Below are positions 1 to 64,000 of a stretch of DNA of 64,000 nt, piece by piece. The notes beneath the pieces are model-generated. The model was not told the origin of the DNA. It searched no databases and was given only the letters and a program-made list of their open reading frames with translations. The position numbers were made by a program, and so were the translations under genes. Origin of the DNA: an uncultured Candidatus Saccharibacteria bacterium (GTDB taxonomy: Bacteria; Patescibacteriota; Minisyncoccia; Phycocordibacterales; Phycocordibacteraceae); assembly GCA_964593365.1 (NCBI GenBank), contig CAZQGQ010000002.1, forward strand, positions 85,671 to 149,670, in the 5' to 3' direction. The stretch's first letter is position 1; each line of letters starts with the position of its first letter.

Positions 1-578
1 GTTCTTGCTACGAGAGTAGCGAGGTCATCTAGCGTGTGGGCAACGGGCCAGCGACCGTCTCCTGGAAGAGAATCTCGCCGTATCTCTATCACGATGACCT
101 CAGGACACCATCTGGCCACGGATTCAAGCTGAAACCGCGCGTCATCCACAAAGACAAATGGGGCGGCTTCCTTGTCCTCGGTAAGCCTTCGTATCGTAGG
201 CCCTTTTCTCCTGCTGGTGTACACAACGTTCTGCACAGGAAGATCAGTGAGGGCGCTTATAACTTTCGCGCGGATGAACATCTCTACTCCATAGGTAACA
301 ATGGTGCAGTTGTGGTCTGCAAGAAATGCAGCGACTTCCGGATAGAGATACTTCTTCAAGTCTTGAGGAGAAAGGACGAACCTTCCGTGGCTGAGGAATG
401 TACCAAGCGTGCGCATGAACCTTCGCTGCCGGGAATCGTTTTCCGAAGGGCTTCGAAGCTCTTGGATGGCTGCTCCAAGCTGCCGCCAGAGCTCAGTCAG
501 TGTTGGACGCCGCGCTACGCTTTTCTTAAACGCAGGAGTATCAAATATCGTGCGGTCAAAGTCGAGAAAATATTTCAT
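1..578 (-). CDS. HAD-superfamily hydrolase; partial, 3' end runs off the window start
   Basis: My own translation of the minus strand from 578 down to 1 has no stops: MKYFLDFDRTIFDTPAFKK...FVFVDDARFQLE... The DxDxT motif I (FLDFDRT) and a DD motif IV are present. Its ATG overlaps the TGA of the upstream lipid kinase (ATGA), suggesting translational coupling. It is absent from the ORF track because it has no stop inside the window. Confidence 0.6.
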   Translation of the reverse strand, partial: MKYFLDFDRTIFDTPAFKKSVARRPTLTELWRQLGAAIQELRSPSENDSRQRRFMRTLGTFLSHGRFVLSPQDLKKYLYPEVAAFLADHNCTIVTYGVEMFIRAKVISALTDLPVQNVVYTSRRKGPTIRRLTEDKEAAPFVFVDDARFQLESVARWCPEVIVIEIRRDSLPGDGRWPVAHTLDDLATLVAR

Positions 579-1459
579 GCAGAGGCAGGGACAAGCACTT
601 TAAATGCTTCCGGCACAAACTCAACGTCAAGCGTTGTCCCAGCGCTTATCATCTCCCCGTCCACGATGACCGGGATCTGTGTTTCCGAGGAGATCCGAAC
701 ATGCTTTGTGGTTACGACCGCCACATTCTGTGCATCACGCCACTCGCCAAACGCCGCAGCGCTCGCTAGCTGGAGAAGCTCGCCTGCCCCAGGCGCATCG
801 ATTACTGCAGCCTCCAGTACCTGCCGATCATCTGCAAGCGTGTTTGAAATGAGAGGACAGATGACTGACACTGCCTCGGCGCTTCCCTCATGCAGCTCGT
901 TAAAGCTGTAGTTCACTTTTGATGCAAATAAGTTTTCAAGTGCCTGCTTCCCTTCCTCAAGTGCAGTGGCAAGCTCTCCTTCTCGAAGCGCTTCGCGAGC
1001 CTTTGTCCAAAGTGCCGGAGCGCCAAAGATAGCCGCTATGAAGAATCGTTCTTTGCCGACTTTCCCTCCGGAAATAGTGCGCACGCTCGGCCGTTCAAAA
1101 GTCGTACGTACGATCTCTTCCCATCCCATATCGCCATAAAGTGCCTTTGGCAGGAGGTTCATAGTCCCTCCGGGAAGCGGGAGCAACACTGGTCCTTCCA
1201 TCGTTGCGCCCTGCGCTGCGGTGCGGATAGTGCCGTCCCCGCCAAAGACGATGAGGACATCGAGGTCATGACTGAGTGCCTGCGCGAACGCGCCCTCTAG
1301 CTTCTCTGCTTCTACAGACCATATCTGTGCACCCACGACCCCTGCTTCGCTGATAATAGCTTCTAGCTTATCTTTGGTAGCGTCATTAGTGCCGCCGCTC
1401 GTCGTATTAATAATCGCTCCCACTGCAAGTGAACGTGTCTGGATTGGGTCTTGGAGCAT
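575..1459 (-). CDS. Diacylglycerol/lipid kinase (DAGK_cat family, YegS/BmrU-like)
   Basis: 294-aa ORF with the DAGK catalytic-domain signature VLIVFGGDGTIRTAA and GPVLLPLPGGTMNLL. Confidence 0.8.
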   Translation of the reverse strand: MLQDPIQTRSLAVGAIINTTSGGTNDATKDKLEAIISEAGVVGAQIWSVEAEKLEGAFAQALSHDLDVLIVFGGDGTIRTAAQGATMEGPVLLPLPGGTMNLLPKALYGDMGWEEIVRTTFERPSVRTISGGKVGKERFFIAAIFGAPALWTKAREALREGELATALEEGKQALENLFASKVNYSFNELHEGSAEAVSVICPLISNTLADDRQVLEAAVIDAPGAGELLQLASAAAFGEWRDAQNVAVVTTKHVRISSETQIPVIVDGEMISAGTTLDVEFVPEAFKVLVPASA

Positions 1460-1589
1460 GGAAGGATTAGATAGACTGATGCCGCATCATGAGGCATCTT
1501 ACATGAAGGTTTCCTTAATATGCAGGACCCGCATGAGCTATTTGCTGGATTGCGTAGTAGAGTATCAGGATACCAGCTACGCAATTTAT

Positions 1590-1718
1590 ATGGCCGCAAA
1601 CAGTCATGGAGTGAGTCCGAAGAAGATACGAACCCGTCCGCATAAGACGGCTAAGCGCCTTGCAATCAAGGCAGCGCGCTTGGCAGCACAGGGAAAGAAA
1701 ACTGCAAAGAAACGCTAG
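1590..1718 (+). CDS. Small basic Lys/Ala-rich protein, hypothetical (histone H1/Hc1-like composition)
   Basis: Internal Met of track ORF 1374..1718: MAANSHGVSPKKIRTRPHKTAKRLAIKAARLAAQGKKTAKKR, followed by a hairpin. The start is uncertain, with alternative Mets at 1533 and 1503. The N-terminal part of the track ORF overlaps the divergent lipid kinase gene. Confidence 0.25.
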   Translation: MAANSHGVSPKKIRTRPHKTAKRLAIKAARLAAQGKKTAKKR

Positions 1719-1737
1719 CAACAGGAAAGAAATCGAA

Positions 1738-1768
1738 AAACGGCGGGCCCTAGGGTCCGCCGTTCAGT
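1738..1768 (-). terminator. Intrinsic terminator downstream of the OMP-like gene
   Basis: 10-bp GC-rich stem (acggcgggcc...ggtccgccgt) with a 4-nt loop. On the minus strand it is followed by UUUUUC. Confidence 0.6.
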
Positions 1769-1800
1769 CGTTAGTATGGGGTTGTTATTTGGTGCTTGGT

Positions 1801-2523
1801 TCAGTTGAAGCGATAGCGGCCGCCAAAATAGACGGCGTCCACCACCTGGTCCGGGTCGGTGTCCGGGATCGGAGCAGGAACAGCGTTTCCGTTGTTCCCG
1901 AGCGAGGTGATCACTCGCCCGAAGTCAGTGTGCCGATAGCTCAAGTCGAAGGCCCACTGATCAGTAGCGTTGTATTCGATGCCCGCGCCGTACGTTGGCG
2001 CGGTATCGTCGAGGGTGGCATACCGCTCGTAGCCGAAGTCGCCGCCGTTCAACGAACAGTGGCTGCCTGGCGAGACCGGAAATGCGACGGCGCGTCTGAC
2101 GCACGTTTGGGAGATTTCAGCCTCCCGCTGCGTCAGGCCGGCCGTCACATAGGGCATGAAGCGCCCCAATGACCACCCAGCAACGACTTCACCGGTGAGC
2201 AGGCTCCGAAGCCATGCACACTGATCGATGAAGTTTCCATCGTCTTCACAAGCCGACAACTGTCCGGCGGCGTAGCTTACGCGAACGCCGAGAACAAAGT
2301 TGTTGTCGAACTGGTGGTTGTAGCCCACAGTAATACCGGCGAACGCCCCGCTAAGATCGGGGTCAGGCTTTCCACCGGTGTAGGTGATCGGCGCCGACAC
2401 GCCGACCATATCCGCTCCAACATAAGGTCCTTGATGGCTTTCGACATCTTGGGCCCACGCAGGCGCTGAAGCCGTCATCATGATGGCCGCAACTGCAACT
2501 GAACCGAAAATTGCACTTTTCAT
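1801..2523 (-). CDS. Outer-membrane beta-barrel protein (OmpA-like/Omp25-Omp31 porin family) with Sec signal peptide
   Basis: N-terminus MKSAIFGSVAVAAIMMTASAPAWA-QD. The body has alternating amphipathic strands rich in G/Y/V/A, and the C-terminus is ...GGRYRFN, as in the OMP_b-brl / opacity-protein family. Confidence 0.55.
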   Translation of the reverse strand: MKSAIFGSVAVAAIMMTASAPAWAQDVESHQGPYVGADMVGVSAPITYTGGKPDPDLSGAFAGITVGYNHQFDNNFVLGVRVSYAAGQLSACEDDGNFIDQCAWLRSLLTGEVVAGWSLGRFMPYVTAGLTQREAEISQTCVRRAVAFPVSPGSHCSLNGGDFGYERYATLDDTAPTYGAGIEYNATDQWAFDLSYRHTDFGRVITSLGNNGNAVPAPIPDTDPDQVVDAVYFGGRYRFN

Positions 2524-2653
2524 AGAACTGCTCCCCTCGCTAGGTCATTTCTGACCCTGGGTAGACGAAATCCACGCCCCCATGGCGTGGTCCGTTTACA
2601 TAACTTACGTGTTTTTTAGCCCCGAGTCAAAAATTGAGCTTGTAGGTACAAGG

Positions 2654-3883
2654 TTATTGTCCCTGCCAGGCTACCCGGTAAATCGCACCTGAGCGGTCAT
2701 CTGATACGAAGACCACGCCTCCGGGCTCTGCAAGAAGCCCTACCGGGCGTCCAAGGACGCTATCTTCGTCTCCGCCTTCAGGCAGAAAACCAGACATGAA
2801 GTCTATGGGCGTGGTTGAGACCGGCATGCCGTTTGGCGCAAGGTCAAAGCGCACGACGCTGTAGCCGGTCGGAGTGCTGCGGTTCCAAGAACCGTGATAC
2901 GCGATAAGAGCGTCATGCCACATGTCTTCCGGCCATCCTTCCTCAGGCACGAAAGCGATTCCCAAAGCTGCTGAGTGCGCCTGGAGCGCTAGGTGCGGAG
3001 AAATCTTTCCTGTGCAGGGGTTTTGGATGTACTGCCGCTTATCGAAGTCGGTGTCGTGAACATTATTTCCGTAGCAGATAGGCCAGCCATAGTCATTCCC
3101 CTTCCGGATGATATTCACTTCGTCAGGAGGAATATTGTCCCCGAGGAGATCACGAGCATTGTCAGTGGCCCAGATCTCTCCCGTGACTGGATGGAGCGCG
3201 AGGAATACCGCATTACGAAGTCCTGTCGCATACACTTCTGAATCTCCGGTTGTGAGGTCTATGGCAGTTATCGTTGCGCGAAGCGGATTGGTTTCGTTAC
3301 AGACGTTGCAAGAGGAGCCGATCGAAACGAGCAATGTGTTGCTGTCAGGATGCATGAGGAAGGTCCTGGTGAAGTGCCCGGATCCCGCTGGAGTAGTGAG
3401 CAGCGTCTCGTCATAGGTTGCAGTACGAGCCGCTGGGTCATAGCTGTAACGCTTCACCGCGCCCTCCTCGCCTACGTAGAGGAAGCAACTTCCCCCCTCA
3501 TCACAGTCAAACAAGATGCCGTGCGGTTTGTTTAGGTTTTCAAGTATCGTGATGACCTCATCAGCCTCTGCGTCATTATTCTCGTCAGGAAGCGCGACGA
3601 TCTTTCCTGAGTTAAGGAGCGAAGCAACAAGAACGCCATTAGGGTCTCGAGTGAGGACACGGACCCCGGGAGTATCTCTCGAGTAAATGGTTGCTATGAA
3701 TCCTTCAGGAACGGGAAAAGGTGCGACAGGTCCTGCCGGAAGCGGTGGGGGCGGGTCTGTCTTCGTTACGGCCTTGATCAACCAGCTTGGCGGCGTTTTC
3801 TTCACATAATCATAGGCGGCGTATCCGCCAAGAAGCACGCAGAAGATGACGAGCAGGACGAGAGCAGTTTTGGGACGCATCAT
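2654..3883 (-). CDS. PQQ-dependent sugar dehydrogenase (soluble glucose/sorbosone dehydrogenase family), N-terminal membrane anchor
   Basis: 409 aa with an N-terminal TM helix. The GNDYGWP motif and beta-propeller repeats are typical of the GSDH family. Confidence 0.75.
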   Translation of the reverse strand: MMRPKTALVLLVIFCVLLGGYAAYDYVKKTPPSWLIKAVTKTDPPPPLPAGPVAPFPVPEGFIATIYSRDTPGVRVLTRDPNGVLVASLLNSGKIVALPDENNDAEADEVITILENLNKPHGILFDCDEGGSCFLYVGEEGAVKRYSYDPAARTATYDETLLTTPAGSGHFTRTFLMHPDSNTLLVSIGSSCNVCNETNPLRATITAIDLTTGDSEVYATGLRNAVFLALHPVTGEIWATDNARDLLGDNIPPDEVNIIRKGNDYGWPICYGNNVHDTDFDKRQYIQNPCTGKISPHLALQAHSAALGIAFVPEEGWPEDMWHDALIAYHGSWNRSTPTGYSVVRFDLAPNGMPVSTTPIDFMSGFLPEGGDEDSVLGRPVGLLAEPGGVVFVSDDRSGAIYRVAWQGQ

Positions 3884-3980
3884 TTATGCATGATACGTTG
3901 ATTTATCATGAAGGACAGATGAATGAAAATTGGAGCTGTGGAAAGTAAACCTGTGTATATAGGGTATATTTTATTTATCT

Positions 3981-5033
3981 ATGGCATTTGATGGACAGAA
4001 ACAACCAGGCCTTGAAGGTCCTAAGTGGCGCACTTGGGCAGAAGGAGCAAAGCAAATGCAGGAGTTGCGTCCTCTCTTTGAGAAAGCATATACGGAGATA
4101 GAAAACCGAAAGCAAATGAAGATGGCGGAAATCGCTGCTCGCTTCCATGTAACCGAAGAAGATGGTCTTGAGGAAAAAATGCTCAAAGAAGCAAAACAAA
4201 AGCTTCAGGAGATACAACGAACCCTTCCCTTCAAGACAGGTGACAAAGCTACCTTTACTAACCTTCGTAGAGAGGCAGAAACGATATTTGCGAAGCTTGG
4301 CGTCCCCATGTGGGTGCACGTCGACGAGACAGGCAATCTGGTGTCTGTGTTTGGGAAGGCCGAATCAACGTTTGCTGACGAACTTGACACACCTCTTACG
4401 CAGGATTCTGACGAGCAGCTTGCGCAGCGAGAGGCGGCATTCGAAAAGACTGAGACTGAACGAAAAGCGTTTGAGAAAGCTGCTACCACCTTCCTTACTC
4501 GCTACAAGAGCATGTGGGCGGGAGAAGGTTATCTTGGCATAAGCGTGGACGAAGCGCGCAAGGAGTTCTCTACCGCTCTCCATTCGTACGCGGTAGCGTG
4601 GCGAGATGCGATGGGAACTAAAGACGTATATGACATGGCCGCTTTTTATCAACGAACACTTCTCCCCGTTCTTGAGGAACAGAAAAGAATCCAAGAAAGC
4701 GATTCGGTGCTCATAGACGCACCTAAACGCCGAACAAAGCTGTGGCAATCCGTACTTCGTTTCTCAGTGTTCTTGCTTACCTTTGGGACAGCAACTGCCT
4801 ACGCCCCAAACGCAGGCGTGCAAGGCGCTACTACAGCCTCTTCAAGTGAGAACGGTATGGCCTTGCCCTATGACCCCTACCAACCATCGCTTGAGGGCGT
4901 GGATACACTGATTGAGGAATTGCTAAACGAGGACGGTACTCTTCCTGGCATCCCTGAACTACCTCCTCAAAGCTTGGGAAGCGACGAAGGTCTTGAGCCT
5001 GCGGACGCACCCAATATGCCTCAAGAACCGTAG
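3981..5033 (+). CDS. Hypothetical membrane protein (cytoplasmic coiled-coil N-terminal region, one TM helix, acidic/Pro-rich extracytoplasmic tail)
   Basis: 350 aa; charged helical N-terminal 240 aa, a TM segment LWQSVLRFSVFLLTFGTATAYA, and a C-terminal E/D/P-rich region. Confidence 0.5.
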   Translation: MAFDGQKQPGLEGPKWRTWAEGAKQMQELRPLFEKAYTEIENRKQMKMAEIAARFHVTEEDGLEEKMLKEAKQKLQEIQRTLPFKTGDKATFTNLRREAETIFAKLGVPMWVHVDETGNLVSVFGKAESTFADELDTPLTQDSDEQLAQREAAFEKTETERKAFEKAATTFLTRYKSMWAGEGYLGISVDEARKEFSTALHSYAVAWRDAMGTKDVYDMAAFYQRTLLPVLEEQKRIQESDSVLIDAPKRRTKLWQSVLRFSVFLLTFGTATAYAPNAGVQGATTASSSENGMALPYDPYQPSLEGVDTLIEELLNEDGTLPGIPELPPQSLGSDEGLEPADAPNMPQEP

Positions 5034-5034
5034 G

Positions 5035-5451
5035 CTAGGGTGAACACTTCTCGCAGGAGCAGCCTTTCGGCTTGATGTAATCGTTCCAGTATTCCTTGCC
5101 GTAATCGTAGGAAAACTCTTCTCCTTCCTTGATTTTGCGCCGTGCCATCACAAAGACGCGCTTATTGCGTATCTCAATCTCGCTGTTAGGCCGGCAGGAG
5201 TGGTTTATGTAGCGCGCGGTATTAGAGCGCATGGTTCCGTCTATGGTCTTTCGCTTGTTCACCTCGAACAGATACTTACTTCGGCTCGTATACACCTCCT
5301 CGCTTGAGATGGTGCGTCCCTTGTATTCGATGATGCAAGCGCCTTTCGGTATCTCTTCCCCGGCAAAAAGCCCAAGCCCTGCATGTGAGCGCTTCACGAC
5401 CACCTTAAATCCCCCTGGGACAAACTTCCCTTTCCGTTTAGTGCGCGGCAT
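5035..5451 (-). CDS. SET-domain protein (putative protein lysine methyltransferase)
   Basis: 138 aa. SET motifs are ARYINHSCRPN, EEFSYDYG and a post-SET Cys cluster CSCEKC. The N-terminus is very basic: PRTKRKGKFVPGG. It sits 4 nt downstream of the GH18 gene on the same strand. Confidence 0.8.
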   Translation of the reverse strand: MPRTKRKGKFVPGGFKVVVKRSHAGLGLFAGEEIPKGACIIEYKGRTISSEEVYTSRSKYLFEVNKRKTIDGTMRSNTARYINHSCRPNSEIEIRNKRVFVMARRKIKEGEEFSYDYGKEYWNDYIKPKGCSCEKCSP

Positions 5452-5455
5452 ACAG

Positions 5456-6643
5456 CTAATCGAGCTTCTTCCAAAGATCCGAATCTTCGCCTCCGTCTAT
5501 CTTGAAGATCGCTACGCCCTTGAGGCCAAGGGACTGCGCAAGGTCGATCTTGTCTTCGATCGCCTCTGCATCGCTCCACCAGACGAGATTGAACTTCACT
5601 TCCTGTCCCGTCTTGTTTGCCTGCGCAAGCGCGCGTGCAGCGACTTCGTTGCCGCTTGCCGTTCCCTTGGGAGCTGAGACAGAAGAGAGGAGACGCGTTC
5701 CGGAGTCGTCAGGGATATACGAGAAGGACAATTCTCCCGCGGAGTTCCGGCTTGGCGTTACATCATATTCATCAGCCGTATCAAGCGCGTACTCAGGATT
5801 CACAGACCAGAGCATGCGGTAGCCCTTGTACCAGTCTGGGGCAACCGTTACTTCTACTTCGCGTCCGTACGTCCCAACGCCAAGCACGATCTTGTCCTTG
5901 CTGATTGTTTGCGCTGTGAAGTTCACGACTTTGCGCACCCACTCAATGTCAGCGAGGGGCATATAGGGTGAGCCCTTTCGTGCGTCGTTAAGCTTCAAGT
6001 CAGCTCGCTGCTGGTCGTAGGTCATGAGGTTCACACGGTCGCAGTACTTGTTGATCTCGACGTAGTCGTTTGCGTACTCAATGACAGGCGGGATAACACG
6101 GTAGAGGGAATCCGGAGGCGTTCGCGCTTCGGTGGTGCAGACAAGCATCTTGCTGCCTAGCGCCGCATCGAGTTCCTTAAGGAACAGGGAGTAGTAGATC
6201 TTTGTGGCTGCCGACTTCCCTTCGTAGTCTATATCGACTCCGTCATACTTTCCTTTCTTGACCAGGTCAGCGATCCGCTTCACGTGATCGGCACGAAGTT
6301 TCGAATCCGAAAGAATCTTCTGGATGTTTACGGTATCGCTCCACATGACGGTAGGAACGACGAGCACCTTCTTTTTCTTGGCGTCCTTCAGAAGTTTGGA
6401 CCAGCTGCTTTTTGTGAGTCCCGCAAGATCCTTGAGGGTGCCGTCTGGCTGCACGCCAATGGCAAACGGGTGGATCATGTCCAGGTCCTTCAAGTTCTTT
6501 TGCGCATCCTTGGTTCCCTTTGAGCCGCTCCAATACGGAATCCAGCCGGAAACTTCGATATCAGCAGCGCGCGCGGAAGGAGCGCCTCCGAGAACGAGAG
6601 CAAGAACGAAAACAAGACTAAGTGATCGAGCAATGAGAGTCAT
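5456..6643 (-). CDS. Glycoside hydrolase family 18 (chitinase-like), secreted
   Basis: GH18 catalytic motif YDGVDIDYEG. I chose the start at MTLIARSLSLVFVLALVLGGAPSARA, a signal peptide (track ORF starts at 6712). A -10 TATACT sits 9 nt upstream of this ATG. Confidence 0.75.
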   Translation of the reverse strand: MTLIARSLSLVFVLALVLGGAPSARAADIEVSGWIPYWSGSKGTKDAQKNLKDLDMIHPFAIGVQPDGTLKDLAGLTKSSWSKLLKDAKKKKVLVVPTVMWSDTVNIQKILSDSKLRADHVKRIADLVKKGKYDGVDIDYEGKSAATKIYYSLFLKELDAALGSKMLVCTTEARTPPDSLYRVIPPVIEYANDYVEINKYCDRVNLMTYDQQRADLKLNDARKGSPYMPLADIEWVRKVVNFTAQTISKDKIVLGVGTYGREVEVTVAPDWYKGYRMLWSVNPEYALDTADEYDVTPSRNSAGELSFSYIPDDSGTRLLSSVSAPKGTASGNEVAARALAQANKTGQEVKFNLVWWSDAEAIEDKIDLAQSLGLKGVAIFKIDGGEDSDLWKKLD

Positions 6644-6684
6644 AGTGTTTCTAGTATAAATAAAATATCGAGTCCGCGCCACTT

Positions 6685-6712
6685 TTGACGCTTGGGGGCG
6701 AGAGCGTATCAT
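6685..6712 (+). promoter_or_regulatory. Sigma70-like promoter TTGACG-N16-TATCAT, -10 located 6 nt before the ATG at 6719 (leaderless)
   Basis: Read directly from the sequence; this is the same -35/-10 architecture that recurs across the window. Confidence 0.45.
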
Positions 6713-6718
6713 TTATGA

Positions 6719-7324
6719 ATGCTTCCAGCGTTCAAGAAACTCTCAACCCCTAAGAAAATCCAAGACTTTCTGGACACCCTTCCCATAAACTACGAGAAGC
6801 AGGGTGAGACTTGCATGAGCCCTTCACATGTCCTCAAAGCAAAGAAGGCGCACTGCCTCGAAGGAGCACTGCTTGCAGCTGCCGCGCTCTGGGCGTACGG
6901 GGAAAGGCCGCTCCTCATGAACCTCAAGTCTGCCAACGGGGACGACGATCACGCAGTTGCCCTGTATCGCATTAATGGCTACTGGGGTGCCATCTCAAAG
7001 ACCAACCATTCATCTCTTCGCTTCCGGGATCCCATATACAAAACCGTCCGCGAGCTCGCTCTCTCCTATTTCCATGAATACTTTGTAAACAAGACAGGTG
7101 CTAAGACTTTGCGTGCGTATTCAGATCCCTTACGTCTCACCCAGTTTGGAAAAGACTGGGTGACAAGTGAGAAGAATCTCTGGGCCATAGCCCACGCCCT
7201 TCGAGATGCTAAGCACCATGCACTCGTACCTGCTACCAATAAAAGGCATATACGAGCTGCAGATAAGATCGAGCGGCGCGCTGGAACGATCATTGAGTGG
7301 AAAAAGAGCGATCCGCGCACCTAA
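6719..7324 (+). CDS. Hypothetical protein, probably a papain-like fold Cys/His enzyme (NAT/transglutaminase-like motif)
   Basis: 201 aa. KKAHCLEGALLAAAAL resembles the catalytic Cys context of arylamine N-acetyltransferases and transglutaminase-like proteases, and a DDDH motif lies downstream. Confidence 0.4.
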   Translation: MLPAFKKLSTPKKIQDFLDTLPINYEKQGETCMSPSHVLKAKKAHCLEGALLAAAALWAYGERPLLMNLKSANGDDDHAVALYRINGYWGAISKTNHSSLRFRDPIYKTVRELALSYFHEYFVNKTGAKTLRAYSDPLRLTQFGKDWVTSEKNLWAIAHALRDAKHHALVPATNKRHIRAADKIERRAGTIIEWKKSDPRT

Positions 7325-7341
7325 AAGTGCCTCGTGCTACC

Positions 7342-8226
7342 ATGGGGCATCGTATGAAGCGGAACACCCAACTAGCAGCCGCCCTAGGAGTACTCATCGT
7401 CATATTGTTTGGGGTTATCTCCTATCTCTACTACCAAAAGACTGTGGCGCTTACCGATACCCGCATTGCCCTTGAAGAGGCAACGACGACATCCGCAATG
7501 CTTCAGGAGAAGCTTCGGACAGAAGAAGCGGAAAGTGACGTTCTTGCGGACGCGCTTCAGGCCGAGAAAGATCGGAACGATGCGTTTGAAGGAAAGATCA
7601 GCGAGATCAGCGGCACTGTGGGCAAGCTCGATAAGCTCTCGAAGATGGATCCTGAGCTTTTGCAGAAATACTCTAAGGTCTACTTCCTCAACGAGAACTA
7701 TGCTCCTTCGGCCCTGGCTACGGTAGATGTTGGCTACCGGTTTAACGAAGAGAAGCTTGAGGAGGTGCATGCACAGATGCTCCCGTTTCTCACTGAGCTT
7801 CTTGAGGATGCAAAAGATGACGACGTTGAGCTTCTCGTCGCCTCTTCCTACCGGTCCTTCGGGCGGCAAGGGGGCCTTAAGGCAAGCTATACGGTCCGGT
7901 ACGGCTCAGGGGCAAACGCTTTCTCCGCCGAGCAAGGATACTCAGAGCACCAGCTCGGGACAGCCATCGATTTCACTACTAAAGACGTGGGAGGCAATTT
8001 CGTAGGGTTTGATGACAGCGAAGCATTTGAATGGCTCACGCATAACGCATATAAATATGGGTTCATACTTTCCTACCCTGAAGGAAACGCGTACTACCAG
8101 TACGAACCGTGGCACTGGCGCTTTGTTGGAGAAGATCTTGCCCGAGACCTGCGGAATGACGATAAGAATTTTTACGACCTGGACCAGCGAGAGATTGATC
8201 CGTACCTGATTGATTTCTTTGATTAA
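7342..8226 (+). CDS. D-alanyl-D-alanine carboxypeptidase, VanY / peptidase M15B family, N-terminal TM anchor
   Basis: M15B motifs SSYRS, QGYSEHQLGTAIDF and EPWHWR. Start chosen at MGHRMKRNT to avoid overlap with the upstream gene (track start 7297). Confidence 0.8.
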   Translation: MGHRMKRNTQLAAALGVLIVILFGVISYLYYQKTVALTDTRIALEEATTTSAMLQEKLRTEEAESDVLADALQAEKDRNDAFEGKISEISGTVGKLDKLSKMDPELLQKYSKVYFLNENYAPSALATVDVGYRFNEEKLEEVHAQMLPFLTELLEDAKDDDVELLVASSYRSFGRQGGLKASYTVRYGSGANAFSAEQGYSEHQLGTAIDFTTKDVGGNFVGFDDSEAFEWLTHNAYKYGFILSYPEGNAYYQYEPWHWRFVGEDLARDLRNDDKNFYDLDQREIDPYLIDFFD

Positions 8227-8234
8227 ATGATCAA

Positions 8235-8277
8235 GGGCGCCGGAGACATGAAGTTCTCCGACGCCCTCTTCTTCGTT
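8235..8277. terminator. Intrinsic terminator after the VanY-like gene (possibly bidirectional)
   Basis: Stem gggcgccggaga / tctccgacgccc with an 8-nt loop, followed by a U-rich tail tcttcttcgtt. Confidence 0.6.
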
Positions 8278-8305
8278 AAAGGTGGAACTAGTGCTTGCCT
8301 GCTGC

Positions 8306-8464
8306 CTAGCGACCGCCCATGGGCTTACCTTTACGGATACCCTTGGTGATCGGCTTTTCTGGCATCAGACTTCGCACCGGACGGCGTTTCTCCCGACGTT
8401 TTTTAACGTGGTTTACCGCTTTGGCTTGGATCTGCTTTCGATCCGCTCTTAGACGCTTGGCCAA
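8306..8464 (-). CDS. Small highly basic protein (52 aa from a TTG start), hypothetical; may instead be a structured RNA
   Basis: Minus-strand frame (M/L)AKRLRADRKQIQAKAVNHVKKRREKRRPVRSLMPEKPITKGIRKGKPMGGR. A leaderless ATG at 8503 lies in-frame upstream but is separated by a TAG at codon 9. It is preceded by a clean promoter and followed by the 8235..8277 hairpin. Confidence 0.3.
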   Translation of the reverse strand: MAKRLRADRKQIQAKAVNHVKKRREKRRPVRSLMPEKPITKGIRKGKPMGGR

Positions 8465-8509
8465 GAGAATTCTCCCCTAACTGCAGGCGAACGCTACGCC
8501 CATTTGGAC

Positions 8510-8539
8510 GATACTAGCGGCATAGACGCTTGCGGTCAA
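8510..8539 (-). promoter_or_regulatory. Sigma70-like promoter TTGACC-N17-TAGTAT, 7 nt upstream of the ATG at 8503
   Basis: Consensus-like hexamers read on the minus strand. Confidence 0.5.
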
Positions 8540-8564
8540 CACGATATATACAGCGTATACAAAC

Positions 8565-8598
8565 TCTGGGCGCCGACATGAGAGTCGACGCCCAGTTT
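8565..8598. terminator. Hairpin terminator between the two small basic-protein genes
   Basis: 11-bp stem with one C/A mismatch (ctgggcgccgac...gtcgacgcccag), then TTTT on the plus strand and a U-rich tail on the minus strand. Confidence 0.45.
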
Positions 8599-8626
8599 TG
8601 ATAAATCGAGAATGGGAACGAGGTCG

Positions 8627-8773
8627 TCAGCTGGTCGCTTGCTGGATGAACCCGTGGCTCATCTGGTAGCGAACGTTGCGCTTACGCTCCCTTCGCTCCC
8701 GACGATTCTTGCGAACCGTTGGAGAAGATTGCCGGTGCTTAATCCGTTTTTTCTTCGCGCTTTTCTTGATCAT
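8627..8773 (-). CDS. Small highly basic protein (48 aa), hypothetical (ribosomal-protein-like composition)
   Basis: MIKKSAKKKRIKHRQSSPTVRKNRRERRERKRNVRYQMSHGFIQQATS. A strong SD GGGAGG sits 6-7 nt upstream, with a promoter just upstream. The longer track ORF 8627..8878 is probably an over-extension. Confidence 0.45.
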   Translation of the reverse strand: MIKKSAKKKRIKHRQSSPTVRKNRRERRERKRNVRYQMSHGFIQQATS

Positions 8774-8822
8774 CACTACCCTCCCGATGAGGCGAGCAAG
8801 GCGGATACACGCCCATATATTG

Positions 8823-8850
8823 ATTGTAGCTAAGGAGAGCTGCCGGTCAA
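8823..8850 (-). promoter_or_regulatory. Sigma70-like promoter TTGACC-N16-TACAAT for the 48-aa basic protein gene
   Basis: Read on the minus strand; it gives a 5' UTR of about 43 nt containing the GGGAGG SD. Confidence 0.5.
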
Positions 8851-8908
8851 AGGAGGGTAATGCAAAACCCGCAGCCACAAGGGCTGCGGGTTTTGGCTGT
8901 CTTTAAAT

Positions 8909-9517
8909 CTAGCGAAGAGCGAAGGTGTCGTCTTCGACCAGGGCACGGAGGTCTTCCTGGGTCTCAGGAATGTCGCTTAGGGCTACCTTTCCGATGACAC
9001 GGACCGAGACTCCGATGCAGACACCAAGGGCAAGGCTCGGGTTGGTCTGGATCCCGTGCACAGGGACGGTATCCGCCTGGTTCAAGAGGACGTCTACCTG
9101 CTGGCGCTTGCGGGAGTGCATGCTGTCCCCGATAACGCGGTAGCCGATCAAGTGCTCAACAGCCCCGAAGCGGCAGTTCTCAGAGTCCACTGACTCTCGG
9201 GTGATAGCGACGATGGTTCCGTACGGAAGGGTCCCGGCAAGGTCAACTGAGCGGGCAGCGATGACTTCCGGGTTTGAACGCGCTCCAGAGGCGGTCAGGT
9301 TCGGATTATGGTCGGTCTGCTCAGGTACGGCGTTATAAGACGTCAGCTTTACGAGCAGTTCCTCCTCGCCTGAGGCGCGGACAACGCTCGTCGGGGTAGC
9401 GACGGCAAGGGTGGTGGTTGCTACCTCGGCTGCTTCGGCAATAGGAGCCGAAACCTCCGGTGCGGGGGTTCCCGCGATAGCAAACAAGCCCACAAGGGCT
9501 ATAGCGATTGCATGCAT
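8909..9517 (-). CDS. 3D-domain protein (MltA/RlpA-like lytic transglycosylase-related), secreted
   Basis: N-terminal signal/TM segment. 3D-domain motifs LTSYNAV, TASGA, LPYGT and IGDSM. Confidence 0.65.
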   Translation of the reverse strand: MHAIAIALVGLFAIAGTPAPEVSAPIAEAAEVATTTLAVATPTSVVRASGEEELLVKLTSYNAVPEQTDHNPNLTASGARSNPEVIAARSVDLAGTLPYGTIVAITRESVDSENCRFGAVEHLIGYRVIGDSMHSRKRQQVDVLLNQADTVPVHGIQTNPSLALGVCIGVSVRVIGKVALSDIPETQEDLRALVEDDTFALR

Positions 9518-9808
9518 AAAGGAAAACCGGCTTTCGCCGGCGATGCATTGATACTAGCAAGGAGAGGCCATTTTGTCAATGCCTATGACATCATTCATAC
9601 ATATGTCAATAGTAGCACTCGCTGTAATACCCTTATTCTAGGCCGTTTGCTGACGACCTCAGGCCCTTAATGAGTATTCCACAGCCAAAAGCCCTGACAG
9701 GTATCCGCTTCACCTAATCTTCCGGGTCCACATGATACAAAAGACCCTAGTCCGGTGCTGCCGGAGCCGTCTTACCCGTCTAAAATAGACCAATGCCCTA
9801 CCCTGGGA

Positions 9809-9832
9809 GGCCCCGCTGCGGCGGGGTTTTTC
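9809..9832 (+). terminator. Orphan intrinsic terminator upstream of the histidine kinase gene
   Basis: Hairpin ccccgc-tgcg-gcgggg followed by TTTTT. I find no ORF above threshold on the plus strand between 9540 and 9800. Confidence 0.5.
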
Positions 9833-9897
9833 GTATATAAGGTTGTAGATTGCCTGAATTGTGCGTTATGGTACACAAACAGCACTCTTAGGCATAT

Positions 9898-11952
9898 ATG
9901 AGACTTTTCGGCATCACGGTCTCGTACCCCCGCACCAAACGCCACTGGCGATCGGGGGCCCTTCTCATGATCGCTTACATAGCGGCTACTCGCATTTCGA
10001 GCGCCCTATTTGCCGCCCCAGCGATCATCTTCCCCGCTTCAGGCATCGCCCTAGGCGGACTTTTTCTTGAAGGCCTTATCCTCTGGCCGTTTGTCTATTT
10101 CGCCTCCCTTATTGGCTACATCTTGAATGGGTCGACCTTGGTCACGATGGCGGTATTGCCAGTTGCTCACACCCTGCAGGCTGTCCTCGGGGCCTGGCTC
10201 TTGCGCAAGCTCAACGTTGATCCGATCTTCCATCGTCTTCGGGACATGTTTGCAGTGCTTGGCACAAGCCTTGTTCTTGCCATTTTTGTTCCCCTTGTTG
10301 GGATGTTTATCCTTGGCCCGTTGAACCAGCACTTCTACGGCATTGCCCCCTCAAGCGTCACGCTGATCTCGTGGTACACGGGCACCTTGTTCTCACTCCT
10401 CTTTTTTGCTCCGTTTGTGATGCGCTGGCTGTCAAAGCCCTACTTCAATCGGTCATGGTCCGAGATTCTTGAGATTGCAGCGGCCTTTGGCCTTCTCGCT
10501 CTTATCAGCGTGCCGCTCTTTTGGGATGGGGTCGTCGCCGTCTTGAATATCTCGCTCGTCTATTTCTTGCTGGTTCCCTTCTTCTGGATGGCTCTTCGCA
10601 TGGGAACGCGCTTCCTGACGCTTGCGCTTGTCTTCCTTGCGGTCGTCGCGATCTCCGGAACCATGTACGGGATGGGGGCTCCAGGTGCAGAGGATCTTGG
10701 AATGCGGCTCTTTCAGGTGCAGATATTCCTAAACATCATCGCTCTCATCTTTTATGTCCTTGTATCCCTTCAAGACGAGCGAACCATGGCTCAGTCGCTT
10801 CTTATATCCCAAGTGCAAAACCTCCGTGGAGCTCTCGATCAGCTCGCGTCTCAAAACCGTGCAAAAACTGAATTCATCGCCATGCTTGCCCACGAGCTTC
10901 GCAATCCACTGGCTCCTATTGCAAGCGGGATAGATTTACTAAAAGCAAAGGTCTCAGGTGAAGACGCTGGGACGCTCGACGTCATGCATAGCCGTATGCA
11001 GACAGTGAAGCGCCTCCTTGATGATCTTCTGGACGTCTCGCGCATAACTGAGCAAAAGCTCTCGCTTCAAAAAGAAACTGTTGATCTCTCAGCGCTTGCC
11101 CGTCACGCCGCTCTCTCCGCAGATCATTACTTTAAAGAACGCGATCAAACGCTTCTACTTAACCTACCTGATACTCCAGTGCTTATTGAGGCTGACCCGG
11201 TGCGCATTGAGCAAGTGCTCACGAACTTGCTCACGAACGCTTCGAAGTTCTCGAACATGGGCGAGGAAGTCTCCCTTACCGTTCGGCAATCAGGCTCTAT
11301 TGCAGAGGTGCTGGTCGTCGATCAGGGCGTTGGCATTGAGAAAGAAATGATCTCGCGCATCTTCGAACCATTCCTTCAAGTTGAGCTGGGACAACGCACC
11401 CGCCAGGGTCTTGGGATAGGACTTGCGCTGGTACGAAATCTCATTGAGATGCACGGAGGAACCGTAAAAGTGCGTAGCGAAGGGAAAGACAAAGGCAGCC
11501 AGTTCAGCGTTCTGCTGCCTTTGTCTACAGGAAAAGCGCCTGAAGCAAAAATCGTTATCCCCTCCCCTATTTCAGGGTCTGATAAAGCGCCGGGGGCCGG
11601 AAAGAAAGTCCTCGTCGTTGATGATAATGATGCTGCGGCCTGGGGTATTGGGAAACTGTTGGAAATCAAAGGGTATGAAATTGAGTACGCCTATGACGCC
11701 GAACAGGTTTTTGCACGGGTTGAGGAGTTCACGCCCGATGCCATTCTCCTCGACATCGGCCTCCCTGATCAAAGCGGGTATGACGTAGCGAAGACCCTAC
11801 GAGCACAAGGATACGCAGGCACGCTTGTGGCCCTCACCGGCTATAGTGAGGATGACGATCTTGATCGCGCGAAGGAAGTGGGCTTTGACCACCATCTCGT
11901 GAAGCCTGTTGGAATTGCAGAGCTTCGCAAGGTGCTTCCTCGCAACTCCTAG
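9898..11952 (+). CDS. Hybrid sensor histidine kinase (multi-TM sensor domain, HisKA, HATPase_c, C-terminal receiver)
   Basis: H-box AMLAHELRNPLAPI, ATPase G-boxes VVDQGVGIEKE and GLGIGLALV, and a receiver domain KVLVVDDNDAAA...LLDIGLPDQSG...KPV. Confidence 0.85.
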   Translation: MRLFGITVSYPRTKRHWRSGALLMIAYIAATRISSALFAAPAIIFPASGIALGGLFLEGLILWPFVYFASLIGYILNGSTLVTMAVLPVAHTLQAVLGAWLLRKLNVDPIFHRLRDMFAVLGTSLVLAIFVPLVGMFILGPLNQHFYGIAPSSVTLISWYTGTLFSLLFFAPFVMRWLSKPYFNRSWSEILEIAAAFGLLALISVPLFWDGVVAVLNISLVYFLLVPFFWMALRMGTRFLTLALVFLAVVAISGTMYGMGAPGAEDLGMRLFQVQIFLNIIALIFYVLVSLQDERTMAQSLLISQVQNLRGALDQLASQNRAKTEFIAMLAHELRNPLAPIASGIDLLKAKVSGEDAGTLDVMHSRMQTVKRLLDDLLDVSRITEQKLSLQKETVDLSALARHAALSADHYFKERDQTLLLNLPDTPVLIEADPVRIEQVLTNLLTNASKFSNMGEEVSLTVRQSGSIAEVLVVDQGVGIEKEMISRIFEPFLQVELGQRTRQGLGIGLALVRNLIEMHGGTVKVRSEGKDKGSQFSVLLPLSTGKAPEAKIVIPSPISGSDKAPGAGKKVLVVDDNDAAAWGIGKLLEIKGYEIEYAYDAEQVFARVEEFTPDAILLDIGLPDQSGYDVAKTLRAQGYAGTLVALTGYSEDDDLDRAKEVGFDHHLVKPVGIAELRKVLPRNS

Positions 11953-11954
11953 GG

Positions 11955-12989
11955 TTACCAGGAGAGCTGGCCTCCGGTCTTGTACTCGGTAACGCGAGTC
12001 TCGAAGAAGTTCTTCTCCTTGTTGAGGTCTACGGCCTCGCTCATCCACGTGAACGGGTTGGCAACCTTAAACTGCTGAGGAAGCCCGACAGACTCGAGGC
12101 GACGATCTGCAATGTGCTCAATGTACTGCTTGAAGCCTGCAGCATTCATACCGAAGATACCGCGCGGGAACACTTCCGTCGCGAATGTGTATTCAAGGAC
12201 AACTGCGCGCTTCACGAGATCAATGATGTGAGCCTGGAAATCAGGAGTCCAGAGTTCCGGCTGCTCCTCCTTGATTGAGTTGATCAAGTTGATACCGAAG
12301 TTAAGATGCTGCGACTCATCGCGCATGATGTACTGGATTTGTTCTGCAGAACCAGTGAGCTTGTTCTGGCGCTGGAAGCCGAACATAACCGCAAACGAGG
12401 AGTAGAAGAAGATGCCTTCAAGAATAAGCGAGAACACGCAGAGGTTCTCGAGGAACTTCTGATCGTTCTCGAACGTACCGGTCTTAAAGTCAGGCGCGAA
12501 GATTCCTTCGTTGAGCGCGAGCACCATGTTGTCTTTGTTGTAGATGGATTCCACCTGACGATACATGTTGAAGATTCTCGATTGGTCCATACCGAGTGAC
12601 TCAACGATGTACTGATACGCGTGCGTGTGAATCGCTTCTTCGTATCCTTGGCGAAGAAGGTACATGCGGCACTCAGGCGACGTGATGTGCTTGTAGAGCG
12701 CGAGCACGACGTTGTTTGCCGCGATGGAGTCAGCGGTCGTGAAGAAACCAAGCACCGTTTCAAAGGCCTGGCGCTCGTCAGCAGAGAGAACATCCTTTGA
12801 TTTCCACTGCTCAATGTCGCGTTGCATTGAAATCTCAGTTGGCAGCCAGTGGTTTGAGTTTCCGGCAAGGTACGCTTCCCATGCGAACGTGTGGCGCATC
12901 GGGTAAAGCTGCATCACATCGGCATCTTTTCCGTTTATGACGCGGCGTGCATTAACATCAACTGGCGTGGCTCCTTTGTTAATTGGCAT
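11955..12989 (-). CDS. nrdB: Ribonucleotide reductase class Ia beta subunit
   Basis: Ferritin-like diiron/tyrosyl-radical motifs (EEAIHTHAYQYI, RDESQHLNFG). ATG at MPINKG with SD AGGAA 8 nt upstream; the track start 13025 is a TTG. Confidence 0.85.
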   Translation of the reverse strand: MPINKGATPVDVNARRVINGKDADVMQLYPMRHTFAWEAYLAGNSNHWLPTEISMQRDIEQWKSKDVLSADERQAFETVLGFFTTADSIAANNVVLALYKHITSPECRMYLLRQGYEEAIHTHAYQYIVESLGMDQSRIFNMYRQVESIYNKDNMVLALNEGIFAPDFKTGTFENDQKFLENLCVFSLILEGIFFYSSFAVMFGFQRQNKLTGSAEQIQYIMRDESQHLNFGINLINSIKEEQPELWTPDFQAHIIDLVKRAVVLEYTFATEVFPRGIFGMNAAGFKQYIEHIADRRLESVGLPQQFKVANPFTWMSEAVDLNKEKNFFETRVTEYKTGGQLSW

Positions 12990-13157
12990 GGTGGATTCCT
13001 GGTTAGTTACTAATTGAGCAGACAAGTGCTCGGCGTTGGTTGGACTCGTATTTTCTCGCGTATAACCGTACGGTGCAAGGTGTGGAGAGCGGATTAAGAC
13101 ACGTCCCTAAAAGCGGGAAAAGGAAAGCCTCTACTAAGACCGTCCTACGGCCTTGTT

Positions 13158-13190
13158 TCAACAAAAAAGCCCCTTTCGGGGCTTTTCGTT
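13158..13190 (-). terminator. Intrinsic terminator between nrdA and nrdB
   Basis: On the minus strand, GAAAAGCCCCGAAAGGGGCUUUUUUGUUG follows directly after the nrdA stop codon. Confidence 0.7.
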
Positions 13191-13191
13191 T

Positions 13192-16047
13192 CTAGCTCTC
13201 GCAGCTCTCGCACACCCCTGACTCCTCCCCTGCGGCCACTCTGGCAAGCTTCGCCTTCCACTCCTCAGGGCTAAAGCCCTCTGGCACTGACGGAGCTGCA
13301 ACTTCAGCCACCGGCGCTGTTTCAATAGACGCCATTGCGGTCGAGACGATAGAGGCGCCACGGGTATGGGTTGCGCCGAACTCTGCGGTTGAGACCGTTG
13401 ATTTCTCTACCTGGGACGCTCCAAGCGTACGGAGGTAATACGTGGTCTTGAGACCCATTTTCCAAGCGAGGAAGTACACGTCGGAAAGATCCTTGCCTGA
13501 CGTACCGTTATAGAAGATGTTCAGGGACTGGGACTGGTCGATCCACTTGCCGCGCTCTGCTGCGGCCTTCACGAGCCAACGTCCATCGATTTCGAACACC
13601 TCCTTATACTTGGCACGAAGCTCAAGCGGGATCTCTTCGATCGTCTGGATGGAGCCGTCTGCGTACTTGATGCGGTTCAGCATGCCTGTGTTCCAAAGGC
13701 CGTTCTTCTTCAAGTCCTCGATGAGGTACTTGTTCACGACGACGAAGTCCCCTTCCTTGTTGCTCTTCACGTAGATGTTCTTGTAGATAGGTTCTACGCA
13801 AGGGATGCAGCCGACTAAGTTTGCCGTTGATGCGGTTGGCGCGATCGCCATCGTGTTTGAGTTACGCATGCCGTACTTGGCAACGTGCTCGCGCACTGGT
13901 GTCCAATCAAGTTTACCTTCGTACTGCAGATCGATCGCTTCACCGCGTTCTTTTGCAAGAAGCTCGATCGTGTCTTGCGGGAAGAGGTTGCGATCCCACT
14001 TGGATCCCTTGTAGGTCTCATATGCACCGCGCTCCTTAGCGAGTTCTGATGATCCGAGAATCGCGTAGTAGGAAACGATCTCCATAGAGTCAGATGCGAA
14101 CTCGACTGCCTCATCAGAATCGAAGTTGATGCCGAGCATGTACAAGGCATCATGGTAGCCGCGAACGCCAAGCCCAACCGGACGATGTCGCATGTTCGAG
14201 CGACGAGCGTCTTCGGTCGGATAGTAGTTCAGGTCGATAACGTTATCGAGCATGCGCATGCCGGTTCGGATCACGCGGCCCATGAGTTCCTGATCGAGCT
14301 TTCCGTTTGCTACGAAACGCGCGAAGTTGATCGAGCCTAGGTTACATACCGCAGTCTCGTCAGCGCTCGTGTTCAGCGTAATCTCTGTGCAGAGGTTTGA
14401 GTTGTGCACGACGCCCACATGGTCTTGCGGCGAACGGACGTTCGACGGATCCTTCCAGGTGATCCACGGATGTCCCGTTTCAAAGAGCATTGCGAGCATC
14501 TTCTTCCAAAGATCTCCCGCTGGAATTCGCTTCCACAGCTTGATCTCACCGCGGTCTGCCATTGCTTCGTACTGTGCGTACTTATTTTCAAATGCTGCGC
14601 CATACAGGTCATGGAGATCAGGGACGTCAGATGGCGTGAACAAGGTCCAGTCTCCCCCGTCGCGAACGCGCTTCATGAATAGGTCTGGGATCCAGTTTGC
14701 CGTGTTGATGTCGTGGGTGCGGCGTCGCTCATCTCCCGTGTTCTTACGAAGCTCAAGGAAGTCCTCGATATCAAGGTGCCAGGTCTCAAGGTAGACGCAG
14801 CCTGCGCCTCGGCGCTTGCCGGAGCGGTTAATGGCGAGGTTGACGTCGTTAGCGATCTTTAGGAACGGCACGATGCCCTGAGAACCTACTCCTGTGCCCT
14901 TAATAAAGGTTCCTGTGGCTCGAACTGGGGTCCAGTCGGTTCCTGTGCCTCCTGACCACTTAAGGTACTGGGCATTGTCTGAGAAGGACTTGAAGATTGC
15001 CCCAAGATCGTCTGGGACGGTGTTGAGGAAGCAGTTTGAGAGCTGCGCCTTCAACGCTCCTGACTGGAAGAGGGTGCGGCCTCCAGGCGTGTAATAGAAG
15101 CCTGAGAGAACGTCGTAGAACTCAAGCACGCTTGCCTCTCGAGTCGCTTCAGACTCGTTCAAGGCGAGGCCCATGGCAATGCGCATCCAGAGCATCTGCG
15201 GAGTCTCAAGCTGCTTCTTGGTGTCCTTATCCTCCATGCAGTAACGAGACGAGAGAATCTCAAGACCCATGTACTCAAACAAGTGTTCGTTCTCAAGCTT
15301 CATCGCGCGAGCAAGCTTCTCAAGATCGTACTCACCCATTCGTGGGTCCAGCATCTCGTCTGCGATCATCTTGTGAATATTTCGCGCGAAGATCGTTGCG
15401 TGCGCGTCTTGGAGATTCTGATTCTTGAAGTCAACACCGAATACATCGCGGTACATCTTGTCGAGCAAGAGACGAGCAGCGAGTTTCGAGTACGCGATGT
15501 CGCGTTCGATCATCGAGCGCACCACCATGATGGTTGCGCGCATGATGTCATCGGTCGTGATGCCTTCGTAAAGCTCGTACTTCAATTGCGTGACGATCGA
15601 ATCAACATCAATGAAGCCATCGACGCCGACTGCATCCTTTATGAAATTAACAAGCGTGGTGCGAACCTCCTCTTCTGAAAACGGCTCCGACTTTCCGGAG
15701 CGCGTGCGTACGTTCAGTGTCTGCTCTTCAATCTTCTCGAGTGTCTCCTGCTTCTTCTCTTCGCGAATCTTCGTGTGCTCAAAGCGATAGACGATGTAGT
15801 GCTTAGCGACGGAGTGGTAGCCACCGCGCATGAGGATCATTTCAACGCGATCCTGCACGTTTTCAACTGACGGAGTTGCTTCTGGAAAGGCTTTCTCGAC
15901 TTCATCGACAACCGTAAAGGTCATTTCGCGAAGCGTGTCTTCGGTAACCGGCACATTCATCGCGAGAAACGCATTGCGTATCGCGTTGGTGATCTTCACT
16001 GCATCGAATTCGACGACTGAACCGTTCCTTTTTTTGATGTTTCTCAT
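13192..16047 (-). CDS. nrdA: Ribonucleotide reductase class Ia alpha subunit with N-terminal ATP-cone
   Basis: 951 aa. The ATP-cone is MRNIKKRNGSVVEFDAVKI. The large catalytic barrel is present, and the C-terminal redox Cys pair is ...GVCESCES. Confidence 0.9.
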   Translation of the reverse strand: MRNIKKRNGSVVEFDAVKITNAIRNAFLAMNVPVTEDTLREMTFTVVDEVEKAFPEATPSVENVQDRVEMILMRGGYHSVAKHYIVYRFEHTKIREEKKQETLEKIEEQTLNVRTRSGKSEPFSEEEVRTTLVNFIKDAVGVDGFIDVDSIVTQLKYELYEGITTDDIMRATIMVVRSMIERDIAYSKLAARLLLDKMYRDVFGVDFKNQNLQDAHATIFARNIHKMIADEMLDPRMGEYDLEKLARAMKLENEHLFEYMGLEILSSRYCMEDKDTKKQLETPQMLWMRIAMGLALNESEATREASVLEFYDVLSGFYYTPGGRTLFQSGALKAQLSNCFLNTVPDDLGAIFKSFSDNAQYLKWSGGTGTDWTPVRATGTFIKGTGVGSQGIVPFLKIANDVNLAINRSGKRRGAGCVYLETWHLDIEDFLELRKNTGDERRRTHDINTANWIPDLFMKRVRDGGDWTLFTPSDVPDLHDLYGAAFENKYAQYEAMADRGEIKLWKRIPAGDLWKKMLAMLFETGHPWITWKDPSNVRSPQDHVGVVHNSNLCTEITLNTSADETAVCNLGSINFARFVANGKLDQELMGRVIRTGMRMLDNVIDLNYYPTEDARRSNMRHRPVGLGVRGYHDALYMLGINFDSDEAVEFASDSMEIVSYYAILGSSELAKERGAYETYKGSKWDRNLFPQDTIELLAKERGEAIDLQYEGKLDWTPVREHVAKYGMRNSNTMAIAPTASTANLVGCIPCVEPIYKNIYVKSNKEGDFVVVNKYLIEDLKKNGLWNTGMLNRIKYADGSIQTIEEIPLELRAKYKEVFEIDGRWLVKAAAERGKWIDQSQSLNIFYNGTSGKDLSDVYFLAWKMGLKTTYYLRTLGASQVEKSTVSTAEFGATHTRGASIVSTAMASIETAPVAEVAAPSVPEGFSPEEWKAKLARVAAGEESGVCESCES

Positions 16048-16269
16048 ACCGTCATGGGGCTAGAGGTTTGATAATTCGGCCGAGGACGCAAGCGAGAAAA
16101 GTGACTCTTTGTGTCCGGCCAACTCCTTGCTTGGAGGCTCATGGTACCACGCACCGTTCTTCCAAAAACCCTGTGGACATCGCTCATCGACACGAAATTC
16201 ACGCTCTTTCAAGAGCTCCTCTGAAAACGCTAATGATACGGGGCCTGTAGTAGCCCTTTGATGAAGCAA

Positions 16270-17040
16270 TTAGCTTTTGAAGCCTGCGCCGCGGATGAAA
16301 AGCCAGAGCGTGACGGCAAAAAAGAGGATCGTGAGCCCAATAAGGACCGCAAAGCACAAGACGATGTTGATGTCTGAGAATCCGAGGAACCCATACCGGA
16401 AGGCATTCACCATATAAAGGATAGGGTTGAAGAGAGACAGGGTGCGAAACGGCTCAGGGAGCAAGGAGATCGAATAGAAGACGCCGCCAAGGTACGTAAG
16501 CGGAGTCAGCACGAACGTCGGCACGATTGAGATAGCATCGAAGGATTTAGCGAAGAAGCCGTTCACCAGGCCGGCAAACGAAAACAGGAACGAAGTGAGG
16601 AGTGCGGCCGCAAAGATGACCCACGTGTTCGTTATGGGTAGGTCCGTAAACAGGAGCGACGTAACGATAACCAAAAAGCCGACCAGGAATGAGCGCACGA
16701 CGCCTCCTGCGACAAAGCCCGCGACGATAACCCAGCTTGGCATAGGCGACACCAAGAGCTCCTCGATGTTCTTGATGAACTTAGCAAAGTAGAACGTCGA
16801 CACCGTGTTCATATACGCGCTCGTGATAATCGTCATCATTACAAGACCCGGCACGATGAAATCGATATAGGAATGTCCGTTGATCGGATCGAGTTGCGAC
16901 CCGATGAATGTACCGAAGATAACGAAGTAGAGCGCCATCGTGATGATTGGCGGAAGCAAGGTTTGCGACCAGATGCGGAATATGCGAATGACGTCCTTGC
17001 GGACCATCGTGTAAAACCCGATGAGAGCGGCATTTCTCAT
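16270..17040 (-). CDS. ABC-2 family transporter permease
   Basis: 256 aa with six predicted TM helices. It overlaps the upstream ATPase gene by 4 nt. Confidence 0.75.
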   Translation of the reverse strand: MRNAALIGFYTMVRKDVIRIFRIWSQTLLPPIITMALYFVIFGTFIGSQLDPINGHSYIDFIVPGLVMMTIITSAYMNTVSTFYFAKFIKNIEELLVSPMPSWVIVAGFVAGGVVRSFLVGFLVIVTSLLFTDLPITNTWVIFAAALLTSFLFSFAGLVNGFFAKSFDAISIVPTFVLTPLTYLGGVFYSISLLPEPFRTLSLFNPILYMVNAFRYGFLGFSDINIVLCFAVLIGLTILFFAVTLWLFIRGAGFKS

Positions 17041-17831
17041 GGCGTGTTTATTAACTCAAGGAAAATGTCCTCGAGCTTTTTGTTTTCGTGCTTTGCAAGA
17101 AGGTCTTGTGTTTGTTCGTCAGTAACGACGACTCCCTTATTGATGATCGCAAGATGACGCGAGAGCTGCTCCGCTTCTTCAAGGTAGTGGGTCGTAAGGA
17201 CGATAGTCGTCCCTTCCCCGTTGATGCGTCGAAGAAATTCCCACATGCCGCGGCGAAGCTCGACGTCGACTCCTGCCGTTGGCTCATCAAGAAGAATAAT
17301 CTTTGGCTGGTGTATAAGGCCGCGCGCAATCATGAGGCGACGCTTCATTCCTCCCGAGAGCGCCTGCGACTTATCATTTCGCTTTTCCCAGAGCCCAAGA
17401 TCCTTCAAGATGCGCTCAGCAACTGGCATGGCTTCCTTACGCGGGATGCCGTAGTAGCCTGCCTGATCGAGGACGATATCGATCACTTTCTCAAAGATGC
17501 TGAAGTTGAACTCCTGGGGCACCAGACCTATATAGGACTTCACCTTATCCGGATCCTCATCAATACATATACCGTTTACCTTTACCGTTCCCTCGGACTT
17601 CTCAACCAGGCCCGCAAGTACCCCTATAAGGGTTGTTTTACCGGCTCCGTTTGGCCCCAGCAAGGCGAAAAACTCTCCTGCAGGCACCGTTAGGGATACT
17701 CCTTTAAGAGCTTCCGTTGGCGTCGCGCTTTTATCGCTCTTTTTGTAGGTCTTCTTAAGACCGGTGATTTCAAGTGCTGGAGGAACTGACATGTAGCGGG
17801 CAGTATAACATTTGCGTGTATGCAGGGACAT
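17037..17831 (-). CDS. ABC transporter ATP-binding protein
   Basis: Walker A GPNGAGKTT, signature LSGGMKRR, Walker B ILLDEPT. The start may instead be the internal Met at 17792. Confidence 0.85.
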   Translation of the reverse strand: MSLHTRKCYTARYMSVPPALEITGLKKTYKKSDKSATPTEALKGVSLTVPAGEFFALLGPNGAGKTTLIGVLAGLVEKSEGTVKVNGICIDEDPDKVKSYIGLVPQEFNFSIFEKVIDIVLDQAGYYGIPRKEAMPVAERILKDLGLWEKRNDKSQALSGGMKRRLMIARGLIHQPKIILLDEPTAGVDVELRRGMWEFLRRINGEGTTIVLTTHYLEEAEQLSRHLAIINKGVVVTDEQTQDLLAKHENKKLEDIFLELINTP

Positions 17832-17883
17832 TTCCCAATCCTAAGATCACTATGACGCGAGCGTCGAATGTATACTGGAGGTC

Positions 17884-19545
17884 ATGAACGCCCCGGAACT
17901 CAAGGAACATCTCGCATCCCTACTCCAGGGAGACGTTGAGGACGATGCTGCGACACTTAAGAAGTTTTCTCGCGACACCAGCGTCTTCGAGCGGATGCCC
18001 TCTCTTGTCGTCTACCCTAAAGATGCAAATGATGTTTCAAGCTTAGTGAAAGCAGTGCGAAAGGCCAAAGAAGACGGTGAAGATGTTTCTATCACCGCAC
18101 GCTCTGCAGGAACGGATATGACCGGAGGGCCGCTCACTCGCTCCATCGTTGCGGAGTTCATGCGCTACATGAATAAAGTGATCGAGGTTGGCGAAGGCTA
18201 CGCTGTTACAGAGCCTGGTGCGTTCTATCATGACTTCGAAGACGCGACGCTTGCCAAAGGCTATCTACTTCCCTCCTACCCTGCTTCCCGTTCACTCGCT
18301 GCAATGGGCGGCATCGTTAACAACAACTCGGGCGGTGAACGTACATTGAAATACGGCAAGACTGACCGCTACGTTGATGAGCTTGATGTCGTGCTTTCAG
18401 ACGGAACGCAGACAACCTTCAAAGCGCTCGGCCCTGACGAGCTCGCGAAGAAAAAGGAACAGCAGGATTTTGAAGGCGATATCTATCGCCGCATGAGCGC
18501 TCTCATCATCGAGAACCGAACCCAGATAGAAGCAGCACGTCCTCGCGTCTCGAAAAACTCAGCCGGGTATGCACTCTGGGACGTTTTTGATACGGATAAC
18601 GGAACCTTCAACCTCGCAAAGCTCATCACGGGAGCTCAAGGAACTCTGGCTCTTACGACCAAGATGAAGCTCTCCCTCATTAAGCCCAAAGGCCACCGCG
18701 CGATGCTCGTGGTCTTCGTCTCAGACGAGAAGGTTCTTCCTGAGGTGGTACGGCGTGTCTTGGCCCTCTCTCCCGAATCGTTTGAGTCTTATGACCATCA
18801 CACTTTTACGCTTGCACTTCGCTTCCTGCCGCAGATGCTCGGGCAGATGGGGCTGCTACGCGCCATACACCTAGGATGGTCCTTTATTCCCGAGATCTGG
18901 ATGGCACTAACCGGAGGCGTTCCGAAACTCATTCTCATGGCCGAGTTTGCAGAAGATACGATCCAAGAAGCGGATAAGAAAACCGTTGCAGCAAAAGAAG
19001 CACTCAAAGATCTACACCTTCCAACGAAAGTGGAGTGGAATGAGAAGTCATCTGAAAAATACTGGACGGTGCGCCGGGAAAGCTTCGCGCTCCTTCGAAA
19101 GAATCTGCATGGACTCTATGCAAGCCCGTTCATCGACGACTTTGTCGTTCCTCCGGATTCCTATCCTGAGTTTCTTCCAGAACTGAATGCGCTTCTCGAG
19201 CAATATAAGGACCGCTTCATTTACACGATCGCGGGGCACATTGGTAACGGGAATTTCCACATCATCCCGCTCATGAATCTCAATTCCCCCGAAGTGCGCC
19301 ATGTCATCATTGAGCTTGGGCCGAAAGTATACGAGCTTGTCCTTAAATATGGAGGGACGACGACCGGAGAGCATAATGACGGCATCATCCGAACGCCCTA
19401 CCTTCCGATGCTCTTTGGCGAGGAGATGGTTGCGCTCTTTGAAAAGACGAAGCGGATCTTTGATCCCATGAATATCTTCAATCCAGGCAAAAAAGTGGGC
19501 GGCACCTTCGCCGATATTGAGCGGGACATGCTCACGAGGGCGTAA
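17884..19545 (+). CDS. FAD-linked oxidase (GlcD / D-lactate dehydrogenase-like, FAD_binding_4 + C-terminal domain)
   Basis: 553 aa; FAD-binding PCMH-type N-terminal domain and a C-terminal HIGNGNFH motif. A -10 TGTATACT lies 7 nt before the ATG. Confidence 0.8.
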   Translation: MNAPELKEHLASLLQGDVEDDAATLKKFSRDTSVFERMPSLVVYPKDANDVSSLVKAVRKAKEDGEDVSITARSAGTDMTGGPLTRSIVAEFMRYMNKVIEVGEGYAVTEPGAFYHDFEDATLAKGYLLPSYPASRSLAAMGGIVNNNSGGERTLKYGKTDRYVDELDVVLSDGTQTTFKALGPDELAKKKEQQDFEGDIYRRMSALIIENRTQIEAARPRVSKNSAGYALWDVFDTDNGTFNLAKLITGAQGTLALTTKMKLSLIKPKGHRAMLVVFVSDEKVLPEVVRRVLALSPESFESYDHHTFTLALRFLPQMLGQMGLLRAIHLGWSFIPEIWMALTGGVPKLILMAEFAEDTIQEADKKTVAAKEALKDLHLPTKVEWNEKSSEKYWTVRRESFALLRKNLHGLYASPFIDDFVVPPDSYPEFLPELNALLEQYKDRFIYTIAGHIGNGNFHIIPLMNLNSPEVRHVIIELGPKVYELVLKYGGTTTGEHNDGIIRTPYLPMLFGEEMVALFEKTKRIFDPMNIFNPGKKVGGTFADIERDMLTRA

Positions 19546-19668
19546 TCCACAGGACACGCATCGACATTGCTTTTTGGTGATTTGTGTCCCATACTTGGAC
19601 TAACTCGCAGGTTTCAAGAGGCTTCGGCAGTTCGGTATCGGCGAGAACTTAAAAAATCACGTTCACGC

Positions 19669-20043
19669 ATGGCTAATACCAAGTTGTACGTCGGAGGCAT
19701 CCCCTACCGCACGACCGAAGATGAGATGCGAACCGCCTTTGAAGAGGCCGGAGCAGTCACATCAGCAAGCATTATTATGGACCGCATGACGGGCCGCTCA
19801 CGAGGTTTCGGCTTCGTTGAAATGGCTGACGAAGCGGGAGCCCAGGCAGCTATCGACCGCTGGGACGGCAAGGAATTTGATGGGCGCACGCTCTCAGTTT
19901 CCTTTGCTCGCCCTCAGGGTGATCGCCCTCCTCGCGAAGGCGGTGGAGGTGGCAGTCGCGGAGGTTTTGGCGGCGGTAACCGCGGAGGCGGCTACGGCGG
20001 CGGAAACAACGATCGCGGAGGCTACCACAGCGGAGGCTACTAA
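19669..20043 (+). CDS. RNA-binding protein with RRM domain and Gly-rich C-terminal tail
   Basis: RNP2 LYVGGIPY and RNP1 RGFGFVEM, followed by a GGGGSRGGFGGGNRGGGYGGGN tail. Start at the internal Met MANTKLY. Confidence 0.85.
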   Translation: MANTKLYVGGIPYRTTEDEMRTAFEEAGAVTSASIIMDRMTGRSRGFGFVEMADEAGAQAAIDRWDGKEFDGRTLSVSFARPQGDRPPREGGGGGSRGGFGGGNRGGGYGGGNNDRGGYHSGGY

Positions 20044-20055
20044 TTTCGCTTACAG

Positions 20056-20099
20056 AAAAACACCCGGGAATTTCTTCCCGGGTGTTTTTTGTTTGTTTT
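20056..20099. terminator. Bidirectional intrinsic terminator between convergent genes
   Basis: Stem acacccgggaa-tttc-ttcccgggtgt, flanked by an A-tract and a T-tract. Confidence 0.8.
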
Positions 20100-20105
20100 A
20101 CGACC

Positions 20106-20642
20106 CTAAAAATCAACGTCGCCTGAGACTTCGGGCAATACGACCTGCAGCCTCTCTAGGATCCGTCTTACTTTAGCTGCCTGAGGCTTGTCTTGTAGCC
20201 AGCTAATCAAGCGGGCACGCATCTGGAATCCATCAGTCGTAAAAAGTCCGCTGAATGAAAGATCAGCTGGGTCTTCCATGAAATGCTCAGCGCGCATCGT
20301 ATCCATAGTCGGATCTGCAGCTGTTGCAGCATTAATAGCATCGAGAAACTCTTGATAGTCCATCCGAGCCGCGGAAACTATCTTCAGATAGATTGCCTGG
20401 TCCGTATCCCGCAGTTCATCCAGAGCATGTGTCATGAGATACGTCAGTCGCTGAAACTCGACGAAGAAGCTCTCCTGTTCTTCTCGGCCTGGACTATCAG
20501 CCTCGCGCATGAGCCCCATGAGCTCCTGCAGCATCGCAAGTTCGCCTTCTTCCTCTTCGGTCAGCGTACCGAGATCCTCAACGATCTTTTCTGGGGATAC
20601 TGGCTCTGTGCTGGTCGGAGGTCCACCTTCGTTTTTAGCCAT
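20106..20642 (-). CDS. Hypothetical acidic protein
   Basis: 178 aa, E/D-rich and helical, with no recognisable motif. Confidence 0.45.
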   Translation of the reverse strand: MAKNEGGPPTSTEPVSPEKIVEDLGTLTEEEEGELAMLQELMGLMREADSPGREEQESFFVEFQRLTYLMTHALDELRDTDQAIYLKIVSAARMDYQEFLDAINAATAADPTMDTMRAEHFMEDPADLSFSGLFTTDGFQMRARLISWLQDKPQAAKVRRILERLQVVLPEVSGDVDF

Positions 20643-20664
20643 AGTTACATTATATCTTCTAGAT

Positions 20665-20985
20665 TCACTCCACGACTCCTATCGGATAAACATGAGTCGC
20701 TGGCTCTTCGTACGGATGCGTAGATTTAATCGCCTTGAGCACGTCCGTGAGCTTATCCTCTGCACACACCGTCTCGATGCGTTCTTCCTCAACCGCTTCG
20801 AGCTTACCCACTTCGCCTATCGTTGGGTGAGCACCTTCTTCAGGCTTGAAACGACCCGTTCCCTTCAGAGTAAAGCTGCAATGGGAGTAGTTACCTATTT
20901 TGCCTGCGCCCGCTTGCCCGATTGCCTCGCGCACTTTGTCTGCGTGCGTTTCTGGCACATATATAACGATCTTATATCTCTTCAT
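20665..20985 (-). CDS. Small PII-like fold protein (CutA/Nif3-insert-like), function unknown
   Basis: 106 aa. The C-terminal HPYEEPATHVYPI resembles the CutA1/Nif3 family C-terminus; the family assignment is tentative. Confidence 0.4.
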   Translation of the reverse strand: MKRYKIVIYVPETHADKVREAIGQAGAGKIGNYSHCSFTLKGTGRFKPEEGAHPTIGEVGKLEAVEEERIETVCAEDKLTDVLKAIKSTHPYEEPATHVYPIGVVE

Positions 20986-21009
20986 ACTAGAGAGTGTACC
21001 TTACGCGTA

Positions 21010-22257
21010 TTAGCTCTTATGCCTTGGACGGTGAGAGCTTCGCACCCGCACAGCCACCGGATGCTTATGCTCACGTATCACAAACTGATAGGCAATCCAG
21101 GTAACAAGTATGAATCCTGCGCCGATAGCGATGGTCCACGAGGGGCCAATAAGGGTATAGGCGATACCTGCAATAAAGGGACCTACCGCCCATCCGAGAT
21201 CCTGGAACACGTTAATGATTCCAGACACGAGCCCGTCGCTATCATGCTCCTTATCGAGGGAGTGGAGCCACGACCAGAGCGTAATGCTTGCCATCTCCTC
21301 GCCCGTCGTTGCGAGAAAGCCAAACAGAAGGAAGAGCCATGAGAAATGGAAGCCAAGGAAGAGGCCTGAGACTGAGAAGAGTAGGATGCCGAAGAAGACG
21401 AGGGTCCGCTTGTTCCACCGGTCTGCGAGCGATCCGAGGAAAAATCCCAGAACAACAACCGCAAAATCGAAGATGCCAAGCCCGAGAGAAAGCAGGCCTG
21501 CGTCTGCCTGATGAACGATGACGATCGGCACGACAAACCAGATGATGCCGTAGAAGACGGATGAACTAAACCCAAGCAATAGAAGCATCCCACTTGCGGG
21601 GTTGAGCTTTGCCAGGGCCTTAAAGGTATCAGGAAGGAACTTTCGCCGTACGAAATAGTGATGTTGCGGATGCTTTTTCTCGACATGCACCGAGGTATGA
21701 TCCTTTGGAGAAAGACGTATAGCGACAAGCGCCAGCAGGAGCGCGCAGACCATCCAGAGCGCTATGAATTGGGGTGAGAGAAGGAGGGCGATACCAAGGA
21801 CAGCGCTTATGAGAACGACTCCCAATGAGCCGAACACGTCGCGAAAGGAGATGAACTTCCCCGCATGTGCCTTAGGGGCATGCGAGAGAATATAGGCATT
21901 AACTCCTGGACCGAAAAATACCCATCCAAAAATAGAGATGCCAAGACTTATAAGATAGGTAGTGAGCGAGAATTCAAGTACCAGAATTCCAGCTGCCAGT
22001 ACGAACAGAATAGTGCCGAGCGTCAGGAGCTTACGGTAGCCGTAACGGTCAAGAAGATGCCCTACTGGTACATCAAGGATGAGCTGCGCAAGCGCGCACC
22101 CTCCCATAAGAGTTCCTACTACCCAAAGCGGGAGAAGCTTCTCTCCAAGAGGCGCAACCACAGAGTAATGGAGTCCTGCCCCAAACTTGAACAGGATGAG
22201 AAATATCCAGAACGGAAGGAAGGCGAGAAAGATGCGGTAGATATTCGGAGCAGTCAC
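21010..22257 (-). CDS. MFS transporter
   Basis: 415 aa with 12 predicted TM helices and an MFS-type loop DRYGYRK. Confidence 0.8.
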   Translation of the reverse strand: MTAPNIYRIFLAFLPFWIFLILFKFGAGLHYSVVAPLGEKLLPLWVVGTLMGGCALAQLILDVPVGHLLDRYGYRKLLTLGTILFVLAAGILVLEFSLTTYLISLGISIFGWVFFGPGVNAYILSHAPKAHAGKFISFRDVFGSLGVVLISAVLGIALLLSPQFIALWMVCALLLALVAIRLSPKDHTSVHVEKKHPQHHYFVRRKFLPDTFKALAKLNPASGMLLLLGFSSSVFYGIIWFVVPIVIVHQADAGLLSLGLGIFDFAVVVLGFFLGSLADRWNKRTLVFFGILLFSVSGLFLGFHFSWLFLLFGFLATTGEEMASITLWSWLHSLDKEHDSDGLVSGIINVFQDLGWAVGPFIAGIAYTLIGPSWTIAIGAGFILVTWIAYQFVIREHKHPVAVRVRSSHRPRHKS

Positions 22258-22306
22258 CCAAGGAGTATAACTTGTACCGGCCTGGTAGGGACTCGGACCT
22301 CTGCTG

Positions 22307-22774
22307 TTACCCGCACTTGGTCACGCTCGCTTCAGAGGGACCCAGCACCTGGCGCTTCTTCCCTTCAGCGTGCCACCCAACAAGGTTTGAAAGCACTTGG
22401 AAGAACGTGGCGATGCCTGCAAGAGCGAGTATAAGGATGATCGGCCACGCGATCGCAGAAGCGAAGTAGAAAAAGACGACGAAGAAGCTGAACCAGAGCC
22501 CCGTGCACCATGGGCAGTTGATAAGCTGCGCGAACGTTCCTACAAACGTTCCAGGATCCTTGCCTGCAACTGCGGTTCGGATGAACTGGGTAATGACGTC
22601 ATAGCTTGCAAGGCGTATGAGGCGGAAGATGGCGAGCGCCATCAACACGAAATCACCAACAGAGATGTGGCGAGCGAGCAGTCCCTCGCGAAGGAGCCAG
22701 TCAGTCCCGATAAGGACAAGAGCGGCAAAGAAAACACCAAAGAGGACGTTCCAGAATGCGTTACGCATGCGCAT
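22307..22774 (-). CDS. Membrane protein, DUF1360-like
   Basis: CPWCTGLW motif with 4 TM helices. Start chosen at MRMRNAF; the track start 22861 would overlap the divergent prmC gene. Confidence 0.5.
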   Translation of the reverse strand: MRMRNAFWNVLFGVFFAALVLIGTDWLLREGLLARHISVGDFVLMALAIFRLIRLASYDVITQFIRTAVAGKDPGTFVGTFAQLINCPWCTGLWFSFFVVFFYFASAIAWPIILILALAGIATFFQVLSNLVGWHAEGKKRQVLGPSEASVTKCG

Positions 22775-22790
22775 AGTATATCGTACTTGA

Positions 22791-23531
22791 ATGGAAGCGG
22801 ACAAATCAGATATACAGGCACTCATACGGGAGAAGTATGAAGGCGACGCGGATGCCGACATCTCTCAGGACGTTATGCGCCTTGCTGCGGGAGAACCGCT
22901 TGCCTACGTGATCGGGCACATCCCCTTTTTGGGCCTGACGATTACTCTTGATTCTCATCCCCTTATTCCCCGCCCTGAGACTGAGTGGTGGACCGAAAAG
23001 CTGGTAGCGCATCTAAACGAACGCGGCGTCTCAACCGTGCTTGATCTGTGCGCCGGCTCAGGAGCAATCGGCTTAGCGACCCTCAAACATGTTCCAGGCG
23101 TCCACGTCTCCTTTGGCGAAGTGGCACGTGAACACTCCGCGCTCATTCAAAAGAACCTTGAAAGCAATAATCTCGACGCATCTCGCGCAGATATCAGAAC
23201 GGGAGATCTCTTTGCGCCATTTACGGGAGAGCGCTTCGACGTCATTGCTACTAACCCTCCGTATATACCTCAAGGACGAGAACTCCCCGTAAGCGTGAGC
23301 GCCTTTGAGCCAGCAGAAGCTTTATACGGAGGCGAAGACGGTTTGCACCTTATCCGCCAGATCGCCCAAGAAGCGAGAGAGCACCTCCATCCAGGCGGCG
23401 AGCTTTGGATGGAATGCGATACCGAACATATAGAGGAGGTGCAAAAGCTCTTACTTGAGGGTGGTGCGATATCCGCCGCAATCCAAAACGACCAGTATGA
23501 GCGCCCTCGGCTTGTGCTAGCATTGTACTGA
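22791..23531 (+). CDS. prmC: Release-factor glutamine N5-methyltransferase
   Basis: NPPY motif (DVIATNPPYIP) and SAM-binding LDLCAGSGAIG. Confidence 0.85.
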   Translation: MEADKSDIQALIREKYEGDADADISQDVMRLAAGEPLAYVIGHIPFLGLTITLDSHPLIPRPETEWWTEKLVAHLNERGVSTVLDLCAGSGAIGLATLKHVPGVHVSFGEVAREHSALIQKNLESNNLDASRADIRTGDLFAPFTGERFDVIATNPPYIPQGRELPVSVSAFEPAEALYGGEDGLHLIRQIAQEAREHLHPGGELWMECDTEHIEEVQKLLLEGGAISAAIQNDQYERPRLVLALY

Positions 23532-23532
23532 C

Positions 23533-23772
23533 ATGGACCAGGGCCCTTCGATCCCAACCTCGCTTCCAACGGTGATAGAGCTGCCTGGTCTTGAGACTCT
23601 GCTTGCGATTGTCGTCACCATCATCTTTATCTGGTGGCTGGTGTTCACCATTGTGGCGGGATACCACCTGATGCGCTTTGCGCGCGAGTCCTGGCTTACC
23701 GTTCCCGCAATCGCGCTGCACTTGTTTATCTCCGCATGGATATTCGTGTTTGCCACCGGCGGACTCCACTAA
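23533..23772 (+). CDS. Small membrane protein (2 TM), hypothetical
   Basis: 79 aa; its start is 1 nt after the prmC stop. Confidence 0.45.
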   Translation: MDQGPSIPTSLPTVIELPGLETLLAIVVTIIFIWWLVFTIVAGYHLMRFARESWLTVPAIALHLFISAWIFVFATGGLH

Positions 23773-23775
23773 TAT

Positions 23776-24348
23776 ATGGCTGAATTTTCACTACATCATA
23801 ACGAGAAGATCATCATGGTGGTCAGGAAGCACCCGCTTATCTTGGTGGGTTCGCTCATTCCGTATGCCATTCTCGATTACCTGCCCTACCTCCTTCCAGC
23901 GCTTGGTCGCTTCCTTGAGACGGCGAGCGCCGCAAACGTGGTCGGCTGGATCGATATCCTCTCTTTTGAGAACCCGTGGACGCGCTTCATCATCGGCATC
24001 TACTGGCTCTTTGTCTGGATGGGCGCCTTCGGCACGTTCATAAACTTCTATCTCGATCAGTGGTACATCACGACTGAGCGCATCGTTGACATCGATCAGA
24101 AAGATTTCTGGCACCGCCAGGTGTCTACGCTCCTTCTCACGCGCGTCGAAGACGTGGAGACCAATATCAGCGGGCTCTTTGATACCTTGTTTGGTTTTGG
24201 CACCATCTCAGTAGAAACAGCAGGCGCAGAGCCTGGACGCTTTAAGATGCCGGGGCTTTCGCGTCCTCGGGAGGTTCGCGACCTTATCCTTAAGGAAGCA
24301 GCCCGATCACGCCGGGAAGAGAATATCGGCGTCGAGCCGAAGGCGTGA
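23776..24348 (+). CDS. Membrane protein with bacterial PH domain (bPH_2 / YdbT-like)
   Basis: 190 aa; two TM helices followed by a PH-like region (YITTERIVDIDQKDFW...). Confidence 0.5.
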   Translation: MAEFSLHHNEKIIMVVRKHPLILVGSLIPYAILDYLPYLLPALGRFLETASAANVVGWIDILSFENPWTRFIIGIYWLFVWMGAFGTFINFYLDQWYITTERIVDIDQKDFWHRQVSTLLLTRVEDVETNISGLFDTLFGFGTISVETAGAEPGRFKMPGLSRPREVRDLILKEAARSRREENIGVEPKA

Positions 24349-24376
24349 GAAAAATCCGCTCCTCTGCTACACTCTT

Positions 24377-25642
24377 TTGATGAGCGATAAAAAGCAGCTT
24401 GATACTGAGCCTTATAAGGGCGTCCGGGACTTCTATCCAGCCGATATGGCAGAACGGAAGGCAATGTTTGGCGTTATCCGGAACGTGCTGACAAGCTACG
24501 GCTATGAAGAATACGACGCTTCCCCACTCGAGCGTTCTGAGTTGTATGAGAAGAAAGGTAACGAAGAAATAATCCGAGAGCAGACTTACAGTTTCGAGGA
24601 CCGCGGCGGAAGACGCATCACGCTTCGTCCTGAGATGACGCCGACCCTGGCCCGCATGGTCGCCGGCAAGCGCCGCGAACTTATATTCCCGCTCCGATGG
24701 TTCTCGATCGGAAACCGCTTCCGCTATGAGCGCATGCAGCGCGGGCGAACCCGCGAGTTCTATCAGACAGACGTGGACTTCATCGGTCTTCCTGAGGGCG
24801 AGGCAGATGTGGAGGCACTCACAATCGCAAGCACTGTTCTCAAAGCTTTTGGCGCAACAGAGAACGATTTCACCATCCGCGTAAGCTCGCGGGCGCTTCT
24901 TGGCGCTGCCTGCAAAGCCACCGGACTCACTGATGAGGAAGGCGTTCGAGCGTACTGGCAGCTCCTTGATAAGAAAGCAAAGATGCCTGCCGAAGAGTTT
25001 GAAGCTGCGCGAAAAGGAAATCCTGATCCGTTGGCTGCCGTTGAAGAAGCAACTGATCCTGAGGTGCGTGCCCAAAAAGAGAAGCTATTTGGGATGATCG
25101 AGACGATCAAGGCGCGCGGCATTACCAACATTTCCTTTGACCCAGAAATCGTACGCGGATTCGATTACTACACCGGCATGGTGTTTGAGGTATATGACAC
25201 CGATCCGAAGAACTCGCGCTCCCTCTTTGGCGGAGGTCGCTATGACGGACTGGTCGCCTTGTTTGGCGGCGATCCTATCCCTGCAGTTGGGTTTGCCTTC
25301 AGCGACGTTGTGATCCGAGACTTCCTTGAGATCCATAACTTACTACCGCAAGCTAAAAGCGTAGCGGGAGTCTATCTTGGAACTCCGAGCACCGATACGA
25401 TTCCAGCAGCTCAGGAGTTCGCAAAGACCCTCCGTGCAGCGGGCATCTCTGTCTTCGTAAACCTCTCCGACAAGGGCCTTGGAGACCAGGTAAAAAACGC
25501 TGACCGCCGCGGTATTCCCTTCTTCATTGCCTACGGACAAGACGAGGCGTCAGGAACCGAGATCCGCATCAAGAATCTTGCAACGGGAGAGGAGACAACG
25601 GTATCGAAAGCTGACGCAGCGAAGACACTAAGCGCGAAGTAG
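24377..25642 (+). CDS. hisS: Histidyl-tRNA synthetase
   Basis: Class II aaRS motifs, including the HisRS-specific RGFDYYTGMVFE and GGRYD. Confidence 0.9.
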   Translation: MMSDKKQLDTEPYKGVRDFYPADMAERKAMFGVIRNVLTSYGYEEYDASPLERSELYEKKGNEEIIREQTYSFEDRGGRRITLRPEMTPTLARMVAGKRRELIFPLRWFSIGNRFRYERMQRGRTREFYQTDVDFIGLPEGEADVEALTIASTVLKAFGATENDFTIRVSSRALLGAACKATGLTDEEGVRAYWQLLDKKAKMPAEEFEAARKGNPDPLAAVEEATDPEVRAQKEKLFGMIETIKARGITNISFDPEIVRGFDYYTGMVFEVYDTDPKNSRSLFGGGRYDGLVALFGGDPIPAVGFAFSDVVIRDFLEIHNLLPQAKSVAGVYLGTPSTDTIPAAQEFAKTLRAAGISVFVNLSDKGLGDQVKNADRRGIPFFIAYGQDEASGTEIRIKNLATGEETTVSKADAAKTLSAK

Positions 25643-25643
25643 C

Positions 25644-26222
25644 ATGCGGGCGATTACGTTTGATATTGAAACTAAGCTCACTCCGATTGTACGCGGGCGC
25701 CTTGATGTGAATACCATGGAACTGACGGTAGTTGGGGTCCATGACTCTTCGACTGGCGAGTATTCCTCGTACCTCAAAGAAGACCTGCCGAAACTCTGGC
25801 CCGTGCTTGAGGGAGCAGACATGCTGATCGGCTTTAACTCAGACAGCTTCGATATTCCCCTCTTGAACCGTTACTACCCGGGTGATCTCACGAAGATCCG
25901 TTCCCTTGATCTTCTCACCGAGGTGCACAAGGCGCTTGGCCGACGCATTAGACTCCAGTCTCTTGCCGAAGCTACTCTTGGTAAAGGAAAGAAGGGCGAC
26001 GGCCTCCAGGCTGGCGTCTGGTGGGAAGAAGGTCTTTATGACAAAGTACGCGAATACTGCGTCGAGGACGTGCGTCTCACGCGCGAACTCTATGACTACG
26101 CCCGCGAGCACGGGCATTTGAAATACAAGGACCTGAACAAAAAGAAAGAGATTCAGATAGACGGATCCCAGTGGGAAGCCCCGGGCGAAGGACGCTCACT
26201 CACTCATACCTTGGGGATTTAA
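25644..26222 (+). CDS. DEDD-family 3'-5' exonuclease (RNase_H-like fold)
   Basis: Exo I FDIET, Exo II GFNSDSFDIPLL and Exo III YCVEDVRLTRELY. It starts 2 nt after the hisS stop. Confidence 0.7.
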   Translation: MRAITFDIETKLTPIVRGRLDVNTMELTVVGVHDSSTGEYSSYLKEDLPKLWPVLEGADMLIGFNSDSFDIPLLNRYYPGDLTKIRSLDLLTEVHKALGRRIRLQSLAEATLGKGKKGDGLQAGVWWEEGLYDKVREYCVEDVRLTRELYDYAREHGHLKYKDLNKKKEIQIDGSQWEAPGEGRSLTHTLGI

Positions 26223-26315
26223 CGCGTTGCGGCTATCGCCAGCCTCGTGTAGGATGCCCCGACGTGCTTTGCGAAATAGGTTGCGGAGCACCAAGCACAA
26301 GGGGCAGAGACCTAG

Positions 26316-26645
26316 ATGAGACAGTACCCGTACGCGGAGATTGGGATGTATTTTATTGATGGAGGGCTGGATGAAGGCGCCCAAGCGCGTCTTAACGACA
26401 TCATTCAGCGTGTCGCTCAGGAGAGCGTAAAAGCGCCGACACTGACCAGGGTTATCACGAGCAAGCAACCGCTCGTGAAGCCAAGGTCGGTTCAACTCGT
26501 GCGCATGGTCGCCTCGCGACACCTCCACGGTCAGGTATTCCAATCAATCGCAGTTGCGGCGCGTATCGCCTATCACGAGATGCGCGACGTCTTTATCGGC
26601 ACTGAAATCGGCAACGAATCCTCCGTCCTGCTCTTGCGAGCATAA
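26316..26645 (+). CDS. Hypothetical protein
   Basis: 109 aa; SD AAGGGG upstream and a terminator downstream. Confidence 0.45.
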   Translation: MRQYPYAEIGMYFIDGGLDEGAQARLNDIIQRVAQESVKAPTLTRVITSKQPLVKPRSVQLVRMVASRHLHGQVFQSIAVAARIAYHEMRDVFIGTEIGNESSVLLLRA

Positions 26646-26670
26646 CGGGGGCAACGGCGCCACTACTTAC

Positions 26671-26702
26671 AGCCGCGTGGTGAAAACCGCGCGGCTCGTT
26701 TT
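26671..26702 (+). terminator. Intrinsic terminator
   Basis: gccgcgtgg-tgaaaa-ccgcgcggc followed by tcgttttt. Confidence 0.65.
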
Positions 26703-26723
26703 TACCCATGCTATCCTTTTTGC

Positions 26724-27416
26724 ATGGATCAAAAGAACCCGTATTTGCTTCCGGTTGCGATCATTATTGCAGGCGCGATTCTAGCAGGCGCCATCTATCT
26801 TGTCCGGACGGGAGGAGTTATCGCAACGCCGATGGGAGACACGTCTCTTACTCGCCCTGTAGACGATACTGACCGTGTCGTTGGGAGCCCGGATGCTCCG
26901 GTCATGATCGTCGAATATTCCGATATCGACTGTGCGTACTGTAAAGACTTCCAGGCAGTTCTCGAGCAGCTTATGGCTGAGTACGGACCAGGCGGACAAG
27001 TTGCTTGGACATACAGGCACTTCCCCGTCCTTTCCCTGCATCCAAACGCAGCTCTCCATGCTGAAGCCGCAGAATGCGCAGGGTCGCTTGGTGGCACTAA
27101 TGCCTTCTTCCGCTTCATCGGTGCACTCCAGCAGGCTGCTCCTGACATCAACCAGTTCAGTCCTTCCGGATACGAAGGCGTCGTGACCTCGCTTGGCCTT
27201 TCGGTTGCCGACTTCAATAGCTGCGTTCAAAGCGACCGGTTCGTTGGAAAAGTGACAAGTGATTTTGAGAACGCGGTTGATGCTGGCGGAACAGGAACTC
27301 CTTACACGGTCATCTTAATTGAAGGAAGCGAACCGCTTTCCATTACTGGCGCTATACCCTACGCCGCGATGAAAGAGGTTATCGACCAGGCGCTTACGAA
27401 AGTCACGACGGAGTAA
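26724..27416 (+). CDS. DsbA-family thiol:disulfide oxidoreductase (BdbD-like), membrane anchored
   Basis: Redox active site DIDCAYCKDF and a cis-Pro region, with an N-terminal TM helix. Confidence 0.8.
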   Translation: MDQKNPYLLPVAIIIAGAILAGAIYLVRTGGVIATPMGDTSLTRPVDDTDRVVGSPDAPVMIVEYSDIDCAYCKDFQAVLEQLMAEYGPGGQVAWTYRHFPVLSLHPNAALHAEAAECAGSLGGTNAFFRFIGALQQAAPDINQFSPSGYEGVVTSLGLSVADFNSCVQSDRFVGKVTSDFENAVDAGGTGTPYTVILIEGSEPLSITGAIPYAAMKEVIDQALTKVTTE

Positions 27417-30204
27417 CAAGCTCAAGCACGGCATCATACGAAGACGCTTCACCTGAGCGCCACGACCCAGATAGGAGTTCTCGTACCACCGCGTCAAACT
27501 CAGCAAGAGCTTCTGCTTCTCTCTCGATGCTGACGAGAACTGGATGTTCCTTAACGCGATCAGGCCCGACCTCAATGAGTGAAGCGCATGTAGGCGCGTG
27601 ACCGCTTTCTTTTAACAAATGGACATACAGCATGAGCTGGCGGACATGCGCCTCGTCTTTTGCAGAGACAGTGCTTCCTGTCTTGAAATCAATCACGCAC
27701 TCCCCGGCAGAGGTTTCAAATAACGCATCGAGTTTCCCCTGCAAGATAACGGGAACGCCGTCAACCACGCGTGTCACCTTGAAGGCCTTCTCGACAGCAA
27801 TGGGCTTACCTTCCGGAAGCATCGTTGTCTCATAAAATGTAAGCGTGCGCTTTGCATCTCGCATGAGAGCTTCAAAGACAGCGTCTCGTGGAAGAAGCGA
27901 GAAACGAAACGCGTTTTCAAGCGTACGCTCTGACGCCGCGCTATCATTTCCTTCAAGCAAGGATGCGATACCTGCGTGGACTGCATTTCCGAATACCAGT
28001 GGCCCTTGCGGAGGCTCTTTGATACGTAGTACTCGCGAGGCGAAGAACTTGGCTGGCGAGGCAAGATAATCATTCAATGCAGAGGGCGAAAGACCATCTT
28101 CAGTCAGATAGATCTTTGAAAGACGGATAAGGAGCTCTGAGGCTTTCTCGGTGCTATGGAGTATGGGCAGCCGGGATGCTTCTACGGAGACTTCCGAAAG
28201 GCCTTCGGGCATGAGCACAGAGGCTCGACGCTCGCGTCCATCCCTGCTTTCTGCAGGATACGAGAGATACGCCTTGTCCTTGGCTCTCGTGAGTGCAACG
28301 TAGAAGAGGCGGCGGGAATCCTCAATCGACTGCTTCTGGGCAAAGGGAGACGGGATGAGCGCTGGCTTGCCGCCCCGCTCCCAGCCGTTTTCGGTCAGAT
28401 CCGGTATGACGACGTGCTTGAATTCCATGCCCTTGGCCTTGTGCGCCGTGATCACGGTGACCATTCCCTCTCGCTCGGTGACCGACTCCTTCACGAAGGA
28501 AAGCTCGTGCTCCCCTGCCTGCGCGAGCTCTTCCATCGCTTCTCGGAAGGTTGCTCCCTCTTTATGAACCGAAACCTCTTCAAGATGCATCATCAGTTTC
28601 CGTACAAGCGATATGTCATCAAGGTATTCCGCGTGCGAGAGGAAATAATCGCGCGCGCCAGATTCAGCAAATATCCTTGAGAAACACTCGATGGGCGTCT
28701 CAGCGATAGAGCGAGGAACAAGCGAGGACAACACTTCCCCGATCTGCGGGTATGCCTTGTGCAACTCTACAAGAAGCTCATGGTCGCGAGTTCGCCGAAG
28801 CATGAGGAGCATCTCCTCAGCGGGGGCTTTCCACCACGGTGCGCACAAAGCGATCCGAAGCGATCCAAAGCGGCTTGGGTCTCCAATGTATTCCATGAGC
28901 GAGAGAAGGGCTCGTGGAAGCGGACGCGAGGTAAGGGATACGTCTCCTGCGCGAAGGACCGGCACTCCTGAAGCCTGTAGCGCCTGAGCAACGAGGTCTG
29001 CGACTTCGTTCTTGCGGCTTATGACCGCGATGTCATGCGGAGCAGTTCCTTCGCTAATCAAGCCCTGAATAAGGGAGCTTATCTTCGCGCGCTCATCCAG
29101 CGGATCAGAAGCCGTAATCTTTTGAAGCGACGGCCCCTGCTCCCCTCTGGTTGCGGTAAGGCGCGGGTGCTCGCCGATAGGGGCAACGACCTCGTGCGCG
29201 GTATCCAAGATGTCTTGGAAGGAACGGAAAGATTCTGAGAGCGCTATCACTTTCGCGCGAGGAAAGAGCTCCGTAAACGAGCGGAAGCCCCCGAGGTCTG
29301 CTCCTTGGAAGCGGTAGATCGCCTGCTTCTCGTCTCCAACGACAAAGAGGTTTGGGAAATCATCCGCGGCAAGAAGCTCCAGAAGCTTATGCTGAAGCGC
29401 GTTGGCGTCCTGGTGCTCATCTGCAAGCACATACTGATACGTCTCCTGCAGCTCAGCACGAAGCGTATCATCTTCCGCTAGTCGCCCGACAAGAGTGGTG
29501 AGCATGTCAGAGAAGTCATACGTGCCCCGAGCTTCTTTGAGTTCTTGATAGCGCGTAAGGACACGAACCGCCTCATCCACTTTATCAACGCGCTCAAGCT
29601 TTTCCTGACCTTCCTTTTTGAGTTGCCCGGCCTGCGCTCCTCGCACATACACCAACGATTCATCGGCTCGTATGCGATCCCGTTCCCCCTCTCCCCAGGA
29701 AGCGTAGAGAGCAAGCGAGACATTCTCGCGAGACAAAGTCTCATGTAAACGCTTCAGGTCATCCAAATAGGTAAAGGGAGCTTTGGGTGGGCGAAGCATT
29801 TCAACATCGGCGCCCTCAAGCGCTTCCCGCAAAAGAAGAATTTGTTCCACTTCTCCCGCAAGGCGCTTGCCTTCATAGCCTGGGAAATGCTGGGGATACC
29901 GGTTCATCACAAGCTCTGCAAATCCGTGGAAGGTCGTGATTGTCACATCGCGTGCGGTCGCCTCCCCCACAAGTCCCGAGAGTCTGGTGCGCATGGTTCG
30001 TGCCGCAGAGTCGGTAAAGGTAAGCGCCAGCACGCTGTGCGCTCCCGCCTGCGTGATCTTGAGAATGTTAGCAATGCGAAGCGTTAGGACATGCGTCTTC
30101 CCAGTCCCAGGTCCTGCGATAACCAGTACGGGCCCCTCGACCGTATCGACGGCTTCCTTTTGAGGAGCATTAAGTCCCGCGTACGCCGTAGCAAACTCAG
30201 CCAT
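27403..30204 (-). CDS. UvrD/PcrA-family SF1 helicase fused to a C-terminal PD-(D/E)xK nuclease domain
   Basis: Helicase motif I AGPGTGKT and further helicase motifs. The C-terminal approx. 200 aa carry FGNAVHAGI, GKLDAL...CVIDFKTG and QLMLY, matching a RecB-like nuclease. Confidence 0.85.
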   Translation of the reverse strand: MAEFATAYAGLNAPQKEAVDTVEGPVLVIAGPGTGKTHVLTLRIANILKITQAGAHSVLALTFTDSAARTMRTRLSGLVGEATARDVTITTFHGFAELVMNRYPQHFPGYEGKRLAGEVEQILLLREALEGADVEMLRPPKAPFTYLDDLKRLHETLSRENVSLALYASWGEGERDRIRADESLVYVRGAQAGQLKKEGQEKLERVDKVDEAVRVLTRYQELKEARGTYDFSDMLTTLVGRLAEDDTLRAELQETYQYVLADEHQDANALQHKLLELLAADDFPNLFVVGDEKQAIYRFQGADLGGFRSFTELFPRAKVIALSESFRSFQDILDTAHEVVAPIGEHPRLTATRGEQGPSLQKITASDPLDERAKISSLIQGLISEGTAPHDIAVISRKNEVADLVAQALQASGVPVLRAGDVSLTSRPLPRALLSLMEYIGDPSRFGSLRIALCAPWWKAPAEEMLLMLRRTRDHELLVELHKAYPQIGEVLSSLVPRSIAETPIECFSRIFAESGARDYFLSHAEYLDDISLVRKLMMHLEEVSVHKEGATFREAMEELAQAGEHELSFVKESVTEREGMVTVITAHKAKGMEFKHVVIPDLTENGWERGGKPALIPSPFAQKQSIEDSRRLFYVALTRAKDKAYLSYPAESRDGRERRASVLMPEGLSEVSVEASRLPILHSTEKASELLIRLSKIYLTEDGLSPSALNDYLASPAKFFASRVLRIKEPPQGPLVFGNAVHAGIASLLEGNDSAASERTLENAFRFSLLPRDAVFEALMRDAKRTLTFYETTMLPEGKPIAVEKAFKVTRVVDGVPVILQGKLDALFETSAGECVIDFKTGSTVSAKDEAHVRQLMLYVHLLKESGHAPTCASLIEVGPDRVKEHPVLVSIEREAEALAEFDAVVRELLSGSWRSGEASSYDAVLELVTPS

Positions 30205-30215
30205 AGGAGCAGTGT

Positions 30216-30252
30216 AACAAAAAACAGCCGACGCATCCGCCGGCTGTTTTTG
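30216..30252 (-). terminator. Intrinsic terminator after rpoD (hairpin with flanking A- and T-tracts)
   Basis: On the minus strand, cagccggcggaugcgucggcug is followed by UUUUUUGUU. It ends 10 nt before the helicase-nuclease start codon. Confidence 0.65.
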
Positions 30253-30257
30253 GTCTT

Positions 30258-31517
30258 TTAGTAGCTCTTCAAACGACGCGCCTTTTCGTGCGTACGGATC
30301 TTCTCAAGCGCTTTCGCTTCAATCTGGCGGATTCGCTCGCGCGTAACGCCGAACTCGCGACCCACCTCTTCAAGGGTGTGATAGATGCCGTCAAGGAGTC
30401 CATGGCGCATTTCCAATATCTTTCGCTCTTTGGGAGAGAGGTCATCGAGGATATCGCGAACCTGTTCGGTCAAGATGCGCTCTGAGGATTCTTGGACCGG
30501 AGACGGGATCTTGTCGTCTGCAATAAAGTCACCAAGCGTTGATTTGTCATCGTCATCGGATCCGATCGGGTTTTCAAGCGAGAGCGTGTCCTGGTTGATC
30601 TTCTCGATCTGGTAGATCTTCTCAACTTCAACGCCCATCTCTACCGCAATCTCTTCAGGCTGCGCATCGCGGCCAAGCGCCTGCGACAGGCGACGCGACA
30701 CCTGCTTGTACTTAGCGATGGTTTCCACCATGTGGACAGGAATGCGGATGGTGCGGGACTGGTCGGCAAGGGCGCGAGTGATGGCCTGGCGAATCCACCA
30801 TGTTGCGTAGGTTGAGAACTTGTACCCTTTCTTCCAGTCGAACTTATCGACGGCTTTAAAGAGACCAATGTTCCCTTCTTGGATAAGGTCGAGGAGCGTC
30901 AGATCTGGAGAACGGCCGACGTATTTCTTTGCGATAGAGACCACGAGGCGAAGGTTGCTTCGTGCAAGGATGTTGCGAGCCTCGTCATCTCCAGCGTCAA
31001 TGCGCTTAGCGAGCTCGCGCTCCTCAGCCGCAGTCAGAAGTGGGTACTGGCCGATCTCACGAAGGTAGATCTGGATGGAGTCGTAGCTTGCTGAGTCGCG
31101 ACCTTTGATGTTGCGAGTTGCAAGATACTCGTCCGCATTGTCTTCGAGCATGCCGCCTTCAAGAATGTCGATACCGGTCGTGACGAAGCGCTCATAGAGC
31201 TCATCGAGGAAGTTAACGTCATCCTCAACATGCGGAAATTCCTTAAGAATCTCGCTATAGGTGATGTAGCCTCGCTCGCGCCCCTTTACGATAAGCGCTT
31301 CTGCCTTCTTCATGCGATCAGACGCTGCTGACTTTTTAGCACCCTGCACGCCAGCGCGAACGACGGCCATAGCGCGCTTTTGTACTGGAGCCTTCTTCTG
31401 CACCTTCTTAGCTTTAGGAGCCGCCTTCTTTGGCTTTGCCTTTGGCTTATGCGTCGAAGAACGCGCTGAAGATGCACGCTTGGTGGTTGTTTTTTTCTTC
31501 ATCTTAGGTGAGGCCAT
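30258..31517 (-). CDS. rpoD: RNA polymerase sigma factor, sigma-70 (RpoD)
   Basis: Regions 1.2 to 4 are present (YLREIG; region 2.4 [12 protein letters not shown]; region 4.2 [24 protein letters not shown]), with a basic N-terminal tail. Confidence 0.95.
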
Positions 31518-31544
31518 AATGAATTAAATAGTATGAAAAACCTA

Positions 31545-33212
31545 TTAAGCGAGCTTCGCGAGGCGCTCGGACGCTTCTTTGCATGCTTGAAGCGCTTGCT
31601 GTACTTCTGTATCGTCCTTGCTTGACTCAGCACGACGCAGGCGCGTCGTAGCTTGTTCAAGCGCTGCAACGAGAACGGAGCGCTCGAATGCGCTTAAGAG
31701 ATCCTGTGCTGCACGTTCTGCAGGCGACTCTCCGTAGAGAAGGCCGGCCTCAAAAAGGGCGCGCTCGGAGACAGGGTCGTCCCGTAGCGCTACACCACTA
31801 ATCCGAGCGTACTCGGCCCCGACCCATTTGGCAAGCTCGGTGCCCGGGTATGCCTGTGCGACGGCATGAATAAGCTCATCTCGCGGAGTTGCAAGCTGCG
31901 GCACGCTCGCTCCACTGGTTCCTTTGACCTCTGGTTCCTGCGGAAGCGTCTCCCCTTTTGGAAGAGAAGCACGTACTGCCTCAACGGAAGAACCAAGCGA
32001 ACGAGCAACGATGCTTACGAAGTGTTCACGCTCCAAGGGACTTTTGATCGCAGCGACTAGTGGCATCACAACGCGTTCAGCGGCAATCACGAGCTTATGC
32101 TGATCGGGCTCAGCTGCTGAGAGAACCGAGAGGAAGAACTCGATGATCGGCTCTGCTTCTTTGATACGGCGCACCAGGTCCTGCGGCGTCTCATGCGCGA
32201 GGTCTGCCGGATCCTTTCCGATAGGAAGTCGGACCGCCTTTACTCGCAAGCCTTCACGAAGCGCTGCGTGTGCGTTCTTAGCTGAGGCTGCAAGACCCGC
32301 GCGGTCCGCATCAAGGGCGAGCATCAGGTTCTCCGAATAGCGCTTGATAAGGGAGAGATGCTCACGAGAAAGCGCCGTACCAGAAAGCGCGATCGTATTC
32401 TTGAACCCGATCTGATGCATAAGCAGGAGATCGAACTGCCCCTCAACCAAGAGCGTGAATCCACGCTCCCGGATCGCATCCTTGGCCCGGTCCATCCCGA
32501 AGAGAACGCCTGACTTTCGGAAGAGGATCGTTTCAGGAGAATTGAGGTATTTGGCAGGATCCTCGCTTACAAGCGCGCGGCCAGTGAATGCGACTACCCG
32601 CCCTGCGGCGTCTCGTATCGGGAACATCAACCGGTTACGGAACCGATCGTAGTAGGTGCCCCGCTTCCCGTCTGCCTCTTTGATAAGTCCTGCTGACAGG
32701 AGCTCGTCGTTTGAGAACCCTGCAGTCGTGAGCTCTTCCAAAAGCCCTCGCCAGGCGTCAGGCGCATATCCTAAGTTCCACGATGCGATATTTTCTTTGG
32801 TGAGACCGCGCGAAAGCGCATAGCTATACGCAGCGCCCTTCAGGTCGAGATTCCTCGCATAGAAGCTTTCTGCGCGAGCCATTGCCTCTCGGATGCGCTC
32901 AACCTTCTTCGAGTCCTTGTTTCCTGCGCTGTATTCAAGCGTGACACCCGCTTTCTCTGCAAGAATCTTCAACGCTCCCTTGAAGTCCACGCCCTCCATC
33001 TTCTCGATGAAGCTAAACGCGTCTCCCCCCTGCCCCGATGAGAAGCAGTAGTAAGTGCCCCGGTCAGGCGAGACGAAGAACGACGGCGTCTTCTCCTTAT
33101 TGAAGGGAGAGAGTCCTTTGTAGTTTCTGCCAGCCTTAACAAGCTTGACGTAGGGGGTGACCACGTCGACGATCGAGAGCTTGTCTTTTATTTGTTGGAC
33201 GGTGTCAGCCAT
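31545..33212 (-). CDS. dnaG: DNA primase
   Basis: CHC2 zinc finger (YYCFSSGQGGDAFSF) and a Toprim domain. Start taken at MADTVQQIKDKL (track start 33269). Confidence 0.85.
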   Translation of the reverse strand: MADTVQQIKDKLSIVDVVTPYVKLVKAGRNYKGLSPFNKEKTPSFFVSPDRGTYYCFSSGQGGDAFSFIEKMEGVDFKGALKILAEKAGVTLEYSAGNKDSKKVERIREAMARAESFYARNLDLKGAAYSYALSRGLTKENIASWNLGYAPDAWRGLLEELTTAGFSNDELLSAGLIKEADGKRGTYYDRFRNRLMFPIRDAAGRVVAFTGRALVSEDPAKYLNSPETILFRKSGVLFGMDRAKDAIRERGFTLLVEGQFDLLLMHQIGFKNTIALSGTALSREHLSLIKRYSENLMLALDADRAGLAASAKNAHAALREGLRVKAVRLPIGKDPADLAHETPQDLVRRIKEAEPIIEFFLSVLSAAEPDQHKLVIAAERVVMPLVAAIKSPLEREHFVSIVARSLGSSVEAVRASLPKGETLPQEPEVKGTSGASVPQLATPRDELIHAVAQAYPGTELAKWVGAEYARISGVALRDDPVSERALFEAGLLYGESPAERAAQDLLSAFERSVLVAALEQATTRLRRAESSKDDTEVQQALQACKEASERLAKLA

Positions 33213-33272
33213 GGTGTTGATTGTACGCGAGAGAAACCACGAACCCGCCAGAGGCGGGTCCAAGGTCAAACA

Positions 33273-36200
33273 CTACTGTGCGTTTGCAAGCGCCCGAGAG
33301 GCTTCTGCCTCTTCCGCTTCTGCGGCTCGCACTTGGCGCGCCGCGCGGATCTTACCAACTGACTCGTGCTTCTTGGAGCCTGCGAACCCGGTTCCAGCCG
33401 GGATCAAGCGGCCAAGAATCACGTTTTCCTTGAGGCCGCGGAGCGTGTCCACTGATCCCTTCAAGGCGGCGCTGATCAAGACCTTCGTCGTCTGCTCGAA
33501 TGAAGCAGCTGAGAGGAAGGAACGGCGAGAGAGTGCCGACTCCTTGATACCAAGCACCATGCCCCTAGCTTTCGGAGGAATCTTGCCGGATGCGTCTGCA
33601 TCCTTCAAAGCCTCGTTGAATTCCCACTCCTCAACGACATCGCCGACGGAGTAATCAGAATCGCCCGTGTCAGTGATCTTCATGCGGGAGAACATCTGCT
33701 TCACGACCACCTCAAGGTGCTTGCGGGAAACGCTTGCGCCCTGGAGCTCGTAAATCTTCGAGGTCTCCGCAATGATGTATTCCTGCACGATTGCGCGTCC
33801 TGCGTTCTCGAACAACTCGTCGAGATCTGCTGATCCGTCAGACAAGAGCTGTCCCTTGGCGACCGTGTCTCCTTCTTTGACGAGCGGCATACGAGGGAAG
33901 CTGACGACGTATTCAACCAAGTCTCCCTTCTTCTTGCCCTTCTTGATGACCGATCCTTCAACCGGAGCGACGAGAATCGTCTTATCGCGTCCTTCTTCGC
34001 GGATCTCAACCACCATGCCTCCTGTCTTTGAGACGAGCGCAGGTACTTTCGGGCTTCGCTTCTCAAGCACTTCCTCAACGCGAGGAAGACCCTGGGTGAT
34101 GTCTCCACCAACGGACGCTGTTCCTCCGGCGTGGAAGGTACGCATCGTGAGCTGGGTTCCCGGCTCTCCAATTGCCTGGGCTGCAACGGTTCCAACCGCT
34201 TCACCAAGGTCAACGAGTTCCTGAGTCGTGAGGTCCATACCGTAGCAAGACGCACAGATACCGTGACGGGTATCGCAGGTCATCGGCGAGCGAACCGTAA
34301 CCGAGTTGATGGTCTCATCAGCTGCGATTGCGAGCGCGTCTTCTGATTCAAGATAGGTTCCCTTCTTGAGCATCTTTCCATTGACTGAGACCTCGGAAGC
34401 GAGCGTTCGTCCGCGAACCGATTCAGAGAAGTCGATACGAATACCTGAAGCGGAGATGCGGTTGATGCTGATACCGTTCTTGCCGGCACAATCTCGTTCT
34501 GTGACGATCGAGTCCTGAGCAACGTCGAACAAGCGGCGAGTCAGGTATCCTGCGCGCGCGGTTCCAAGAGCAGTGTCGGTCAAACCTTTTCGGGAACCGT
34601 GGGTCGACATGAAGTACTCAACCGGGTTCAGTCCTTCCATCATCGACGAGATGATTGGGAGTTCGATCGTGTCTCCTGCCGTGTTCTGGATAAGACCCTT
34701 CATACCCACCATCTGGGTGAGGTTTCCAATCGATCCGCGAGCACCGGAACTGATGATGTCGTGGACGGGACTGGTAGGGCTTAGGCCATCGCTCACGAGT
34801 TTCTCAACTTCGTTTTTAGCTCCGTGCCAGGTCTCAATGACGATACGGCGCTTCTCATCTTCTGAGAGAAGTCCTTCTTTGAATTCGCCCTCAACGCGCT
34901 CAACTTTCAAGCGAGCTTCCTCGATCACCTTTCCTTTTCCTTCAGGAACGGATACGTCATCGAAGCTCCAGGTAATACCTGCAGTCGTTGCGTATTCGAA
35001 TCCGAAACGCTTCACGCGGTTCACGATCTTTGGAACAGCATCAAGTCCGTACTTCTTCATGGAATCGATAACGATTCCTGAAAGCACCTTCTTCGTCACG
35101 GCCGTATTTACGTACGGGTAGTCAGACGGAAGAACGGTGTTGAAGAGGAGGCGTCCAACGGTCGTTTCAAATGCCTTGCCTTCAAACTCCGCATACTTCT
35201 CTTTCTCGATGACCGGAAGCACGAAGATCTTTGCGCGAAGGTCAACGGCATCATAGTCGTGAGCGAGGATGGCTGCGTTAGGACTCTGGAAGTACTTCCC
35301 TTCGCCCTTAGCTCCTTCGAGCATCTTCGTAAGCCAGTAACAACCAAGCGCGATGTCGTGGGAGGTTGCGATAACTGGAGAACCCGATCCCGGCTTCAAG
35401 ATGTTCTTGTTAGCCGACATGACGTTCTTAGCTTCCCACTGCGCTTCTTCTGAAAGCGGCACGTGGATAGCCATCTGGTCTCCGTCGAAGTCCGCGTTAA
35501 AGGCCGGACACACAAGCGGGTGCAGCTGGATAGCATCTCCTTCGATAAGGCGAGGGCGGAATGCCTGGATACCCTGGCGGTGAAGCGTTGGGGCGCGGTT
35601 CAAGAGAACGTACTTGCCTTCGATTGCTTCTTCGAGGATTTCCCACACTTCAGCAACGCCGTCTTCGATCAAGCGTCCTGCGCCGCGGATGTTGAAGGCG
35701 AGTTCGCGATCAAGGAGTCCTGCGATAACGAACGGACGGAAGAGTTCGAGTGCCATGTGCTTTGGGATACCGCACTCATCGAGTTCCATGTCAGGACCGA
35801 CGACGATCACTGAGCGGCCCGAGTAGTCAACGCGCTTTCCAAGCAAGTTCTGGCGGAAGTAACCCTGCTTTCCCTTCAAGTAGTCAGCAAGCGACTTCAG
35901 CGGTCGGCGCTGAGCCGGCGTCAATGCGCCTCCTGAAGCACCTGACTTGCGGATTGAGTTATCAAGAAGAGCGTCAACTGCTTCTTGGAGAATACGCTTC
36001 TCGTTTCGAAGGATGACCTCCGGAGCGTGAATATCGAGAAGCTTCTTCAAGCGGTTGTTGCGGTTGATGACGCGACGATAAAGGTCGTTAACGTCAGAGG
36101 TTGCGTGGCGACCTCCTTCAAGCGCGACCATCGGGCGAAGTGCTGGCGGGATAACCGGGATCTTCGTGAGGAACATCCACTCAGGACGAACGCCAGAAGC

Positions 36201-37013
36201 GATCATCGATGAAAGAAGTGAGATGCGCTTTGCAAGCTTCTCGCGCTCAGCAGCCGGAGCTGTCTGGTAGCGCACTTCAAGCTCGGCCTTCAAGGTGTCG
36301 AGCTTAAGCGTGCGGAAGATGTCGTAGATGGCTTCTGCGCCGATCTTTGCTTCAAAGAGAGTTCCGTACTTAACCGAGAAGCGGTGATACTGCATCTCGT
36401 CAAAGACGCGTCCAACGACGATGGAGTCGATCTCCGTGTGCGCAAGCGCCATCTTCTCCTTGAGAGCTTCGCGCTCCTTATCATTTGCTGAAGCCTTGTG
36501 CTTGGTCTTGTATTCGCTATCAAGCTCGTTCAAGAGGCGCTTTTTAACGTCTTCGGCGACCTTGGTCACGATGTAGCCTGCGAAGTAGACGACCTTCTCG
36601 AGGTCTGATCCTGGGATGCCAAGAATAAGAGCCATGCGGCTTGGCATGGAGCGGAGGAACCAGATGTGCGCGACAGGCGTCACGAGCTCGATGTGGCCCA
36701 TGCGCTCGCGTCGAACGATAGAGCGAGTTATTTCAACACCGCACTTATCGCAGACGATACCCTTATAACGGATGCCTTTGTACTTACCGCAGTAACACTC
36801 GTAATCCTTTTCAGGACCGAAAATCTTTTCATCGAAGAGCCCGTGCTTCTCAGAGCGCTGGGTTCGATAGTTGATGGTCTCAGGCTTGGTGATCTCGCCG
36901 CGGGACCATTCAAGAATGCGCTCAGGGGATGCGAGCGAGAGACGGAGCGCGTTCCAATCGTTTGCACGACCGCCGAAGAACTTCTTCTGACCTTGGTTTT
37001 TGGTGATAGCCAT
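33273..37013 (-). CDS. rpoC: DNA-directed RNA polymerase subunit beta'
   Basis: 1246 aa. Zinc-binding CYCGKYKGIRYKGIVCDKCGVE and catalytic NADFDGDQM. Confidence 0.95.
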   Translation of the reverse strand: MAITKNQGQKKFFGGRANDWNALRLSLASPERILEWSRGEITKPETINYRTQRSEKHGLFDEKIFGPEKDYECYCGKYKGIRYKGIVCDKCGVEITRSIVRRERMGHIELVTPVAHIWFLRSMPSRMALILGIPGSDLEKVVYFAGYIVTKVAEDVKKRLLNELDSEYKTKHKASANDKEREALKEKMALAHTEIDSIVVGRVFDEMQYHRFSVKYGTLFEAKIGAEAIYDIFRTLKLDTLKAELEVRYQTAPAAEREKLAKRISLLSSMIASGVRPEWMFLTKIPVIPPALRPMVALEGGRHATSDVNDLYRRVINRNNRLKKLLDIHAPEVILRNEKRILQEAVDALLDNSIRKSGASGGALTPAQRRPLKSLADYLKGKQGYFRQNLLGKRVDYSGRSVIVVGPDMELDECGIPKHMALELFRPFVIAGLLDRELAFNIRGAGRLIEDGVAEVWEILEEAIEGKYVLLNRAPTLHRQGIQAFRPRLIEGDAIQLHPLVCPAFNADFDGDQMAIHVPLSEEAQWEAKNVMSANKNILKPGSGSPVIATSHDIALGCYWLTKMLEGAKGEGKYFQSPNAAILAHDYDAVDLRAKIFVLPVIEKEKYAEFEGKAFETTVGRLLFNTVLPSDYPYVNTAVTKKVLSGIVIDSMKKYGLDAVPKIVNRVKRFGFEYATTAGITWSFDDVSVPEGKGKVIEEARLKVERVEGEFKEGLLSEDEKRRIVIETWHGAKNEVEKLVSDGLSPTSPVHDIISSGARGSIGNLTQMVGMKGLIQNTAGDTIELPIISSMMEGLNPVEYFMSTHGSRKGLTDTALGTARAGYLTRRLFDVAQDSIVTERDCAGKNGISINRISASGIRIDFSESVRGRTLASEVSVNGKMLKKGTYLESEDALAIAADETINSVTVRSPMTCDTRHGICASCYGMDLTTQELVDLGEAVGTVAAQAIGEPGTQLTMRTFHAGGTASVGGDITQGLPRVEEVLEKRSPKVPALVSKTGGMVVEIREEGRDKTILVAPVEGSVIKKGKKKGDLVEYVVSFPRMPLVKEGDTVAKGQLLSDGSADLDELFENAGRAIVQEYIIAETSKIYELQGASVSRKHLEVVVKQMFSRMKITDTGDSDYSVGDVVEEWEFNEALKDADASGKIPPKARGMVLGIKESALSRRSFLSAASFEQTTKVLISAALKGSVDTLRGLKENVILGRLIPAGTGFAGSKKHESVGKIRAARQVRAAEAEEAEASRALANAQ

Positions 37014-37023
37014 ACGAGTTGGA

Positions 37024-40000
37024 TTAAGCGTCTGCTTCTAATGGCTTATCAATGGGCTCGATATCAAGCGCGAGACCGCGGATCTGGTTGGTCAACACCG
37101 AGAAGGAAGCCGGAGTACCCGAGTGGGTCACCGGTTCGCCCTTCACGATCGCATCGAAGGTCGCCGAGCGTCCCTGGATGTCGTCAGACTTGATGGTGAG
37201 CATTTCGCGGAGCGTGTATGCAGCTCCATATCCAAGAAGTGCCCACACTTCCATTTCTCCAAAGCGCTGTCCTCCGTTTTGCGCCTTTCCGCCAAGCGGC
37301 TGCTGCGTAATAAGGGAGTACGGACCGATGGATCGCATGTGGATCTTGTCTTCCACCATGTGGTGAAGCTTCAAGATATACATGTATCCGACTGAGATGG
37401 CCTGCGCGAATGCTTCGCCCGTGCGTCCGTCAAAGAGTCTCATCTTGCCCGAGCGGTCAAAGCCCGCCTTCTCAAGCTCTTCGCGAATCTCGGCGGCAGT
37501 TGCGCCTGCAAACGGAGGAACGATTGCCTGGTAGCCAAGCGTATGTGCGGCAAGTCCCAAGTGAAGCTCGAGAATCTGTCCGAGGTTCATACGAGACGGA
37601 ACGCCAAGTGGGGTCAAGATGATATCGACTGGATTGCCGTCCTTATCGTAAGGCATGTCTTCAGCTGGAAGCACGCGAGAAATAACACCCTTGTTTCCGT
37701 GGCGTCCTGCGAGCTTGTCTCCCACTGAGACGTTTCGAACCTGAGCGACGGTAACGACAATCTTCTTGATGATGCCGGTCTCAAGCTGGTCTCCCTTCTC
37801 GCGTGAGAAGACGCGTACACCAATGACACGGCCACGCTTCCCTCCTTCCATGCGAAGCGAGGTATCCTTCACGTCCTTTGCCTTGTCTCCGAAGATGGAA
37901 CGCAAGAGACGCTCTTCTGGAGTGAGCTGGGTCTCGCCCTTCGGCGTTACCTTACCGACGAGAATGTCGCCGGGACGCACTTCAGCACCGATGCGGACAA
38001 CTCCTTCTTCGTCGAGGTTCTTCAATCGAAGCTCACCGACGTTCGGGATGTCGTGGGTGGTGACTTCAGCACCAAGCTTGGTGTCGCGGACAGCAGCTTC
38101 GAAGTCTTCAATATGAATAGTGGTGAACTTGGACTGCTGCACGAGGCGCTCTGAGACGATGATGGCGTCTTCATAGTTAGCACCGCTCCAGCTCATGAAG
38201 GCAACGCGGACGTTTTGACCGAGTGCCATCTGGCCGTTTGCAGAGGAAGAAGCATCAGCAAGCACGTCTCCCTTCTTGATCTTGTCGCCAGTTGCGACGA
38301 TCGGACGCTGGTTGAAGGCCGAGTTCTGGTTGGTCTGCATGAGTTCCTGCAGACGATACTCCTTGGTCTTGCCATCCTTGTTCTTGATCTGAATGCGGCG
38401 CGCGTCAGCAAAGATGACGTCTCCTGCCTCTTCAGCGATGACGAGGCGTCCCGTGTTTCGGGCTGCGTGCTCTTCGATACCGGTAGCAACGAGCGGTGCT
38501 TCCGGAATAAGAACCGGTGTAGCTTGTTTCTGCATGTTCGAACCCATGAGTGCGCGGTTCGCGTCGTCGTGGTCGACGAATGGAATCATCGCGGTTGCGG
38601 CAGAGAACATCTGATAGGTCGATACGTCGATAAGATCGAGGTCGCCTCGCGCAACGACAGCAGGCTCGCCTCCCTTTCGGGCTTCGATCGAGTCAGGAAC
38701 GATGCGTCCCTTGTCATCGAGCGGGGTTGCGGCGTGCGCGATCGACTTGGTCTCTTCTTCAAGCGCGTTCAAGTACACGATCTCGTCAGTGACGACGCCG
38801 TTTTTCACAACTGCGTACGGAGTTTCGATAACGCCAAACTCGTTGGTGCGGGCATGAAGCGCCATGCGAAGAATAAGACCGATGTTCTGACCTTCTGGCG
38901 TGTGGATCGGGCAGAGGCGTCCGTAGTGGGATGGGTGCACGTCGCGCACTTCAAAGCCTGCACGTTCGCGCGTAAGTCCTCCCGGGCCGAGAGCTGACAG
39001 GGTGCGCATGTTCTCAAGCTCAGCAAGAATGTTCTGCTGGTCCATGAACTGCGAAAGCTGGTTGGCTGTGAAGAACTCGCGGATCGATGCCTGGAGTGGA
39101 CGTGGGTTAACGAATGCCATCGGGAGCGACGTCTCGCTTTCAATCGTAGACATGCGGTCCTGGATGTTGCGCTTCATGCGCGACATACCAACGCGCATAC
39201 GTGCCTGGAGCAATTCTCCGACAAAGCGGACGCGGCGGAAGCCGAGGTGATCGATATCATCTGGAATTGCGTCTGGAGTTGCGTTCAAGCGTGAGATCTC
39301 GCCGACGATGCGAATGAGGTCGGTGAAGCCGAGCGAGCGGTCCTTGAGAGCCTTCACGTCTGTTGCAAGACCGAAGCGCGCATTCAAGCGGTGACGTCCG
39401 ACTTTCGAGAGGTCATAGCGCTCAGGCGTGAACAGGGTGTTCACGTACTGCTTAGCGTTGTCTGCGGTTGCGAGGTCTCCGTCTCGCATGCGGCGGTGTA
39501 CTTCCATGTACGCCTCTTCCGGGGTCTTAGCAGGGTCGTGCTCAAGGGTAGCGGCAAGGGATGCGAGTGCTGCCTCGTTTCCTTTGAAATGCTTTGCGAG
39601 GTCTTCCTTAGAACCTCCGCCAAAGATGGTGAGGAGGTTGGTGATCGGGAACTTTCGCTTGCGGTCGATCTTTACGAAGATAGCGCCATCTGGTTCTGAG
39701 TCGATCTCAATCCATACGCCTCGAGACGGGATGATCTTTGCGCCAAAGTAGCGCTTTCCTTTTATATCTTCTGCGACGAAGAAAGCACCGAAGGAGCGAG
39801 CGAGCTGGGGGACGATTGCGCGCTCAACGCCAGATACCACAAAAGAACCATGCGGGGTCATCATCGGAAGGTCGGCAAGGAAAATATCCTGCCGCTTCTC
39901 AGTTCCCATGGTCTTGTTCAAAAGTGTGACGGAAGCCTTGAGAGGAGCTTCATAGGTGCGCATGTTCTCGCGCGCCATTGCTTCATCTCCTTTCGGCTCA

Positions 40001-40287
40001 CCGAGCTCGAACCCATCGAATCGAAGTTCGAACTTCTTGCCGGAATAGTCAGGGATCGGAGAGAACTCCTTGAAGAGCTCCATGAGCCCCTCTTTGAGGA
40101 GCCAATCGAATGAGTCGCGCTGATGGGCGACGAGATCGGGGAAATCTACTTTGGGGGGCTTGTATGCCGAGAAGGTCTTCTGCGGGAGGGCTTTTTGCGT
40201 ACGCATGAGGATTCGATGATGAAAATTGGATAAACGCACAACGGACTCGCACACGGCGAGCCGCGTCTCGTTTTGAGACGCTTTCAA
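37024..40287 (-). CDS. rpoB: DNA-directed RNA polymerase subunit beta (apparent TTG start)
   Basis: 1087 aa with full RpoB conservation. The first codon reads TTG on the minus strand. Confidence 0.95.
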   Translation of the reverse strand: MKASQNETRLAVCESVVRLSNFHHRILMRTQKALPQKTFSAYKPPKVDFPDLVAHQRDSFDWLLKEGLMELFKEFSPIPDYSGKKFELRFDGFELGEPKGDEAMARENMRTYEAPLKASVTLLNKTMGTEKRQDIFLADLPMMTPHGSFVVSGVERAIVPQLARSFGAFFVAEDIKGKRYFGAKIIPSRGVWIEIDSEPDGAIFVKIDRKRKFPITNLLTIFGGGSKEDLAKHFKGNEAALASLAATLEHDPAKTPEEAYMEVHRRMRDGDLATADNAKQYVNTLFTPERYDLSKVGRHRLNARFGLATDVKALKDRSLGFTDLIRIVGEISRLNATPDAIPDDIDHLGFRRVRFVGELLQARMRVGMSRMKRNIQDRMSTIESETSLPMAFVNPRPLQASIREFFTANQLSQFMDQQNILAELENMRTLSALGPGGLTRERAGFEVRDVHPSHYGRLCPIHTPEGQNIGLILRMALHARTNEFGVIETPYAVVKNGVVTDEIVYLNALEEETKSIAHAATPLDDKGRIVPDSIEARKGGEPAVVARGDLDLIDVSTYQMFSAATAMIPFVDHDDANRALMGSNMQKQATPVLIPEAPLVATGIEEHAARNTGRLVIAEEAGDVIFADARRIQIKNKDGKTKEYRLQELMQTNQNSAFNQRPIVATGDKIKKGDVLADASSSANGQMALGQNVRVAFMSWSGANYEDAIIVSERLVQQSKFTTIHIEDFEAAVRDTKLGAEVTTHDIPNVGELRLKNLDEEGVVRIGAEVRPGDILVGKVTPKGETQLTPEERLLRSIFGDKAKDVKDTSLRMEGGKRGRVIGVRVFSREKGDQLETGIIKKIVVTVAQVRNVSVGDKLAGRHGNKGVISRVLPAEDMPYDKDGNPVDIILTPLGVPSRMNLGQILELHLGLAAHTLGYQAIVPPFAGATAAEIREELEKAGFDRSGKMRLFDGRTGEAFAQAISVGYMYILKLHHMVEDKIHMRSIGPYSLITQQPLGGKAQNGGQRFGEMEVWALLGYGAAYTLREMLTIKSDDIQGRSATFDAIVKGEPVTHSGTPASFSVLTNQIRGLALDIEPIDKPLEADA

Positions 40288-40340
40288 AATTCTTTCTAAT
40301 TTGCCCCCAGAGTGCCCCCGCCACTCAATCAGTTCTGGAT

Positions 40341-40369
40341 AAGGGGAGTATATTCCGGGGGTCCGGGAC
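40341..40369 (-). promoter_or_regulatory. Sigma70-like promoter TTGACG-N17-TATACT upstream of rpoB
   Basis: Read on the minus strand; it would give a 5' UTR of about 47 nt. Confidence 0.5.
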
Positions 40370-40400
40370 CGTCAAGGGAGGGTGTGGATTGCCTCAAACC

Positions 40401-41060
40401 CTACTTCCTCCCCTTCTTCCACTCATCGATTTTCGCCTGATGCCCGCTTTGTAGGACGCTCGGGACTTTGTACTTCTTCCCTTCCCATTCGATTGAATCA
40501 GGCCGTGTATATACTTCCCCGCTTGAAATCCTGCGCTCCTCTACTGATTCATCTTTTCCGAGCACGCCTGGGATGCGTCTGGTAACTGCGTCCACTATTG
40601 CCATGGCAGGCACTTCTCCACCTGTGAGCACTGCCTCCCCGACCGAATAACGCTTCAATGTTCCAAGTGTCTTCAGGATCTTTGCAGCCCTCTCATCAAT
40701 ACCCTCGTAGCGCCCGCAGACCAGGACTACATCATCAAACGAGATGAGTTTGTCAGCTTCTTTATTATCAAATGCCTTTGCGCCCGGCTGAAACCAGATG
40801 ATTGCCGCCTTTCCCTTCTTACGTCCGATCGCTTTCTTCACGGCTTTTGCTACAGGAAGTGCTGTCATGACCATTCCTGGACCTCCTCCATATGGCCGTT
40901 CGTCTACCTTGCCCCATCTATTGGTTACAAAATCGCGAGGGCTTTGGTAGGAAACGGAAATCTTCTTGTTCTTTCGAGCGCGGCCAAGGATAGAAGCGGA
41001 CAGATACGGCTCACAGGCTTCTGGGAAAAGCGTGATGAGGTGGAAACGAAGTGTGCTCAT
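40401..41060 (-). CDS. trmD: tRNA (guanine37-N1)-methyltransferase
   Basis: SPOUT-fold TrmD motifs LITLFPE, RPYGGGPGMV and CGRYEGIDER. Confidence 0.9.
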   Translation of the reverse strand: MSTLRFHLITLFPEACEPYLSASILGRARKNKKISVSYQSPRDFVTNRWGKVDERPYGGGPGMVMTALPVAKAVKKAIGRKKGKAAIIWFQPGAKAFDNKEADKLISFDDVVLVCGRYEGIDERAAKILKTLGTLKRYSVGEAVLTGGEVPAMAIVDAVTRRIPGVLGKDESVEERRISSGEVYTRPDSIEWEGKKYKVPSVLQSGHQAKIDEWKKGRK

Positions 41061-41443
41061 ATTTCATCAGGTCCGTGGTATGCATTTATAACGTCTACGA
41101 AGTTGTCGCGGCCGCTTGGACGATTAGAGCCAGTAAAGAACAGTCTCGCTTCGCCTTCCACCGTTTCTCGTATCTTGTTGAAGGATCTGTTGAAAAGATC
41201 TAAAGGGAGCTCCCGTACTGCAATCGTCTGGAACGAAGCGTCTTTTTGAAGTGATTCGATTCGTCCGGCTACCTGGGTACCAGGTCCATACAGCGCATAG
41301 GTTTTCTTTGCGGTGCGAAAAAGGGCCATGCATGGCTTGTAATCAAACTTGTTTATATCTGCAAGAAACACAGAAAGTGCTTCTTCATTCACCCCTTCAC
41401 GCTTAAAAGGTTGCATTCCTTCTAGCGGATCTGATTTTCCCAT
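41057..41443 (-). CDS. Hypothetical protein occupying the rimM position of the rpsP operon; weak nucleotidyl-cyclase-like motifs
   Basis: 128 aa. It has no PRC-barrel or RimM signature. Short stretches VFLADINKFD and YALYGPGTQVAGRIESL resemble class III cyclase motifs, but the domain is too short. Confidence 0.3.
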   Translation of the reverse strand: MGKSDPLEGMQPFKREGVNEEALSVFLADINKFDYKPCMALFRTAKKTYALYGPGTQVAGRIESLQKDASFQTIAVRELPLDLFNRSFNKIRETVEGEARLFFTGSNRPSGRDNFVDVINAYHGPDEI

Positions 41444-41447
41444 ATCT

Positions 41448-41756
41448 TTATCCTAACGCATCGACGACCTGATCGACTGATTTAGCGTCTCCTTCTCCAA
41501 AGCGCTTGCCGCCAACCGGCTCATTGATCTTCAGGTTCACCCGGGCGTTATGCTTCATACCAACCACGCGAAGAAGGGTGCGTAGTGCCTTAGCAATGTT
41601 TCCATCCTTGCCGATTATCTTGCCCATATCGTCGGGCGAGACGGTAAGGGTCAACAGCACGCCCATCTCATCAACGCCGCGGGTAATCGCGACCTGGTCA
41701 GGATTATCAACAAGGGCTTTAACAACGTACTCGAGAAATTCGTGGTCTTGGTCCAT
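41448..41756 (-). CDS. KH-domain RNA-binding protein (YlqC/UPF0109 family)
   Basis: 102 aa; KH fold with GXXG motif IGKDGNIAKALR. Confidence 0.8.
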   Translation of the reverse strand: MDQDHEFLEYVVKALVDNPDQVAITRGVDEMGVLLTLTVSPDDMGKIIGKDGNIAKALRTLLRVVGMKHNARVNLKINEPVGGKRFGEGDAKSVDQVVDALG

Positions 41757-41826
41757 AAAGTGGTTCAGTCGTTAAGGGATATTCAGATAGACACTGTACG
41801 CACACGCACCCATAGGCGCGATGAAG

Positions 41827-42282
41827 TTAGGCTGCTGGAGCCTCAGCGGCAACTGCGTCAGCAGGCGCTTCCGCAGGAGCAGCTTCAACTGGAGTCTCAG
41901 CAGGAACTGCTTCAGCTGCAACTTCAGCTTCTTCGGGAAGAGGGGCTACTGCGGCTGCAGCAACGGGAGCTGCGGCAGGCGCTACCTCTTCAGTTCCCTC
42001 CTTCTTAATCGGAGATTTCTTTGAAAGGACGTTTACCTTCTTGCCTTCAAGGATGCCCTTCGTGATAAGGAGGTTATTAAGGGAAGGAGAAACCTGGGCT
42101 CCCTTGCCGATCCAATCCTTGATACGGTCTCCTTCTGCGCTGAAAGCTTTGGTCTTTGGGTTGTAGGTGCCGACGAGGTCGACATAGGTGCCGGCCTTAG
42201 GGCCAGAGGTTTTTTCGAGTACGACGATACGGAACGCTGGGTCGTTCGTGCGGCCGATTCGCTGAAAACGGATCATCAACAT
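41827..42282 (-). CDS. rpsP: 30S ribosomal protein S16 with Ala/Pro/Glu-rich C-terminal extension
   Basis: The N-terminal approx. 85 aa match bS16 (MLMIRFQRIGRTNDPAFRIVV...). The C-terminal approx. 60 aa are a low-complexity A/P/E/V repeat. Confidence 0.9.
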   Translation of the reverse strand: MLMIRFQRIGRTNDPAFRIVVLEKTSGPKAGTYVDLVGTYNPKTKAFSAEGDRIKDWIGKGAQVSPSLNNLLITKGILEGKKVNVLSKKSPIKKEGTEEVAPAAAPVAAAAVAPLPEEAEVAAEAVPAETPVEAAPAEAPADAVAAEAPAA

Positions 42283-42290
42283 AGTTTCGG

Positions 42291-42319
42291 GAGAATAGCA
42301 GAATTAGAGCCCAGGGTCA
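42291..42319 (-). promoter_or_regulatory. Sigma70-like promoter TTGACC-N17-TATTCT, 8 nt upstream of the rpsP ATG (leaderless)
   Basis: Read on the minus strand. Confidence 0.45.
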
Positions 42320-42511
42320 ACTATAAAAAGTTGTGCGACGGACCAGAGGTGAACCGGGTCCGCCGCACGGTAGTACGAAGCTCAACCGCTTCGCCTGGTA
42401 GTCACAGGGCTCCGGCTAAAGGGCTACCTGCGGCCTTCGTAACCAGGGGAATCTTTCGAAGGCAGCGCAATCGTAGCATAACGATACTAATCTGCTAGAG
42501 TATTCAATAAC

Positions 42512-44506
42512 GTGGCTAGCGACCGACAAGTATATGAAGGGCCGATAACGATAACCCGCACCGGCAAGGGCTTTTTCACCTACGACCCTGATGAGGAAGA
42601 CATCTTCGTCTCGCAGGAGGGACTTGGTGCTGCCTTCCATGGAGACGTCGTTCGCCTTGAAGTCATCGGCAAGAGCCGGGACATAAAGACGGGGGCTCCC
42701 CGCCTCAATGGTCGCGTCCAGGACATTGTCTCTCGCTCTCGCGAACTCTTTGTCGGAAAGCTTATCGAGGAGTCCGGACGCACACTGCTTGCTCCTGATT
42801 GGAAAAAGATGCACGTGCCTTTCTTCGTTAAAGGAGAGAGCCTTCCTCTTGGACACAAGGTCGTCCTTCGCTTTAAGGGCTGGGATGAGGAATCTCAGTA
42901 CCCTTGGGGAGTAGTAGAGGAAGTAATCGGTCCTGCAGGAGTGCATGAGACGGAGATGCGCGCACTCGCGCTCTCACAGGGCTTTAGCTCAGACTTCCCT
43001 CCTTCCGTAGTGAGCGAAGCAAAGACCCTCGAAGAAACAGGCGAAGAGATGATTCGCGCGGAAGCGGCCGTCTCAGTACCGTGGGGCACTTCACATGAAG
43101 GAACAGCACGCCGAGATTTCCGGAATATCCCGACATTCACGATTGACCCGGCTGACGCAAAAGACTTCGACGACGCTCTCTCCGTACGAAAGCTCCCTGA
43201 CGGGAAAATCGAGGTAGGTGTGCACATCGCAGACGTATCCTTCTTCGTTAAGCCAGGAAACGCGCTTGATCGAGAGGCCCGAAAGCGCGCGACGAGCGTG
43301 TACCTGGTGGACCGCACCATTCCCATGCTCCCCCACGTGCTCTCGACTAACTTCTGTTCGCTGAACCCGAACGTTGACCGTCTGTCCGTGTCTGCCGTAT
43401 TCGTGCTCGATGAGAATGCCGGAATCATCGACCGCTGGTTTGGCGAGACCGTCATCCATTCAGACAAGCGCTTCGCGTATGAGGAGGCCCAGGAAGTGCT
43501 CGACAAGCAGGAAGGCCCGATGCTTGAGGAGCTGAACATCCTTCGCGACCTCTCGAAAAAGATCCGCACAAGGCGCGTCGCCTCTGGTGCTATCGAGTTT
43601 GATACCGCCGAAGTGAAGATCGAGCTTAACGAGGAAGGCGCCCCTATCGCGGTCCACCTCAAGGAGCGCAAGGAGACAAACCTCCTCATCGAGGATTTCA
43701 TGCTTCTGGCAAACGTTGCGGTTGCTGAATTTGTCGCAGGCCAGGTAAAGAAAGAAGGAAACAACATGCTTGGTGTCTACCGAGTCCACGACGTCCCGAA
43801 CGCAGAGCGCATTGAGGACCTCTCCTCCTTCTTGAAGGTCATGGGCTATGAGCTTCCTGTGCTTCCCGGAGGGAAGGTCAAAGGAACCGACCTGAACGCC
43901 CTTCTTGCAAAAGTGAAAGGCACGCCGGAGGAATACCTCATCAAGATGGCAACGCTCCGCTCGATGGCTAAGGCAACGTATGCGACCAAGAACGTCGGGC
44001 ACTACGGCCTTGCGTTTGAGTTTTATACGCACTTCACATCCCCTATCCGACGCTACCCAGACGTCTTGGTGCACCGCATGGTCAAGCACTACGCTTCTGG
44101 AAAGAGCGTCACGCCAGGAGAAGTTGCAGAGTTCGACCAGCTCGCACTCCATTCCTCAGAGCGCGAAGTCGCTGCCTCCGAAGCCGAGCGCGATTCGATC
44201 AAGATGAAGCAGGTTGAATTCCTTGCAGGAAGGATCGGCGAAGAGTTTGCAGCTGTTATCTCTGGAGTTTCAGAGCGAGGCTTCTATGTTGAGCTTAACG
44301 AGACACGTGCAGACGGCATGGTTCGAGTAAGCACACTTGGGAACGACTACTACACCTATGACCAGAAGCGCTATCGCCTTGTGGGCGAACGAACCAAGAA
44401 GGAATACGCCCTTGGTGACCCTATCAAGGTAAAGCTGATTGCTGCACGCATTCCTGAGCGAGAGCTAGATTTTGAACTCGTTGAAACGCCGTCCGCCCCT
44501 CTCTAG
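42512..44506 (+). CDS. rnr: Ribonuclease R (RNB-family 3'-5' exoribonuclease with OB/cold-shock and S1 domains)
   Basis: RNB catalytic motifs (DFDDALS and others) and a C-terminal S1 domain. By my reading the first codon may be a GTG a few nt upstream of the track start. Confidence 0.9.
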   Translation: MASDRQVYEGPITITRTGKGFFTYDPDEEDIFVSQEGLGAAFHGDVVRLEVIGKSRDIKTGAPRLNGRVQDIVSRSRELFVGKLIEESGRTLLAPDWKKMHVPFFVKGESLPLGHKVVLRFKGWDEESQYPWGVVEEVIGPAGVHETEMRALALSQGFSSDFPPSVVSEAKTLEETGEEMIRAEAAVSVPWGTSHEGTARRDFRNIPTFTIDPADAKDFDDALSVRKLPDGKIEVGVHIADVSFFVKPGNALDREARKRATSVYLVDRTIPMLPHVLSTNFCSLNPNVDRLSVSAVFVLDENAGIIDRWFGETVIHSDKRFAYEEAQEVLDKQEGPMLEELNILRDLSKKIRTRRVASGAIEFDTAEVKIELNEEGAPIAVHLKERKETNLLIEDFMLLANVAVAEFVAGQVKKEGNNMLGVYRVHDVPNAERIEDLSSFLKVMGYELPVLPGGKVKGTDLNALLAKVKGTPEEYLIKMATLRSMAKATYATKNVGHYGLAFEFYTHFTSPIRRYPDVLVHRMVKHYASGKSVTPGEVAEFDQLALHSSEREVAASEAERDSIKMKQVEFLAGRIGEEFAAVISGVSERGFYVELNETRADGMVRVSTLGNDYYTYDQKRYRLVGERTKKEYALGDPIKVKLIAARIPERELDFELVETPSAPL

Positions 44507-44521
44507 AGTCAGATTATCTCT

Positions 44522-45316
44522 ATGGCGTTTTCTTTGAACAAAATGCTTAGTGGGTGGCGCGAACCTCGCCAAGCATCAAAAGAGACTGCCGAAGCCATTC
44601 TCCCCTACCCCGTACGCGATCATCTTCGCGAAAGTACACAGCTCCCGAAAGAACTTGTCCACTCTCTGGTGCGGGACGGCTCTGCGGAGCGCTTTGGATT
44701 TGAAAACGCAGCTCTCTATCTTGCTATGAAAGCAAGCAGCACCGACCCTGATCTTGAGAAGGAACTTCTTCACGAACTTGCTGAGGCTCTTTCCACCAAT
44801 AAGGATACGCAGCGTGCCCAGCTCGTGCGCGCGTTCGCCGAGTCCGCTGTCTCTCGAATACCTGGCGAATGGACAGTTGATGCACGGAATCTCGCACGTA
44901 TTTCACGCCATGGATTTCGCAACACAGACGAGCGGTATCGCACGCACGCGACAAGGCTCGCGTCAGACCCTCGAAACGTATGCATCGTTGGACACGCGAC
45001 GTTCGTCGGCATTGCCTCTTTCATCGACGCATTCGCACAGGCAGGCAAACGTCTTGCCATCGTGGTTCCTTCCTTTATCCCCGAGACGGATGCACGCGTC
45101 GCACCCGATGAGCGGAACTATCCGGTGGGATATGTCGTTGAACCAGATGGGTCCGTACGGGACCTTTTGAAAAGCGATTTCTCGGAAACCGTACGTACAG
45201 TAGTCGTCGACGACGTTCGTAGGACGGGCAAGACCGAAGAACAGGTGCTTACCTATTTCAACGCACTGGGTGTCGAAAATATCGACATGGAGCCGCTCCA
45301 AGACGCATCGTCCTAG
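44522..45316 (+). CDS. Phosphoribosyltransferase-domain protein (ComF-like?), hypothetical
   Basis: The C-terminal PRPP-binding motif VVVDDVRRTGKT is preceded by a helical N-terminal domain. It starts 15 nt after the rnr stop. Confidence 0.5.
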   Translation: MAFSLNKMLSGWREPRQASKETAEAILPYPVRDHLRESTQLPKELVHSLVRDGSAERFGFENAALYLAMKASSTDPDLEKELLHELAEALSTNKDTQRAQLVRAFAESAVSRIPGEWTVDARNLARISRHGFRNTDERYRTHATRLASDPRNVCIVGHATFVGIASFIDAFAQAGKRLAIVVPSFIPETDARVAPDERNYPVGYVVEPDGSVRDLLKSDFSETVRTVVVDDVRRTGKTEEQVLTYFNALGVENIDMEPLQDASS

Positions 45317-45323
45317 TTAGCTC

Positions 45324-46577
45324 CTATTCCTCAAGAATGCGAGAGAGTGCAAGCGCATACGCAGCTTCCCGAAGTGTCACTCCGCGGAAAAGCGCAAAGT
45401 CGGCAACGTCCCGATATGCATCGTTCATGATTTCCTCAAGCCGATCGCTTGTTTGTAGCGCCGTCCATGTCTCCCCTGACCTGTTCTGAAGCCATTCAAA
45501 ATACGAGACGGTAACTCCGCCTGCGTTTGCAAGCACGTCTGGGACAACGGCAACGCCTTGCGCAGCAAGAATCTCATCTGCCTCGGGAGTCGTCGGGCCG
45601 TTCGCAATTTCAAGCACGATGCCTGCTTTCACATCCTTCGCGTTCCCTTGGTGTATCTGCTCTTCAAGAGCCGCTGGTACTAAAATTTCCACCGGTTCTG
45701 TGATGACTGCTTCAGTTCCAAGTATCTGGGAGTCGTCTCCCATCTGGGTTCCTGCGTCGCATACGGATCCTTCCTTCTCTTTTATAGAGCAAGCGAGCTC
45801 GACGTTAATACCGTTCGCCACAACTAGAGTCCCTTGCGAGTCAGCAAGCGCCGTTATTGAGACGCCCATATCTGAAAGGAGCTTTGCGGCCTGCGCTCCT
45901 GCGTTTCCTGCTCCCTGTATGGCAGCGCGAAGTTTTGAAGCGTCCACATTCTGATCTTTCAGAAGCGCGCGGAGCACAATAATCGCCCCGTCAGCGGTTG
46001 CCGTATCGCGCCCGAGAATGCCGCCGTTTCCTATGCTCTTCCCGGTGATCATTGCGGGAGCCTTGTGGCCGACGATCCGCTCATACTCAGCAAGCATGGT
46101 GTCCATGATCTCTGGATTAGTCGCCATGTCAGGGGCGGGAACGTCGATATCAGGACCGAAGTGCTCAGCAAAGGCCTTCACGTACTCGCGCGCGAGCGCA
46201 TGGGTTTCCGTATGTGAAAGCTTCTTCGGATCAACAGACACTCCTCCCTTACCTCCTCCAAACGGAATACCAACGACCGCGCACTTGATCGCCATCATAG
46301 CGGCAAGCGCCGATACCTCGTCCTCGTCAGCTGCCGGATGGAAGCGGATGCCGCCTTTGTAAGGCCCCCGTCTGTTATTGAACTGCACGCGGTATGCCGG
46401 AAAAGATGCTGTGCCGCCTCCGTCTAGCGGGATCGTGAGCTCCGCGCGAAGCACGCGGTCAGGAGTCATGAGCTTCGTGCGCTGCTCTTCTGAAAGCCCG
46501 AGGAGGTCAGCGGCCTTGCTGGTGTTGTGCTTGAAATACTGAAACGCGGCCATGATAGGAGCAGTATATCCCACCAA
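45324..46577 (-). CDS. Glutamate dehydrogenase (Glu/Leu/Phe/Val dehydrogenase family), TTG start
   Basis: Catalytic Lys motif GGGKGG and a Rossmann GxGxxG motif. The first codon is TTG, 3 nt after an upstream terminator. Confidence 0.9.
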   Translation of the reverse strand: MVGYTAPIMAAFQYFKHNTSKAADLLGLSEEQRTKLMTPDRVLRAELTIPLDGGGTASFPAYRVQFNNRRGPYKGGIRFHPAADEDEVSALAAMMAIKCAVVGIPFGGGKGGVSVDPKKLSHTETHALAREYVKAFAEHFGPDIDVPAPDMATNPEIMDTMLAEYERIVGHKAPAMITGKSIGNGGILGRDTATADGAIIVLRALLKDQNVDASKLRAAIQGAGNAGAQAAKLLSDMGVSITALADSQGTLVVANGINVELACSIKEKEGSVCDAGTQMGDDSQILGTEAVITEPVEILVPAALEEQIHQGNAKDVKAGIVLEIANGPTTPEADEILAAQGVAVVPDVLANAGGVTVSYFEWLQNRSGETWTALQTSDRLEEIMNDAYRDVADFALFRGVTLREAAYALALSRILEE

Positions 46578-46627
46578 TGGAAAACGCCTGCGTACTAGCC
46601 GCAGGCGTCATCCCAATAAGTCATCAC

Positions 46628-46792
46628 TTACTCCTTCGTTTCCGGAGGAGTCGGTTCCGCTTTGGGACGATCCTTTGGGGGTGGCTGCCAGCTGGGTACA
46701 TCCAGACTCGACCCTTTGTCACCCTTTTTGTGATGCCCGCCAAGCGGATTATAGCGATCCTTTTCTGGAATGGGAGGTTTTTCTTTATCCAT
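46628..46792 (-). CDS. Small Pro-rich protein (54 aa), hypothetical; possible regulatory uORF
   Basis: MDKEKPPIPEKDRYNPLGGHHKKGDKGSSLDVPSWQPPPKDRPKAEPTPPETKE. SD GGAGG is 9 nt upstream. It is followed by a perfect hairpin (aacgcctgcg...cgcaggcgtt) plus TTTT immediately before the GDH start. It falls below the ORF-track size cutoff. Confidence 0.35.
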   Translation of the reverse strand: MDKEKPPIPEKDRYNPLGGHHKKGDKGSSLDVPSWQPPPKDRPKAEPTPPETKE

Positions 46793-46848
46793 AGCAGTAG
46801 TCCTCCAGGCGGCTTGTTGTACGTGAGGTCATAAAAAGTGTCAATGCA

Positions 46849-49056
46849 TTATTTTGCTACCTGCATTGCCTCTTCGAACTTGACTGAGAGGAGCTTGCTG
46901 ATGCCGTCGCCTCCCATAGTGACGCCGTACAAAATACCTGCACGACCCATGGTCTCGCGGTTGTGCGTGATAACGACGAGCTGCGAGCGCTTGGAGAGGC
47001 TATCGATCATGTCTCCGTAGCGGCGCGAGTTAGCTTCGTCGAGAGCCGCGTCGGTCTCATCAAGGATCAAAAATGGCGGCGGATTCACCTGGCTCATCGC
47101 GAAGATGAGCGCGATTGAGGTAAGTGCGCGCTCGCCTCCTGAAAGCTGCATAAGAGACTGCAGCCGTTTCTTAGGGAGATTCACCTGCACCTCAAGGCCA
47201 GGGCGTACCTCTCGCTGTACTTCTTCTGGAGCTTCGTCTTCTTCGTCCTCTTCAGCAGGAGCGATATCCTCAAGCACGAGCTTTGCTCCTCCTCCCCCGA
47301 ACATGAGCGCGAAGAACTCGGTAAACGATTCGTTCACCTTCGCCAGTCCTTCCGCAAAGTTCTTCGCAAGCTCCTCATCAAGATCGCGAATCAGCTCCTC
47401 GAGGCCGATGACTGAGTTGGCAAGATCTTGAAGCTCGGTAGCAAGGAACTCCTCGCGGTTCTTGGTTTCCATATATTCGCTTCGCACTTCTTCTCCGGTG
47501 CCTCCCGCCTCTTCAAGACGAATCTTCAGGCGCTCAAGGGTTCGCTTGCGGTCTTCTTGCACTTTGCGGTCTTCCTCGGGAAGTTCAGACAGCGGCTCGT
47601 ATGAAAAGGCTTGGCTTCCGGCAAGCGCGAGTACTTCTGCTCGCTCGCGTTCAAGCTCCTCGCCAAGGTAATTTAATTCTTTGATTCTTGCTTCAATGCG
47701 CGCGAGTGAAGATTCGAGCTTTGCGCGCGTTTCTGCAAGCTCAAGTATTCGGTGCTGATTCTCACGTCCGGTCTCCTCATGCGCCGTGCGCTCCTCGCGT
47801 GCCTTAGCAAGCACCTTCCGCGCTTCCTCTACGCGAAGCGCTATTGCGCGATCTTTATCTGAAAGCGCCTCTCGCTCTTTCTCAAACTTCTGCACGGCCT
47901 GCTCCTCATCTGCAAGATAGTCGCTCTCGCTTGCCCCATAGCGGTCAAAGAAGGCCATGACCGCAGAGCGAAGCGCTCGAAGGGCTGCAGAGAATGCGGA
48001 GATATCTGCTGTTTCAGACAGTGCGGTCTGTCGCTCTACTTCGTCTTTGAGGACCTTCAGGTCTTCGCGCGGGACTTTCACATACGGCTCGCGGGCTAGG
48101 AGTGCACTGCGACGCTTGGCCTCAGACAACGCTCCTTCAATACGACCCATGTCTCGCGAGAGATCGGACTGTTCTGCGATTGCACGATCAAGCTCGCGCT
48201 CTGCCTGGCGCACAGCTTCAATGCGCTTCATTCCTTCGCTCTCTCCCGTCGTCTCTCGCTCAAACACTGAAATTTCTTGCTCGGCAACAGCAAGGCGCGC
48301 TGACGTGTCGCGTTCCTCAGCTTCAGTCTTTACCCGCTCTACCGCAAGGTATTTTTCTTCTATTGCAAAGTATTCGCGCGCGGAGCCTGCAAGGTCTCGC
48401 CCGAGCTCTTCTGCGCGCTCCAACTTCTCTACCTGCTTCTGCAAGAACTTCAGGTGCGGAGAAAGTTCCCGACGAAGGGCTTCTACTTCCCGTACGTTGT
48501 CGCGAGTCTTATCGAGCTTTCGGATCGCTTCCTGCTTCTTGAATTCAAAGACCTTAAGGCCGAGCGCGTCCTCGAGCATGGCTCGGCGCTCACGCGGAGC
48601 TGAAAGCAAGATACGATCCGCTTCTCCTTGAGAAATGATGTGGTGACCGGTCTCGCCGATGTTTGCGGAAGCGAGGAGTTCCTGGATATCGCGGAGGCGA
48701 ACCTTGGAACCGTTGATGGAGTACTCGCTTGCTCCGTCTCGGAATACCGCACGCTCTATCTGTACCTCGTCAAAATCGATCTTAGGGAAGATGCGCTTGG
48801 TGTTATCAAAGATGATCACTACCGATGCACGGTTCGCGCGAGGGTTCGTATGTGAGCCCGCAAAAATAAGATCCTCGCTTCGCTTGCCGCGCATGCTTTT
48901 CATGGATTGTTCGCCAAGCGCGAAGCGGAAGGCTTCTGCGACGTTTGATTTACCTGAACCGTTAGGGCCCACAATGGCAGTAGCTGCCGACGAGAAATCG
49001 AGCACGGTTTTCCGTGCGAACGATTTGAACCCGACGACTTCAAGCCGCTTCAGCAT
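46849..49056 (-). CDS. smc: SMC-family ATPase, short form (approx. 736 aa, no recognisable hinge domain)
   Basis: SMC N-terminal head MLKRLEVVGFKSF...GPNGSGKSN, a long coiled coil, and a C-terminal signature LSGGERALTSIALIFA plus Walker B FLILDETDAALD. The track ORF extends to 49491, but the true start is the internal Met at 49056, with a -10 TATAAT 7 nt upstream. Confidence 0.8.
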   Translation of the reverse strand: MLKRLEVVGFKSFARKTVLDFSSAATAIVGPNGSGKSNVAEAFRFALGEQSMKSMRGKRSEDLIFAGSHTNPRANRASVVIIFDNTKRIFPKIDFDEVQIERAVFRDGASEYSINGSKVRLRDIQELLASANIGETGHHIISQGEADRILLSAPRERRAMLEDALGLKVFEFKKQEAIRKLDKTRDNVREVEALRRELSPHLKFLQKQVEKLERAEELGRDLAGSAREYFAIEEKYLAVERVKTEAEERDTSARLAVAEQEISVFERETTGESEGMKRIEAVRQAERELDRAIAEQSDLSRDMGRIEGALSEAKRRSALLAREPYVKVPREDLKVLKDEVERQTALSETADISAFSAALRALRSAVMAFFDRYGASESDYLADEEQAVQKFEKEREALSDKDRAIALRVEEARKVLAKAREERTAHEETGRENQHRILELAETRAKLESSLARIEARIKELNYLGEELERERAEVLALAGSQAFSYEPLSELPEEDRKVQEDRKRTLERLKIRLEEAGGTGEEVRSEYMETKNREEFLATELQDLANSVIGLEELIRDLDEELAKNFAEGLAKVNESFTEFFALMFGGGGAKLVLEDIAPAEEDEEDEAPEEVQREVRPGLEVQVNLPKKRLQSLMQLSGGERALTSIALIFAMSQVNPPPFLILDETDAALDEANSRRYGDMIDSLSKRSQLVVITHNRETMGRAGILYGVTMGGDGISKLLSVKFEEAMQVAK

Positions 49057-49071
49057 TGAGGCAATTATACC

Positions 49072-49116
49072 GTATATAAATGTGTTGACGCGCGCCCGTA
49101 TCAGGTAGCGCGCGTC
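49072..49116. repeat. 45-bp element containing a perfect inverted repeat GACGCGCGC-N12-GCGCGCGTC (copy 1)
   Basis: It lies between the end of small membrane gene 49146..49460 and the SMC promoter. The sequence is gtata-aaa-gtgttgacgcgcgcccgtatcaggtagcgcgcgtc. Confidence 0.8.
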
Positions 49117-49145
49117 TAAATCACCGTGAGGTGATGGGTGCCGTC

Positions 49146-49460
49146 TTAGGCGTATCTTGTTGGTTTCATCATAAAGCTGATGAGACCGACAAATCCCAAC
49201 AATACGGCGACTGCGGTGGTAATCGTCGTCAGAAGGCTCCAGTGGACGAACTGCGTGTGGGTGTCCTGGAATAGAAACACCGTAGCCCACATGATCAGGG
49301 CTGCCGCCGTCATGATGCAGCGCGAACCGCGAGGCCATCCGAAGCGAACTCCGAATCGCTCCGCGACAAGCACTACAAAGACAACGACAGTCGCCGGAAC
49401 CGCGAGCAGCAGCGCGAACTGAACTTCTAACGGAGAAAACGTGAAGAACGTTTGGGTCAT
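49146..49460 (-). CDS. Small membrane protein (3 TM), paralog A
   Basis: 104 aa with SD AAGGGG. It is similar in length and topology to the 49631..49915 ORF. Confidence 0.5.
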   Translation of the reverse strand: MTQTFFTFSPLEVQFALLLAVPATVVVFVVLVAERFGVRFGWPRGSRCIMTAAALIMWATVFLFQDTHTQFVHWSLLTTITTAVAVLLGFVGLISFMMKPTRYA

Positions 49461-49565
49461 CGGTTGTAAGCCCCTTGCTCTCGTACCGCACGAGAGCCTC
49501 GTTGAGGACTATGACACTAACAGCCGTCTTTGTCTAATTCAGTATAAATCGGTTACGGATATGCA

Positions 49566-49610
49566 GTATAGAAACGTGTTGACGCGCGCCCGTATGAGGT
49601 AGCGCGCGTC
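49566..49610. repeat. 45-bp palindromic element (copy 2; 41/45 identical to copy 1)
   Basis: gtatagaaacgtgttgacgcgcgcccgtatgaggtagcgcgcgtc, located about 20 nt downstream of paralog B. Confidence 0.8.
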
Positions 49611-49630
49611 TCCTGTTCGGCTCTGGCTTT

Positions 49631-49915
49631 TTATGCCGGCCCGTATTTTCTCCACCATCGAAGCACGAGGCACCCGATGAAATAGAGCATGGCCAAGCCG
49701 AACAGTGTGGTCCCGATGTCCCACGGTTTATAGTCAGTCCAAGCGGACTCGAACAGACATGCCACAGAACCTGCGGAACACGCCGTCGCGAGAAAGAACG
49801 CTTGAAGGATTGGCTTACGCCGCTCCATCGCCGCCATCAGAAGAGCAATGCCTCCGATGATGGCAACCAACGCAACCGTGAGAATAATAACGGGTTCGGA
49901 CGAGAATATCGTCAT
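49631..49915 (-). CDS. Small membrane protein (3 TM), paralog B
   Basis: ATG start at MTIFSSEPV (the track start 49942 is a GTG). Confidence 0.45.
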   Translation of the reverse strand: MTIFSSEPVIILTVALVAIIGGIALLMAAMERRKPILQAFFLATACSAGSVACLFESAWTDYKPWDIGTTLFGLAMLYFIGCLVLRWWRKYGPA

Positions 49916-49968
49916 GAGTGTTACCCCATACCTCTGTACCACACAGAGGCTTCGAAAGAACTATAACA

Positions 49969-50652
49969 CTACCATCCGCTCTTGTCTAGTCCGGCCTGGG
50001 CCGCTGCTTGTTCCGCTTCCTGCTTGCTCTTCCCTACCCCTCGAGCGATCTCCTTCTCACCTATGTAAACGCCAACAGTGAAATCGCGGTCATGGTCCGG
50101 ACCGTCTTCGCGGATCGTCTTGTATGCAGGAGTGATTCCCTTATGTTCCTGCGCTGCTTCCTGGAACTTACTTTTCGCATCCTGCCACGCGCGCGCCTCG
50201 ATGACCGGATCGAGCTTCGGGAACAAATGCTTTATGAGAAAGGCGTCAGCAGCTTCATATCCCTGATCAAGATAGAGGGCGCCAAGCAATGCCTCGAAAG
50301 CGTTTGCGAGAATGATCTGACGAGCACGTCCCGTGTCGCGCTTTTCCCCGCGCGAGAGAAGCAGCATGTCATTGATCCCGAGCTTCTCGGCAGTCTCTGC
50401 AAGCGAGACGGTATTCACAAGAGCCGCACGAAAGGCAGTCAGTTCTCCCTCCGGCTTTTGCGGAAACTTCGTGAAAAGAAACTGGGTCGCGGAGAGCTCG
50501 AGCACGGCATCCCCCAGAAACTCAAGCCGCTCGTTATGCGCCTTCGAGCTCTTGTTCTCGTTCAGGTAGGAGCGGTGCGTCAGCGCCTCCTCGAAGAGGT
50601 CGAGGTTAGAAAAAGTGAGCCCGAGCTTTTGCGCACACGCATTAAAATCCAT
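49969..50652 (-). CDS. rnc: Ribonuclease III
   Basis: RNase III signature ERLEFLGDAVLEL and a C-terminal dsRBD. Confidence 0.9.
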   Translation of the reverse strand: MDFNACAQKLGLTFSNLDLFEEALTHRSYLNENKSSKAHNERLEFLGDAVLELSATQFLFTKFPQKPEGELTAFRAALVNTVSLAETAEKLGINDMLLLSRGEKRDTGRARQIILANAFEALLGALYLDQGYEAADAFLIKHLFPKLDPVIEARAWQDAKSKFQEAAQEHKGITPAYKTIREDGPDHDRDFTVGVYIGEKEIARGVGKSKQEAEQAAAQAGLDKSGW

Positions 50653-50685
50653 TGGTATGAAGAGTATAAGAAACCAGAAAAAACG

Positions 50686-51585
50686 CTACTTTCCCGAGCG
50701 GTCGAGCAGTTTCTGGACCGCGGTCGTCACTATGGGGAGCATGTCGTCGTAGAAGTTGAGGTTGATGATGTCTTGGAGCCTAAACCACTTGGCGTCGTCT
50801 AGGCCACCCTTCCCTTCTTCAAGCTTCAGCGGGATGTACTCGGCTTTGGCAAGGAAATACGTCACGTGCTTTCGGAACTTTCCTTTCTCCGGGTGCGAAG
50901 CGACGTATTCGTTCTCTCCGATCACATCCTCAAGGATGATATCGATTCCCATCTCTTCCTTTATTTCCCGCACCGTTCCTGCAGACAGTTCCTCCCCTTC
51001 CCACAAGCGTCCCTTAGAGAGAGTCCAGCGGCCAAACACATCGTGTACCAAGGCAAGGTAATACTGGCCTTCGTGGAAAGAATAGACGACTGCGCCGCCA
51101 AGCTCCTCAACCGGAAGCTCCTTGTGCGGCTTCTTCTCGCGCTTCCCTTGCTCGTCTTTGCCCGGGCTTCCGATTTCCTTATAGACGGCACCAAGCACTC
51201 CGTTAATGAATCGTCCGGATGATTCTCCGCCAAACACCTTGGCAAGCTCAATGGCTTCGTTAATGGCTACTTTAGGTGGAACCTGCGCGCGGTCTGAGAA
51301 CAAAAGCTCGTACAAGCCGATGCGAAGAATGTTGCGGTCGATAGCTGCGATCTTTTCAATGGGCCACTCAGGAGCGGCTTTCGCGATGATAAGGTCGAGA
51401 TCAGTTTTCTTGGCGATCACGCCCGTAAGGAGGTTTTCCATAAACGGCCGATCCGTATCGCTTCCCCCGAACTCTCCGAAGTTTCGCGCAAGCGCCTCGG
51501 GAGCATCGGTATCGGGTACAGCGGCTGTGTCCCACTCGAAGAGCGTTTGTAATACTACCGAACGGGCGAGATGCCGATTAGCCAT
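50686..51585 (-). CDS. nusB: NusB-like antitermination domain fused to a C-terminal NUDIX hydrolase domain
   Basis: The N-terminal approx. 150 aa form a NusB fold (RNILRIGLYELLF...). The C-terminal domain has a complete Nudix box, GRLWEGEELSAGTVREIKEEMGI. Confidence 0.8.
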   Translation of the reverse strand: MANRHLARSVVLQTLFEWDTAAVPDTDAPEALARNFGEFGGSDTDRPFMENLLTGVIAKKTDLDLIIAKAAPEWPIEKIAAIDRNILRIGLYELLFSDRAQVPPKVAINEAIELAKVFGGESSGRFINGVLGAVYKEIGSPGKDEQGKREKKPHKELPVEELGGAVVYSFHEGQYYLALVHDVFGRWTLSKGRLWEGEELSAGTVREIKEEMGIDIILEDVIGENEYVASHPEKGKFRKHVTYFLAKAEYIPLKLEEGKGGLDDAKWFRLQDIINLNFYDDMLPIVTTAVQKLLDRSGK

Positions 51586-51661
51586 ATATGGAAAGAACTC
51601 CTCGTAGCGTACCAGGAGGATGCGTCGCGCGCAAAATGCGCGAATTTAGAAAATGGGGAAA

Positions 51662-51997
51662 CTATGCTCCGCCGCCAAATCCCGAGCGACTCTTAGCGCG
51701 ATCTTGCACCATGCGGCCAACGAGTCCTGGCTTCTTTACCTTCTCCTTCTCTTCCTTCTCGACATGGACATGGCCTTCTGCAGGTCCCATCTTATCGGCC
51801 TTCGTGCTTTCCTTTACCTTCTTGACCTTCTTAGGAGCGATGACCTTCCCGCGGTACATACCAGTAGACTCATCGATGCGATGAGGCAGGCGAAGAGTGC
51901 CGCTGTCCTTATCCTTCACGAGCTTCATGTTCTTCAAAGCGTGATGGCTTCGGCGGTTCTTGGTATGGGAACTGGTGTGGCGCATTCGTACAGACAT
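51662..51997 (-). CDS. rpmF: 50S ribosomal protein L32 with approx. 55-aa Lys/Glu-rich C-terminal extension
   Basis: The N-terminus MSVRMRHTSSHTKNRRSHHAL is the bL32 signature. The extension is rich in K/E/V. Confidence 0.8.
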   Translation of the reverse strand: MSVRMRHTSSHTKNRRSHHALKNMKLVKDKDSGTLRLPHRIDESTGMYRGKVIAPKKVKKVKESTKADKMGPAEGHVHVEKEEKEKVKKPGLVGRMVQDRAKSRSGFGGGA

Positions 51998-52025
51998 AGG
52001 CGCTACCTTACCTTAAAGTCCCCAA

Positions 52026-52622
52026 TTACGCAAAGGCTTTGCAGAAACTGCGTCGATGGACGCTTGAGAGCCCGTGCTCTCGGATAGCCGCTTGGTGCGC
52101 CTTGGTGCCGTATCCCTTGTGACGCTCAAAGCCGTAGGAAGGATAGTCGGCCGCGAGAGAGACCATATACCTGTCTCGGACCACTTTTGCGGCAACAGAG
52201 GCGAGCATGATGGCCGGAATGGTCGAGTCTCCCCGCACCACCGTTTCCTGCTCATACCCTTCTGGCGCATGGAGGAGTCCATCCAAAAATACCCGAGCTT
52301 CAAGGGGGTCCGGCGCAAGTTCGCGAACGCCCGCATGCACGGCACTCACTACCGCCTTCGTGATCCCAGCTCGATCAATAACAGACGCGCTCACTGACTT
52401 CACGCAAAAGCGGATCTCCCCCGCCTCCTTTCGTTCAAGCAAGAGAGCGAATATCCGTTCCCGATTCTTCTCGGAAAGTTGTTTGGAATCATTGAGGCCC
52501 GGGAACGCTTCCAGGAAATCAAATCCCTCAGTAGCGGCGACTACGCCAACCGCGACAGGGCCCGCCAAGGGACCCCGGCCCGCTTCGTCAACCCCGAGTA
52601 TCAGCTTCATTTTTCTCGCCAT
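52026..52622 (-). CDS. rnhB: Ribonuclease HII
   Basis: GVDEAGRGPLAGPV active-site motif. The likely start is MKLILGV at 52610. Confidence 0.9.
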   Translation of the reverse strand: MARKMKLILGVDEAGRGPLAGPVAVGVVAATEGFDFLEAFPGLNDSKQLSEKNRERIFALLLERKEAGEIRFCVKSVSASVIDRAGITKAVVSAVHAGVRELAPDPLEARVFLDGLLHAPEGYEQETVVRGDSTIPAIMLASVAAKVVRDRYMVSLAADYPSYGFERHKGYGTKAHQAAIREHGLSSVHRRSFCKAFA

Positions 52623-52821
52623 CTTCTTTAGGAACGATCGTAATCTTTTCTACTCCCTTGGGAGCGCGCTTTACGGTTATCTCGAACCCGGTTCCCTCTC
52701 TTAGAAAATTAAACAGGGCGGCGCCAACCGTGGTCACCGTCTCAAACGAGCGGCGCTTACGCTCAGCCTCGTCTCTTTGTCGGCGTCTGGCGTCCAGGGA
52801 CTCGTCTACGAATTCGCTCAT
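52588..52821 (-). CDS. Hypothetical small protein
   Basis: 77 aa with a -10 TATAGT 6 nt upstream of the ATG. It overlaps the rnhB 5' end. Confidence 0.3.
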   Translation of the reverse strand: MSEFVDESLDARRRQRDEAERKRRSFETVTTVGAALFNFLREGTGFEITVKRAPKGVEKITIVPKEDGEKNEADTRG

Positions 52822-52893
52822 AAAATAACTATAGCATCGCGGTAAAATCCGGGATGCTACGCGTTTGGAAGGCCTTTGTTGTATCCTTCAGGT

Positions 52894-55800
52894 ATGGCCG
52901 GCCGGTTCATCCATTTACATACCCACAGCCACTACAGCTTCCTTCAGGCCCTCCCGAAGGTTAATGAGCTTGTGGACAAGACGAAAGAGGAAGGAATGGA
53001 CGCCGTAGCGCTCACCGACTCCGGCAACCTCCATGGCGCGATCGAGTTTTATAAAGCCGCGACTAAGGCTGGGATAAAGCCGATCATCGGCGTTGACGCG
53101 TATGTTGCTCCCCGCTCACGCTTTGATAAGGAGCGCCAGGAAGATTCACATCGAACACGCATCGTTCTTTTAGCTGAGAACATGGTGGGCTACAAGAACC
53201 TCCTGAAGCTTGTCACCAAATCATTTACCGAAGGATTCAACGACCGTCCGCGCATGGACCGCGAGCTATTGAAAGAACACTCGGAAGGATTGATCGCTAT
53301 CATGCCGTCCTTTGCAGGCGATGTCCCTCTCTTGCTTCGCGCAGGCGACGCCGCGGGAGCAGCAGGTGCGCTCGCCGAATACCAGAGCATCTTCGGCAAA
53401 GACAATCTCTATCTTGAAATCTCCCACCACCCGAAGGTCGAAGGACATAAGCGAGTGATGGATGAGGTGAAGAAGCTTGCGGGAGACTCTGGCGCAAAGC
53501 TCGTCGCGCAGCATGATGTGTATTACCTCTCTCCTGACGACCGCGAAGCGCGTGAAGTGATGAAGCGCATCCAGAACGCGCACCAGGCACCAGGCTACAG
53601 CGCAGAGGAAGACTTCTCCTTTGTCTCAGAGAAAGACATGCGCAAGTGGTTTGCGGACGTTCCGGAGGCAGTGGATGAGAGCGGGCGCATCGCTGATCGC
53701 TGCAACATTGAGATGACGCTTGGGCAGTGGGTCTTTCCTGAGATCCCGACGGACGAGGGCAAGACGCACGACCAGATGCTTCGCGAGCGAGCGTATGCCG
53801 GGCTTACGGCGCGCGCCATGGAAAAGTCTGATGACGTTGAGGTCCGTATCGAGTACGAGCTCAAGATCATCGGCGATAAGGGCTTTGCTCCTTATTTCCT
53901 CGCCGTTTCCGACCTCCTTACCTTTGCAAAGCAAAACGGCATCCTGACCACGACTCGCGGATCTGCAGGAGGCTCTTTGATCTCGTACCTGGTCGGCATC
54001 ACGAACGTCGACCCAATGTTCTACAAGCTTCCCTTCGAGCGCTTCTTGAACCCCGAGCGTCCGAAAGCTCCCGACATCGACATGGACTTTGCTGACGATC
54101 GGAGAAACGAGGTGATCGCCTACGCCAAGCAAAAGTATGGCGAGGACCGCGTAGCGCAGATCGGAACATTCGGCACCATGCTCGCACGAGCCGCTGTTCG
54201 AGACGTTGCGAGAGCGTTGGGCCATTCCTACGGAACGGGCGACCGGATCGCAAAACTGATCCCGCTTGGCTCTCAAGGATTCCCGATGACAATCGCGCGT
54301 GCCATGGAAATGGAAGATGATTTGAAAGCGCTCTATCGAGAGGACGAAGACGTGCGCGAAATCATTGATCTTGCAAAGCGAATCGAGGGCTGCGTGCGGC
54401 ATGTCGGCGTGCACGCCGCAGGCGTCGTTGTCGCTCCTTCACCACTCACTGATTGGACGCCAGTGCAGTTTGACCCGAAGGGCGAAGGCATTCTTATTAC
54501 GCAGTACGACATGTATTCGATCACGGACGAATACGGAGGCGTGGGTCTCCTGAAGTTCGACTTCCTGGGAATCAAGAACCTCGCCATTCTTGCAGCCGCC
54601 GTTGACCGGGTCGCGGAAACCAAAGGCATATACATAGACATCGAGACGGTGCCCCTTGATGACGACAAGACTTTCGCGATGCTCGCTCGAGGCGAGACAG
54701 AAGGCACCTTCCAGCTAAACGGTTCAGGCATGACCCGCTACCTCAAGGAACTTCGTCCCACCACCATCCACGACATCAACGCCATGGTGGCGCTCTATCG
54801 TCCGGGACCGATGGAAACGATCCCGCAGTACATCGAGCGAAAGCGAAACCCTAAGCTCATCCGCTTCATTGATGAGCGCATGAAGGAATACCTCGATACG
54901 TCCTACGGCGTCATCGTGTATCAAGACGACGTGCTTTTGACCGCAGTGAACCTTGCCGGCTACTCCTGGCTTGAAGCTGACACGCTTCGAAAAGCCATGG
55001 GTAAGAAGATTCCGGAAATCATGATGGCCGAGAAGGACAAGCTCATCAAAGGTTTTGTTGAGTACGGCAAGCTCTCTGCCGATAAGGCAGAAGCCATTTG
55101 GAAACTGATTGAACCGTTTGCAGCCTACGGCTTTGGTAAGGCTCACGCCGCTTCCTACGGCAAGGTGGCCTACCAGACCGCCTACCTGAAAGCCAACTAC
55201 CCGGTTGAATACATGGCAGCGGTACTCTCTGCTGATGCGGGAGACGTTGAGAAGATTTCTATCTCTGTTGCTGAGTGCGATCGCCTTAAGATTCCCGTAC
55301 TCCCACCAGACATTAATGAGAGCCGATCAACCTTCACCGTAGTGGATGAAGGCAAGGCGATTCGCTTCGGCCTCTCCTCGATCAAGAACTTCGGCGAGGG
55401 CATCTCGGAAGCCATTATGACCGAGCGCGAGGCGAACGGCGCCTTCAAGGACCTCGCCGATTTCCTCTCCCGAATCGACTCCAGGAACTTGAATAAGAAA
55501 TCTCTTGAATCCTTGATCCGCTGCGGAGCGCTCGATCGCTTCGGGGAACGCGGGAATCTGCTTCATAACGTCGAAGTGCTTCTCACCTTCCATCGCGAGG
55601 CAAGCGCTCCAGCCGAGCAGGACTCCTTGTTTGCAGCAGCCGCGCCAACGCTCGCCTTCCCACAAGAAGGAGCGCCTCTCTCAATGATCCAAAAGCTTGC
55701 GTCTGAGAAAGAGCTTCTTGGCATTTATGTCTCCGGACACCCGCTCGATGCTCACGCAGATAAGACAAGCAAGGCTTCTGTTTCCATTGGACAGATAAAG

Positions 55801-56061
55801 GCAGAGCCGATGCCGGGTATTCCGCTTATTCTCCCCGTCCTTATTTCTGAGGTACGCACCATCCTCACCAAGAAAGGCGAGAAGATGGTCTTCCTTAAAC
55901 TTGAAGACAAGAGTGGGGACATTGAAGCTGTTATCTTCCCCAAGCTCTATAAGGAACACGCGGACAAGATCGTCACGGGCGCCTGTCTTCTGGTGAAAGG
56001 AAGTGTTTCTAACCGCAACGGCGAGCTCTCGCTTTCCATAGAGAATCTCAAGTCTATTTAG
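52894..56061 (+). CDS. dnaE: DNA polymerase III alpha subunit
   Basis: PHP domain HLHTHSHYS, the polymerase core and an OB domain. Start at MAGRFIHLH (track start 52876). Confidence 0.95.
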   Translation: MAGRFIHLHTHSHYSFLQALPKVNELVDKTKEEGMDAVALTDSGNLHGAIEFYKAATKAGIKPIIGVDAYVAPRSRFDKERQEDSHRTRIVLLAENMVGYKNLLKLVTKSFTEGFNDRPRMDRELLKEHSEGLIAIMPSFAGDVPLLLRAGDAAGAAGALAEYQSIFGKDNLYLEISHHPKVEGHKRVMDEVKKLAGDSGAKLVAQHDVYYLSPDDREAREVMKRIQNAHQAPGYSAEEDFSFVSEKDMRKWFADVPEAVDESGRIADRCNIEMTLGQWVFPEIPTDEGKTHDQMLRERAYAGLTARAMEKSDDVEVRIEYELKIIGDKGFAPYFLAVSDLLTFAKQNGILTTTRGSAGGSLISYLVGITNVDPMFYKLPFERFLNPERPKAPDIDMDFADDRRNEVIAYAKQKYGEDRVAQIGTFGTMLARAAVRDVARALGHSYGTGDRIAKLIPLGSQGFPMTIARAMEMEDDLKALYREDEDVREIIDLAKRIEGCVRHVGVHAAGVVVAPSPLTDWTPVQFDPKGEGILITQYDMYSITDEYGGVGLLKFDFLGIKNLAILAAAVDRVAETKGIYIDIETVPLDDDKTFAMLARGETEGTFQLNGSGMTRYLKELRPTTIHDINAMVALYRPGPMETIPQYIERKRNPKLIRFIDERMKEYLDTSYGVIVYQDDVLLTAVNLAGYSWLEADTLRKAMGKKIPEIMMAEKDKLIKGFVEYGKLSADKAEAIWKLIEPFAAYGFGKAHAASYGKVAYQTAYLKANYPVEYMAAVLSADAGDVEKISISVAECDRLKIPVLPPDINESRSTFTVVDEGKAIRFGLSSIKNFGEGISEAIMTEREANGAFKDLADFLSRIDSRNLNKKSLESLIRCGALDRFGERGNLLHNVEVLLTFHREASAPAEQDSLFAAAAPTLAFPQEGAPLSMIQKLASEKELLGIYVSGHPLDAHADKTSKASVSIGQIKAEPMPGIPLILPVLISEVRTILTKKGEKMVFLKLEDKSGDIEAVIFPKLYKEHADKIVTGACLLVKGSVSNRNGELSLSIENLKSI

Positions 56062-56125
56062 CGCTCATTGAGCGAAGTGCTTGAAAGTGCTATACGTAGC
56101 GTAAGGCAATGGAAGGAGTAAAGCC

Positions 56126-56335
56126 ATGCCCGATGACGAACGTGATCTTGACGCAACTGGCGGTTCGGAACTCATGGAGGAAATTCGGCAGTACAAGCGC
56201 AGCAATCCGCAGCGGTTTGGTGAAGCACGAATACTCTTCGCCCTTCTGAATCGGATTGAAGCACTCGAAACCCGACTAGCCGCCCACGAGCAGCCCGGCC
56301 CAACCAGCGGCGAGGGGGATCACCCGCTGAGATAA
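56126..56335 (+). CDS. Small hypothetical protein (69 aa)
   Basis: Strong SD GGAAGGAG 8 nt upstream, and a terminator hairpin downstream at about 56362..56390. Confidence 0.45.
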   Translation: MPDDERDLDATGGSELMEEIRQYKRSNPQRFGEARILFALLNRIEALETRLAAHEQPGPTSGEGDHPLR

Positions 56336-56361
56336 CCTCTCAGCCTCCGACACTAAGAACG

Positions 56362-56390
56362 CGGCGGTCCCAAGGGATCGCCGTTGTTTT
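56362..56390 (+). terminator. Intrinsic terminator after the 69-aa ORF
   Basis: cggcggtcccaagggatcgccg followed by ttgtttt. Confidence 0.55.
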
Positions 56391-56395
56391 ATCCT

Positions 56396-56423
56396 TTGAC
56401 AAGAAAAAAGCCCCTCCTATACT
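56396..56423 (+). promoter_or_regulatory. Sigma70-like promoter TTGACA-N16-TATACT driving the thrS leader
   Basis: Consensus -35 and a near-consensus -10. The -10 ends 7 nt before the leader-peptide ATG. Confidence 0.6.
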
Positions 56424-56430
56424 GGAACCT

Positions 56431-56466
56431 ATGCAGCTTCAGACAACTACCACCACCGCTCTCTAG
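56431..56466 (+). CDS. thrS leader peptide MQLQTTTTTAL (five consecutive Thr codons), leaderless
   Basis: ATG CAG CTT CAG ACA ACT ACC ACC ACC GCT CTC TAG, read directly. The Thr codons overlap hairpin segment 1 of the attenuator. Confidence 0.6.
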   Translation: MQLQTTTTTAL

Positions 56467-56530
56467 CGCTTGCGGCGTGGTAGTTACTCCTTTCGAAACC
56501 TACCCCGCCCAAGCGGGGATTTTTATTTAA
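56446..56530 (+). promoter_or_regulatory. Transcription attenuator with alternative hairpins 1:2, 2:3 and 3:4, ending in an intrinsic terminator (approx. 56503..56529) 22 nt before thrS
   Basis: Segments 1 (56446-59) and 2 (56472-84) pair over 12 bp. Segment 2 pairs with segment 3 (56500-08) over 9 bp with a 3-nt bulge. Segments 3 and 4 form the terminator ccccgc-ccaa-gcgggg followed by atttttattt. Confidence 0.6.
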
Positions 56531-56551
56531 CGACGTATAATAGCCATCACC

Positions 56552-58303
56552 ATGAACCCAGCATCTAAGGAACTCGAAGCAAAACGCCACACGCTCGCCC
56601 ACCTGCTTGCCGCTGCAGTTATGAAAATGCATCCGGACGCAAAGCGCACCATCGGTCCGGCTATCGACGACGGCTTCTATTTCGACTTCGAGTTTTCAAG
56701 CCCGCTGTCTGAGAAAGACTTCCCCAAGCTTGAGAAGGAAATGCGTCGCCTCCTTCCTTCCTGGAAATCCTTTGAGAAGTTCGACCTCTCCCCTGAACAG
56801 GCAAAGGAGGAGTACCCGGGCAACCCCTACAAGCATGAGCTTATCGACGAGTTTTCAAAAGATGGCGGTACCCTCTCCTTCTACAAATCCGGTGAGTACT
56901 GGGATCTCTGCCGCGGCGGCCACGCCGAGAATCCAGCCAAGGAAATAGCTTCTGACTCATTCAAGCTTGACCGGGTCGCAGGAGCGTATTGGCGAGGCGA
57001 TGAGAAGAACACGATGCTCACCCGTATCTATGCGCTTGCCTTTGATACCAAGGAAGAGCTCGATGCATATATCGCACAACGAGAAGAAGCCAAGAAGCGC
57101 GATCACCGCGAGCTTGGGGAGAAACTCGATCTCTTCCACTTTGACGAGGCCATCGGAAAAGGGCTTCCTATCTGGCTTCCCAAAGGCAACATCATCAAGG
57201 AAGAACTAGAGCGGTGGGCAAAAGATACTGAATCAGAATGGGGCTACGACCGTGTGACAACTCCTATCATCACCAAGGAGGACCTCTTTTACACCTCTGG
57301 TCACCTTCCCCTCTACAAAGAAAGTATGTACGCGCCGATACAGATTGAGGAAGAGACTTACTACATCAAGCCGATGAACTGTCCCTTCCATCACAAGGCG
57401 TATGCCGCTCGACCAAAGAGCTACCGCGATCTTCCTGTGCGCTACGCAGAATATGGATGGTGCCACCGTTTTGAGGATTCCGGCAGCCTGTTCGGCCTTA
57501 TGCGGGTTCGAGGAATGCAGATGAACGATGCGCACATTTATATCCAGAAAGAGAATGCCGTTGAAGAGTTTGTGCGGGTGATTCAATTGCATGAGTACTA
57601 CTACAAAACCCTCGGTATTAAGAACTACGAGATGGAACTCGCACTTCGAGACCCTTCTAAGATGGACAAATACCATGGAGACGAGGAGGACTGGAAGGAT
57701 GCCGAACGGATGACTATCGAAGCTATGGAAAAATCCGGCGTTCCATTCAAGGTGGTCAACGAAGGCGCCGCATTCTACGGACCAAAAATGGACTTCCAAA
57801 TCTACTCTTCTATTGGACGTTCCTTTACTGCCTCGACCAACCAATTGGACTTGTTCATGGGCAAGCGTTTCGGGCTTGAGTATGTAGACGCAGACGGTAC
57901 TCGCAAGACCCCCGCGATCATCCACCGAGCCCCCCTTGGCACTCACGAACGATTTATTGGATTCCTTATTGAGCACTATGGAGGCGCCTTCCCGCTTTGG
58001 CTTGCACCGGTCCAAACGCGCATTCTCCCGGTCTCTGAAAAGCACGCCGCCTACGGTACCGAGCTCTTTACCGCCCTCAAGGCAGCCGGTATTCGCGTAG
58101 AGCTTGATAGCGCAAACGACTCTCTGGGCAAGCGCATACGAAACGCGAAGATGGAAAAGGTTCCCTACCTGCTTGTCGTTGGCGATGCGGAGATAGAGGG
58201 AAAAACGGTCACTGCAGAAAGCAGGGACGGCGGAAAGCTCGAGCCTATGAGCATCGAGGCGTTTATCGAGCGAGCCAAGGAAGAGATCAAGACTCGCGCC
58301 TAA
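56552..58303 (+). CDS. thrS: Threonyl-tRNA synthetase (no N-terminal TGS domain)
   Basis: Starts in the second additional domain (HTLAHLLAAAV). Class II catalytic core and a C-terminal anticodon-binding domain are present. A TATAAT lies 10 nt upstream of the ATG. Confidence 0.9.
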   Translation: MNPASKELEAKRHTLAHLLAAAVMKMHPDAKRTIGPAIDDGFYFDFEFSSPLSEKDFPKLEKEMRRLLPSWKSFEKFDLSPEQAKEEYPGNPYKHELIDEFSKDGGTLSFYKSGEYWDLCRGGHAENPAKEIASDSFKLDRVAGAYWRGDEKNTMLTRIYALAFDTKEELDAYIAQREEAKKRDHRELGEKLDLFHFDEAIGKGLPIWLPKGNIIKEELERWAKDTESEWGYDRVTTPIITKEDLFYTSGHLPLYKESMYAPIQIEEETYYIKPMNCPFHHKAYAARPKSYRDLPVRYAEYGWCHRFEDSGSLFGLMRVRGMQMNDAHIYIQKENAVEEFVRVIQLHEYYYKTLGIKNYEMELALRDPSKMDKYHGDEEDWKDAERMTIEAMEKSGVPFKVVNEGAAFYGPKMDFQIYSSIGRSFTASTNQLDLFMGKRFGLEYVDADGTRKTPAIIHRAPLGTHERFIGFLIEHYGGAFPLWLAPVQTRILPVSEKHAAYGTELFTALKAAGIRVELDSANDSLGKRIRNAKMEKVPYLLVVGDAEIEGKTVTAESRDGGKLEPMSIEAFIERAKEEIKTRA

Positions 58304-58305
58304 GC

Positions 58306-58560
58306 CTACTTCCCTTCCTGGGAGAGCGCTTTCACGATGTCGTCTATCGTGAGCTCGTTGCGGTCCTTTTTGAGCGAACTGAACCCTTCATGGGACGAGT
58401 AGGTCATGCGGGGGCGAGACGCTCTGGTTGGCGGCTGCACGGGACCATGATGCGCGTCTTTCTTCTTGAAGAAGGCCGGGAAGACCTTAAACAGGAGCAC
58501 GTACGCTATGAAGGCGCTCCAGAGCACGAGGCCAAGGATGAAGAGGATGAGTTCGATCAT
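58306..58560 (-). CDS. Small membrane protein, hypothetical
   Basis: 84 aa; an N-terminal TM helix and a charged C-terminal tail. Confidence 0.4.
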   Translation of the reverse strand: MIELILFILGLVLWSAFIAYVLLFKVFPAFFKKKDAHHGPVQPPTRASRPRMTYSSHEGFSSLKKDRNELTIDDIVKALSQEGK

Positions 58561-58634
58561 GGTTTCCTAAAGTATGCCACAGGCAGGTATAGAAAAAGCC
58601 CCAGGTTGTTACCCGGGGCTTTTTCTTCTAGCGC

Positions 58635-60008
58635 TTATGCTCCAAGAGCAAGCTTTGCGCCGCGGATGCCGGTCATGCGGCTTCCTTCGATCATCGCGTC
58701 GATGCGAGAGGCGATACCGTCGGTGTCGCTCACTGCTGCACGAATCTCTGAAAGGAATTCCTCAATGCCCGTACCGTTAGCTGCTGCCGTTCGAAGCTGC
58801 TCGATAACGTTCTCGTTGTCATTGGCTTCAAGGGCCGTGACGAATGCGTTTACGTCTGTTGCAGATTCTTCTTCGGTCTCGTCAGCAAGCTCAGAGTAAG
58901 AAGCGTTTCCTGCGTAGGCTGGGACGAGGGAGCGGAACATGCCCTTTGAGAACATGAAGTACGCTACGCCGCCTGCACCTGCGATAAGAAGCACCCAGTA
59001 CGCCATGATTGCAGGAGAGATGTCTCCAAGACCCGTGTAAGGGATCGAAGAGAGGTAGACGACCTGCGGAGGGTTCTGCGGTGGCTCATCAGTGAAGACG
59101 GTGCTTGAGAACGCATTGTCGTTGTCATCATCGTCCTCATCAACGTTCACCGTAACCGAACAGGTTGCTTCGTCTCCGTCGTTATCTTCTACCGTCATGC
59201 GGAAGGTCGTGTCCTCGTCAACGGTTACGCGCTCTTCGCCGCCGTCCTCGTCAACTGAACCGATACCCTGGTTGATGCTAGCCTCTTCTGCGTCATCGGT
59301 CTCCCATGAGAGTGTTACGCGGTCTCCCTCGTCAACGCTCTTGTCGGAAGCCTCAAGGTCGCAAGATGGCTCGTCATCGTTGTTGTTATCGTTGTCATCA
59401 TCATCGTCGTCATCATCGTTTGAACCGTTGGTGATGTTGATGTTCGAATTGTTGTTCTGATCATCGTCATCATCATTGTTGTTGCTATTGGATCCTGAGT
59501 AGATGCCCGGGCCGCCGACATACTTGTTCTTGTATGCGTAGTCACCGAAGTCAGGGTAATTCTGGTTCTGGTTGGTATTCGTGCTGTTCTCCTGGTTCGT
59601 GTTGTTCTCGTTTGAGATTGCAACGCCGCCGATGTAGTTGTCGTTTCCGTTCTGATTGATGTTGACGTTGTTGTTGTAGGTGGTCTCGTTGTCGTTGTCC
59701 TGCCAGCTAAAGTTGAGGTTAAGGCCGCCTCCATAGCTCGATCCGTAGTTAGAACCCGATCCGTAGTTGTAGGTCGGAGTCTTCGGATAGCTGTAGGTGG
59801 GCTTGTACCCTCCGTAGCTACCGCAACACGAAGTCGTGCCGTAGATCGTGCCAGCGCTTGAGTAGCCGCTGCCACTTCCGTAGCTGCCACCAAGATCGTA
59901 CGTGCTGTACGCAAGAGCAGCAGACGGGATGGCAAAGCCAACACCGACGACCACCGCGATCACTGCAAGAACCTTTGCGAACCCATTGCCCGTGATGTTT
60001 TGTTTCAT
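58635..60008 (-). CDS. Surface protein with extreme low-complexity regions, an acidic Cys-bracketed domain, a TM helix and a C-terminal cytoplasmic tail
   Basis: A signal peptide is followed by G/S/Y-rich, N/Q-rich and poly-D tracts. An approx. 75-aa domain runs from CDLEASDKSVDEGDRVTLSWE to ATCSVTVNVDED. Then comes IPYTG plus a TM helix, with about 100 aa C-terminal to it. Confidence 0.6.
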   Translation of the reverse strand: MKQNITGNGFAKVLAVIAVVVGVGFAIPSAALAYSTYDLGGSYGSGSGYSSAGTIYGTTSCCGSYGGYKPTYSYPKTPTYNYGSGSNYGSSYGGGLNLNFSWQDNDNETTYNNNVNINQNGNDNYIGGVAISNENNTNQENSTNTNQNQNYPDFGDYAYKNKYVGGPGIYSGSNSNNNDDDDDQNNNSNINITNGSNDDDDDDDDNDNNNDDEPSCDLEASDKSVDEGDRVTLSWETDDAEEASINQGIGSVDEDGGEERVTVDEDTTFRMTVEDNDGDEATCSVTVNVDEDDDDNDNAFSSTVFTDEPPQNPPQVVYLSSIPYTGLGDISPAIMAYWVLLIAGAGGVAYFMFSKGMFRSLVPAYAGNASYSELADETEEESATDVNAFVTALEANDNENVIEQLRTAAANGTGIEEFLSEIRAAVSDTDGIASRIDAMIEGSRMTGIRGAKLALGA

Positions 60009-60069
60009 GTTTGAGTAATTTAGAAAGTAATTAAGCCTTTATTTTGTGCCACCTACGGGACAAACCCAT

Positions 60070-60097
60070 AGATACCAGTAGATTAGCACAAGGCAAT
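60070..60097 (-). promoter_or_regulatory. Sigma70-like promoter TTGACA-N16-TAATCT for the surface-protein gene
   Basis: Read on the minus strand. Confidence 0.45.
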
Positions 60098-60104
60098 ACT
60101 TTGT

Positions 60105-60127
60105 CAAGCCCTACCAAAAAACCGCCC
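60105..60127 (-). terminator. Intrinsic terminator after gene 60168..61262
   Basis: On the minus strand, gaccgccucagggcgguc is followed by UUUUUU. Confidence 0.7.
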
Positions 60128-60167
60128 TGAGGCGGTCATTTGGCAGTATCTATCTCCTTTTGGGAGG

Positions 60168-61262
60168 TTAGCGTCGGTCTCGAATCTGAGGCCAATCGCG
60201 TCCAGAGAGCGTATGTGTGCCGTCCTGGAGCGATTCCCAACGAACAAGGGCGGGTGCGTAGCTAATGCCACGGCGGCGCTCTTCTGCGGTTGGAACTGGG
60301 CAGATAACCACCCATCCGCGCTTGTCGGCATCGAGCATCGGAACTGAGATGGATCCGTTTTGTCCTTGGACAAACGCAGCATATGTTTCCATTCCAATAT
60401 CTGCGCCTGCAACGTCACGGATACCAAGCTGGCGTCGGTTTCGCTGAATAACATCAAAGGCAGCGCGACGAGGGTCGCAGGCGTCCCCGATGCAAAGGAG
60501 CGTTGATGGCTCAACATCTGGCCAGCACACGTCTGCGATCGTCGCTGATGCTGATTCGTCGGTAGGAACTACCGCTCCGACCACGAAGAAGCCGCGGTTT
60601 GGCATTCCCTCGATGACGATGTCTGCACATTCAACCTGAGGACGAGGCGTTTCAGGAGTTGGGACGTTCTCAAGGGTCAAGAACTGGACAGCGATGTTGT
60701 TGCAGATCTCAAGGTGCGTGAAGATAGCGACCTTGCTTGGATCAGCCTCATTTCGAACTACCCAGCGTTCAGCCTCAAGCATGGTGCCGAGGTGGGTATC
60801 CTCTCCCCGAGCTGGGGTTCGCACGACTCCGCGCCGAAGATCGAGGTTCACTCGACCGCCTTCGTTTACGAGAGCCTGGCGTCCACCGCTGGTGGAAATT
60901 GGACCCTGCGTCATGAGGTCGAATCGCTCGCCGTTAGGATCAAGCGTGTCCGGGTCTACTCCCTGAATGAGGGCAGTATCGAAGTTTGATGGTCCTTCGA
61001 TGATGCGGCGAGCCTGGGCAGACATAGCTGCGTCAAACCACGCTGGATGGCGTGCGCCTTCAAACATGGTGACTGCCTCTGCTTTGGTACCTCGGTACGG
61101 ATTGTCTCGGAGATATTCCAAAGTAACTGCCCCGCGCTCTGCTTCTTGCACACGCTCCTGAGCTGCTGCTGGAGTAGTAGTCGCAGCTTCTGCAGCACCA
61201 AGACCAATTGCTGCGGCAGCCATTGCTCTCCAATTAAATCCTCCTGGTTCTTTGCGGGCCAT
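60168..61262 (-). CDS. Secreted hypothetical protein
   Basis: 364 aa with an Ala-rich signal-like N-terminus. Several Cys pairs are present but no recognisable motif. Confidence 0.5.
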   Translation of the reverse strand: MARKEPGGFNWRAMAAAAIGLGAAEAATTTPAAAQERVQEAERGAVTLEYLRDNPYRGTKAEAVTMFEGARHPAWFDAAMSAQARRIIEGPSNFDTALIQGVDPDTLDPNGERFDLMTQGPISTSGGRQALVNEGGRVNLDLRRGVVRTPARGEDTHLGTMLEAERWVVRNEADPSKVAIFTHLEICNNIAVQFLTLENVPTPETPRPQVECADIVIEGMPNRGFFVVGAVVPTDESASATIADVCWPDVEPSTLLCIGDACDPRRAAFDVIQRNRRQLGIRDVAGADIGMETYAAFVQGQNGSISVPMLDADKRGWVVICPVPTAEERRRGISYAPALVRWESLQDGTHTLSGRDWPQIRDRR

Positions 61263-61309
61263 ATTTGTAAGGTTAGTTATTAGGGTATGCCACTTGGAAT
61301 GATACAGGA

Positions 61310-62008
61310 CTATGTCCCGTTTCCAAGGGCCTCGGTTGAATAAAGCTTCGCAGTCACGATGAAGCGGTCTGACTTTGCCCCGAAGGTGTCGCAGGTAGCG
61401 AGCGTGAGCTTCGAGCCTGAGACATCGAGCGGAATCTCGCCGCTTTCTGTGTTTGACTGCTCCACCGTTTCTACGGCGTAGGTATAGGCCTTATCTTTGC
61501 CATACACCGTGATCAGGTCCCCTTCCTTGAGGTTCTGGATCCCGTTGAAGGCCTTATAGGCCTGGTTATGGACCACTGGCAGGTAGCTTGAGTGCCCGAA
61601 GATAAGCACGTTTCCTTCAGCCCCGAGCGTTCCGGTTCCTGGGTAGCGGACAGCCCCCGTAAGCAAGGCTTGGTCGAGCGCGCTGATGCGGGTGGTGTTT
61701 GGGTTTGAGACGTTAGCCTCGACGCCTATCGCAGGGATCTTGATACGAACTGGGAGCTCCCCTTCTGCAACGAGCGCGACTGCTGGAGTCTCAGGTTCGG
61801 CAACTATTGGTGCGTTAGTTGGCATCTGACTAAAAGCAGCAAAGGATGACGGGATCATGCCGATACCAGAGAGCGTCTGGAACGAAAGCAAAAAGATAAG
61901 TGCAAAAAAGAAAAGGAAGCTCCACTTATGGGCGAGCACTTCCTCTACAGGGGTTTTTGCAGGCGCTGCGTGATGCGCGTTACTCATAGAAATACTATAC
62001 CACAGCAA
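61310..62008 (-). CDS. Sortase-family transpeptidase
   Basis: N-terminal TM helix. Catalytic His in VLIFGHS, catalytic Cys in LTLATCDT, and a conserved Arg (RFIVTAKL). Confidence 0.8.
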   Translation of the reverse strand: MLWYSISMSNAHHAAPAKTPVEEVLAHKWSFLFFFALIFLLSFQTLSGIGMIPSSFAAFSQMPTNAPIVAEPETPAVALVAEGELPVRIKIPAIGVEANVSNPNTTRISALDQALLTGAVRYPGTGTLGAEGNVLIFGHSSYLPVVHNQAYKAFNGIQNLKEGDLITVYGKDKAYTYAVETVEQSNTESGEIPLDVSGSKLTLATCDTFGAKSDRFIVTAKLYSTEALGNGT

Positions 62009-62080
62009 ATATGCTTCTTGTCAACCCCCGTTTCCCCTTTGTCTTGACAAAAGTATTGGGTATGGGGTAGATTACCGGGA

Positions 62081-63067
62081 ATGGAAACACCTTCATCCCA
62101 CGAGCAGCACACCCCGAGCCGGAAGGCTGCGGTTAACGGCCTCGCCGTTGTTGGCGTCATCGCGCTTGTCGTTGGCGGTATCTTGCTTGTCGTCTACGCA
62201 GCCCGCTACATTCCTGAGACCCTCTCTCGCCTCGCGGGTGCCGTGTACCTCTCCCCTGAAGAGACCGTAAACCCTGAAGATGAAGAAACCCCGGTAGAGA
62301 CACCTGAAACCCCAGAAACACCGGTGACTCCAACCACACCAGGTACAACATCTACACCCGCAGTTAATCCTCCTGTTAAGACAACTCCAGGTGGAGTCAT
62401 TACGGTTCCTCGCGCCCTCACCGGCTCCCCTGACCTTCAGCCTGAGATTCTTGCGCTTGGGTACCTCCAGAACAATTCGGCAAACTCGTTTGTCACGGCA
62501 AACGATCTTTCGGCAAACGATCGTCCTGCGATCCGCTTCCGTGTCCGCAACGTTGGAACAAACGCAGTGAACTACTGGCAAGTGCGCGTGGAGTATCCTA
62601 CCGAAGACAGCCAGGATTCATACGTCATCACCTCTCGCGACCTTCTTATGCCAGGCGGCTATAAGGACTTTACATTTGGATTTGATAATCCTGACGAAGG
62701 AAGCGACCGCCTCTTTGTCGTTACTGCAGATCCAGGTAATGGCGTTCGTGAAAGCAACGAAGGCAACAATCGCGACTCTGCATCTATCGACATCGGCCGC
62801 ACAAGTGGCTCAAACAACAACTCAAGCCGACTCGCTTGCGATCTTAGTGTCTCTCCAAGCCGCATTGACGAGGGAGAGCGAGCTACTCTTCGCTGGGAAG
62901 CTGATGGCGCTGATGATGCACGAATCAATGAGGGCATCGGCTCAGTCGACGAGGATGAAGGCTCTGAACGTGTCTCCCCTCGCGAAGACACCACGTATCG
63001 CCTGACGGTTGAGAATGACGACGATACTGAGACCTGTTCAGTAACGCTTCGCGTTGACGAAGACTAA
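62081..63067 (+). CDS. Membrane-anchored surface protein with a CARDB-like domain and a C-terminal acidic Cys-bracketed domain (paralogous to that in 58635..60008)
   Basis: N-terminal signal anchor, an ETPETPETP linker, and a CARDB-like region (RFRVRNVGTNAVNYWQVRV). The C-terminal domain runs from CDLSVSPSRIDEGERATLRWE to TCSVTLRVDED. Confidence 0.6.
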   Translation: METPSSHEQHTPSRKAAVNGLAVVGVIALVVGGILLVVYAARYIPETLSRLAGAVYLSPEETVNPEDEETPVETPETPETPVTPTTPGTTSTPAVNPPVKTTPGGVITVPRALTGSPDLQPEILALGYLQNNSANSFVTANDLSANDRPAIRFRVRNVGTNAVNYWQVRVEYPTEDSQDSYVITSRDLLMPGGYKDFTFGFDNPDEGSDRLFVVTADPGNGVRESNEGNNRDSASIDIGRTSGSNNNSSRLACDLSVSPSRIDEGERATLRWEADGADDARINEGIGSVDEDEGSERVSPREDTTYRLTVENDDDTETCSVTLRVDED

Positions 63068-63085
63068 GAGACATTTCTTACGAAG

Positions 63086-63114
63086 AGCGCCCGGTTTATG
63101 CCGGGCGTTTTTCT
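63086..63114 (+). terminator. Intrinsic terminator
   Basis: gcgcccgg-tttatg-ccgggcg followed by ttttt. Confidence 0.7.
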
Positions 63115-63142
63115 TTGACTTTAAACATTAAAATGTTATACT
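63115..63142 (+). promoter_or_regulatory. Sigma70-like promoter TTGACT-N16-TATACT
   Basis: It begins immediately after the terminator U-tract. The -10 lies 7 nt before a leaderless ATG that opens a 7-codon mini-ORF (MPQLSRG). Confidence 0.5.
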
Positions 63143-63191
63143 AATATCAATGCCGCAGTTGTCACGCGGTTAGAGTTCGGGAGCGTTTGTT

Positions 63192-63290
63192 ATGAGAAAT
63201 GGTCCTGGGGTAGCTTTCGGGTGTTTTGTTGTGGCCGCATTCCTTCTAATGGCGGTCCTCTCAATCCTCGGCTGGGATCCCTACAACTGA
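63192..63290 (+). CDS. 32-aa hydrophobic micro-protein (single TM), hypothetical
   Basis: MRNGPGVAFGCFVVAAFLLMAVLSILGWDPYN, with SD GGGAG 9 nt upstream. Confidence 0.3.
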   Translation: MRNGPGVAFGCFVVAAFLLMAVLSILGWDPYN

Positions 63291-63419
63291 TCAACAATTC
63301 TTCCCAAAACTTGCAGGCCTATCTTCCAAGATGGGCCTGTCTTTTTATAGTTGACAATTTCAGAAATGAGCGCAGGATTTATATACCCCGTACGGAAGTA
63401 CGGAACATGGAGCAAGCAC

Positions 63420-63575
63420 ATGACTGGTCGCCTTGATCAAGATCAAAACGAGGATCGATACAGAGTTCCGCCGCCGCCGAAAGACGGTATGGGAGGGGTC
63501 ATCATTGGAGCAACGCTCGCTGCGTTTGCCCTTGGTGCCCTCTTCCTGGCCTGGAAATTCGATTTATTCCCGTAG
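63420..63575 (+). CDS. 52-aa small protein with C-terminal TM helix, hypothetical
   Basis: MTGRLDQDQNEDRYRVPPPPKDGMGGVIIGATLAAFALGALFLAWKFDLFP, with SD GGAG 8 nt upstream (an internal Met of track ORF 63351..63575). Confidence 0.3.
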   Translation: MTGRLDQDQNEDRYRVPPPPKDGMGGVIIGATLAAFALGALFLAWKFDLFP

Positions 63576-63607
63576 ATCGTCCAAGATGACGCCGCGCTCG
63601 CAACATG

Positions 63608-63647
63608 ACTGGGTCTCCTGTACGTATGGAGACCCAGTTTGCTTTTT
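63608..63647 (+). terminator. Intrinsic terminator (11-bp stem) abutting the gyrB stop codon
   Basis: actgggtctcc-N9-ggagacccagt followed by ttgcttttt. Confidence 0.65.
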
Positions 63648-64000
63648 ATACGTCTAGGTTCGCGAGCTTTGCGTTTGACTGAATGAACGACTTTCGTGAA
63701 GCCACATCCGTTCCCATCAAGATGTCGAAGATGCGATCCGCTTCCCCTGCGTCTTCAACCGTCACCTGTTTCAATACTCGTCGCGCAGGATCCATAGTCG
63801 TCTCCCAGAGCTCAGATGCATTCATCTCTCCAAGACCTTTGTAGCGCTGGATGGAGAACTTCGCTTTCTTACCCTTCACATCCGCTTCGGTCTCTTCACC
63901 CTCCTCCACTCCCTCTTCTGCAAGCTGTGCTTCCTCAATTACTTCTGCGTCTTTGCCAATGATCTTAAACTTCTCTTCGTCAGAGTATGCATAGAAAATC
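63646..64000 (-). CDS. gyrB: DNA gyrase subunit B, C-terminal end (partial, continues beyond the window)
   Basis: C-terminal GyrB signature [21 protein letters not shown]...[18 protein letters not shown]. The reading frame stays open to position 64000. Confidence 0.8.

Follow-up and report, generated by a model that had tools for sequence, protein, structure and literature searches.

A Conserved Five-Gene Sortase Module and Its Putative Dedicated Substrate in an Uncultured Paceibacteria Bacterium

Introduction

The closest described counterparts of the locus analyzed here are the housekeeping sortases (class A, and class E of Actinobacteria), which combine a PF04203 fold, a His/Cys/Arg triad, and an N-terminal membrane anchor and serve many dispersed substrates, and the LPXTG/LAXTG anchors (TIGR01167), which consist of a signal peptide, an [LI]PxTG motif, a hydrophobic helix, and basic residues. 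The class GN sortase of marine Proteobacteria (TIGR03784) forms a dedicated system of one sortase and one target, an adjacent protein with a vWA domain. The CPR bacteria (Patescibacteria) account for much of bacterial diversity, and an attached life on other cells is assumed for most of them; to our knowledge, little has been described of the machinery of their envelope and attachment. Sortases have been reported to be enriched in CPR bacteria (PMC6744442), and we found no description of the substrates or signals of CPR sortases in the searchable literature.

Here, we describe a sortase locus within a 64-kb stretch of DNA (the window, always meant at its whole length) from an uncultured Paceibacteria (CPR) bacterium. 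Its enzyme shares fold, triad, and membrane anchor with the housekeeping sortases, and its substrate family shares the four elements of the LPXTG/LAXTG anchors. Unlike the housekeeping systems, however, the enzyme falls in no curated class, is paired with one adjacent substrate, and is associated with an extended signal (VYLSQ[IL]PYTGL[DE]LGP), and most substrates of the family keep 100–340 conserved cytoplasmic residues after the helix. The locus resembles the class GN system in that one sortase gene is conserved beside a presumed single target in a small accessory operon; it differs in its phylum, in a target with Ig-like repeats rather than a vWA domain, and in its accessory genes, which encode a CARDB protein and a Cys-rich protein. 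The Pam pili of CPR bacteria, reported mainly in Saccharimonadia and Microgenomatia and built by donor-strand exchange with chaperones (bioRxiv 10.64898/2026.03.03.709456), are by their description likewise a CPR-specific surface structure with Ig-like folds and a conserved operon, whereas the module described here is sortase-based.

Results

Gene Content and Conservation of the Module

The locus is a five-gene sortase operon or module. The minus strand carries the ORFs of a PF04203 sortase (61310–62008), a secreted Cys-containing protein of 364 aa (60168–61262), the substrate precursor of 457 aa (58635–60008), and a small membrane protein of 84 aa (58306–58560), and a 328-aa membrane protein with a CARDB domain (PF07705) is transcribed divergently from the sortase gene on the plus strand (62081–63067). 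A preliminary description of the region had recognized a sortase-linked surface-protein cluster, as the PF04203 enzyme flanked by surface proteins bears out; the gene set that it implied was incomplete, given that the 84-aa ORF lies within the described region and belongs to the module but was left undiscussed, and both the size and the age of the cluster exceed what was then described. Pattern matching picked out two terminator-like hairpins, one with a T-run in the gap that separates the 364-aa gene from the substrate gene (60120–60137, minus strand) and one of 14 pairs directly 3′ of the CARDB gene (63082–63113, plus strand), although the number of such sites does not exceed the shuffled expectation. 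A VanY D-Ala-D-Ala carboxypeptidase is also encoded in the window, which implies peptidoglycan.

The sortase scores above the gathering threshold of PF04203 (peptidase C60; 73.6 bits, cutoff 26.6, E = 1.6e-20) and has an N-terminal membrane anchor. Its catalytic residues H139 (FGHSS), C206 (TLATC), and R215, numbered on the 232-aa ORF, are invariant among four orthologs; the true start is likely the ATG at 61987, which yields 225 aa and matches the JGI gene call. Among solved structures, B. anthracis SrtA (2kw8, E = 1.2e-12) is closest to it, and the alignment spans the catalytic motifs. Among the NCBIfam class models A–F and GN, every score is below cutoff: class E is the best (49.8 bits vs. 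160), the pilus-specific class C reaches 28.9 bits (cutoff 160) and class GN (TIGR03784) 22.5 bits (cutoff 158), and classes D and F are far under theirs.

The module adjoins orthologous sortases in ~70 Patescibacteria/Paceibacteria species and has five parts: the CARDB membrane protein, the sortase, the Cys-rich secreted protein, the substrate with PYTG and a transmembrane (TM) helix, and a TM segment with a "DIVKGLS" motif and a helical cytoplasmic tail. Orthologous sortases mark 71 loci, that of the window among them; in these, a CARDB ortholog adjoins the sortase in 63, a PYTG + TM protein lies downstream in 56 (most of the remaining loci are cut by contig ends), and a protein of the "middle" family, between sortase and substrate, is present in 42. 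Synteny with the sortase in relatives, the lack of which the preliminary description had listed as a refutation, thus holds. When the substrate is taken as the starting point, a sortase is adjacent in four of five informative places; the exception (L085) has no sortase within 8 kb. Two PYTG proteins flank the sortase in Adlerbacteria-type loci (L041, L045, L048, and L056). The module is embedded in a conserved GyrB ... ThrRS-DnaE neighborhood.

The Substrate Precursor and Its Sorting Signal

The substrate precursor, encoded throughout on the minus strand, is composed of a signal peptide (aa 1–33), a low-complexity region rich in G, S, Y, N, and D (aa ~34–213; 59370–59909), an acidic Cys-bracketed Ig-like domain (aa 215–292; 59133–59366), a linker, the motif IPYTG (aa 322–326; 59031–59045), a TM helix (aa ~333–353; 58950–59012), and a cytoplasmic helical tail (aa 354–457; 58638–58949). 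The AF2 model contains a β-sandwich (pLDDT ~88), a disordered linker and motif, the TM helix, and a helical bundle (pLDDT ~90). The membrane-spanning segment directly after IPYTG is AIMAYWVLLIAGAGGVAYFMF, modeled as a helix at model residues 120–142, and the stretch expected to be the sortase cleavage target would be ...VVYLSSIPYTGLGD.... The low-complexity region of this ORF, for which G/S/Y-rich, N/Q-rich, and poly-Asp tracts had been noted earlier, is real; N accounts for 19% of its residues, G for 14%, S for 10%, and Y for 9%, and runs of poly-D occur in it.

The signal of the family is extended and nearly invariant (xVYLSQ[IL]PYTGL[DE]LGP) and is followed by the TM helix. In 60 family signals, P, T, and G are invariant (60/60), Y is found in 58 and the leucine at −3 in 59, and the pentapeptide opens with I, L, V, or M; PYTG is followed by a hydrophobic helix and by basic residues. 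In the window substrate, 104 residues follow the helix in place of the short basic C-terminal tail of an LPXTG anchor, and because of these residues neither the whole protein nor the isolated signal matches TIGR01167 (LPXTG_anchor; curated cutoff 15.9 bits). Short positively charged tails, 33–35 aa after the G, are present in orthologs P0004, P0005, L008, L009, L011, and L015, of which P0005 (16.8), L008 (20.0), and L015 (19.6) pass TIGR01167, and these short-tailed signals align with the IPYTG signal of the window. The earlier statement that IPYTG, lying before a TM helix with about 100 more residues, is not a classical LPXTG signal agrees with the layout and the missing TIGR01167 match, but IPYTG itself is no oddity. 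It is the probable cognate sorting signal, homologous to true LPXTG anchors, and the uncommon feature is the conserved cytoplasmic tail.

The Cytoplasmic Tail and the 84-aa Gene

For the tail of the window substrate, hhalign (probability 94%, E = 1.4e-7) shows homology with the domain that ends the long-form relatives, which occurs only at the C-terminus of PYTG proteins and has a mean column identity of 52% across distant loci. The post-PYTG fragment of most relatives is 230–340 aa long and strongly conserved, made up of the TM helix, the motif "EGF..DIVKGLSRE", and ~110 aa of helical domain; the conserved cytoplasmic tail is the ancestral state of the substrate family. The 84-aa protein has an N-terminal TM helix and a basic stretch followed by "HEGFSSL..ELTIDDIVKALSQE", and an HMM of its whole length aligns to substrates from ~6 residues after the G of PYTG. 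It is conserved as a separate gene in 16 loci of the acidic clade, and in 28 other loci it forms part of the substrate tail. Given that the matching segment lies directly after PYTG in the ancestral long-form substrates, the 84-aa gene represents a gene fission of the TM and motif part of the tail in the window's clade, which argues that the fragment works as an independent membrane protein.

A Shared Acidic Cys-Bracketed Domain

The 457-aa and 328-aa surface proteins share a Cys-bracketed acidic domain of 77 aa, located in the latter at its C-terminus (62834–63064, plus strand). The two copies are 61% identical over 85 aa by BLASTP (E = 6e-29), and codon-level comparison gives 66.2% nucleotide and 63.6% amino acid identity, where 22 codons are the same, 27 differ synonymously, and 28 nonsynonymously. 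The preliminary description had put the nucleotide identity at about 70%, and its view of the differences as mostly synonymous is only half right; its reading of the copies as old paralogs under selection agrees with a dN/dS of ~0.12 (dS saturated at 2.2), indicative of purifying selection, and its consensus string for the domain agrees with our alignment. D and E make up 31–35% of both copies, against 14% in housekeeping ORFs (median pI 5.6), and this strong acidity is specific to the sortase module.

An Ig-like fold, guessed at earlier, is now predicted by AF2, which models the domain (model residues 1–80) as a β-sandwich with a pLDDT of ~88, and Foldseek matches the model with probability 1.0 to SoxYZ, the MG domain of α2-macroglobulin, the PKD-like domains of ColG/ColH, and Rib (target-normalized TM 0.45–0.65). 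The impression that the domain has no name was also correct, as no Pfam or NCBIfam model describes it; the K319L-like_PKD model (PF22352) gives the window domain 16 bits (cutoff 27, E = 0.012) and relatives 29 bits at most. The domain is like the PKD and bacterial Ig-like repeats (PF22352, ColG/ColH PKD-like, Rib) in its seven-to-eight-stranded β-sandwich, its ~75-aa length, and its occurrence in tandem arrays in secreted proteins; it differs in its sub-cutoff Pfam score, its invariant bracketing Cys pair, and, in the window's clade, its acidity. The CPR repeat family that includes it is very large (7,907 cluster representatives); the Cys pair is kept in 166/166 copies from related loci, and the domain is an acidified version of this widespread repeat rather than a peculiarity of the locus. 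CPR bacteria have been reported to possess wall-anchored disulfide-forming machinery (PMC6744442).

The CARDB and 364-aa Proteins

The CARDB protein consists of an N-terminal signal-anchor helix (aa ~19–41), a CARDB domain (aa 136–231; 62486–62773, plus strand; PF07705, 41.8 bits vs. a cutoff of 22.7, E = 1.4e-10), and the acidic domain, an addition seen only in the window's sub-clade; it also has an "AVYLS" motif and a P/T/E-rich linker. The 364-aa ORF, called by JGI as 351 aa with a start at 61226, matches only itself as a single-sequence query and has no Pfam or PDB relative. When a profile is built from 28 members of the family in related loci, it matches this ORF (E = 3.7e-10, 31 bits) over HMM positions 18–286 of 319, a stretch that holds the NPY..EA and ICNN motifs. 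Rather than an isolated secreted protein, it is, by profile similarity, a divergent member of the conserved Cys-rich middle family. Its AF2 model is poor (pLDDT 55) and has no significant Foldseek match. Sorting signals are absent from both the 364-aa and the CARDB proteins; we propose that the two serve, as conserved accessory components, the envelope structure to which the substrate belongs.

Discussion

We consider it probable that the locus is a lineage-specific, vertically inherited Paceibacteria sortase module with a dedicated substrate, which anchors a surface protein. Given its signal peptide, the 457-aa precursor would be exported through Sec and held in the membrane by the helix after IPYTG, where the adjacent membrane-anchored sortase (His139/Cys206/Arg215) would cut between Thr and Gly. 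By analogy with housekeeping sortases, the ectodomain would then be transferred to a cell-wall amine, most likely of lipid II or peptidoglycan. The predicted outcome is a wall-linked protein whose acidic, disulfide-bracketed Ig-like domain would adjoin the wall, with the low-complexity Tyr/Gly/Ser/Asn/Asp-rich region pointing outward, and the leftover G-LGDISP-TM-helical tail fragment would stay in the membrane with its tail presumably toward the cytoplasm. A role of the module in episymbiotic attachment is speculation.

The same cleavage could make two products from one substrate gene, in that it would anchor the ectodomain and free a membrane-tethered TM/DIVKGLS/helical protein with a function of its own; this is a tentative reading, less likely than not. 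A precedent comes from Streptococcus gordonii, in which, as summarized in PMC11326707, the SGO_1180 two-component system senses what LPXTG adhesins leave in the membrane, so that this remnant has its own function after sortase cleavage; that remnant is ~30 aa and kinase-sensed, whereas the window-type remnant would carry a conserved cytoplasmic domain of 100–300 aa, part of which is a separate gene in some lineages, and we saw no link to a kinase. The opposite reading, that the substrate is not cleaved but is a bitopic receptor or anchor whose ectodomain is Ig-like and whose conserved cytoplasmic domain serves signaling or scaffolding, PYTG being a structural juxtamembrane motif and the sortase serving other proteins, would fit the long and strongly conserved tail equally well, given that its conservation exceeds that of the ectodomain, and would account for the failure of the window signal in the LPXTG_anchor model and for the one locus lacking an adjacent sortase (L085). 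We regard it as unlikely: PxTG is invariant and at a fixed distance ahead of the helix, orthologs with classical short basic tails pass TIGR01167, the linkage to the sortase is tight across ~55 species, and fission ~6 residues after the Gly is expected if the two halves separate anyway.

Polymerization of the 457-aa protein through lysine isopeptide bonds into a sortase-assembled pilus or fiber, whose tip or base the 364-aa and CARDB proteins might form, would fit subunits that contain Ig-like domains, the paired PYTG proteins of Adlerbacteria-type loci, and the "YPK" tripeptide and KP-Tyr repeats that the window protein, like some orthologs, carries in its low-complexity region, and the top Foldseek matches of the 364-aa model are streptococcal pilins. 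These matches are nonsignificant, however (E ≥ 0.05, TM 0.18, on a model of pLDDT 55), "YPK" occurs once in the low-complexity region of the 457-aa protein, lysines are missing from that region in P0001 and P0003–P0005, as are the lysine-bearing motifs, and the 1–15 tandem Ig repeats of relatives' substrates are typical of wall-anchored stalk proteins, not pilins. Because the window holds one protein with a sorting signal, the sortase gives no class C signal, and no pilin lysine is conserved, the pilus-like structure suggested earlier is not supported and seems to us quite improbable. Least credible by far is an artefact, namely that the low-complexity ORF is a misassembled repeat or noncoding and the 364-aa ORF spurious, as the extreme composition of the former and the lack of single-sequence homologs of the latter might suggest. 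Misassembly, which the preliminary description had named as a possible refutation, is contradicted by the 100% identity of the 4.8-kb region between contigs from two JGI samples; Tandem Repeats Finder reports no long tandem repeats in the ORF but a short GAY-codon run, orthologs of the same architecture (P0001–P0008) are found in other metagenomes, and the 364-aa ORF fits its family profile over nearly its full length.

Returning to the dedicated sortase module, if cleavage does yield two products, the freed fragment might report or organize surface-protein display from inside the cell, the separate 84-aa gene of the window's clade would be a natural fission experiment in which the fragment has become autonomous, and the sortase would act as a pro-protein convertase coupling extracellular to intracellular structure. 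The locus defines a concrete and widely conserved Paceibacteria module whose sorting signal is extended and invariant and, unusually for a sortase signal, is coupled to a conserved cytoplasmic domain. It contains three unannotated protein families (the repeat bracketed by Cys residues, the Cys-rich middle protein, and the tail/small protein), and it provides profile seeds with which to annotate thousands of "hypothetical" CPR surface proteins.

Gene Cluster and Genomic Setting

The open reading frames (ORFs) that the preliminary description placed in 58306–63067 are all present. Four are encoded on the reverse strand: a small transmembrane (TM) protein of 84 aa (58306–58560), a 457-aa protein that we consider the sortase substrate (58635–60008), a 364-aa secreted protein of what we term the middle family (60168–61262), and the sortase (61310–62008; Pfam PF04203, E = 1.6e-20). 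The fifth, a 328-aa protein with a CARDB domain (Pfam, E = 1.4e-10), is encoded divergently from the sortase on the forward strand (62081–63067). The other proteins of the cluster have no Pfam match above threshold, and the sortase fits no curated NCBIfam sortase class.

The window is core chromosome, encoding RpoB/RpoC, RpoD, DnaG, SMC, RNR, HisRS, ThrRS, DnaE, and a VanY carboxypeptidase. At 7297–8226 (+) and 5456–6712 (−) lie the VanY-type D-Ala-D-Ala carboxypeptidase and a chitinase-like glycoside hydrolase of family GH18, whose targets could be host or own glycans. The hybrid histidine kinase encoded at 9898–11952 (+) combines a MASE1 membrane sensor with a C-terminal receiver, regulatory content out of the ordinary for a small CPR genome, and a NusB–NUDIX fusion protein (50686–51585, −) is kept in three related contigs (L002, L003, and L004).

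Conservation across Relatives

A scan with the sortase alignment, covering one genome per species, yielded 79 loci, about 65 of which encode a sortase 40–65% identical to that of the window and carry taxon labels that are nearly all Patescibacteria, Paceibacteria, Parcubacteria, Kaiserbacteria, or Adlerbacteria. On this basis, we assign the window to a CPR bacterium of Paceibacteria type. HMMs built from the module components and run on all loci bear out the synteny of the sortase with the cluster proteins: of the 71 loci that encode an orthologous sortase (the window locus is one of them), the CARDB membrane protein is encoded in 63, the middle family in 42, and a downstream protein with PYTG and a hydrophobic helix in 56, and the loci missing parts of the module are mostly truncated by contig ends. 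Three metagenomic contigs with orthologs of the 457-aa protein share one gene order (CARDB protein, sortase, variable ORF or ORFs, substrate, small TM protein, ThrRS, and DnaE). Starting in reverse, from the substrate, a sortase adjoins in four of the five informative places; the exception is L085 (GCA_002773395.1), where ThrRS is neighbored by the substrate and a truncated ORF of the middle family, no sortase or CARDB gene was found within 8 kb, and a D-Ala-D-Ala ligase and UvrC are encoded upstream instead. Given that the surroundings of the module (GyrB ... ThrRS–DnaE–RNaseHII) are conserved, we consider it old and vertically inherited.

In one relative, an inserted ParE/Phd toxin–antitoxin pair separates GyrB from the CARDB gene (L087:3886–4522). 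In another, a diversity-generating retroelement, made up of a reverse transcriptase and a bAvd accessory protein, is encoded at a distance of about 8 kb (L001:16444–17827); this element is absent from the window. The ThrRS has 583 aa in the window (56552–58303) versus 412–413 aa in L001:9069–10310 and L002:5130–6368, the short forms being without the N-terminal editing/SAD region. In Adlerbacteria-type loci (L041, L045, L048, and L056), the sortase is flanked by two PYTG proteins, both of Tyr/Gly/Asp/Ser/Thr-rich low complexity and without the Cys-bracketed domain.

Used as a single query sequence, the 364-aa protein retrieved only itself. Most loci encode at its position a secreted, Cys-containing protein of 280–450 aa; these form one family, whose profile aligns with almost the entire 364-aa protein (E = 3.7e-10), conserved cysteines and the motifs NPY..EA and ICNN included. 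Profile searches of Pfam and PDB sequences found no relative of this middle family, and a search of the word-indexed database returned three proteins, with low-complexity candidates dominating. An AF2 model of the 364-aa protein from a 17-row alignment has a pLDDT of 55, and Foldseek gave no significant match to it (best E = 0.05, TM 0.18, streptococcal pilins).

Sorting Signal

The IPYTG motif of the substrate (aa 322–326) is followed by a TM helix and 104 residues; in the candidate sorting-signal peptide, VVYLSSIPYTGLGDIS, cleavage is predicted after Thr325. An alignment of 60 signals has the consensus xVYLSQ[IL]PYTGL[DE]LGP, with P, T, and G invariant (60/60), Y in 58, and L(−3) in 59, and with a helix and basic residues behind it. 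Some proteins of the window's own orthologous group stop 33–35 residues after the Gly with KRR-type tails; three of these short-tailed orthologs exceed the curated cutoff of TIGR01167 (LPXTG_anchor), and their signals align with that of the window column by column. TIGR01167 does not match the window signal itself, which we attribute to its long tail. The invariant residues and the aligned orthologs point to IPYTG as the predicted cognate signal of the neighboring sortase. The earlier view that this is not a classical LPXTG sorting signal thus holds for the tail and fails for the motif.

The sequence AVYLS also occurs directly behind the TM helix of the CARDB protein (aa ~50–56), where it is moderately conserved (family consensus sAVylss), and VYLS precedes IPYTG in substrates (window 59046–59060). 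This common element could be chance or a shared feature recognized by the sortase.

Predicted Extracellular Regions

The ~75-aa Cys-bracketed domain occurs in the substrate (59133–59366, −) and in the CARDB protein (62834–63064, +). The copies are 61–64% identical in amino acids (BLASTP E = 6e-29) and 66% in nucleotides, with 27 synonymous and 28 nonsynonymous codon differences (dN/dS ~0.12), and each contains 31–35% Asp + Glu. Pfam gives only a weak match, to a K319L-like PKD domain (E = 0.012). The Ig-like fold guessed in the preliminary description is upheld by an AF2 beta-sandwich (pLDDT ~88) and by Foldseek matches of the model to Ig-like folds (SoxYZ, macroglobulin MG, clostridial PKD-like, and Rib domains). 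With a profile of domain plus signal, 7,907 cluster representatives score E ≤ 1e-3, and the stricter limit of E ≤ 1e-30 leaves 775; matching proteins have up to 47 repeats and only subthreshold Pfam PKD matches.

Both bracketing cysteines are kept in all 166 full-length copies from related loci. The typical relative is Thr/Ser-rich with 1–14% D + E, and the window's clade alone is acidic (21–36%). In this clade, the number of domains is down to one or two, the N-terminal region is rich in Tyr/Gly/Ser/Asp/Asn, the tail has undergone fission, and the CARDB protein carries an extra domain copy. A halophile-type acidic proteome is ruled out as the cause: the housekeeping proteins of the window are not acidic, so the acidity belongs to this surface module. 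In a Kaiserbacteria substrate (L027:7852–10653), dockerin type I/EF-hand-like calcium-binding inserts (aa 274–324 and ~420–460; PF00404, E = 2.9e-13) sit between the Cys-bracketed repeats.

The possibility that the low-complexity ORF of the substrate is a misassembled repeat can be set aside, since two JGI samples yielded contigs with 100% identity across the cluster region, in which no long tandem repeats were found. The few lysines of the low-complexity region (window 59780–59800, aa ~69–77) stand in Tyr/Pro contexts (GYKPTYSYPKTPTY). KPVY or YKP repeats occur in some orthologs (P0002, P0006, and P0007); other orthologs have no lysine at all in this region. Such lysines bear on a possible isopeptide nucleophile and are not conserved.

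Predicted Cytoplasmic Tail

Most relatives have 230–340 residues behind the PYTG motif, comprising a conserved TM helix, the motif SSYEGFKSFA..GALTIDDIVKGLSRE, and, at the C-terminus, a helical domain of ~110 aa whose last residues are GVTGAKLALTRAL. This last domain has a mean column identity of 52% across distant loci and is seen only at the C-terminus of PYTG proteins; a profile search of PDB sequences found no relative (best E = 0.28). NCBIfam matches of one relative's tail to holA/dnaX are weak (E 0.01–0.07) and were treated as noise. The 100-aa tail of the window is a shortened form of the helical domain (hhalign probability 94%, E = 1.4e-7), modeled by AF2 as a confident helical bundle. 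The whole of the 84-aa protein can be aligned to the first two parts of the ancestral tail, starting ~6 residues after the Gly of PYTG; this segment has a gene of its own in 16 loci, all from the acidic clade, whereas 28 others have it fused.

Other lineages have a further tail module, RAH..VL.S.DAL ... EDGW.[IV]NK.R (P0017, P0023, P0025, P0036, L058, L061, and L063), and in one protein, P0032, it occurs together with the helical C-terminal domain. Among the best further cluster representatives, 88 of 144 have a PYTG and TM signal followed by tails of 35–355 aa, so that a long cytoplasmic tail is the norm for the family.

Proposed Mechanism

The best-supported reading is a dedicated sortase–substrate pair. 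We posit that the substrate would be exported across the membrane and cut by the sortase at the Thr/Gly of IPYTG, that the ectodomain would be joined to the cell wall with lipid II or peptidoglycan as the putative acceptor, and that a membrane fragment with a presumably cytoplasmic domain would be left behind. The VanY gene implies that this bacterium has peptidoglycan. Extracellular disulfide formation is plausible given that wall-anchored thiol-disulfide oxidoreductases with VKOR have been reported in CPR bacteria (PMC6744442).

The pilus-like structure suggested in the preliminary description would likewise be sortase-assembled, but it is a weak alternative: the window has one substrate only, there is no class C sortase signal, and the lysine motif is not conserved. 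It is also possible that the substrate acts as an intact membrane protein, an uncleaved receptor. With a dedicated sortase–substrate pair, encoding the post-site segment as its own gene is the outcome expected if the sortase separates the two halves anyway, and this fission suggests that the membrane fragment may function autonomously. The C-peptide of S. gordonii is a precedent for a functional remnant after sortase cleavage (PMC11326707).

Sortases are common in CPR (PMC6744442). The searchable literature yielded only general statements on PYTG-type signals and sortases in CPR, Patescibacteria, and Parcubacteria, and no account of this extended signal, tail, or module. The new parts are the extended invariant signal, the conserved cytoplasmic tail, and three unannotated protein families in a sortase system. 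The core enzymology is familiar; the idea of two products, ectodomain and membrane fragment, is new, and the function of the system is inferred. The module offers a concrete way into the envelope biology of Paceibacteria.
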